Shown in pieces: positions 1 to 64,000 of a stretch of DNA of 64,000 bases. The stretch is from the human T2T-CHM13v2.0 reference genome, Homo sapiens. The first letter of the stretch is position 1. Every line of letters starts with the position of its first letter. The stretch is taken from the NCBI RefSeq assembly GCF_009914755.1, contig NC_060925.1; one strand, written 5' to 3'. The position numbers and the translations under genes were made by a program. Under the pieces are notes generated by a model. The model was not told the DNA's origin. It saw only the letters and a list, made by a program, of their open reading frames with translations, and made no database searches.

Positions 1-25
1 CACTCCGGCCGCCCCTCCGCCTCAC

Positions 26-230
26 TCTCGGCTCAGGCTCGGCGCCGCCATGTTGGATCCATCCGCGCCGCTCTCCCGGGCCTGCCTCACGGCGCCGCAT
101 CCGGGCTCCAGCAGCCGCCGCCGCCGCCGCCGCCGCGGCCGTGGGGGAGGGGACAGGCGGGCGGGGGTGGCTGCATCCTGAACGGCGCCTCCCGGAACCC
201 GGCCGGTTAGTGGCGGCTTCGAGGCCATAG
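26..230 (-). other. DEDD: DEDD non-coding first exon (5' UTR) in a CpG island; the rest of the gene lies outside the window to the left
   Basis: CpG-rich start of window. Minus-strand donor GA|GTGAG at 25-21. (GCC)7 tract and YY1 motif. Identity comes from the known order DEDD-UFC1-USP21-PPOX-B4GALT3-ADAMTS4, not from coding sequence. The TSS end is approximate. Confidence 0.7.
114..136. repeat. (GCC)7 / (CGG)n trinucleotide repeat in DEDD exon 1
   Basis: gccgccgccgccgccgccgccgc read directly. Confidence 0.95.
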
Positions 231-1455
231 TGAGACATGAGCCGGAGTAGCCATAGTAAGTGAGGGCAGCCTGGCAGCGGCATTAATCGGGGAGTGGATA
301 GCTTCACTTCGGGAGGAGAGATAGAGATTGGCAGCCATCTTGCTTTGGGGCAAGCTGGCAACGCCGGTTTGTCTTGACGGCTGCTTAGGGCGGTAATAAG
401 GGATCGAAGAGGATAGCATTCTTGAATGGGAAACATTGGTGGCGCCACAGCTGGCTGGTGGCGACTTCAAGACCCACTGGAAGGCTGGGATTGGCAGCCA
501 TGACTCATAAGGGCGGAATACCACGGGGATCGGTTTGTCTGGCGAACTTGAGTGAAGGGTCAAGATCTGGATTTCACCTTTCCTCTGAGCTTCCTGATAA
601 CCCGGACGTTCCGTAAACCCGGATCCGGAGCCGAAAGTGGTGCCCAGATCCCGTCTCGGAATTCATTTGTTCAGCATTTACCTTTTGAACGCCGGTTTCC
701 TGTAGGAAGTGTCGCCTAGCTGATCCGTGTAGGGCTGTTGGGAATTGGGGGTGGGGAGGATGGTGCGGGTACGTTCTGGTGTGGCTTAAGAAAGTGGTAA
801 TAGATAGGGGAAGACCAGATTATGCGAAGCCTTGTAAATTAATTGATTTTTATCCTTAAGGCAATGAAAAGTCTTTGAAGAATCTCAGCAGAGGTGTGAA
901 CAATTTCATTTGCATTTTAGATCGCTGCGTGCAGTGTGAAGGATGAATTGAGGGGACGAAGTGAGAATCAAGGAGAGCAGTTGTGAGGCTCTTTTCCAGG
1001 CAAGGATGATGATGGTCTGCCTGTGGAAGGGAGAGTGCGGATGGGGAGATACAGATTGGTTTAAGAGGTACGAATGTTGTGACTTGGACAACTGGGGAAT
1101 AATGATACCAGTTTCTTTCTCGTTTAGGGGGGAGAGAATGAGTTTTAGGTGCCCCTGGGATATTAGCTAATGTGGGTTGGGAACTCAAAAGAAAGGTTTG
1201 AGGTGTGTGTGCGTGTGCATATAGATAGCTGTTGAAGCCATGAAGTGGGCTGGAGAGGATACCTGCATTTGCGGGATAGGATGAGGGAAGCCGAAAAGAG
1301 AACACTGAGAAGGGGCAAACCGAAAGGAAAGAAGAAAACCATAGAGAACTATCAAGGAAACTGGTGAAAGCGTTTAGTGTAACAGAGATATAGTAAAATG
1401 CTAACTAAAATATATACATCAGGGCCGGGCATGGTGACTCACACCTGTAATCCTA

Positions 1456-1740
<285 letters not shown>

Positions 1741-1820
1741 TCACTCCTGTAATCCCAGCACTTTGGGAGGCCATGGCGGGCAGATCACCTGATGTCAGGA
1801 GCTGGAGACCAGCCTGATCA

Positions 1821-2105
<285 letters not shown>

Positions 2106-5063
2106 CTAGGCAGGTGAATCACTTAAGACCAGGAGCTGGAGACCAGTGTGGCCAACATGGCAAGACCCCATCTTTACAAAAAATACAAAAATTAGCTGGG
2201 CATGGTGGTGCGCACCTGTGATCGCAGGTACTCCAGAGGCTGAAACATGATAATCACTTGAACCCAGGAGGCGGAGGTTGCAGTGAGTCAAGATTGCACC
2301 ACTGCACTCTCGGCAACAGAACAAGACTTTGGTTTTTTTGTAAATAAAACAAATAAATAAAAAGGCCAGGTGTGGTAGCTCACACCTGTAATCCCAGCAC
2401 TTTGGGGACCGAGGTGGGCCGATCACCTGAGGTCAGGAGTTCGAGACCAGCCTGGACAACATGGTGGAACTCCCATCTCTACTAAAAATACACAAATTAG
2501 CCAGACATGGTGTCGGGCACCTGTAATCCCAGCTACTTGGGAGGCTGAGGTGGGAGAATCGCTTGAACCCAGGAGGCGGAGGTACAGTGAGCCGAAATTG
2601 CACAATTGCACTCCAGTGAGACTCTGTCCCCCCAAAAAAGATACTGCAACAAGGAGGTCATTTAGGAAATTTGGAGAAAGCTGTTTTGTAGTTATGGTGG
2701 ATAGAAACCAGATTGAATTGAGAAGGCACAACGTATAAAGACAGTTTTTTCATGGTGTTGATGTAAAAAGGAGACTAGTGGTAGGGTGTTGCAGGAGGGA
2801 GAATTCCAAAGAAGGTGAAGAAGTTTTAGGTACCTGTGAGATAGCTAGATAGATATGTCCTAGTGGCATGTTTAATACACAGATCTAAAACTTAAGAGAA
2901 AAATATAAGTGGAGAAAAAAAGCAAGCACAGAATAAATATGACACATTTACACATGCATTAAAAAATTATGAAGAGTGGGCCTAGGAGGGATAAGACTTA
3001 TACTTTTCATTTTACATCTATCTTTATTGCTTGAAATTATTTTATTATGCACATATTATTTTACAGAAAGCTACTTTTTTTTTTTCTTTTTTGAGACAGT
3101 CTCGCTCTGTCACCCAGGCTGGAGTGCAGTGGCACATCTCAGCTCATTGCAACCTCTGATTCCCAGGTTCAAGCAATTCTCCTGCCTCAGCCTCTTGAGT
3201 AGCTGGGACTACAGGTGCACGCCACCATGCCTGGCTAATTTTTTGTATTTTTAGTAGAGACGGGGTTTCGTTATGTTGGCCAGGCTGGTCTCAAACTCTT
3301 GACCTCGTGATCCACTCTCCTCGGCCTCCTAAAGTGCTGGGATTACAGGCGTGAGCCATGGTACCTGGCCAGAAAACTACTTTTTAGAAAGCCCTGTGAT
3401 ATATAGGCCAGAAATTCTGAAACATCAACATTTCGGTGGTAGTTGAAGCCATAGATTTGGATAAGCTCCCCAGAAAAGAGCAGAGGGCTAAGAAGAGTGC
3501 TCTCGGAAATTCCAACATTTAAGGCACAAGTAGAAAAAGAGCTCTTGGAGAATCTTTGAAAAGGAACAGCGAGTGAAGAAGAAGAAAACCTGGGAGATAA
3601 TTGTCACAGAATCAAAGGGAAGAGTATTTCAAGGGGGTGGATGTTGAAAGTGTCAGATGTCCCCACAGAGGCAGCTGATAGGAAAGGTGCTCTTACCTCT
3701 GAACCTAGGTTTCTTGGAAGCTTGGCACAAGAGTCAAATCCAGATCTTGAACCTTTCCCCAAGTATCACTGGGCAGTACAACCCCCAGGCTATTCTGCCC
3801 TTATGCATCATGGCTGCCAGTCCCAGTCTTTCAGTGAGTCTTCAAGTCAACACCAGCCAGTGCTGGCACCATCAATCTTACTACACTTAATAATGATACC
3901 CTGGCTGGGTGTGGTGGCTCACACCTGTAATCCCAATACTTTGGCCAGGAGTTCAAGATCAGCCTGGGCAACATAGTGAGAGACCCCATTTCTACAAAAT
4001 TTTTTTTTAATTAGGTGGGTGTGCACTTGCCTGTAGTCCCAGCTATGTGGGAGGCTGAGGTGGGAGGATCACCTGAGACTGAGGAGTTTGAGGTTGCAGT
4101 GAGTCCTGATGGCACCATTGCACTCCAACCTGAGTGACATAGCGAGACCCTGTTTCAAAAAAAAAGAAGAAGAATGCTACCCTCTCCCAGTCCTTACTAT
4201 GGCCCTGAAGCTGCCATCAACAAAAACCTGTTTTTCTAGAAATGGTGAAATTAAGGAATTGAAAGTGGGAGTATTCGTTGGAGTTGGAGGTCAGGAACTA
4301 ACTGTATTTTTCATGGGTTTTTGTAAAACCTCCCAGGATGATAGTAAGAGTTGGCACAAAAAGAGGTTAATAGGTGCTGAAGGCTGGGTTTGGAGGATCA
4401 CTTGAGCCCAGGAGTTTGAGGCTGCAGTGAGCTATGATTATGCCACTGCACTACAAAAAGAAAAAGAAAAAAAAAAGGTGTTAAAGGGCAGTAAAGCCAG
4501 ATGGCATAAGCTTCAAAGGGAGAAGAATTTTTGCAAGAGGATGGAAGCACAGTGGTCTAAAAGTAGCAGTGGGTAGCAAAGAGAAAGCTGATACCTTGCC
4601 ACGCCTTCCTACAGGAGCAAGAATAAACAGCCTGTAGAAGGTTGAAGGGAAAAGGTGTTCATTAATTGGGGAAAGTAAAAAATTTCTACCTCACCTCTGA
4701 CCATTTTTTCCTCTATACCCACTGGAACACTTTTCTTTTGTAAACAATCTCCCTTATGTATTCATTGTCTTCGTAGATTGCTCCTTAGCTTTTCCTAGAG
4801 GAATAGCCATCAGGACAGAGGTAGCTGTGATGTGTGGAATGCAGATGTAATCCACATAAGCCCGCAAAAAAGGCAGACACAGGCACTACTTCTTAAAGGA
4901 GAATAATATTCTCCCTCCGTATCCATATTCTGAAGTGGTTTGACACTCAGTAGTCTTGGCACCATGATGGTAATTCCTTTCCATGAACCCACCTCTCCTC
5001 TCCAAACCTAACCCAATTCCATTCAGAGGATTAGAGAAAGCTGAGGATTGCCTTTTCTAGTCA

Positions 5064-5201
<138 letters not shown>

Positions 5202-7607
5202 TCACTTGAGGTCAGGAGTTCGAGACCAGCCTGGCCAACATGTTGAAACGCCATCTCTACTAAAAAATAAACAAATTAGCTGGGTGTGGTGGCATGCACT
5301 TGTAATCCCAGCTACTCGGGAGTCTGAGGCAGGAGAATTGCTTGAACCTGAGAGGTGGAAGTTGCAGTAAGCCAAGATCACGCCACTGTACTCCAGCCTG
5401 GGCAACAGAATTGAACTCTGTCTCAAAAAAAAAGAATGGAAAGGTGAAGGAAGGGCTGAGATTTGCCTTCATTAGGCCTTCCAAAGTAATCTGTCTTCCC
5501 CTGCAGGACTCACAGAACTCAGTTCTTTTCCCTGGGGCCAGACTTCAATGACCAAATTTTCCAAATTCCAAACATTGGGACAGTTGCCTGGCCAGCTGTT
5601 CCTAAACTAGTCAGTTTATTTGGAGGGATATTTTCTGCTTGGGGAGCCCTGGAAGTTCACTCTTTCAACATGAAGTCCTAAGATCGTAACGCCAACAAAG
5701 AGAGCTGTGCAGATTTCCTGAGCTAAGCCAAAGGGACCTCCTGTGTAGAGATGGGCACCCTCATGTCCATCACTGAGAAAAAAATATTTCAAACAGTTTA
5801 GAGTTTTTTGTTAGCTATAGCTAGACTGCTGTTCCTCCTTAGCTTAAACTATACATCATCTGTACAGTTAAAACAAAAACTTCATCTCTTGCCTTATGAA
5901 CCACCCTCTCCTTAATTCAACTAAAAACTTGGGGGAACTTCCTCTGAGAAGATTGAGAACCCTGTGTAGAATTCTCTTGCGGAAGTCCTCTGCTTGTTAT
6001 GTTTCTTCCTTTACATTAGTTCCTGTCTCTTCCTCAGCTGAGAAAACATCCCTCCAGCTTTCAAAGACTGGCCCCTTCAGCTCTATCCTGATGCCCATCC
6101 TTTTCTACTTATCAAAACACTACTCCCACAGTTACCTCTTCCTTCACTGGAATCTGTAACCTGGAACCCTTCAGCTATCCACAGGCTCACATTTCCACTG
6201 TGTCCTTAACTGTAGTTTTCAACTCCCTGTAATTCTCAGTAATTAGAAAGGCCTTTTTACTATCCTTAGATAAATCTCTTTGTAACTTCCATGTATTGGT
6301 TCTGTTTTTTCTCTCTGGGTCAACACATCATAGCCACATGTCCCTACTAAATATTTTTTTACAAGTCAGTGGTAGTACCAGTTTAGAGTAAAGCAGATCT
6401 GTTCTCTTTCTTGATCTGAATACTCTATTAAGGCTGCTTGTCCTAGTCCATGTTCCTTCCCAGGTCTGCCAGATTAATCTTTTCAAACCAGATATTCCCT
6501 TAAGAAGTCTCTATCTTGCTAGCACTAGCCCCTTGTCACAAGTATCCTCTTGACTCTTCCAGGGCCACTCGGATCCCTGTGTCCCTACCAGGGCTTTACT
6601 CTTCTGCTTTACTCTGCAGGGACTTGCTGACCTGATGATCTGCTCTATTCTTGGTTTCCTATTAACTCTAAGCTGCCCCAGTTACTCATTTTCATCCAGG
6701 CATTATACTACTGGCTCCTCCTAATTTCAGTTCAGCTTGGAACCTAGCTCTAAGTCCAGAACTAGAATTTATTGCAGTTCTGGCTTCTATGGCTCCCGAA
6801 TAAAAGAGTAGGGACCTCGGCCACACATGGTGGCTCATACCTGCAGTCCCAGGACTTTGAGAGGCTGAGGCGGGTGGATTGCTTGAGTCCAGGAGTTCAA
6901 GACCAGCCTGGGTAACATGGCCAAACCCTGTCTCTACAGAAAAAAATACAAAAATTAGGCATGGTGGCATGTGCTTATAGTTCCAGCTACTCAGAAGGCT
7001 GAGGTGGAAGGATCACTTGAGCCTGGAAAGCCGAGGTTGCAGTGAGCCAAGATCGCACCACTGCACTCCAACCTGGGTGACAGAGCCAGACCCTGCTGCC
7101 TCAAAAAAAAAAAAGAAAAAGAAAAAAGGAGTAGGGACCACAATCAGTTGCTGAATCCTAGTGATCTGCTGTTCAAGTCGCCTCAACCTGTTCCCTTTTC
7201 TTCATTCCCCAGCTCTGACCCTCACTAATATGACAGGCAAGTTCCTTAACTTCTCTAAACTTGTTTTCTTATCTGTGAAAGAAATATAACATCCACCTTA
7301 CAGATCATTGTTTTAATGATTATATTAAATGATGTATAGAAAGTGTTGCACAGGGCCTAGTGCTGGATAAATGTTACCTAATATTTATTATTGTATTATA
7401 TATAACAAGTTTCACCAGGTTTCAGAAATTCAGCAGGCTCTTTATCAATGACTCTTTGCTGCCCCCATGGGGATGACTTTTTCCAAGTCATTGGTTATTC
7501 CAAAGACCGTAACATAAAACAACCCTGTCTCACCAATCCCACCAGTTAATTAGAGAATTAACCAATTTTTCTTTGGGTGGTTGTTCAATTAAGTAAAAAT
7601 GCTCTTA

Positions 7608-7921
<314 letters not shown>

Positions 7922-8454
7922 TCAAAAAAAAATTTTTTTTTAAATAAATAAATAACAATAGGCCGGGCGCAGTGGCTAACGCCTGTAACCCCAGCACTTT
8001 GGGAGGCCGAGGCGGGCAGATCACGAGGTCAGGTGATCAAGACCATCCTGGCTAACAAGGTGAAACCCCATCTCTACTAAAAACACAAAAATTAGCGGGG
8101 CGTGGTGGCGGGCGCCTGTAGTCCCAGCTACTCAGGAGGCTGAGGCAGGAGAATGGCATGAACCCAGGAGGCAGAGCTTGCAGTGAGCCGAGATCGCACA
8201 ACTGCACTCCAGCCTGGGCAACAGAGCAAGACTCTGTCTCAAAAATAAATAAATTAAATAAATAAATAAATAAACAATAATAAGGTTATCAAAAGGTTGA
8301 AAGTAAAATTATAGGAAAAGATAAGCTATGCAACATAAACCAAAAGAAGCTTATGTTAAAATCAGACACAGTTGACTTGAAGGCAAAAAGCATTACTAGA
8401 AATAAGGACATTTTATACCAATAAGTTTAATTCACCAGGAAGTTAAAAAATAAA

Positions 8455-8810
8455 TTTATTTATTTATTTATTTATTTATTTATTTTAGACAAACAGCTTT
8501 ATTTGAAAGACGGGGGACAGCCAAGTCCCCCTGACCCTGCGGTCCTGGCAACGTCGGTCTCAGGCGTAGGAGGACCAGTGTCCTGCGGAGAGAAAAATAG
8601 GGTTAGGGGTCTGCAGCCGGGGTCAGGAGTCAGGGGTCAGACCACGCGAGCAGCCACACCCGGGGGAGGCCGCGGCCCCTGTCGGGGCCTGGGTTTCACC
8701 GTCGCACATGGCGGCAGCACGCGGTGAGCTGAGGCCCCCGGAGGCTCTTGCGCGCCGAATTTCACCCGCGGCCACGGCCAAAACCGGGGGTGATTTTCAA
8801 CCAACGCCGG
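8455..8810 (-). pseudogene. Retrocopy of SNORA78 (ACA64) plus the downstream SNHG9 intron remainder and last exon, with poly(A) tail
   Basis: Minus strand reads GTTGGTTGAAAATCACCCCCGG...GGTGAAACCCAGGCCCCGACAGGG (recalled SNORA78-like), then branch point CCCTAAC, TTTTTCTCTCCGCAG|GACACTGGTCCTCC (recalled SNHG9 last exon), AATAAA (8503-8498), and an A-tail decayed to (TAAA)n. Confidence 0.8.
8677..8805 (-). ncRNA. H/ACA snoRNA-like copy (SNORA78/ACA64 family); functionality unknown
   Basis: ~129 nt, GC-rich, ACA box at 8682-8680 three nt from the predicted 3' end. Similar to recalled SNORA78. H box not confidently located. Confidence 0.65.
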
Positions 8811-9276
8811 AAAACATTTCTAAATTTGTATGCACTTAACAAAACCTCAAATAATATACAGCACCGAGCTACAAGGAAAAATAGACAAGTTCACAATCAT
8901 CGTAGGAGATTTAGCACACCTCTCTCAATTAATAGAGTATACTTCTTTCAGAACTGATAGAAAAAGTCAGGGCCAGGTGCAGTAGCTGATGCCTGTAATC
9001 CCAGCACTTTGGGAGGCTGAGATGGGAGGATTGCATGAGGCTGGAGTTCAAGACCAGCCTGGGCAGCATAGGGAGACCCTCATTTCTACAAAAAAAAAAA
9101 AATTAGGGGCGGGCGCGGTGGGTAACGCCTGTAATTCCCAACACTTTGGGAGGCCGGGGCGGGCCTGAGTTCAGGAATTCGAGACCAGCCTGGCCAACAT
9201 GGCGAAACCCCGTCTCTACTAAAAGTACAAAAATTAGCTGGGTGTGGTGGCGGGCACCTGTAATCCCAGCTACTCA

Positions 9277-9381
<105 letters not shown>

Positions 9382-10333
9382 TCAAAAAAAAAAAAAAATA
9401 TGCTGAGCATGGTTGTGCATGCCTATAGTCCCAGCTACCCAGGAGGCTGAGGTGGGACGATTACATGACCCCAGGAGGTTGAGGCTGCAGTGAGCTATGA
9501 TGGCACCACTGTACTTCAACCTGAGAGACAAAATGAGACCAACTCTTTCTCTAAAAAAAAAAAAAAAAAAAAAAAAGAGAAAGAATAAGAAAAAATCAGC
9601 AAGGATATAGGAAATTTAAATAACACGAGCAGTAAATTTGATTCAACAAGCGTATAGAGTCCACTATACCCAACGACTTCAAATTACAAAGCACATGTTC
9701 AAGCACATTTGGAACATTTAAGAAACTGACCAGATTGTTCTATAAAGCAAGTTTCAACAAATTTCAAAGGCTTCAAATGATGCAAAGTATGTTTCTTGCC
9801 TACATTACAGTGAGGCTAGAATCAGTAACAAAAAGGTAACTGGGAAGTCCCTATGTTTACAAGTTAAATACAGCCGGGCACAATGACACATGCCTGCAGT
9901 CCCAGCTACTTGGAGGCCAGAGGATCCCTTGATTCCAGGAGTTTAAGGCTGTAGTGTGCTGAATACATTTTTAAATGACCCACAAAATAAATCACAATTG
10001 GAGTTAGAAAATATTTTGACCTGAGTGATAATTTAAAATGTCACAAAGCATTCCGGGCACCATGGCTCAAACCTTTAATCCCAGCACTTTGGGAGACTGA
10101 GGCAGGTGGATTGCTTGAGGTCAGGAGTTGGAGACTAGCCTGACCAAATGGTGAAACCCCATCTCTACTAAAAATACAAAAACTTAGCCGGGCGTGGTGG
10201 TGGGCACCTGTAGTCCCAGCTACTCAGGAGGCTGAGGCGAGATAGTCACTTGAACCTGGGAGGTGGAAGTTTCAGTGAGCCGAGATTGCGCCACTGCACT
10301 CCAGCCTGGGTGACAGAGCGAGATTCTGTCTTA

Positions 10334-10761
<428 letters not shown>

Positions 10762-11092
10762 TCAGTGCTTTGGAAGGCCAAGGAAGAAGGATTGCCTGAG
10801 GCCAGGAGTTTGAGACCAGCCTGGGCCACATAGGGAGACCCCTGTCTCTTTTAAAATAAGTAAGTTAATAAATAAATAAAAATTTTAGGATGAAAGAAAA
10901 GCTGAGAATTTGTGAGTTCTGCATCCATCTCAAGAACCTAGAACAGTGAATTACACTGAAAGGATTTAGAAGATTGGAAATGTGTACATAGAGATGTCTG
11001 GAAGAATATATACCTAAAATGATAGTGGCTTTTTAAAATCTCTTGGGGTGGTATTTTTGGGTTAATTTTATTTTTCTCTATTGTTCAAATAA

Positions 11093-11455
<363 letters not shown>

Positions 11456-11736
11456 TAAAAAATAATCGAGACTGCTGTTATGGTGACACCACCACGAGAA
11501 GCTACAAGCAAAATACTGATAACCTCATATGTGAAAATTTTTCATATTGTTTAAAATATTATGAACAAAAGAAAAGACAAATAACAAACTGGGAAAAATA
11601 TTTACAACTCATCACAAATGGCTAATCCTTTTAATGTTAATATTTAAAAAAAAATACAAATCAGGTCAGGCACAGTGGCTCATGCCTGTAATCCCAGTAC
11701 TTTGGGAGGCTGAGGTGAGAGGATCACCTGAAGTCA

Positions 11737-12647
<911 letters not shown>

Positions 12648-12681
12648 TCACAAGGTCAGGAGATCGAGACTATTCTGGCTA

Positions 12682-13045
<364 letters not shown>

Positions 13046-13683
13046 CTATCTCTAAAATAAATGAATAATAATGAAATATTGTACAGAACAGGAAATACAA
13101 ATGGAGACTAAACATCTGAAAAGATAGTAGGCCAGGTGCAGTGGCTCATGCCTGTAATCTCAGCACTTTGGGAGGCTGAGGTGGGCAGATTGCTTGAGCT
13201 CAGGAGTTCGAGACCAGCCTGGGCAACGTGGCATGAAACTCCGTCTCTACAAAAATATACAAAAATTAGCTGAGCATGGTGGCATGTGCCTGCTGTAGTC
13301 CCAGCTACTCGGGAGGCTGAGGTGAAAGGATCACTTGAGCCCAGGAGGCAGAGGTTTCAGTGAGCTGAGATTGCACCACTGCACTCCATCCTGGGTGACA
13401 AGAGCAAAACTCTGAAACATAGGTTTCACCGTATATTCTTTTGTCCTTTTTAAATTTGGGGCAAGTGCATGTATTATCTATTCAGAAGTAAATATTTTAA
13501 AATCAAATGTATGTAAAAGTTTGTTCGCATTTTATCATATTTGTGCTTTCCCTGCTCTCTCCTTGCCTGCATGTTTAATGTATTCATCCTAAGAGTTCCA
13601 GTTCAAAGGCCATCAGCCATATCTGATTCTCTCAGGCATAGTTACTCAGACAGTACTTTGTATATCTCCAGAATAGGTATTTC

Positions 13684-13685
<2 letters not shown>

Positions 13686-13714
<29 letters not shown>

Positions 13715-13853
13715 ACTTTAAGTTTTAGGGTACATGTGCACAATATGCAGGTTAGTTACATATGTATACATGTGCCATGCTGATGTGCTGCACCCACTAA
13801 CTCATCATCTAGCATTAGGTATATCTCCCAATGCTATCCCTCCCCCCTCCCCC
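13686..13853 (-). mobile_element. 5'-truncated young L1PA (L1PA2-like) 3' end with (TAA)n tail
   Basis: Reverse complement GGGGAGGGGGGAGGGATAGCATTGGGAGATATACCTAATGCTAGATG...ACTTAAAGTATAATAATAA. Confidence 0.9.
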
Positions 13854-14913
13854 TGGGATTTCTTATTTTATGGTAATTGTCACCATATTAGTTTCTCCTA
13901 CCCAAAGAGGAGGTAGAGATGAAGTCCCATTAATGGTTAAACGCAAAGTCTGTAGTTCCAGAATCCCTAAGGGTGATACCAATACCACAGAAGGTGCTGC
14001 ACATACCTCAGCCCATTCAAGGGAGGGGGGGTTTAGAGTCCCTGCAGTTCTACTGTGCTTAATGGAGAACCACCAGGCTCTCCTTGTGTTTTCAGAAACA
14101 GGTTCATTATTGATCACTGTCTGCCATTTAGGGCCATCAATAGCCCCCTGCTACTGCTCCTAATCGCTCAGATCCCTGCTGCTAATTTTATATTGGCCTA
14201 GCGATGGTAGAAAGGTATATCAATTGGTTAAGTGTGTGACTTCTAGAGCCAGGCTGTGCTTGGATTGAATTCCAGGTCTCTACCATTTAATTGCTGTGTG
14301 ATAGGGCTTTCTTTCATTCAACTTGTACTTCAATTTCTTCACGTGTAAATGAGGATAATGAGAGAACCCACCCCAGGGTTATAACCAGAAATAAAGGAGC
14401 TGATGTTTGTAAAATGTTTAGGACAGTGCCAAACACATAATAAGCACCGTATAAATGTTAGCTTAATATTATAATTCTTTTTACCAAGTGATTCTAAGTG
14501 TGAACCCAGTTTCTCATAGCATAAGAGACCAAGCTACAATTTACCATAATTCTTTGTTGAAGTCTCCAGGATAATTAAAGGTAATAACAAAAGAGAATAA
14601 CTTCCAAAACTTACTGTCCATCTACACTAATCTTCTATAACGTGGCTTCCTCCCTATAGCAGAGCTATCATTTCTTTCACCGTTCTGAGTTATTTTCCAG
14701 CATATTAGAGTCCAGACCAATGCCTTAAAGAACAGAGGAGCCGGGTACAGTGGCTCACACCTGTAATCCCAGCACTTTGGGAGGCCGAGGCGGGTGGATC
14801 ACAAGCTCAGGAGATCGAGACCATCCTGGCTAACACGGTGAAACCCCGTCTCTACTAAAAATACAAAAAATTAGCTGGGCGTGGTGGCAGGTGCCTGTAG
14901 TCTCAGCTACTCA

Positions 14914-15162
<249 letters not shown>

Positions 15163-15700
15163 CTACCTTCAGGGGTTCTCCGATGCACCCAACTGTCCTA
15201 TTGCATTGCCTACATTTCCTAGAATTGAGCTATTTAATCAATCCTTTTCTATTCTTTTTTTTTTTTTTTTGAGATAGAATGTTGCTCTGTTGCTGAGGCT
15301 GGAGTGCAGTAGTGCGATCTCACCTCACTAAAACCTCTGCCTCCTGGGTTCAAGCAATTCACCTGCCTCAGCCTCCAAGTAGCCGGGACTACAGGCACAC
15401 ACCACCACACCCTGCTAATTTTTTGTATTTTAGTAGAGATGGGGTTTCACCATGTTGCCCAGGCTGATCTCAAACTCCTGAGCTCAGGCAATCCACCCAC
15501 CTCGGTCTCCCAAAGTGCTAGGATCACAGGCGTGAGCCACCACGCCTGGCTGAATTCCTTTTTATAACTATTTAAGGATAATTTCCATGAGGACAGGGAG
15601 CCCACCTGCCTATGCACTACTGTATTTCCAATGCCTGGAACATATTAGGAACTCCATAAACATTTGCTCATGAATGAGTTCTTCCTCTGAAAAACAGTGA

Positions 15701-16105
<405 letters not shown>

Positions 16106-16353
16106 TGATCTGCCAGCCTCGGCCTCCCAAAGTGCTGGGATTACAGGCGTGAGCCACCGCGCCCAGCCCCAGTCTTCTCAATTTTAGTTTCTTGTCTCAT
16201 GTGAGCATTACTTAATAGTAAGTTAAATCCATAGTTTAAACATTTCTCTAAAAGAGGCATGTCCTACTGAGATGCAACTATGCCTATAATAGAGGCAGGC
16301 CTATGTTTATAACAGAGACAGTGCTTTGTATTATCATACATTATTATGTGCTA

Positions 16354-16767
<414 letters not shown>

Positions 16768-18497
16768 TTATGTATCAAGATACTCATTGATGTTAAAAAT
16801 ATTGATTGAACATTTAATCTGTGGCAGACGCTATATTAGGTTTTAGAAGCACAGCATTGAACAAGATAGATACACAATCCCTACCCTGATTGAGCTTCCA
16901 GGCTATCAAGACAATTATACAATTAATAAAGTGTGATGAGTAGTTACCATAGAAGTATTCTCAGGGATAGAGGTCTTCTGCCTGCACTTGAACAAGAGCA
17001 GCGCTATATTGATTATAATTTGGGACTCCAGGTAAGATTTTGTTTGTAAACCTGGCTTCACTACCATATAAAAGTTTGAATACTGCCATTTATTTATCTG
17101 AATTTCATCCTAACAGCCTATTATGTAAATGAATGGCCATTGCGTATATAGTTATAACTATATAAGCTTTTTTTTTTTAAATTGAGACAGAGTCTTCCTC
17201 TGTCACCCAGGCCGGAATGCAGTGGTTCAATCACGGCTCATTGCAGCCTTGACCTCCCAGGCTCAAGTCATCCTCCCATCTCAACTTCCCAAGTAGATGG
17301 GGACACAGGTGCACGCCACCACGTCCAGCTAATTTTTAAACTTTTTGTGGAGACGGGGTCTCTCTGTTTTGCCCAAGCTGGTCTCGAACTTGTGTGCTCA
17401 AGAAATCCTCCTCCCTTAGTCTCCCAAAGTGTTGGGATTATAGGTGTCAGCCACCATGCCCAGCCTTATAAGCCTTATCCTCATTTTATAGTTGAGAAAA
17501 TACAGTTAACAGAGTTAAAGAACAGAGTTAAAGTAACCCTTTTTTTTTTTTGAGATGGAGTCTCGCTCTGTCGCCCAGGCTGGAGTGCAGTGGCCTGATC
17601 TCGGCTCACTGCAAGCTCCGCCTCCTGGGTTCATGCCATTCTCCTGGCTCAGCCTCCCGGTAGCTGGGACTACAGGAGCCCACCACCACACCCGGCTAAT
17701 TTTTTGTATGTTTAGTAGGGACGGGGTTTCACCGTGTTAGCCAGGATGGTCTCGATCTCCTGACCTCGTGATCTGCCCCCCTCGGCCTCCCAAAGTGCTA
17801 GGATTACAGGCGTGAGCCACCGCACCCCGCCGCTAAAGTCTTACGACAATTAAATTGCAAAGCCTCATTCCAAATCTCTGCTCTCTATATCACACCACAG
17901 TGCCCACACCCAAAATGGAATAAATCTTATTTCCCCAGAAGAGAGATCTCTAGTTAAGAAGTACAAAGCTCTGCCTTAGCCTTATCCAATATCCATTTTT
18001 TTTTATGAAAGAGATATATAGCATGCTGATAAAAAACAAAAAACACACCATCATCTCAATCAACATGGAAAAAGCATTTGAAAAACTCCTTTATAAGGCC
18101 GGGCGCTTTGGCTCATGTCTGTAATCCTAGCACTTTGGGAGGCCGAGGCAGGCAGATCACCTGAGGTCAGGAGTTCAAGACCAGCCTGGCAGACAGGGTG
18201 AAACCCCGTCTCTACAAAAAATGCAAAAATTAGCTGAGCATGGTGGCCTGCGTCTGTGGTCCCAGTTACCGGGTGGCTGAGGCAGGAGAATCACTTGAAC
18301 CCAGGAGGGGAGGCAGAGATTGCAGTGAGCCGAGATCACACCACTGCCCTCCAGCCTGGGTGACAGAGGGAGACTCCGTCTCAAAACAAAAATCAAAAAA
18401 CAACTCCCTTTTGAGAAAAACCGTCAACGCCAGAAGGGAACTTCCTCAACCTGACAAGGGCATCTGTGAAAAATCTGCAGCTTAACCTCATATTTAA

Positions 18498-19103
<606 letters not shown>

Positions 19104-19314
19104 TGATCCGCCCGCCTCGGCCTCCCAAAGTGCTAGGATTACAGCCGTGAGCCACCGCGCCCCGCCAACACTCTTACTCAATATTGTACTGGAGGCTGAG
19201 CACGGTGGCTCACGCCTGTAATCTTAGCACTTTGGGAGGCCGAGCGGGCTGGATCACCTGAGGTCAGGAGCTCGAAGCCAGCCTGGCCAACATGGTGAAA
19301 CTCCATCTCTACTA

Positions 19315-19506
<192 letters not shown>

Positions 19507-19920
19507 TTACTGCCACAGGCTGGAATGATTCACTGAATAAACAGTGAAATAAACATAAATAAAATAAATAAATATATTTTTAAAAATTTTGGTCTTACTT
19601 TGACCCCCCAGGCTGGAGTGAAGTGGTATAATCTTGGCTCATTTGCAATCTCGACCTCCGGGGTTCAAGAGATCCTCCTGCTTCAGCCCCCAAAATAGTT
19701 GGGACTACAGGTGCCCGCCACCACTCCGGCTAATTTTTGTATTTTTTGTACAGCTGGGGTTTCACCACGTTGCCTAAGCTATTTTCGAACTCCTGGGCTC
19801 AAGCCATCTGCCCACCCCGGCCTCTGAAAGTGCTGGGGTTATCTGCGTGAATCACCGCACCCGGCCAAACAAGATATTTAAATCTATAATTAACGTTTTT
19901 AGGTTTTATTTATTTTTTGA

Positions 19921-20028
<108 letters not shown>

Positions 20029-20168
20029 TAGCCGGGACTACAAGCGTGCGCCACCATGCCTAGCTAATTTTGTATTGTTAGTAGAGACGGGTTTCACCAG
20101 TCAGGCTGGTCTGGAGCTCCTGACCTCAAGTGATCCACCTGCCTTGGCCTCCCAAGTTGCTGGGATTA

Positions 20169-20530
<362 letters not shown>

Positions 20531-20937
20531 TTAATGTGTTTAGATTTTAAGTCCAACTGGAGTTTATTTATTGTTTCCCCACAAGTAATCCCAGCACTTT
20601 GGGGAGGCTGGGGCAGGAGGATCGCTTGAGCCCGGGAGATGGAAGATGCAGTAAGCTATGATCGTACCACTGTACTCCAGCCTGGGCAACAGATTGAGAC
20701 ACTGTCTAAAAAAAAAAAAAAAAGTCTAGGACTCAGTGAATGGCTAGACTAAGGCAGAAATCTTGCAGGGATTTGTCTTTTGATTCTGCATGGTTTCTAA
20801 TCTTTATCAGGAGTTAAACATCCTTCTACAGGATAACTGCATCTAGAGGCAGGACTATATATAAGCAAAGGAAAAGTTCTTCGAAGAGGAAACACGAATC
20901 GCTCGTTTTAGGAAGTCAGTGCCTTGAAAAGCGCCTT

Positions 20938-21111
20938 GGGGTTGGGGGCTCGGGGCTGGGGGAGGGATAGCATTAGGAGAAATACCTAATGTAAATGACG
21001 AGTTGATGGGTGCAGCAAACCAACATGGCACAAGTATACCTATGTATCAAACTTGCACGTTGTGCACATGTACTCTAGAACTTAAGGTATAATAAAAATA
21101 AATAAATAAGT
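20938..21111 (+). mobile_element. 5'-truncated L1PA 3' end in the UFC1 promoter, with TSD
   Basis: GGGAGGGATAGCATTAGGAGAAATACCTAATGTAAATGACGAGTTG...; TSD AAAAGCGCCTT (20927-20937) / AAAAATGCCTT (21112-21122). Confidence 0.9.
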
Positions 21112-21454
21112 AAAAATGCCTTCAGCAGCCTGAAGTTCTAAGAGCTTTCCAAGTTTGGGAAGGTGTCCGGGTTTTCTGCGATTACTTCTCTGAGCATGAA
21201 CGGAAGTCACCCTTTGTGCCTTATGCGGTGATTTTAATGATAGGTGTCATATATAGGACGGAGTAATCTGTTTACATTCTGTTCTTCTCGATGCACTCAC
21301 AAGCGGGTAACTAGGTGACAAGAAAACAAAGATCTTATTCAAAAGAGGTCTTACAGCAACCCAACGTCTCATCTTCCCATAGTAAAGATGACGGCGCCTT
21401 GAGGTAAGCTACAGGCAACACCACTTCCGCGTTTCTCTTGCGCCCTGGTCCAAG

Positions 21455-25949
<4,495 letters not shown>

Positions 25950-26290
25950 AGAATCAAGCCACTGAGGCAGGGCAGAGGGACCTTTGATAGGCTACGATAC
26001 TATTTTCCTGTGCATCACACTTAACTCATCTAACTGCTTCCCCGGACACCCTCCACCTCTAGTTGTTACTAAGTAGCTGCAGTAGGCATTGCTGGGGAAG
26101 AAACAAACACACACCAAACAGTACTGCTACTTAGTTTCTAAGGCTGCACAGGGAAGGGAAAGACTGGGCTTTGGACAATCTAGAGGTAATTTATATCCGC
26201 CCCCAGGTGGAGCAACATGCGATTCTGGAGGCACGGGGGTAACTGAAAGTGAGTACATATAGTCTTTCTGGTTTCTGGAGATAACCCATC

Positions 26291-26296
26291 AATAAA
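26291..26296 (+). terminator. UFC1: UFC1 polyadenylation signal AATAAA
   Basis: First AATAAA after the stop codon, followed by GT-rich sequence. Confidence 0.8.
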
Positions 26297-26829
26297 AGCT
26301 GCTTCCTCTGGTAGCCTGTGGTTCTCATTGGGAGCTGTTAACAGAGGGCAAGTGGGCTGAAACCTGAGGCACATGAACAGCTACGCCGGGTTGGGTTGGG
26401 AAAGAGTCGGAAATAGGGGATGCTCTGGTCAGGAGTGGGAATGAAATGTTGACTGTTCCCCCTGCTGCTCAGATCTACCTTTGTCCTTTAGTGGTGAGCC
26501 ATGCTTTGCCCTACCGTGTTAGCCTGCAAGAAGTGGTTTTGCCGGACCAGCACTTCCCGCCCTCCAGGGATCTTCCCAGCCCTCTGTGAAGTGCTAGATG
26601 CTTCTCCACTGGTCTGCGGGCTGGACCCAGGCCTGCAGTTTGCCATACTTGCGCCCCTGCTGTTTGGGAAGGATCTGTGCTGTAAGCCTCGCGGCCATAC
26701 TACGACTGTCAGATCTCCATCCCTATGGGCTATAGGATGGGGCGACGGCACCCTATACCTCAGGGACTTGCTTTGGAGTCATGGATTAAAGACCTCTCTG
26801 GGCAGCGTTGAGAACCAGCGACCCTAAAC

Positions 26830-27135
26830 TTGGCTGCGTTTCCATGGTGTCGATCGCGGAGCCGTGGGGGCGGGCTCACGCAAGCGCCAAGGGACCGGTG
26901 GGAGGAGTTCGGGTGTGGATGCGCAGGCGCTTTGAGAGACGGTGAAGCCGGTGGCCGGTGGCCGGGCGGGACCAACAAAGATGGCGGCGGCCCCTGCGGC
27001 GGGAGCGATCTGGGCAACGGCTGCGGCTAAAGCTGCAGCCGGGCCCACGGGGGGGCTGCACGGGGGTAGTAGGGGGTGGCCCTGAACTGGGGCCTGGCCC
27101 TGGCTGGCCTCTCCCGCCGCCTCACTGGGGGACAG
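26830..27135 (+). promoter_or_regulatory. USP21: USP21 CpG promoter and non-coding exon 1 (donor CAG|GTACGG at 27135/27136)
   Basis: CpG island, GC box GGGCGG, YY1 motif AAGATGGCGGC at 26978. TSS approximate. Confidence 0.75.
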
Positions 27136-27907
27136 GTACGGGCCGGGGCGTTATGGCATGGCGGGGTGTGGGGGGGCGCAGAGGGAAGACTGCTCCAGAC
27201 CCGAGAGGACACTCTCCACAAAGGCGCGTGGGGCCCGGCGGGGCCTGGGAGAACTGGGCTGGAGGGACAGCATCCCTGGACCGCGGGGAATACGCCGCCG
27301 GATTCCGTAGCCAATCAGCGGTCTCGGCCTTTCTGCCCTCGAGGGGGGCGGACCCGGCTAAAGCCCTGCTGTGGTGGGAGAAGTGCAGAGATTAAGGGTC
27401 AAGGAGTTGTTCGTCCTCCATCCCCGACTACTGCTTTCTGAACCTCGACACCATGTCGGAGGTCGGAGGTGGGGGAGGGAATGGATCGTAAGTCACCCAT
27501 ATAGTCTGCTTCATTTGCAGCCCAGAGAGGCAGGGATTCGAGGATGGAGGGCTGTCTTTTGGGCTGTTATTCTTGCATCTACACTACCATTTGGCTAGGG
27601 TCTTAAGTGACCCGAGGCACATCCTACTTTACTAGCCGGGTATGGGGTCCCATGTTACGTTAGAGCCGAGATAGGAGTTATCACTGGCTTTTCAGTAAAG
27701 ATGTGTTCTGCAGGGAGGGGTCGGGAGTATAGAAAGGGTCAAAGCCATGGGCTGCTTATCTTTCATTCATTTGTTTACCCAATAGATACTAAGTATTTAC
27801 TTTGTACCAAACACGATGCCAGGTACTGGGGATACGATGGCTGATTCGATAGATCTGGTTCCTGCCCTCAGTGCGTATACTGCTCCCCACTTTCGTTGAT
27901 GTGGTAG

Positions 27908-27963
27908 TGGTGATGACTGAGCCAACCACCTAATGTGGAAATGAGAGGACAGCAAGATTGTGG
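27908..27963 (+). other. USP21: Optional 5'-UTR exon derived by duplication of USP21 coding exon 31012-31076
   Basis: TAG|TGGTGATG...ATTGTGG|GTATGG. 27881-28002 aligns with 30983-31115. Confidence 0.6.
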
Positions 27964-28097
27964 GTATGGAATGGGGCAAAGCAATAAGGGAAAATTAGTG
28001 TGGCAGGGTTCAGTACAGCAGCCTGGGTTCCCATTTCCCCCCATATTCAAATGCTGACACTCTCTTCTCCTCCCAGGTCCAGCCTGTGGTGTCCACA

Positions 28098-31000
28098 ATG
28101 CCCCAGGCCTCTGAGCACCGCCTGGGCCGTACCCGAGAGCCACCTGTTAATATCCAGCCCCGAGTGGGATCCAAGCTACCATTTGCCCCCAGGGCCCGCA
28201 GCAAGGAGCGCAGAAACCCAGCCTCTGGGCCAAACCCCATGTTACGACCTCTGCCTCCCCGGCCAGGTCTGCCTGATGAACGGCTCAAGAAACTGGAGCT
28301 GGGACGGGGACGGACCTCAGGCCCTCGTCCCAGAGGCCCCCTTCGAGCAGATCATGGGGTTCCCCTGCCTGGCTCACCACCCCCAACAGTGGCTTTGCCT
28401 CTCCCATCTCGGACCAACTTAGCCCGTTCCAAGTCTGTGAGCAGTGGGGACTTGCGTCCAATGGGGATTGCCTTGGGAGGGCACCGTGGCACCGGAGAGC
28501 TTGGGGCTGCACTGAGCCGCTTGGCCCTCCGGCCTGAGCCACCCACTTTGAGACGTAGCACTTCTCTCCGCCGCCTAGGGGGCTTTCCTGGACCCCCTAC
28601 CCTGTTCAGCATACGGACAGAGCCCCCTGCTTCCCATGGCTCCTTCCACATGATATCCGCCCGGTCCTCTGAGCCTTTCTACTCTGATGACAAGATGGTG
28701 AGGACTTGCCACACACATGGCCTTCATGCCCATGTTCCTCTGTGCTTTCCTGCCATCCTCTGCCTTTTCTGTCCCCCATTTCCCTGAAGTTCCTTTCTCA
28801 GCCCTTCATTACAGCAGTTTGGACATGCCTCTCCCTTGCTTAAATACCCTTGAGCCTCCTAGACCCTTTTTTGGGTTGTTGGTGACTCTTCAGCATGGTG
28901 TGCCATTTCGGTCCCCAGGGGATTACCCCAACTATTTAGAATTCTTCTTTGGGTCCCCAGGCCCTTCCTTTCCCTTGCTTGCACCTTCTCTACTGGGACT
29001 CTGCCTAGGCCTAATTAATCTCTGGAGCTAAAGAGAGGCAGGCACAGAACATCTTAGCAAACGTGGTTGCACATTTTCTGAGCTAAGTAAGCTAGGCTGA
29101 TTGCAATTGGAGCCAGCAGGAGAAGGGCAAGAAGGGGCCACGGGGGCAGGAGGGGGTTTTGGGGGCAGAAAGGTGGGAGTGGTGAGCAGCTGGGCAACCA
29201 TGCCGGTGCTGGGGGAGTTGCCCCAGGAGCTGCAACGTCAGCTAGCTGAGCAGAGGAGTAAGTGGGCAACAGGTGGGACAGCCATGGCTGAGTCCGTGGT
29301 ACATTCAGCTGTGATGGGCTTACTGCTCATGACCAGTGAGGTAGGGAGACTAGAATACCTAGTGAGGGGAATAGGGTAGAGTTTGGGGATGAAACATGCA
29401 TGGGATGGGGGAGGCAGTGGGCAGCATGCTGTTGAAAGGTTAAAGTGCCAGGTAGGATATATAGGAACTTGCCGATTGTACTCTGACCTTCCAGGCTCAT
29501 CACACACTCCTTCTGGGCTCTGGTCATGTTGGCCTTCGAAACCTGGGAAACACGGTGAGAGCTATTCTCCTATCTTTCCTCTCTAAAAGGAATGTGAAAT
29601 GGTGCTGGGGGTGGGGAAAACCCACGAGCTTGGGGAAGGCATGTGGAAGGAGAGCTCTGAAGCTCTTCTAAGGCTTCCTGGGCAGTGGTCTGGAGAGATA
29701 ACAGCAGTGTCCCTACTGCTCCCCAGTGCTTCCTGAATGCTGTGCTGCAGTGTCTGAGCAGCACTCGACCTCTTCGGGACTTCTGTCTGAGAAGGGACTT
29801 CCGGCAAGAGGTGCCTGGAGGAGGCCGAGCCCAAGAGCTCACTGAAGGTGGGGCAACAACTCCTGCTCCCTCTGTTCAAGTCCCTTTTTCCCCAACCACT
29901 TGCAGGTCCATCTGCCACTGGTGGTGGCCCCCAACCCTTAAATCTGGCAGTTGTATCTACTTTTCCCAGTGCCTACTTTCCTAAAGGTTATTTTCTACCC
30001 TCTGAGCCACCTTTTGCTTGCCTCTTCCAGACATTAACCTTTGTTTGCCTTCCCCACTCCCATCCCAACAGCCTTTGCAGATGTGATTGGTGCCCTCTGG
30101 CACCCTGACTCCTGCGAAGCTGTGAATCCTACTCGATTCCGAGCTGTCTTCCAGAAATATGTTCCCTCCTTCTCTGGATACAGGTGGGAGAGCTGGAGGC
30201 TATGGGATTTCTCTCTGGCCATGTCTGGGGGTAGGGCCAAGCAAGGGCCCTGGCAGCATTGTTCTGAGCCTTGAGATGTTCTTCATCCAGGAAGTGGGGA
30301 CCAATATCTGGGCAGGGAATAGTGTCTGTGGACTAGGAGAGGAGTCAGTTGCCCATACTCTTTGTCTGGCTGTAGCCAGCAGGATGCCCAAGAGTTCCTG
30401 AAGCTCCTCATGGAGCGGCTACACCTTGAAATCAACCGCCGAGGCCGCCGGGCTCCACCGATACTTGCCAATGGTCCAGTTCCCTCTCCACCCCGCCGAG
30501 GAGGGGCTCTGCTAGAAGAACCTGAGTTAAGGTAAGGGTCGTTCCCTCTACCTCCTTTCCCCGTAGTTTATCAGCATCATTCACACTTCATAGAACTAAA
30601 CTAGTAAAGATTGAAGATGTAGGGTCCAGGGAAACCCTTTAGTATAGAAAATAGTATGAGAAGCAACATAGAAGTAGAAGGAAGGAAGGAAGAGGGGGAG
30701 TCTAAGGGAGCAGATGGAGGCAGAAGATCATGCTAGGGATGTCACCAAATTGAAGAAGGGGATAATTCATTTACAGGTAGAGGAAGACAGCATATTCTTC
30801 CCTTATGTACATTCCTTTCTTTTCCTCTCACCTCGGATTTCCCTAGAAAGTTCATTGAGGCATTATTCTTTTGACTTTTCCTTGAAATTTAGGGAAGGAG
30901 CAGGGGTGTGGATGGGGAGTAGGGCTCTGTAGGTTGTTTCAGTGGGTGTTGGGGGTGCCCAGTGTTCCTGCTGTCTCATGGGTGCTCCCCACTTCCTTTG

Positions 31001-32904
31001 ATCTGTGGTAGTGATGATGACCGAGCCAACCTAATGTGGAAACGTTACCTGGAGCGAGAGGACAGCAAGATTGTGGGTATGGAATGGGGCAAAGCAATGA
31101 GGGAAAATTAGTGTGTGAGGGGGGTACAGGCTTGGGGGGAAAAATCGATACTATCAAGGGGTATGGGAACAAGACTGGATGATGCAAATGTGAAGCTGTG
31201 TGAAGAGTTGATTAGGAGTGTTGGTAGTGGGAAAGGAAGGGTCAAGCAAAGGGGCAGGAAGAGATGGAAATCCAAGAAATCATCTCATAACATCCAACAA
31301 TGACCTTTTCTCCTGTCCCTGTGCTTCTGTCTAGACCTGTTTGTGGGCCAGTTGAAAAGTTGTCTCAAGTGCCAGGCCTGTGGGTATCGCTCCACGACCT
31401 TCGAGGTTTTTTGTGACCTGTCCCTGCCCATCCCCAAGGTGGGATTCCAGAGGATTCCGGGGTGGACAGGACAGGGGCTCTGTGACCCAAGCCTACCCAC
31501 CCCCAGAGTGTGGGCGGGAACCCTGTGGGTTTCTGGAGCAGAACTGAAGCCTGGATTGATTGAGAAGAGTTGGAAAAGGAAATTCAGAACATGTTGACCT
31601 TTCTTCCCCTTTTCCCCCAGAAAGGATTTGCTGGGGGCAAGGTGTCTCTGCGGGATTGTTTCAACCTTTTCACTAAGGAAGAAGAGCTAGAGTCGGAGAA
31701 TGCCCCAGTATGTGGAGGTTCACAAGGGATACAGTAAGGGTGGGAGACCTGGGGGGACTCCATGTGGATAAAAGGGATTGCATGATGTCTTCATATGGGG
31801 AATAATATTTATGTATCTGGGTTTGTGTTGGAGTCTCAGATCTGTTCTAGTACTCCTAGAGCAAAGGGGAGAAGCCAAGAGGATCCAGCTGTAATGAAGA
31901 GCATACTAAATTTGTATGTGGATCGGGGTGTCAGAAAAGCCAATTGAGGTTAGGAGCATATTAACCTAACACTGTTTGCCATTTATTCAGGTGTGTGACC
32001 GATGTCGGCAGAAAACTCGAAGTACCAAAAAGTTGACAGTACAAAGATTCCCTCGAATCCTCGTGCTCCATATCCTAATCTTCAGATTCTTACTTCTCTT
32101 AGGATACCTCCCATACATTCTCTTTCCTCCATGTTTCCAGAGAATTGAATTTTCCTTAGGAAAAGTCTGCCACCCACTTTTCCACAAGATGCTCCCAGTG
32201 TGTCGGGAGTGGGGAGAGGACAGCTTTCAGGATAGAAGAAGTTCCCCTCAGAGGCCCACTGCCTCCCAAATGCTCCTTAACCAGGGCTTAGATCTGAATC
32301 GATTTTCTGCCTCCCGAGGCTCCATCAAAAAAAGTTCAGTAGGTGTAGACTTTCCACTGCAGCGACTGAGCCTAGGGGACTTTGCCAGTGACAAAGCCGG
32401 TGAGTCTGGTGGGGAAAGTCCTAAGGAGCCAAAGGAGTGGGGGCACAGCTCTGATTATAGAACTTGATCATCTCCAACCCCGCAGGAAGTCCTGTATACC
32501 AGCTGTATGCCCTTTGCAACCACTCAGGCAGCGTCCACTATGGCCACTACACAGCCCTGTGCCGGTGCCAGACTGGTTGGCATGTCTACAATGACTCTCG
32601 GTGAGAATAGCCTCCTATTTACATCCTGCCCCATTCCCACTCAGCCCTGACACCCTCCCCTTCTATGAAGCTCCAGGAGAGCAGAGTGCCAGGTGAAAGG
32701 AGAGGTGGAGGTCTTGCCTGATCATTTCCTGGATGCTCTGAGGTTCGGTCTTGTAGGGAGAAGGGAGTAAACAGGAATGACCACAACCCTTTCCCGATCT
32801 CCTTTTTTCCTAGTGTCTCCCCTGTCAGTGAAAACCAGGTGGCATCCAGCGAGGGCTACGTGCTGTTCTACCAACTGATGCAGGAGCCACCCCGGTGCCT
32901 GTGA
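28098..32904 (+). CDS. USP21: Ubiquitin-specific protease 21, 565 aa
   Basis: Coding exons 28098-28697, 29495-29554, 29727-29847, 30072-30183, 30376-30531, 31012-31076, 31335-31438, 31621-31707, 31991-32069, 32292-32399, 32486-32600, 32814-32904 (1698 nt). Cys box [20 protein letters not shown], His box HYGHY, WHVYNDS. Confidence 0.98.
29200..29340 (+). CDS. USP21: Candidate alternative first coding exon of USP21 (USP2b-like N-terminus, 47 aa)
   Basis: ACCATG start, 141 nt with no stop, GAG|GTAGGG phase-0 donor matching the phase-0 acceptor at 29495. Motif SAVMGLLL resembles recalled USP2b STFVGLLL. Confidence 0.55.
32070..32291 (+). other. USP21: U12-type (minor spliceosome) intron with AT-AG termini
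   Basis: 5' ATATCCTAA, branch TCCTTAAC at 32274-32281, 3' TTAG. These boundaries give ILVL-H-LNRF and the 565-aa length. Confidence 0.9.
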
Positions 32905-33159
32905 CACCTCTAAGCTCTGGCACCTGTGAAGCCCTTTAAACACCCTTAAGCCCCAGGCTCCCCGTTTACCTCAGAGACGTCTATTTTTGTGTCTTTTTAA
33001 TCGGGGAGGGGGGAGGGGGTGGTTGTAGCTCCATTATTTTTTTTATTAAAAAATACCCTTCCACCTGGAGGCTCCCTTGTCTCCCAGCCCCATGTACAAA
33101 GCTCACCAAGCCCCTGCCCATGTACAGCCCCCAGACCCTCTGCAATATCACTTTTTGTG

Positions 33160-33165
33160 AATAAA
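33160..33165 (+). terminator. USP21: USP21 polyadenylation signal AATAAA
   Basis: AATAAA with two upstream TGTA elements and downstream T/GT-rich sequence. Confidence 0.8.
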
Positions 33166-33649
33166 TTTATTAAGAAAAAATGATGTGCTTATTTGTATTT
33201 TTGCTTAGGGGGTGATAGAGAACTGGGCCAAATTGGAGTCTTCTTGGGACCCAAGTTCCCTCTCTAACAGGTGGGGGCGCTCTCAGAGCCGAGGGGGAAG
33301 GTTTCGGGGATGGTGCTGGACCCGGACCTGTGTCCCCCAGCAGTGAAGGTTATGTACTGGGAGGAAAAGAGGAAAGGCATACTTGAGTGAGGCTGCGTGC
33401 AGGCTCTGGGGCGACTGGTTTGGTCGGCGATGGGGGAGTGCCACTGTTGACAAACACTGGGTACGTTGCCGGGCGGCCCTAGCTCCCGTAGGCCCGGTCT
33501 GTTGCTAACATCAAGGAGCTGTTTATGGAGCCGCCTCCCCGTGGACTGGCCTTAAGTGTCCCTATCTATTCTCCCTACGACCAAAGCTCCTGCGGCCTTC
33601 CCTCTAGGGTTGTCACCCTAGCTGGACCTGGTAAGCTTGTGCTGGGGAA

Positions 33650-34129
33650 CGCTAACTCCAGCATTAAGCGCTCGCCGCCTCGGTCCTGAGGAGGGCAGTG
33701 ACGGGTACGGCCGCTCACTCCCAGCTCGGCGCTAACACGGTTAACCTCCAGCTCTTACAGCTGCCGTCGCTCCGCCTCTGCCAGTTCAATGTTTTATTGG
33801 TGAACGTGATCCGGGGCCTTCCAAGTCCCGCCAATCCAGATGTAGGAGAGGTAGGGTTAGGCGCGTGCCGCGAGAACAGAGTGGACGGAGAGTAGGAGAG
33901 ACCGAAAAGGCTGGGGGTGGGAGTAGCGGATTTGAAGCACTTGTTGGCCTACAGAGGTGTGGCAAGCAGAGCACCTCAGAACTCAGGCGTACTGCCCGCC
34001 GCCCGAGCCCTGCGAGGGCCGATAGCGAGGGTGTGGCCCTTATCTGCACCCAGCAGAGCGCCGGCGGGGTACGGTCTTAGGACCTCGATCTCCTTCTCCC
34101 TCATTTTCTCTCATCCCTACCTATTGTGG
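33650..34129 (+). promoter_or_regulatory. PPOX: PPOX CpG promoter and non-coding exon 1 (donor GG|GTGAGT at 34129/34130) with GATA and CACCC motifs
   Basis: CCAAT ~33831, CGATAG 34020-34025, GGGTGTGG 34029-34036, TTATCT 34040-34045. Confidence 0.75.
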
Positions 34130-34208
34130 GTGAGTCCTGGCCCCTGGACGGGGACCTCGCTGTTCCACCAGCCCATCCGTGCACACTTAGTTTCCCCTAA
34201 AGCAGTGA

Positions 34209-38632
<4,424 letters not shown>

Positions 38633-38653
38633 TCCCCAACTCTCATTCATGAA

Positions 38654-38659
38654 AATAAA
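38654..38659 (+). terminator. PPOX: PPOX polyadenylation signal AATAAA
   Basis: 21 nt after the TGA. Confidence 0.85.
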
Positions 38660-38780
38660 AATTGCTGGAGCTTGGCTTGGTCTGGCTGTTCTATCACCTA
38701 TAGGCATAAGAATGCGGGGCAGCAAAGAGGCAAAGTGTGCCTGGGATGCAGAAAGCAGGAGCAGATGCGAGACAAAGTCC

Positions 38781-38786
38781 TTTATT
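38781..38786 (-). terminator. B4GALT3: B4GALT3 polyadenylation signal (AATAAA on -)
   Basis: TTTATT on +, ~490 nt past the B4GALT3 stop. Confidence 0.8.
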
Positions 38787-39271
38787 AGAAAATATATCAA
38801 AATCCCAGCCCCCTGAGCCAGGACCAGAAGAGGGAGCTATTCCAGCATAGGCAGAAAATGCCCAGGGAGGGGCTTCCTTCACCAAACAACTTCCCGGGAA
38901 CCATAAATAGAATAAATATTCACAGAGGTCCGAGGAGAAGCCAGATCACTCTTCTCTCCATGGAAGAGGGAGGGGCTTGGGGTCCAGCCCTGCTCCTACT
39001 CTAGGGGCAGGGACTCCTAGGAATCGTCACATAAAATCATGACATCAAGGATTCACAGTCATAAGCCCTACAGGAGACCCTAGAGAGAGGGACCCCTGAG
39101 GTCTACAGGAGCCCAGCTCCAGTCCAGCAGTGAGGGAGAGGCCCCTACCCCCTAGCACGGCACCAGAGTTCAGTTCCCTCACATCCCTCTGAGAACAGTG
39201 AGGAGCTGAGGGTGGGGAGAATACAACCCCATGAATTCGGTTTCATGATTAAGGTAGACAGGAAGGAGGAG

Positions 39272-42200
39272 TCAGTGTGAACCTCGGAGGGCTGTGTGGT
39301 TGGCAGTAGATAGAGGCCCAGGCCTGGCTGGGGGCCGGCGTTGCAGCATCTCTTGACGGAAGGCTTGGGAGGAACCAGGTGGGTAACGTGGCCCAGAAGG
39401 AGCCCGAGGACCCCGAGGGTCAGTCCCAATGTCTGCTGTGATGTTGGTATAAAGAGGCCCCAGCTCTCGAGCCAGCAACTGGTATGTCAGTGAGTTCATC
39501 CCATCTTGCGTCCAGGAATTCTGGGTACGGACCAGGAGGTCAAATCTGAGGGTTAGAGGTTGGAGACTAAGACCCAGAAAGGAACAGCCAGAAATCTAGG
39601 GACCTTTAGGATTTTCCTGGCTAGGGGTACAGAACCCTGAGGATCCAGTAACAATTCCCAGGCAGTCCTTCCTTCTTCCTACCTGTGGGGATTTTCCTCA
39701 TTGCCCTTATCTCCTCGGTGCTTCACCATCTTATAGTGTCCTACAGATGTGGGGGGCCGAGAGATCTTCATCCCAGCCAGGCGCACCCTATGGGAAAAGT
39801 GAGGGTATCATGGGGGATCCAGAGTAGAGAAAAGCAAGGAAGGGATTAAATGTTTCTGTACACACAAAAAAACAACTATTACTTAGTAGGCAAAAGAAAA
39901 AAAAGCCCAGGACAGAAGTCAAACAGAAAGAAGGAAATGGCTGAAGAGAATATAAAAGCTGGATGTATCCAAATCCTCAGGGCCCAGTGCCAGTCACCCT
40001 AGGGCCTTTAAACAGTTGGCAACCTATTCCCTTGGCTTCCTAAAGGGCTCCTAGGAGCTGCCCTTGCAGTCTAGGAAGGACGCAGAGAGAGGCCATTCTG
40101 TCAAAAGAATAAGAGAAGACTGGGAGTTGCTGAGAATCTTAGTTAGAATAGTGACTGAGCTACCCCAGCTTCTCTCCCACATCCCCCATGTTAAGAAAAA
40201 GGTAGGCCAGGTGCAGTGGCTCACACCTGCAATCCTAGCACTTTTGGATGCCAAGGCAGAAGGATCACTTGAGGCCAGGAGTTCAAGACCAGCCTGGGAA
40301 AATAATGGGACCTTGTCTCTAGAGAAAAAGAAAAAAAAAAAAAACGAAAGAAAGAAAAGAAAAGGGTAGAACCAGGTAATCAGGACCTTAAAAGAAACAA
40401 ACTCCACTTCTGACACACAGAAGCATGGAGTGCAGATGGCCTGGGAAGGAACTAGAAGAATACTTATGTATATTTACAATTCACTGGGTATTTCACACAC
40501 ATACAGAGGATGAGAATTCACAGAGATGTCATCACAGAGGACACAGGGGGAATGGAGGCAATTGGTCCTGCATACCAAGCCCAAATATTCATACCACAGA
40601 CATGAAATTGGGTCAGCTGAGGCTGAAGGTCAGAATGTTTCACATGCTAAAAATGAGTTGGCCCTGTGCCAATGGCACAGGCCTTTTACAAAGCGATTCT
40701 GGGAACATGGAGCAGAGCCCCTCTCTCCTAACCCCATAGGAAGTGGCCTGGCTGGAACCCCAGCAGAAGGCAAGACTAAGCTGTCTCTGGGCCCCTTTCC
40801 AGTTCTGGAATCCGACGATACTATTTCCTATTGATCTTATGTCCTCTCCCAAGAACAAACTAACCAGGAGACTGAAGGATGACACAATGGGCAGTAGCAT
40901 GCAAGCCTGACCTGGGTATCCTAAAAAGACTAAGGGAAAGGAATGGGCTCAGTGCAGGACCAGGGAGCTAAAGGTTAGTGCTGAAGGGCTATGGTCAAAG
41001 GTGGTCTTAGAGGACAGGGATCCAGACTGGGGTCAGGAGGGAGGAAGTGGCAGGAAGTCTGACCTGGTAGCAATGTCGTCATCCTCACCACCCCAGCCCC
41101 AGTATTCATTGGGGAAGCCATTCATCTTCAGGTACTGGTCAGGAGTAAGTGCTGAGACTCCTCCGAAGTACTGGGGGTACGGGAGGCTAGGGAGAGAAAG
41201 ATCCTTGCACACCCCGAGTCTTCTGGGGACACATCCCCAACCACAATCCGCTTGGCTCTCCTCCTTCCACAGGATAGTAGGCTTCCCTGTTTCCCAGTAC
41301 CCTTCCATGCCCTCTACCTGTATCCAAACTTGTTCATAGCAACGGCAACATGGCGGGGTCCCCGGGGGTCACACACATACAGATTGTGGTCATTTTCTGG
41401 CAAGAGGTCCACATCGTGCAAGAACAGGCAGTCCCACTCTTCATCACGCAGGGCCTCTCGCACCCCAACGTTCAACAGTTTTGCCCTGTTAAATGTTCCA
41501 TTTCCAGCCTGGAAGATAATGGAGGGGAACCAGACTATGTCTGTAGGTGGCACGGAGAAAAGGGGGCTAAAGAATAAAAGTGAAGGCCGGGCGCGGTGGC
41601 TCACGCCTGTAATCCCAGTACTTTGGGAGGCCAAGGCGGGCAGATCACAAGGTCAGGAGATTGAGACCACCCTGGCTAACACGGTAAAACCCCATCTCTA
41701 CTAAAAATACAAAAAATTAGCTGGGCATGGTGGTACACGCCTGTAGTCCCAGCTACTCAGGAGGCTGAGGCAGGAGAATGGCGTAAAACCCGGGAGGTGG
41801 AGCTTGCAGTCAGCCGAGATCGTGCCACTGCACTCCAGCCTGGGGGACAGAGTGAGATCTCAAAAAAAAAAAAAAAGAAAAAAAAGAATAAAAGTGAAAA
41901 GAGGGAAATCAAAGTGGGGTGGAGGGCAAGGAGAATGAAAAAGAAAGACTATCTTTTTCATTTTTCCACTTAGTCATTTGACAAATCTTGCTTGTGTATT
42001 GGTATGGACCTGATACTTAAGATGCTGCTGTCTAACATTTAATCCTGACAATTGGCAACCAACAATGGTGTGGTGTGGAACAGATGGTATATTAGTTATC
42101 TTATGCTCTTTCCTCATGTTAGATGTTTAAGTATCTTGCTCAGAGTCATACATGTAACAAGTGACGGAACTAGAATTTTAGCCCTATTGTGTCCAATTCC

Positions 42201-43519
42201 AACTCTGCACAAGCCATTCAATAAAGAAAAAATCACAGGAGAGTGTAGGACAGTGGGAATAACCTAAGCAGATTAAGGAAAAGTATGGGACTAACAAAGT
42301 TGGAAGAGCAGTGCCGGGTGCTTCTCCACACTCTAACAGTCTGGCCTTCTTAAAATTATTCTAGGGACCCATTTAGATGAAAGTGAAGTGGCATGTGCTT
42401 GAGGCTTCCTTAGAAGAAAGTCAGTCAAAATGAGGTGGAGATTGGGGGTACCTGGTGGATGACATAGATGCCATAAGCAAGCTGCTGGCGCTGCAAGAAG
42501 GGGTGCAGGTGGTAGAGCAGCAGGCGCAGGTGGTGCTCCCGGGCACGATGAGGCACAATGATGGCTGTTCGGGAGCGGGGCTCACAACCTGCAGGGCGGT
42601 ACCGGCCCCCTGGTTCTACCCGGGGATTCCGCTCCACAATCTCTGCCAGTGATGGCACTGGGCTAAAGGACACCGACACAGGACCCACTGTTGGGAAGGA
42701 ATGGCAAGTAGAGGGATCAGAGGGGCAAAGAGAAAAGAATCAAACTAGGGTTTGGGAATACCTCTGACACTGGCAGTCTGGTTCTGGGGCTTAGTTCTCA
42801 GGGCTCACTCAGAAATCTCGCATGCCTTGGATTACCTATCACTGGGACAGCTCTACAAAGGCTGGAAGGTGCAGGATCCTTACCTAGCCTTCTCTTCTTA
42901 TTTTAGGGTTGCCTAACTTTCTCCTGTCTTACAGGGTTGGAAGCTATAGTTGAAGGCTGGAGAGACTTGCAACTAATTAAACCAGGGCTCATCTACAAGG
43001 AAAACAATTCCTAGCCTGGGGCAGGAAGAGCCCATAAAGGGACAAGCAGTAGAAAGTGGAAACCCAATAGTCTAATCTAAACTCCCAATTCAGAGTCTAC
43101 TCTATCTCAACCTCAGCCCTCTATCTCAACCTCAGCCTACCTGCAGCCTCAGCCTACCTATCCTCTTCTAAGTTCCACTTCTGCCACTCCATGCCTCCCT
43201 ATCCCCAAGCCTCCCTGTCTCCGCACCTTGTCCTTCCTTTCACCACCTCCTTCCTCCTGCACTTACCTAAGAGAGGAGATCGTTCTGGACAGTAGGGCAG
43301 ACCTTGAGGAGCTGGAGGACCCCCTGGGGCCCCAGGCAGGTGACTGAGGTTACTGTAGACATCACGAGGGTGAGAATAGTCAAATGTCGGTCCCTGATCT
43401 CGGCCAAATAGGGCACTGAGACTTCGGAAGCCCCCCAGTGACAGGTACATCATGACAGCCAGCTGGGAGCCCACAAGCAGGGCCAGCGTGCAAGGCCGCT
43501 CCAGCAGCCTCCGCAACAT
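39272..43519 (-). CDS. B4GALT3: Beta-1,4-galactosyltransferase 3 (GT7), 393 aa
   Basis: Coding exons 43519-43267, 42687-42452, 41508-41318, 41186-41064, 39787-39683, 39545-39272 (1182 nt). N-terminal signal anchor, [22 protein letters not shown] motifs. Confidence 0.98.
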
Positions 43520-43892
43520 CCTGGGGGTGAGATCTAGGGAGGGAGAGGGGAATTCTGGGGGTAGGCAGGAAGAGAGCAAGCCAGCAGAGAGGTCAGTAGG
43601 TAGGGTTGAAGGTGATGCCAGGGGTAAAGAGGAAAAAGCAGAAAACAAAGTCACAGAAGGGAGCACACAGGTGCACAGTCACGCAAGGAAACAGAATGTA
43701 ACCACCAGTAACCCTACCACCTGTCACTTCAGCCCAAGTTTCGCTCTCCTCTACCTCCCCCCAAACCACTCCCACCATCTACTGTCAGTCCTCACCCCCA
43801 AAAATGTTTACATCATTCAAATCTCATGTTCATTTCAGAAAGTCTCTAGAGAACCCCCTCTTCCAATTTTAGAAGGGAAGAGATAGACTCAC

Positions 43893-44038
43893 CTAGGTTC
43901 AAGCTGTCTTCTTAGGGATCATGGGGGCTCCAGGGGGTCCCGGGGGGACAGAGATGTGAGGCATTATCTAAAATTGGAAATGTCACAGAGGGCAGAGAAA
44001 GGCTCCATCCAGCACTCCAGCAGCGAATCTGGGACCAG
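43893..44038 (-). other. B4GALT3: B4GALT3 non-coding exon 2
   Basis: CTTCTGTTCCAG| acceptor and TAG|GTGAGT donor on the minus strand. Confidence 0.7.
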
Positions 44039-44881
44039 CTGGAACAGAAGTGGTAAAGGATAACTAGCTACCTGCACCGCCAGAGATCAGGATCAGGGTG
44101 AAGCTGGTTTCCCAGCAGGCGAAGTGAAGGAAAGTGGTTGGAAAGGAAGAGGAGGAGCAGGAGATGGTAGGTCCCTCGCCTATCTCCCGTGCTACCCTGG
44201 AATGATAAGTGTCAGGTTCATACTTAACCACCCCCGTACCCCCACCCCAACAGGACAGATTGGGGAGTGGGGACAGGACAGCTAATGGAAACATTGTTTT
44301 CCCCCAGACCAAGAACCAGTTGAAGTGGCGACAGAGTCATGACAGGACCGTGGAGTGGCCTAAGGAGTACCCAGGGCGAAGTAGGAAACAGGCTCCTTCT
44401 ATTCTTCATGTGCCTGGGTGCCAACTCCTCAGGTGCAGGGACCGTGACCACCTGGGGGCTGTAAGCGAACAGCCCCGGAGCTCGGCGGAGAGTAGGGTGG
44501 GGGTGGCGTCCTCTACCTTTTCTACCTTTCCCCTCTTCTAGCGGGGGTGGGGAGGAGGGTTACTGCTGAAGAGAAAGGGAGAGGGAGAGCAGGGGCAGAG
44601 ACAGTCAGGGGTGGCTGGAAGGGCTCACCTAGAGGGGCGTGGTCCGCGCTGTGGAGGGGGTTAAAACCCAGCTCTTTCGGAGCACGCCCATCCTATCCCA
44701 GTCTCTTGCTTTTGCCCTACCTACTAGCAACGTGAGCCCGCCCGGCCCCCGTCCATACTTCCACCTAGGACCCCGTCCCTGCTCAGGCTCGTCTCCAGGC
44801 GTTACCCAAAACTTCTCACTCTCTCGAATGCCCAAACCTTTATCCCAGGCCTCCGTGTCGACGCATTCCCAGCGCACATAC

Positions 44882-45130
44882 CTGGTCTTTTGCTGCCTGT
44901 CGTCACCGCCACCCCAACAGCCGGGCAGGCATCGCTGCCGCCATCTTGGAAGCGGGCGCTGCGGGGGCGGGGTCTCGCGTCATGGGGCGGGGCCTCGGGG
45001 CGGAGCCACCCGGGCTGACTAGGCACCCGGTCCCAGACACCGCGTGGCCGGGGGCTTGTGAGGGAGCAGCGCCTGAGCCTGCCCACCTGGAACGCGTTGT
45101 AGGCGACCCCCTGGGGAGCGGGTGCTAGGG
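44882..45130 (-). promoter_or_regulatory. B4GALT3: B4GALT3 CpG promoter and non-coding exon 1 (donor CAG|GTATGT at 44882/44881)
   Basis: Multiple GC boxes at 44965-45005, YY1 motif CAAGATGGCGGC on -. Confidence 0.75.
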
Positions 45131-46095
45131 TTCAACTCCACTACGCAGACTGCTAGTGGGATTTCATTTCCTGCCCCTCAGATTTGTAAAAGCAGAAGCT
45201 CAAGCCCTTCATTTTCCTCTGGGCCGAGACTGATCAGGAGGCTAGTGAGCCGGTTTCTGGTGCTCCGCTGACCTCGTTATCACCTTGTGGTTGGCTGAGC
45301 CCTCTCCCAGTGTGTCAGTGGCACCCCCTGCAGCCTAGTGCCACTTAGTATCAATTGTTCCTTACGCAGGCTACAGCGTTGCGGACCGCTCTAGCGCATT
45401 TTTGTATTCCCGTTGTATCCCGCAGGCCTGGAAATAAAAAGCGATTAGTTAATAAAACAATGAAACATTGAAGGTGGAGGGAAAGACAGCGTCTTCTTTA
45501 AAGTCAAATGATGTTTCCCCAGATATTAGAGTAAAATGGATGCTCCGTTAACATGCAATATGTTTACCTTACGACAAACACTACCGCCTAGCATATTGTG
45601 TTCCTTAGAAGCAGATATTCACGCTGAAGAAGCAATCAGAGACTTGAATAACTCACAGAATCTGCCCCAAAAAGCCCATGGTCTTGTGTATCTTGTATGG
45701 AGGGAGGGATGTAAACAATATAACGTGATAAATATGCTGGCCTAGAAGTGGCAACTCATTCATACGTGGAGATTCTAGAAAGGCTTCCCAGAAGTGATGG
45801 CTAATGGGAAACCTGAAGGACTTGTCTATAGCATATCCTTCTGCTTTAAAGATTCTGTTTTCATGGGAGTTATTTTACAATTCATGTAGGTAACTGATCT
45901 GTATGCAAATTCTATCCTGTCTGGTAGAGGTTCAATTAACCTGCTGTTCCCCACACTGTGGGGAAAAAAAGCAGTTTTGGCGTCCATTTTCATATTCATT
46001 TCTGTTTTCCTGATCCATAAATATGTCCGTTCTCTAGATTTTCTCTTGTATTAATTATAACATCTGCTAGTTTCTTCATGAGTTAGGTAAAATAA

Positions 46096-46431
<336 letters not shown>

Positions 46432-46439
46432 TAATTTAA

Positions 46440-46559
<120 letters not shown>

Positions 46560-46591
46560 TGAGTAGCTGGGACAACAGCACATCCAGCTAA

Positions 46592-47104
<513 letters not shown>

Positions 47105-47192
47105 TGATCCACCTACCTTAGCCTCCCAAAGTGCTGGGATTATAGGCATGAGCCACTGCACCCGGCCTATGTGTTCATTTTTATGTTGGTAT

Positions 47193-47541
47193 TGACAAAG
47201 ACCATCTCCTTAACCAGACTTTCAACAGGCTCCTCTAAGGCCTCTTTTTGGCTAGGTCTTGTCCTTATGCGCTGTCTTGGGCCTGCCTAGCCAGTTATAG
47301 CAAGAATCCTGCCAAGTCAGTTTAGGGATAATTCCCTGCCCGCTTCTCCACCCTTGATAGCTGATCTATCTGATCACCCTCACCTGCCTTCAGGAAAGAT
47401 CCTGTTAGGTCAGTTTAGCAAGAATCCTCCTAGCCTTAATGTAATTTTCCTTCCATCCACTGACTCTGATTCTGCTCATTGACTATTGCAATAGTCTTCC
47501 TTACTGTTATAACAAGTGTCAGAATAATTTTTTCTTCAACA
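47193..47541 (+). mobile_element. Solo LTR, MER31-like (ERV1)
   Basis: Starts TGACAAAGACCATCTCCTTAACCAGACTTT, ends ...ATTTTTTCTTCAACA (TG...CA). Degenerate 4-bp TSD GTAT/GTTT. Family assigned from recalled consensus. Confidence 0.65.
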
Positions 47542-47572
47542 GTTTAAGGGTCATAATTTTACCTTCTTCTGA

Positions 47573-47764
<192 letters not shown>

Positions 47765-50700
47765 TGAATAGTGTTCCAAGCAGAGGAAACCATAAGTGCA
47801 AAATTCTGGAAATGAGGAAGAAATTAGGGAGTTTGGGAAATTAAAACTGGGCCCGCAAGGCTGGACAGTAGAGTGAAGGGAATGTTGAGATATGAGACTG
47901 GAGAGGTAAGCAAATGCCAAATAATGAAGGACTCCACAAACCATGCTAAAAGAGTTTGGGTCTTATCCAGAGGGCAAGAAGAAGGCATTAAAGTGCTGTA
48001 AATAGAGAGTGCTATGATCAGAACTTTAGGAAATGTGGAGCACTAATTGAAGTAGTCAAGACCAGAGGCAGGGAGACTATTTAGAAAGTTACTGCAGAAA
48101 TCCAGGAATAAGATGAAGCTCATGCAGAATAGGTAATACCCGTGGGACTGGAGGGAAGAAAGTAACTTTGGGAACTTTCAGGAGGCAAACAGGACTTGAA
48201 GATTGACTGGATGTGCCAAGTTAGGGAATTGGACTCCAAGAGGACACCCAGATTTCTAATTTGGACCACTGGGTGGTGCCATTTAATGAGAAACAAAACT
48301 TAGGAAGAAGCACATTTTGGGGAAGGGGTAGAGATGACAAACTTTAGACATAATGAGTTTGAGGTGCCTGTGAAGGCTCAAAATGAGATAATGCTGGGTT
48401 TAAATACAATACCAACTTTGAAACCCATTGGCTGTGTACTGAGCAATACACTCTGGATTTCATCTGTAAAATGAACTCTAGCCTTAAGGGGTTTTGTGAT
48501 CATTAGAACTATGGAAAACTTTTGAGCACAAATAGAAGCCAAGACAAAGCCTTGATTTTTTTTATTATAATTTTTTTTTTTTGAAGAGACAGTCTCACTA
48601 TGTTGCCCAGGCTGGTCTCAAACTCCTGGGTTGAAGTGATCCTCCCGCTATGGCCTCCCAAACTTGATTTTTTGTTTGTTTTACTTTTATTATTTTTTAT
48701 TATTATTTTTAGCTTCTGATATAGTATAACTCAAAAAGCCTTGATTTTTTAAGAATATCACTGTGTAGTGGAAAAGACAGACTTAAACAGATCATTGAAA
48801 TGTGGTTCTTGGCCTGGCATCATGGCTCACGCCTGTAATCCCAACACTTTGGGAGGCCCAGTTAGGTGGATCAGTTGAGTTCAGGAGTTTAAGATCAGCC
48901 TGGGCAATATGGCAAAATTCCCTTCCAAGAAAAATACAAAAATTAGCTGGGCATGGTGGCTCACAGCTGTAGTTCCAGCTACTCACAGGGCTGAGGTGGG
49001 AGGATCACTTGAACCCAGGAGTTCAAGGCTGCAGTGAGCTGATTGCACCACTGCACTACTCCAGCCTGAGTGATAGAGCCAGATTCTGTCTCAAAGAAGA
49101 AAGAAAGAGAGAAAGAGAGAAAATGTGGTTCTCCCAGAGGACCCTTCCTTTGAGCCTCTGTTCCTCCATCGCGTTCTGTCTTACAGGACTGACCCTCACT
49201 TTCTTTTTTTTTTTTGGGATGGAGTTTCTCTCTTGTTGCCCAGGCTGGAGTGCAACAGCATGATCTGCAGCTCACCGCAACCTCCGCCTCCTGGGTTCAA
49301 GTAACTCTCCTGCCTCAGCCTCCCAAGTAGCTGGGATTACAGGCATGTGCTACCACGCCCGGCTAATTTTGTATTTTTAGTAGAGACGGGGTTTCTCCAT
49401 GTTGGTCAGGGTGGTCTCAAACTGCTAACCTCAGGTGATCTGCCCACCTCGGCCTCCCAAAGTGGTGGGATTACAGGCTTGAGCCACCACGCCCAGCCTT
49501 CACTTTCTGTCTCCTTCTGTATCTAACCATCTTCTTTTTTAGAGTCAGAGACTCACTCTGTCACCCAGGCTGGAGTGCAATGGCATGATTATAGCCCACT
49601 GCAGCCTTGAACTCCTGGGTTAAGGTGATCCTCCTGCCTCAACCTCTCAAGTAGCTAGGACTACAGGTGTGTACCTAGCTAATTTAGTTTTTTGTGGAGA
49701 CGGAGTCTCACTCTGTTGCCCAGGCTGGTCTTGAATTCCTGGCCTCAAGTGAGCCTCCTGTGAGCCACCACAAAGGCCTATCTACTATCTTCTGGCCATT
49801 CCTTTACATTAATTTGTAAGCTCCCTGTTTTCAAGAACCTTCCCTTCTGCTCTGTCTCACCCTGGCCACACCCTGGACTTAGTCATCACCTAGAACTGTT
49901 ATGTTTCTGAAAACTTAAATTTTAACATGCTGGTTTCCACCACAACATCCTGTCTTTCAATATTCTGAATAAATCCTGGGGCCCACACTGGCCCAGTCAT
50001 GGCACATAACACAATAGAAGAAACCCAGTTTAGTAATCAAAAACTAATTTAAATCTCTACTTAATTTCTCAAGGAAATATCAGAGACAGGGGAAAGGGGC
50101 AGTGGATTAGGAGCACATTTTAATGGACAGCCCAATGTCTTTAAAATCCTCTGTCTCGGCCGAGCGCAGAGACTCATGCCTGTAATCCCAGCGCTTTGGG
50201 AGGCCGAGGCAGGTGGATCACCTGAGGTCAGGAGTTCGAGACCAGCCTGACCAACATGGTGAAACCCTGTCTCTACTAAAAATACAAAAATTAGCCGGGT
50301 GTGGCAGCACACGCTTGTAATTCCAGCTACTCGGGAGGCTGAGACAAGAGAATTGCTTAAACCTGGGAGGTGGAGATGGCGCCACTGCACTCCAGCCTGG
50401 AAAACAGAGGGAGACTCTGTTGCAAAAAAAAAAAATATTCCTCTCCCTCTTCCATTCAACATTTTCTACTTGGATGTTATTTCTTCCCAAAACTATCCCT
50501 TCCAACTCCCCTCAGCCTACACTGTTGTTCCAGATCTCTCTCCCACTCAGCTCTTTCTCTTACCATATTATCCTCCAGTTTCTGGTTTTCTGGTCTGTTC
50601 TCTTTACCTCTTTACCTCACTTTGGTTTTGTATAACATAGAAGAACCTGAACCTGACCTAGCAAACAGAAATCATGCCCCCCTGACACCCTCCCACCATC

Positions 50701-50862
50701 CATGGGTTCCCTGCAGTCTTACAGCTTTCTTTTTTTTTTTTGGAAACAAGTTCTCATTCTGTCACCCAGGCTGGAGTGCAGTGGCACAATCACAGCTCAC
50801 TGCAGCCTCCACCTCCTGAGTTTAAGTGATCCTCCCACCTCAGCCCCCACCCCATTCCCTGA

Positions 50863-51200
<338 letters not shown>

Positions 51201-52190
51201 TGACCTCATGATCCACCTGCCTTGGCCTCCCAAAGTGCTGGGATTACAGGCATGAGCCACTGCACCCTGCCTTTTTTTGTATTTTTTGTAGAGACCAGGT
51301 TTCATCATGTCCCCCAGGCTGGTCTTGAACTTCTGGCCTCAAGTGATCCTCCCACCTTGGCCTCCCAAAGTGCTGGGACTACAGGTATGGGTCACTGTGC
51401 CCAGCCTTACTGCTCACTTCTAGAAGGAGAGACAGGCACCTCCTCCAGAAACACTTCTGTGGCCTCATATTCTGTGCTAGGTGCCCCTCCTTGATCATGG
51501 CACCTATCACAGAAGTCTGAAATTTTTGTCCTACTTGACTGTCTCAGCCACCAGATTGTGAACTCTGAGGATTAGGACCATGTCTTTCCTTTTATCATCC
51601 CTTCAATGTAAGCCAGAACTTTTTGCACAAATTTACAAAATGGCCCTTAGATCTGACCTAGACAGTTCCTTGATATAACTGTTTTCTCACGTGAATGCAG
51701 GGGTTAGAAGTCAGGGAGCAGACAAAGGAAGAGATATAAGGAAAGGAGAACTGGCCTTTATTGACCACTTACTAAAAGCCAGACACAGTGCCAAACATTT
51801 ACATCATCATATTCTTAAGTCTGGACCTCTCTATAAGGCAGGTAATAGTACAAACGTTTTGTAGGTAAGGAAACTGAGGTTTACAGAGATCAAGTAATTA
51901 AGGTTGCATCATTACAGGTAAGTAAGTAGCAAGGCTTAGATTCAATTTGACTCCAAAAATCCATGTCCTTTCCACATGCTGTGGAATGTTTACAATGTTT
52001 ACAACCCATTGGCTTATTTATTGAACAAATAAATGGGATAAACAGTCAATTCTCAATGCACGATTAGGTCAATTAATATCTTTTACTCTTCAGATCCATT
52101 TTCAGGTGAAAATTCTTACATTTTCCGCTCCCTACTACTTATTTGCATCTATATTATCAACAGAATGTGTTGGCCAGGCACCCTGGCTCA

Positions 52191-52655
<465 letters not shown>

Positions 52656-54078
52656 GAGAGAATGTGCTAGTGTGTCTCTGTGAAGTTGGATGTGTGTTAT
52701 GTCAATGTGTCACTGTTGGTGTGGGTGTATGGTGCCTGTTTGTTGTGCCAAGACTGTGAGGGATACTTAATCTACTTCCTCCCCTCCCTTTCCTTCCTAA
52801 TGCTACTTAAGTACCCTGGGTCTGTCCCCATGTAAGATCCTGCCTGGGGAAGTTGTTCAGTGTTGTTGCTCCCCCGCCTTCCCTGACCCCCCTCTTTCTG
52901 AGCATTTTTAGCACTCGTGGTTTCCTCCAGCTGTCATCTGGTTTCTCGTGGTGCCAATGATTTTGGCTTGGCCCCAGCAACAGTCAATGGGGAAGGTACT
53001 CAATTGGTTCAGAAACATCCTCTCAGCCAATAAAATGTTAATACATTGAAATCCACTTTCTTCTCCCTTCCTCCCCCACAAGCCCTGACCAATGAGATGC
53101 TAGTTTTGTCACTTACTGCCAATCTGGTATTTTAGAAAACAAAATACTGTAATACTGTATGAAGATTACAGAAATGAGACTAGAGATGGAAGAGAAGTGT
53201 AAATGCCAATTCCACAGCACACTCCAGGAACCCTGGCTGTCCCACCTCCATTACAAAAATAGTGGCTGGACAAATGTCCAGATTTCCTCTGTTTGAACCA
53301 CAGAAGCAGAGAATCTCAGGGGCAGAAGGGACTTTAGGAAATTGGCCCAACTTATTGCTTCAACTTCCTCCCCCACCTCAAACACATACTCATGCACAAC
53401 ACTTGCCATCTCATAAAATGGTTGTCCAAACTCTTCTTGAACTTCTCTAGGGACAGGGTTCTAATCCCTTGTCATTCAATGCCTTTTCTTTTTCCATTTC
53501 CTCTTTTCATCTCCAGGACTAGATACTTGAATTGTTTCAGTGCCTCCTTACTTCCTGTTATTACTGTTTCTGTTCCTCCTTATATATCTACACCCCAGCT
53601 CAGGCCCACGAGGGCAATAAGTAGGCAGATGGGAAACAGAGCTCACTGTGGCTCTTACAGGGAGATATGTGCCCCCCCACAATCCCATCCCTAGCAAGAA
53701 CTTGTTGGACTCCTATTAGGTAAAGCCTACCTACAATCTGGGTCTTGGAGGTGTGGTAAGGCAGAGACCATTCCAGAAAAGGGTCAGGCCTTGCCTGGGA
53801 TTGAGGGCTGAGATGCCCATCACTTCTCTTCGATGAGCTAGCTCTCTCTGCCCCTCTTTCACTCTAGCTCCTGCTTACTTACCCAATCACAGAGGTGGCC
53901 CCTAAGCTCAGTCTCATTTTCAGAAAAACTTACTTATGCCAGTGAGAACCCTACTTGGTGAGCGAAGGGCTTTCTCTTAAAATAACAGGCAGAAAAGTGA
54001 TTTAAAAGTGAATCTACACCTGTAGTCCAAGCTACTTAGGAGGCTGAGGTGGGAGGATTACTCGAGCCCAGGAGTTCA

Positions 54079-54318
<240 letters not shown>

Positions 54319-55232
54319 CTAGGTACTCAGGAGGTTGAGGTGGGAGGGTTGCTTGAGCCTGAGAGTTCAAGGCTGCAGTGAGCCAAGATCACACCACTGT
54401 ACTCCTGCCTGGTCAACAAAGGGAGACCCTATCTCAAAAAAAAAAGTGTATCTCCATGAACATTAAAGGAAAGTGAGAAGGGCTATCATGATGACCTGTT
54501 CTCCAGGGCCCAGCCCAAGGTAGCCCTCCATAACCCTCATAGTCCATTCAGTTCAGGGCTCATTAGGCTCTTATCTTCTAGTCCCTTTTACTGTCCCATT
54601 GCTTCTGTTTGCGGGGAAGGTGGAGTGGGAGCAGTATACAACCTCCCCTGCCCAGAATGCAGTGTGAACCCCTTTAGGACAGTCGTATATATTGTTTGTA
54701 TTTGTACCTTACATCTACTTATCACAGAACTCTGCTCATTGTACCATCAACTCATAGTATCAAGGTCCATAAACATACTATCTGTGGTCTCATTTTGCAA
54801 ACTAGATGAAACGAGTAAAGATCACTATTGTCTTGTCTCCATCTTCTTCAGCCTGGTTAGTAGGAGGACCACAGGAAGGGCCAGGGGGCCAAGCCTAGCA
54901 GGGAGAACCGTGTTTACTGGAGAGAAGAGAGTGTGGGCAGTCTTTTCTCATTGCTGCAGAGGAAGCAGGCGCTGTGCTGGCTGGTGTAGAGTACAGGGTG
55001 CTGTATAAGGCACTGCCTGGTACAGAACTTGATTAGCAAAGCCCAGATCCAGTAAGCATAGCACATATAACCACTACAACCTCCATGGCCTGCCTCAACC
55101 CCATAGTCCCAGCTTCACATTCCAAGCAGTATTTGGCATCCCAGCTAGGGGCTGCTATGGCAGAGTGAAGTGCCTTTGGTTCCCCCATTCTTCACTCTTC
55201 CACCTCAACCTCAGGGTCTTCTTTACCTATAG

Positions 55233-55508
<276 letters not shown>

Positions 55509-55753
55509 TGAGTAGCTGGGACTATAGGCGCTTGCCACCACACCTGGCTAATTTTTTGTATTTTTTTTTTAGTAGAGATGGGGTTTCACCATGTTGGCCT
55601 GGCTGGTTTTGAACCTCAGCCTCCCAAAGTGCTGAGATTACAGGTGTGAGCCACCATGCCTGGCCCTTTTTTTTTTTTTTTTTTTTTTTTGAGTTGGTGT
55701 TTTGGTCTCTCACCCAGGCTGGAGTATAGTGGCATGATTGTAGCTCACCATAG

Positions 55754-56389
<636 letters not shown>

Positions 56390-57210
56390 TAGCCAGGATG
56401 GTCGGTCTCAATCTCCTGACCTCGTGATCCGCCCATTTCGGCCTCCCAAAGTGCTGGGATTACAGGCATGAGCCACCGTGCCCGATTGTTTTTGTTTTAT
56501 GAAATTTTATTCTAATCTCACATCTTCTAGGCATTCTGCTGGGTTTACACTGGCAGATTCTGGAGACTCCGTTCCATCTTCAGGTAGTCATAGGGGTAAC
56601 CTCTCACATGGCCATGACTATAACCTTTACTATTTTGAAAATATTCTAGCATTTGTTCCCAGAACAACTCTGTGGGAGTAGATACTGTTAGTCCCATATG
56701 AGCAATCTAAGGCTCAGCATCAGTGACTTACCCAACACCACCCAGCTAATAAGACGCCGAGCCCCAAATTGAATCCAGACCCGCTGGCTCCCACTCCAGT
56801 GCTCTTTCTACTGTTGTGAAACCCAGACCCCTCAACTATCACCCTTATTACTAAGCACTCATTTGTGTTGATGCAGTTGTTCTTGTTATTTGTTCTTGTT
56901 ATCCTGCACCTTCATGTTCTTGTCAATTGTATTTGTAGCCACGTGCTTACTATGTTTCCTTCCTGTGATTGGGAACTTCCAGAGGTGAGGGATGGAATTT
57001 TCCTTTCTCTGTTGGTCCCTCAGAACCCAGGATAGGGGTCTGCCAACCAAAGGAACGGACCCTGAGGATAAAGGCAGGCACCATGGTTGCGGATCTTTGC
57101 CACCTTCAAGTGCATATGGAGAGTGGATGTGGACAGAAATTTGATAACAGTAAGTAACAGCAGCTGCTATTTGTTGAGCACTTACTAGATGCTGAGTGTT
57201 ATGCTAGTTC

Positions 57211-57216
57211 TTTATT
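57211..57216 (-). terminator. ADAMTS4: Probable proximal ADAMTS4 polyadenylation signal, inside a MIR
   Basis: TTTATT on +, ~1.37 kb past the stop; first canonical hexamer I found downstream. Confidence 0.6.
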
Positions 57217-57847
57217 TACATTATTTAATCCTCACAACAAACTTCTAAGGGAGGTATTATTATTGGCAAATGAGAAATCTAATGCTCAGAGACATGGAGT
57301 TAGGATGCAACCACATCTGTCTGACTCCAAAAGGATCACATAAATAGTAGAATTCAATTTAAAAAATATGTACCGGGCGTGGTGGCTCACACCTGTAATC
57401 CCAGCACTTTGGGAGGCCGAGGCAGGTCGATTACCTGAGGTCAGGAGTTCAAGAGCAGCCTGGCCAACATGGTGAAACCCTGTCTCTACTAAAAATACAA
57501 AAATTAGTTGGGCGTGGCCAGGCACGGTGGCTCACGCCTGTAATCCCAGCACTTTGGGAGATGAAGGCGAGTGGATCACCTAAGGTCAGGAGTTCGAGAC
57601 CAGCCTGGCCAACATGGTGAAACCCCGTCTCTACTAAAAATACAAAAATTAGCCGGGCGTGGTGGTAGGTGCCTATAATCTCAGCTACTCGGGAGGCTGA
57701 GGCAGGAGAATTGCTGGAACCCAGGTGGCGAAGGTTGCAGTGAGCTGAAATCATTCCAGCCCTGGTGACAATAGCGAGACTCTGTCTCCAAACAAAACAA
57801 AACAAAAATTAGCCGGGCGTGGTGGCAGGAGCCTGTAATCCCAGCTA

Positions 57848-58004
<157 letters not shown>

Positions 58005-58101
58005 TCACTCCCTGAAGGCCCACCCTACCCTTGACTTTTCTTTTCCCAAAAAATAAAATTCAGGAAGAGGAAAGCAGAACAGGTTGTACCTCATACATAA
58101 G

Positions 58102-58143
58102 CACACACACATTTTCACACACACACACACGCATACACACACC
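58102..58143. repeat. Interrupted (CA)n / (GU)n repeat in the ADAMTS4 3' UTR
   Basis: Read directly. Confidence 0.9.
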
Positions 58144-58582
58144 ACTTATACCTATCACCACCACCCTGGATTTCCTAGCCCCAGGGTGAGGGCTATGAGG
58201 GGTCAGGGGTCAGGTTCCCCAGGACCCTAGTCCTTGTCCCCTTCCCTGGTGCTAAATAAAAGTGAATAAATACTAAATAAATACAACTGGGGCCGAGGCC
58301 CTCCCTGCCTTCCCCCTCCCTCCTGTGACCCGCAGGGCAGAGGGGGCAGTTTAGATGGAGGGCTGTCTGTCAGCCCCTTCCATCCACTAACCCATCACTG
58401 CCTCCCAGGGCAGGAAACCAGGGCAGGGCCAGCCTGCGCATTAGGGCAGAGAGGAGGGGCAGGTCTCACGCCCACAGCCCCTCCCCACTGAGTCTTAGCA
58501 TGAGGCAGCAACAGAAGCTCTCTCTTTCTCCCAGCTAAGTCCGAGGCCCCGGTGCCCAGAAAGGGCAGCCGGGATAGTGAGG

Positions 58583-63744
<5,162 letters not shown>

Positions 63745-64000
63745 CTGTGGAGAGGGATCATAGAAGGTGCATAGACAGCCAAGACACCTGGGTCCATTGG
63801 GTTGAGATCCAGATTCCCGGGGACCTGGGCACTGAGGACCCAGCACTGTCAGGGCCTAGGTAGCCACACATGGCAGTGTGGCTGGGGCAAGGCACCATGT
63901 CACACAACTCCAGGAACATCATTTGCATCATAGTCTATGTAGTGGCGCTTCTTAGAATTGTGCAGTGCATGGCCTGCGGTGCTGACTGGGGCCTCACCTG

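What the first reader, a model, noticed from the sequence alone, without database searches (positions are those of the whole stretch)
8455..8810. Fossil of a snoRNA-headed polyadenylated RNA (SNORA78 + SNHG9 intron tail + last exon)
On the minus strand the insert starts ~5 nt before a SNORA78/ACA64-like sequence (8805-8677). It continues through unspliced intron with an intact branch point and acceptor (CCCTAAC...TTTTTCTCTCCGCAG, 8608-8583), then a terminal exon with AATAAA and an A-tail. It sits inside an old L1 with only a partial TSD (AAATTTA). The template was neither mature snoRNA nor spliced mRNA, but looks like a 5'-snoRNA-protected, 3'-polyadenylated species (SPA-like, or a host-RNA decay intermediate). 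This suggests SNHG9 made such RNA in the germline. Retrocopies of this general type have been described. Many CpGs remain, unlike in the flanks.
Basis: partly seen in the sequence, partly recalled or inferred. Interest (0 to 1): 0.7.

Follow-up and report, generated by a model that had tools for sequence, protein, structure and literature searches.

The report
Known SNORA78 snoRNA retrocopy (ACA64b)
This is an old, dead retrocopy of the SNORA78 small nucleolar RNA together with the rest of its host gene's intron, last exon and A-tail; it is a kind of element described in 2006, and this very copy was already catalogued then.

Summary
Window 8677-8805 (-) is a full-length ACA64/SNORA78 match (121.2 bits). 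The insert runs 8810 to about 8455. It comprises 5 templated bases, the snoRNA, the rest of the SNHG9 intron with branch point and acceptor, the last exon with AATAAA, and an (AAAT)n tail. Its source is chr16:1.985 Mb, at 90% identity.

Of 7 copies elsewhere in the genome, 4 start at the same base. For two of these the start is fixed by their own target-site duplications, for this copy by relatives of the target repeat, and for the fourth by alignment only. No copy is spliced.

It is not new. Weber 2006 (PMC1687206) defines exactly this as a "Type-3 snoRNA retroposon" and proposes the same mechanism. Luo & Li 2006 (PMC1802619) list this locus as ACA64b. RefSeq annotates it.

Two points are left over. 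The copy keeps 28 CpGs, against 2 and 0 in its flanks. The "old L1" name for the flanks could not be verified. Interest is low.

The parts
8811..8827 (-). Probable 5' copy of the target-site duplication (AAATTTAGAAATGTTTT). It is part of the flanking old repeat.
   Evidence: Ten relatives of the repeat read straight through this stretch into the sequence that follows the insert. The sequence was read.
8806..8810 (-). Five templated bases (CCGGC) ahead of the Rfam snoRNA start. This is the recurrent 5' end of the retrocopies.
   Evidence: Identical to parent L001:839-843. The chr4 and chr16b copies have the same first base, as does the chrX-2 copy. In minimum-free-energy folds these bases extend the basal helix of the 5' hairpin.
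8677..8805 (-). ACA64/SNORA78 box H/ACA snoRNA copy (RefSeq LOC124900457; ACA64b of Luo & Li 2006).
   Evidence: Rfam RF01225, 121.2 bits, full length. It differs from the parent by 8 substitutions and 2 one-base insertions over 129 columns, which is 92.2%. Luo & Li give 92.3%.
8583..8676 (-). Unspliced remainder of the SNHG9 intron, with branch-point-like CCCTAAC (8608-8602), a pyrimidine tract and the acceptor CAG (8585-8583).
   Evidence: Aligns to parent L001:971-1066. Read.
8486..8582 (-). Copy of the SNHG9 terminal exon, with AATAAA at 8503-8498. It ends at the parent's poly(A) site (GTCTA).
   Evidence: Aligns to parent L001:1067-1165. The chr1, chr4, chr6 and chrX-1 copies all end at the same GTCTA.
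8455..8485 (-). A-rich tail, now an (AAAT)n microsatellite.
   Evidence: Read. It is absent from the parent, which continues with unrelated sequence.
8445..8457 (-). Degenerate 3' copy of the target-site duplication (AAATTTA + TTTTTT). After it the old repeat resumes (AACTTCCTGGTGAATT...).
8286..8454 (.). Flank: old dispersed repeat, family not determined.
   Evidence: 39 other genomic places at 69-86% identity. Collinear with relatives across the insertion point.
8811..8971 (.). Flank: the same old dispersed repeat, cut off by an Alu from about 8972.
   Evidence: 13 other genomic places at 70-84% identity. Alu-type SRP match at 8972-9218.

Best explanation
The element is an L1-mediated retrocopy: a Type-3 snoRNA retroposon in the sense of Weber 2006.

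Proposed template: an SNHG9 RNA whose intron was never removed. It was cleaved and polyadenylated at the normal SNHG9 poly(A) site. Its 5' part (a roughly 17-nt first exon plus 49 nt of intron) had been removed by 5'-to-3' trimming. The trimming stopped at the assembled H/ACA snoRNP, leaving 5 bases ahead of the annotated snoRNA start.

Proposed insertion: L1 proteins reverse-transcribed this poly(A)+ RNA in trans into an old repeat on chr1. My rough estimate of the date is 25-45 million years ago.

Shown by the data: the source locus, the exact content, the retained intron, the tail, the insertion into one contiguous target, and the recurrence of the 5' base.

Inferred: the trimming enzyme, the snoRNP block, the cellular compartment and the use of L1.

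The copy lies antisense to UFC1 and about 8.5 kb upstream of the DEDD start (both from the supplied annotation), with no sense-strand host gene. It is most likely a non-functional fossil.
For: Source and content:
- 90% identity to chr16:1985138-1985463, collinear from 5 nt before the snoRNA to the poly(A) site.
- The parent shows TATAAA at L001:748-753, a pyrimidine-rich start at 773, a GT donor at 790, the snoRNA at 844-970, the acceptor at 1066 and AATAAA at 1146.

Retroposition:
- There is an A-rich tail that is absent from the parent.
- The insertion interrupts a repeat that is contiguous in 10 relatives.
- The other copies have clean TSDs of 13-15 nt.

Defined 5' end:
- 4 of 7 copies start at L001:839: chr1, chr4 and chr16b, and chrX-2.
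- chr16b ends at the 3' splice site followed by GGGGGGAAAAAA. It is therefore an excised intron with the same trimmed 5' end.
- Folds place CCGGC in the basal helix of the 5' hairpin.

No spliced copy: 0 of 7.

Literature:
- Weber 2006 states that Type-3 snoRTs start at the mature snoRNA 5' end, then carry the whole downstream intron, the 3' exons and poly(A). He explains them by cleavage of the pre-mRNA and exonucleolytic degradation up to the snoRNA (PMC1687206, passages).
- Luo & Li 2006, Table 1, row 106, lists ACA64b on chr1 at 92.3% as a retrogene (PMC1802619, passages).
- Cytoplasmic, dyskerin-bound, 5'-truncated, oligo-dT-primed H/ACA intron-retaining fragments exist in human cells (PMC9394076, passages).
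Against: - The TSD of this copy is only partial, and its tail is a microsatellite rather than pure A.
- The 5' end lies 5 nt upstream of the Rfam/RefSeq snoRNA start, not on it. Whether -5 is the true mature end or a precursor end was not tested.
- chrX-1 and chr11 start near the parent's transcription start. Untrimmed unspliced SNHG9 RNA was therefore also a template. The chr6 copy is a plain 5' truncation. Truncation of such RNA is thus possible in principle.
- No RNA data, primate orthologues or methylation data could be consulted.
- The age rests on 9 non-CpG substitutions in 314 columns and on a substitution rate recalled from memory.
Confidence: 0.87

Rival explanations
1. The 5' end was made by a different route. 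Splicing stalled after step 1. The discarded lariat-exon 2 intermediate was debranched and then trimmed 5'-to-3' to the snoRNP. It kept the rest of the intron, exon 2 and the poly(A) tail.
For: The DNA outcome would be identical. The branch point and acceptor are intact in the copy. The intron-only chr16b copy shows that intron-derived species with this 5' end existed. Decay of such intermediates is established knowledge from yeast (recalled, not read here).
Against: Nothing in the sequence distinguishes this from trimming of a never-spliced pre-RNA. The full-length unspliced chrX-1 copy shows that wholly unspliced poly(A)+ RNA existed.
Confidence: 0.15
2. The copy is an ordinary 5' truncation of an intron-retaining SNHG9 transcript by L1 reverse transcriptase. 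The match to the snoRNA boundary is chance, or an RT stop at a small upstream hairpin.
For: chr6 is a plain truncated copy, and chrX-1 is a full-length unspliced one. By eye, the parent has a 6-bp inverted repeat (GTCTCG...CGAGAC) ending just before CCGGC.
Against: Four of 7 copies share the same first base, and their 3' ends are of two kinds. The RT had already passed the far more stable GC-rich snoRNA hairpins. The chr16b copy is an excised intron, not a truncated mRNA.
Confidence: 0.04
3. The template was a capped transcript started at an internal promoter just upstream of the snoRNA inside the SNHG9 CpG island.
For: The parent region is CpG-rich (31 CpGs, o/e 0.85), and such regions can start transcription at scattered sites (general knowledge).
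Against: chr16b ends at the 3' splice site, which requires splicing of an RNA with an upstream 5' splice site. chrX-1 and chr11 instead mark a start about 25 nt after a TATAAA box.
Confidence: 0.04
4. The snoRNA copy is a working gene: an expressed SNORA78 paralogue.
For: It scores 121.2 bits with all modelled pairs canonical and the ACA box intact. Luo & Li mark ACA64b as foldable into hairpin-hinge-hairpin-tail, and found an EST for the sister copy ACA64c.
Against: It lies antisense to UFC1 with no sense-strand host gene in the supplied annotation. Luo & Li list no EST for ACA64b. It has 14 copy-specific substitutions, a rate like that of the other branches. Two of them are in strands the Rfam alignment shows as internal-loop (pocket) positions.
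Confidence: 0.07

Closest known systems
Type-3 snoRNA retroposon (snoRT), Weber 2006, PLoS Genet 2:e205 (PMC1687206; passages read)
   Same: It starts at the snoRNA 5' end, carries the entire downstream intron, then the host gene's 3' exon and a poly(A)-type tail, and is inserted with a TSD. The proposed origin is the same: cleavage plus exonucleolytic degradation up to the snoRNA, with normal polyadenylation.
   Different: The start is 5 templated bases upstream of the annotated snoRNA end. Weber mentions a few untemplated bases. The host has only one downstream exon, so there is no downstream splicing to show. ACA64 does not occur in Weber's main text (0 occurrences), and his supplements could not be opened.
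ACA64b-e retrogenes, Luo & Li 2006, Nucleic Acids Res 35:559 (PMC1802619; passages and Table 1 read)
   Same: This is the very locus: row 106, ACA64b, chromosome 1, 92.3% identity, 'Retrogene', foldable. Sister copies ACA64c (chr4), d (chrX) and e (chr16) are the ones I found. ACA64c is their Figure 1C example of a retrogene with retroposed 3' flank.
   Different: They do not flag ACA64b as having a poly(A) tail. In the passages read, they do not say that the 3' flank is the SNHG9 intron plus last exon. They do not list the chr11, chr6 or second chrX copies.
cSPA RNA and cytoplasmic H/ACA 'snoRNA-retaining transcript' 3' fragments (PMC9394076, passages; review PMC11028025, passages)
   Same: These are RNAs with a snoRNP-protected 5' region, a retained intron and a poly(A) tail. 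They are dyskerin-bound and cytoplasmic, which is the sort of RNA L1 proteins could copy.
   Different: For EIF4A1, 5'-RACE put the end at the exon before the retained intron, not at the snoRNA. SNHG9 and SNORA78 are not mentioned in that paper (0 occurrences). In the passages I read, neither paper links such RNAs to retroposons.
SPA lncRNAs of the Prader-Willi region (recalled, not read here; mentioned in PMC11028025)
   Same: 5' snoRNA-ended, 3' polyadenylated.
   Different: Those are long nuclear RNAs capped by box C/D snoRNPs and made by read-through. This one is a ~330-nt H/ACA-headed host-gene remnant known only as a DNA fossil.

Membership tests
Type-3 snoRNA retroposon (Weber 2006) | Starts at the 5' end of the mature snoRNA | tested here: met
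   The start is at 8810, 5 templated bases before the Rfam start. Three other copies have the same base. Those bases pair in the basal helix. The true mature end was not determined.
Type-3 snoRNA retroposon (Weber 2006) | Contains the entire downstream intron of the parental host gene | tested here: met
   8676-8583 aligns to parent L001:971-1066, through the acceptor.
Type-3 snoRNA retroposon (Weber 2006) | Followed by the host gene's 3' exon(s) and a poly(A) tail after a poly(A) signal | tested here: met
   Exon copy at 8582-8486, AATAAA at 8503-8498, (AAAT)n at 8485-8455.
Type-3 snoRNA retroposon (Weber 2006) | Target-site duplication at the insertion point | tested here: inconclusive
   The 5' copy (8827-8811) is clear from relatives of the repeat. 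The 3' copy keeps only AAATTTA plus a T run.
Type-3 snoRNA retroposon (Weber 2006) | Lineage-specific: empty site in outgroup species | not testable with these tools
   No primate genomes are held. Only paralogous 'empty' copies of the target repeat could be shown.
Box H/ACA snoRNA ACA64/SNORA78 (Rfam RF01225) | Covariance-model score above the gathering score; two hairpins; ACA 3 nt from the end | tested here: met
   121.2 bits against a threshold of 35, model positions 1-128, no non-canonical pair, and ...CGACAGGG at the end.
Box H/ACA snoRNA ACA64/SNORA78 (Rfam RF01225) | Expressed, dyskerin-bound, guides pseudouridylation | not testable with these tools
   No expression data. No sense-strand host in the supplied annotation. 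No EST is listed for ACA64b.
SPA / cSPA RNA (as the template) | An RNA with a snoRNP-protected 5' end and a poly(A) 3' end exists in cells | not testable with these tools
   This is inferred only from DNA copies. SNHG9 is absent from the one experimental paper read.
L1-mediated retrocopy | A-tail, TSD of 7-20 nt, A-rich start of the TSD at an L1 endonuclease-type site | tested here: inconclusive
   The tail is present. The TSD is partial. The putative TSD starts AAATTT after TAC. Sister copies have clean 13-15-nt TSDs starting with A runs.

The most novel reading that the evidence does not exclude
The copy is more than a fossil. By carrying a 325-bp piece of the SNHG9 CpG island (28 CpGs, o/e 0.81), retroposition seeded an orphan CpG island that has stayed largely unmethylated in the germline for tens of millions of years. 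It may now act as a regulatory element between DEDD and UFC1.

Separately, the whole SNHG9 series (4 of 7 copies with one shared 5' base, 0 of 7 spliced) would be a fossil record. It would show that H/ACA-snoRNP-headed poly(A)+ RNA, not the spliced lncRNA, was this gene's main germline L1 substrate.
Probability: 0.25. Interest if true: 0.35.

Novelty: already known. Interest (0 to 1): 0.15.

Why it matters
It matters little by itself. The class (Type-3 snoRNA retroposon), its proposed origin and this particular locus (ACA64b) have been in print since 2006, and RefSeq carries the snoRNA copy.

The modest value added here is threefold:
- The retroposed 3' flank is identified as the SNHG9 intron remainder plus the last exon.
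- The shared first base is shown in four copies, which pins an RNA 5' end that could be looked for in modern data on snoRNA-headed poly(A)+ RNAs.
- Such retrocopies can serve as fossils of RNA ends, both the processing end and the host gene's transcription start.

Tried and rejected
1. L1 identity of the flanks. Pfam on 10 open frames around the site gave nothing relevant. Pfam on 66 open frames (70 aa or longer) from three 9.5-kb relatives of the repeat gave no L1 domain. The only hit was an unrelated Gag_p30 match at L020:9105-9452. The family name stays unverified, because no repeat library is available here.

2. An internal calibration of CpG decay using the window's Alus. The run that worked used 18 Alu rows and gave 61 of 299 inferred CpG sites retained. 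Its apparent non-CpG divergences of 9-24% show the alignment is too poor to use, so I draw no conclusion from it.

3. Segmental duplication as the origin was rejected. The homology stops exactly at the RNA ends, a tail is present, and each copy has different flanks.

4. One retrocopy copied from another was rejected. chr1 shares 3 derived substitutions and a 7-base insertion with the parent, against chr4, chrX-1 and chr16b.

5. Fold z-scores for the snoRNA with the 5-base leader are not significant (-1.6). This is expected for GC-rich RNA. I use only the pairing pattern, as a weak hint.

They may hold ACA64 examples.

7. Searches for a printed link between cSPA-type RNAs and retroposons (passages) found none. 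This covers only the held open-access library.

Full report
**What is there**

On the minus strand, window 8677-8805 matches Rfam ACA64 (RF01225) over the whole model. The score is 121.2 bits (gathering score 35), E 1.2e-26. No pair is flagged as non-canonical, and ACA lies three bases from the end.

Read, the strand runs as follows:
- repeat-derived flank ...AAATTTAGAAATGTTTT (to 8811);
- CCGGC (8810-8806);
- the snoRNA (8805-8677);
- 94 bases ending in CCCTAAC...CTCTCCGCAG (8608-8583);
- 97 bases with AATAAA at 8503-8498, ending GTCTA (8486);
- (AAAT)n to 8455;
- then AAATTTATTTTTT and the repeat again.

**Source**

A search of the window's own genome with the element found 7 places. The same 7 were found using the parent as query. 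The best place outside the window is chr16:1985138-1985463, at 90% identity and E 2.8e-116.

That locus (L001) carries the genome's best ACA64 match, 132.7 bits. It reads like a small snoRNA host gene:
- TATAAA at L001:748-753;
- a pyrimidine-rich CTCTCCTTTTC from 773;
- a GT donor at 790;
- the snoRNA at 844-970;
- the acceptor CAG ending at 1066;
- AATAAA at 1146.

A review table gives SNHG9 as the host of SNORA78 at 16p13.3 (PMC6912041, passages). That ACA64 is the older name of SNORA78 is recalled, not taken from a call.

The window copy is collinear with the parent from L001:839 to the poly(A) site. The unspliced 96 bases of intron downstream of the snoRNA are included.

**It is an insertion of an RNA copy**

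The parent has no A-run at the poly(A) site, whereas the copy has a tail.

Both flanks are an old dispersed repeat, with 13 and 39 other genomic places at 69-86% identity. I aligned ten relatives with the two flanks, keeping the flanks as separate fragments. The target is one contiguous stretch...ACAAATTTAGAATTGTTAT RTCTTCCTGGTGAATT..., and the insert sits right after the stretch matching GAAATGTTTT.

The insert therefore begins at 8810, to the base. Its 3' copy (8457-8445) is degenerate, so 'partial TSD' is a fair description.

I could not confirm that the repeat is L1. No L1 domain turned up in 10 open frames near the site or in 66 open frames from three 9.5-kb relatives.

**The family of copies**

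An Rfam-model search of the genome added one more place, a second chrX copy. That makes 7 copies besides the parent.

| Copy | Locus | Start | End | TSD / notes |
|---|---|---|---|---|
| chr1 (this one) | window | L001:839 | poly(A) site | partial TSD |
| chr4 | L002 | L001:839 | poly(A) site | perfect TSD AAAAAGAAACCAC; long A tail |
| chrX-2 | L021 | L001:839 (by alignment only) | poly(A) region | about 70% identity; no recognisable TSD or tail |
| chr16:12.33 Mb | L004 | L001:839 | exactly at the 3' splice-site CAG, then GGGGGGAAAAAA | TSD AAGTGGTAYATCCTA; Weber's Type 2 |
| chrX-1 | L003 | pyrimidine-rich start near L001:774 | poly(A) site | unspliced throughout; TSD about AAAARAATGG |
| chr11 | L006 | about the same start as chrX-1 | two bases after the snoRNA, then an A-rich tail | - |
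| chr6 | L005 | last 12 intron bases | exon 2 and tail | TSD AAAGTGATTTAAGG; plain 5' truncation |

Two results follow:
- 4 of 7 copies share one first base, and 0 of 7 are spliced.
- The chr16:12.33 Mb copy derives from an excised intron yet has the same 5' base. That base is therefore a processing end, not a transcription start or a chance stop of reverse transcriptase.

In minimum-free-energy folds of the parent, this copy and the chr4 copy, the five extra bases pair with the bases just after the first hairpin and lengthen its basal helix. The fold z-scores themselves are not significant. This suggests that -5 is the real edge of the protected particle, and that the Rfam boundary is slightly short.

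**Mechanism**

The most likely template is an unspliced SNHG9 RNA that was polyadenylated at its normal site. Its first ~66 bases had been removed by 5'-to-3' degradation that stopped at the H/ACA snoRNP. L1 proteins then copied it in trans.

The source, content, tail, target and recurrence are shown by the data. The nuclease, the snoRNP block, the compartment and L1 are inferred.

A variant I cannot exclude is a debranched lariat-exon 2 splicing intermediate trimmed in the same way.

**Age and CpGs**

Over 314 columns shared by the parent, chr1 and chr4:

| Branch | Substitutions | Of which CpG transitions |
|---|---|---|
| chr1-specific | 14 | 5 |
| chr4-specific | 19 | 9 |
| parent-specific | 15 | 2 |

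With a recalled neutral rate of about 1-1.5e-9 per site per year, the 9 non-CpG changes on the chr1 branch suggest roughly 25-45 million years. The error is wide.

chr1 shares three derived substitutions and a 7-base insertion with the parent, against chr4, chrX-1 and chr16b. It therefore left the parent lineage after chr4 did.

CpG counts:

| Sequence | CpGs | o/e |
|---|---|---|
| parent | 31 | 0.85 |
| chr1 | 28 | 0.81 |
| chr4 | 24 | 0.73 |
| chr16b | 5 | 0.25 |
| chrX-1 | 0 | 0.00 |
| window flanks | 2 and 0 | 0.43 and 0.00 |

Per site, CpG transitions on the chr1 branch run at about 2.3 times the rate of other changes (5 per 62 sites against 9 per ~252 sites). For chr4 the ratio is 3.7, and for the parent 0.6. 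For methylated DNA I would expect about tenfold (recalled). The copy may therefore have been under-methylated in the germline. The numbers are small, and my Alu-based control failed.

**Comparison with what is known**

[quoted passage not shown] He also describes the Type 2 form that ends at the 3' splice site, tails rich in G, and rare copies processed at the 3' end but not the 5' end. These match chr16b and chr11.

Luo & Li 2006 (PMC1802619, passages and Table 1) list:
- ACA64b: chromosome 1, position 159377621 in their assembly, 92.3%, 'Retrogene', foldable;
- ACA64c (chr4), ACA64d (chrX) and ACA64e (chr16).

The genome holds only one chr1 copy, and I count 92.2% identity over the snoRNA. 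ACA64b is therefore this locus. RefSeq annotates it as LOC124900457 (supplied annotation).

Modern work shows cytoplasmic, dyskerin-bound, 5'-shortened, polyadenylated H/ACA intron-retaining fragments, and likens them to cSPA RNA (PMC9394076, passages). SNHG9 is not mentioned there. In the passages I read, neither that paper nor a 2024 review (PMC11028025) ties such RNAs to retroposons. Searches found no paper that does.

**Verdict**

The element, its class, its proposed origin and this very locus are already in print. It is a non-functional fossil in all likelihood: antisense to UFC1, no sense-strand host, and no EST listed by Luo & Li.

The open side-issues are small: possible germline hypomethylation of the CpG-rich insert, the true mature 5' end of SNORA78, and the unnamed flanking repeat.

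Noticed in passing
L021:554-881 (G000:C23:86575853-86576180, + strand): A second chrX copy of ACA64 (80.9 bits) with downstream intron, exon 2 and AATAAA, at about 70% identity. It is not among ACA64b-e of Luo & Li. Its alignment to the parent also begins at L001:839. No TSD or tail is recognisable.
   Followed up: partly
L003 (chrX:79.29 Mb) and L006 (chr11:119.34 Mb) versus L001:748-790: Two old copies begin within a few bases of a pyrimidine-rich CTCTCC motif, 25 nt after a TATAAA box in the parent. They are fossil evidence for a proximal SNHG9 start that would leave a first exon of only about 17 nt. I could not compare this with the annotated SNHG9 exon 1.
   Followed up: partly
L006:529-715 (chr11): This copy runs from the host gene's start through the upstream intron to 2 nt past the snoRNA 3' end, followed by an A-rich tail. 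It is processed at the 3' end but not the 5' end, like the rare U99 exceptions in Weber 2006.
   Followed up: partly
L002 (chr4) versus window copy: Luo & Li call ACA64c (chr4) ape-specific and do not list ACA64b (chr1) as such. In my alignment, however, chr1 shares 3 derived substitutions and a 7-base insertion with the parent that chr4 lacks, so chr4 should be the older copy. Either the rhesus site was lost or unassembled, or these characters are homoplasies.
   Followed up: no
L004:605-610 region (chr16:12.33 Mb copy, 3' end): The intron-only copy ends at the splice-acceptor CAG, followed by C, six Gs and then six As. This G-rich tail is of the kind Weber linked to a TRAMP-like polymerase.
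   Followed up: no
L001:~650-770 (parent promoter): By eye, the parent has a tandem duplication of about 60 bases, each unit carrying a TATAAA box (ccgcgg...gggaatc...ctataaacg...). A further TATAAG lies near L001:576. There may be several alternative starts.
   Followed up: no
L001:863 and L001:912 (parent snoRNA): Two of the 15 parent-specific substitutions lie inside the working snoRNA itself (alignment columns 19 and 69). All retrocopies keep the older base there.
   Followed up: no
L020:9105-9452 (chr3:51.88 Mb): A retroviral Gag_p30 match (E 7.4e-13) in an unrelated locus fetched only as a relative of the flanking repeat.
   Followed up: no

What the first reader, a model, noticed from the sequence alone, without database searches (positions are those of the whole stretch)
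27881..28002. Intragenic duplicate of a USP21 coding exon placed in the 5'-UTR intron
27881-28002 aligns with 30983-31115 (exon [21 protein letters not shown] plus both intronic flanks). It includes a 43-bp identical block (gagaggacagcaagattgtgggtatggaatggggcaaagcaat) and +3/-12 indels. Both splice sites survive (TAG|...|GTATGG), giving a 56-nt exon 3.1 kb upstream of its source. Copied intron flanks mean a DNA-level or pre-mRNA-templated event, not mRNA retroposition. This is a case of a gene creating a UTR exon from its own coding exon.
Basis: seen in the sequence. Interest (0 to 1): 0.7.

Follow-up and report, generated by a model that had tools for sequence, protein, structure and literature searches.

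The report
Self-copied patch creates USP21 leader exon
A 128-base piece of the human USP21 gene, copied from one of its own protein-coding exons into its first intron and missing at that spot in hoofed-mammal records, supplies the splice signal that ends a new non-coding exon in the gene's reference transcript, and that exon may lower how much USP21 protein is made.

Summary
The duplicate is real: 27881-28008 copies USP21 coding exon 8 with both intron flanks (30983-31121). Score is 161 against at most 39 in 300 shuffles, with 6 substitutions in 119 columns, and only these two copies were found in the genome. RefSeq exon 2 (27823-27963) is a chimera: its acceptor lies in an old L2-type repeat fragment (27762-27880), and only its donor (27963) comes from the copy. 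No listed exon starts at the copied acceptor (27908). Three unnamed records (two firmly, one weakly placed as ruminant-like) and, more weakly, one carnivore-like record read straight from the left flank into the right flank. The copy is therefore a clean ~128-bp insertion on the human lineage, likely in primates. No target-site duplication or poly(A) was found, which fits templated double-strand-break patching (inferred). The exon adds five upstream ATGs, one opening a 122-codon frame across the main start. That predicts translational dampening, but two Ribo-seq tables list only the exon-1 uORF. This is a well-supported case of exon birth with unproven function, and a new variant of known mechanisms.

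The parts
27881..28008 (+). Inserted copy (~128 bp) of USP21 exon 8 plus both intron flanks; carries -2, +3 and -12 indels and two CGA->TGA stops in the old reading frame
   Evidence: empty site in outgroup records
30983..31121 (+). Template: 29 nt of intron 7, coding exon 8 (31012-31076), 45 nt of intron 8
   Evidence: gene table; peptide conserved in USP21 and USP2
27762..27880 (+). Old dispersed-repeat fragment (L2-type 3' end; family name recalled, no repeat library here); supplies acceptors 27786 and 27823; ends where the copy starts
   Evidence: profile of 29 genomic copies hits 27762-27835 at E 1.2e-9; 16 of 23 matches to the profile consensus over 27858-27880; partly present in ruminant-like records
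27823..27963 (+). RefSeq 5'-UTR exon 2 (141 nt): 58 nt of repeat plus 83 nt of copy
   Evidence: hub gene table (NM_001014443.3)
27961..27969 (+). Copied splice donor, identical to the exon-8 donor; used by three listed exon forms
   Evidence: crude PWM 5.5 against at most 1.3 for any GT left downstream of 27823 in the reconstructed empty site
27906..27907 (+). Copied acceptor AG; intact, but no listed exon starts here
   Evidence: gene table; PWM -1.2 against -0.9 for the source acceptor
27837..27899 (+). 20-codon uORF starting in the repeat part of exon 2
   Evidence: not in Ribo-seq tables
27941..28422 (+). Spliced (27963->28077) 122-codon out-of-frame ORF overlapping the main start; its ATG is new (12-nt deletion plus CpG transition)
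   Evidence: translation not shown
28009..28076 (+). Ancestral right flank (3' end of intron 1), contiguous with the left flank in outgroup records

Best explanation
A ~128-bp copy of USP21 coding exon 8 with its intron flanks sits in intron 1 at a site that is empty in ruminant-like records, likely inserted once in a primate ancestor as a templated patch at a DNA break, and its copied donor pairs with an acceptor in an adjacent old repeat to make the annotated 141-nt 5'-UTR exon 2, which is predicted to dampen translation through five added upstream ATGs. Shown: the copy, its direction, the empty site, the repeat origin of the acceptors, annotated use of the copied donor only, and the five ATGs. 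Inferred: break repair as the mechanism (no target duplication, no poly(A), no net loss of host sequence, weak flank likeness), a primate date, and that the donor was the missing piece. The translational effect is least certain (about 0.4) and may be small or neutral.
For: Alignment and shuffles. Two copies only. Direction. Repeat boundary at 27880. Empty site: a 9-residue stretch of P0071 has its best match among 127,944 window positions at 27853-27879 (score 36, next 24) and is followed directly by sequence matching 28008-28076. For P0071, P0082 and P0081 the best join is at 27879|28008, needing 15, 15 and 12 base changes against 31, 31 and 27 without the join. P0081 and P0082 differ from muntjac at 1 of 200 residues and from human at 11; P0083 (1 of 199 from lynx) has 108 nt where human has 240. 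Copy-source divergence (5%) is below the human-outgroup minimum in the same intron (12-15 of 96 bases). A mouse paper calls the first coding exon 'exon 2' (PMC12525000, passages). No good donor remains in the empty site. uATG inventory.
Against: No primate or rodent DNA could be read, so the date is only bracketed. The outgroup evidence is ORF translations, mostly from one clade. Junction homeology is marginal (P 0.047 left, 0.079 right, Fisher 0.024, scoring chosen after looking), and a test for the repeat continuing across the right junction failed (P 0.26). The 20- and 122-codon ORFs are long enough for the GENCODE phase I catalog (over 15 aa), yet USP21's only row is the exon-1 uORF. A second Ribo-seq study also shows only that uORF (files 13-17 of 17 not searched). 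0 of 11 database matches to the alternative frame begin with the exon-2 part. The exon is in the selected transcript, which sits poorly with strong repression or decay. The crude PWM does not explain why 27823 (-2.4) is used over 27908 (-1.2).
Confidence: 0.7

Rival explanations
1. Same origin, but the exon is functionally neutral: a tolerated young cassette exon whose ATGs are mostly bypassed because the strong exon-1 uORF already controls initiation.
For: Only the exon-1 uORF is seen in two Ribo-seq tables. The copy has decayed freely (6 substitutions, 3 indels).
Against: The donor and 22 intronic bases are unchanged (with so few substitutions this is not a test of selection). The exon is in the selected transcript, and ATG 27941 has a purine at -3.
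Confidence: 0.45
2. The insertion was reverse-transcribed from USP21 pre-mRNA (endonuclease-independent L1 machinery or another RT) rather than copied from DNA.
For: PMC5110952 (parts 1-2 of 4 read) argues class 2 templated insertions are often RNA-templated, include intronic donors and lack TSD and poly(A). The copy is in sense orientation and comes from the gene's own nascent transcript region.
Against: Sequence alone cannot separate the two routes. A template only 3.1 kb away in cis suits DNA strand invasion or template switching equally well.
Confidence: 0.3
3. An ancient duplication kept similar by gene conversion and deleted in laurasiatherians.
For: A 43-bp identical core and weak likeness beyond both ends.
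Against: It needs a deletion removing just the copied segment. The flank likeness lies in host sequence that is present in outgroup records, and the left flank fits the repeat better (16 of 23) than the source intron (6 of 23 ungapped).
Confidence: 0.07
4. One reading: a 56-nt exon using both copied splice sites.
For: Both dinucleotides are intact; the copied acceptor scores about like its source.
Against: No exon in the hub table for the 12 RefSeq transcripts starts at 27908.
Confidence: 0.1

Closest known systems
Class 2 templated sequence insertions (Onozawa and Aplan, PMC5110952; parts 1-2 of 4 read)
   Same: Size within the reported 73-414 bp, donor intact, no TSD, no poly(A), intronic sequence copied, clean junctions.
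   Different: Donor is 3.1 kb away in the same gene rather than distant; it has diverged 5% and is probably fixed; it creates an exon.
Intragenic/tandem exon duplications, including UTR targets (Ivanov and Pervouchine, PMC9013439; parts 1-2 of 4 read plus term search)
   Same: An exon has a homologue inside its own gene; the paper notes such copies are frequent in UTRs.
   Different: Not adjacent (five exons lie between), not mutually exclusive, coding to non-coding, only the donor reused. USP21 is not named in the main text (0 hits); its online tables were not seen.
Exonization of transposable elements into 5'-UTR cassette exons (general knowledge; PMC3303729 passage that recent primate exons favour 5' UTRs)
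   Same: An old repeat supplies the acceptor; a young 5'-UTR exon adds uATGs.
   Different: The missing donor arrived ready-made by copying from the gene's own coding exon rather than by point mutation.

Membership tests
Class 2 templated sequence insertion | Insertion relative to an empty ancestral site, with donor intact | tested here: met
Class 2 templated sequence insertion | No target-site duplication, no poly(A) tail | tested here: met
   longest word shared by 40-nt flanks is 6 nt and not at the junctions; no A-tract
Class 2 templated sequence insertion | End-joining marks (microhomology, microdeletion, untemplated bases) | tested here: inconclusive
   marginal homeology, one failed test
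Class 2 templated sequence insertion | Template from a distant region | tested here: not met
   template 3.1 kb away in the same gene; works like a class 2 insertion but is not filed as a TSIP
Class 2 templated sequence insertion | Polymorphic in humans | not testable with these tools
   no population data
Class 1 insertion / L1 retrocopy / processed pseudogene | TSD, poly(A), spliced junctions | tested here: not met
Tandem (mutually exclusive) exon duplication | Copy adjacent to source and spliced as an alternative to it | tested here: not met
   exons 3-7 lie between; both are in NM_001014443.3 (gene table)
TE-derived exon | Splice site inside a dispersed repeat | tested here: met
   acceptors 27786 and 27823 fall within the profile hit 27762-27835
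TE-derived exon | Repeat family is L2 | not testable with these tools
   name recalled from the sequence pattern; no repeat library available
Repressive uORF/uoORF exon | Upstream ATGs and an overlapping out-of-frame ORF present | tested here: met
Repressive uORF/uoORF exon | These ORFs are translated and lower main-ORF output | tested here: inconclusive
   absent from two Ribo-seq tables; expanded catalog unreadable

The most novel reading that the evidence does not exclude
A break-repair patch copied from the gene's own coding exon handed a dormant L2 acceptor its missing donor. This gave primates a dominant USP21 leader isoform whose new overlapping ORF and decay sensitivity act as a splicing-controlled switch on USP21 dosage, a general route to exon birth by self-templated splice-site donation.
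Probability: 0.2. Interest if true: 0.65.

Novelty: new variant of a known kind. Interest (0 to 1): 0.42.

Why it matters
It is an unusually fully traceable exon birth: template, target, empty ancestral site and the origin of each splice site can all be pointed to, in the reference transcript of a studied deubiquitinase. It shows a short local templated insertion supplying a ready-made splice donor, a route separate from tandem duplication and from point-mutation exonization. It implies human and mouse USP21 leaders differ, which matters for mouse models if the exon changes output. Practically, the last 21 nt of exon 2 equal the last 21 nt of exon 8, so the normal exon 2-3 junction mimics an exon 8-3 back-splice. 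Short-anchor circRNA or exon-skipping calls at USP21 could therefore be false; no circUSP21 paper turned up.

Tried and rejected
(1) A rat N-terminal extension (P0011) seemed to match the right junction, but it maps to the promoter region 26598-26730; rejected as chance. (2) The repeat continuing across the right junction with microhomology: 14% of USP21 windows score as well, and the empty-site test gave P 0.26 of 300; not supported. (3) The copy extending to about 28027 (P 0.01-0.04): outgroup records show this is host sequence. (4) The first repeat profile was contaminated by Alu and was rebuilt from trimmed copies without L005, which duplicates the locus found with the window query. (5) Coding use of the copy: two stops in the old frame, and out of frame with the main ORF. 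Skipping from the copied donor to exon 9 gives only a 34-codon ORF. (6) Rfam over 26900-31400: one sub-threshold hit (23 bits, gathering 64). (7) Literature: searches gave no paper describing this exon's origin (mostly listings only; non-open papers not covered). The supplement of PMC11057154 has 0 hits in 3 files; supplements of PMC13010147 and PMC11404449 could not be read and may bear on translation and decay. PMC7615360 passages added only general support for template switching. (8) P0080 (human-identical, unrelated upstream part) and P0084 (rodent-like, does not read through the intron) were uninformative and left out of the empty-site count: 4 of the 6 records bear on it.

Full report
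Observation. Self-comparison of the USP21 region gives one strong non-trivial match, 27881-28008 with 30983-31121. It scores 161 against a maximum of 39 in 300 dinucleotide shuffles. The copy has three indels (-2, +3, -12) and 6 substitutions in 119 columns to 28002, two of them CpG transitions that put stops into the old reading frame. The 43-bp block is 21 exonic plus 22 intronic bases. A whole-genome DNA search returned 3 of 3 candidates: self, source, and a chr3 repeat matching only the left flank. That tool warns that its counts are lower bounds.

Direction. The exon-8 peptide matches 10 solved-structure sequences, 3 USP21 and 7 USP2, and the motif is in 56 of 68 USP21 relatives from mammals to amphibians. 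So 31012-31076 is the source.

What is spliced. In the hub's RefSeq table three exon forms end at the copied donor 27963 (27823-, 27786- and 27177-27963, the last without an upstream AG and so a first exon). None starts at the copied acceptor 27908. The stretch upstream of the copy is a dispersed repeat. The chr3 hit retrieves 40 of 40 scored matches among 121 candidates. A profile of 29 such copies hits 27762-27835 at E 1.2e-9, and its consensus matches 16 of 23 bases up to 27880, the base before the copy. I recognise it as an L2 3' end from memory; no repeat library was available. Both annotated acceptors lie inside it. A crude matrix from 40 donors in the window scores the copied donor 5.5 and the best GT in the reconstructed empty site 1.3, so the copy plausibly supplied the missing donor (inferred). 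The same kind of matrix (42 acceptors) does not explain the acceptor choice: 27823 scores -2.4, 27908 scores -1.2, 27786 scores 7.9.

Ancestral state. No mammalian DNA collection was available, but database ORFs that read through the intron gave a proxy. P0071 begins with nine residues whose best match among 127,944 window positions is 27853-27879 (36 against 24), followed directly by residues matching 28008-28076. A targeted search gave 6 of 6 candidates, of which 4 bear on the site. For P0071, P0082 and P0081 the best join is 27879|28008, with 15, 15 and 12 minimal base changes against 31, 31 and 27 without it. That is 128 bases missing, the length of the copy found independently. P0081 and P0082 are ruminant-like (1 of 200 differences from muntjac, 11 from human). 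P0071 is only weakly placed (0 of 96 conflicts with muntjac, 1 with horse, gibbon and fox, 2 with human) but resembles P0082 over the intron. P0083 is carnivore-like and has 108 nt where human has 240, though its left match is weak. The mouse literature numbers the first coding exon as exon 2 (PMC12525000, passages), which fits absence of the exon in mouse. With assumed rates of 1.0-2.2e-9 per site per year (recalled), 5% gives point ages of 12-52 Myr and 4-106 Myr across the interval. The insertion is probably primate, but this is not shown.

Mechanism. There is no target-site duplication, poly(A) or spliced junction and no net loss of host sequence. This matches the description of class 2 templated insertions, attributed to break repair (PMC5110952), except that the template is local. 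Host flanks resemble the source flanks only marginally (P 0.047 and 0.079 over 2050 positions), and a further microhomology test failed. DNA versus pre-mRNA template cannot be decided.

Function. Inclusion lengthens the leader from 200 to 341 nt and adds five ATGs: one from the repeat (20 codons), two inherited from exon 8, and two made by the copy's own decay. ATG 27941 opens 122 codons out of frame across the main start and stops 275 nt before the next junction. By the usual scanning and decay rules this predicts less protein. Against this, the GENCODE phase I table (7,264 ORFs over 15 aa; PMC10032668, supplement row and passages) and a second study (PMC12391379, supplements, 12 of 17 files searched) list only the exon-1 uORF. 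Inclusion also moves that uORF's stop from 71 to 212 nt before the main start, which could aid reinitiation. Function is unproven; I put dampening at about 0.4.

Comparison and verdict. Intragenic exon copies in UTRs are a described class (PMC9013439; USP21 not in its main text; its online tables were not seen), as are TE exonization and templated insertions. The exon itself is annotated. Its two-part origin was not found in the searches. This is a real, well-resolved exon birth that combines known mechanisms in an uncommon way: new variant of a known kind, interest 0.42.

Noticed in passing
window 26981-27085: 34-codon uORF in USP21 exon 1; listed as translated in two Ribo-seq tables and classed 'primatomorpha - young'.
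   Followed up: partly
window 28078-28422: The +1 frame of exon 3 is stop-free for 114 codons in human, and 11 database ORFs match it; 7 of them are 90-aa ORFs starting at a Met where human has Ile. It may be a side effect of codon use or an internal ORF of other mammals.
   Followed up: partly
window 27158-27223: Alternative first exon ending at a GC donor; gives an in-frame 29-residue N-terminal extension in a predicted human isoform (P0001).
   Followed up: no
window 27820-27828: The exon-2 acceptor is directly followed by a donor-like sequence (PWM 5.4), as in recursive splice sites; with acceptor 27786 it could also define a 37-nt exon.
   Followed up: no
window 21455-25668 and 28077 onward: Predicted UFC1-USP21 fusion proteins in vole, grey whale and camel records (P0006, P0009, P0035): read-through or gene-model artefact.
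   Followed up: no
window 33147-33185: The USP21 3' end abuts the most upstream PPOX start (33180/33185), with an imperfect palindrome over the poly(A) signal.
   Followed up: no
window 16784-16906 and 15565-15677: Further fragments of the same L2-type repeat.
   Followed up: no
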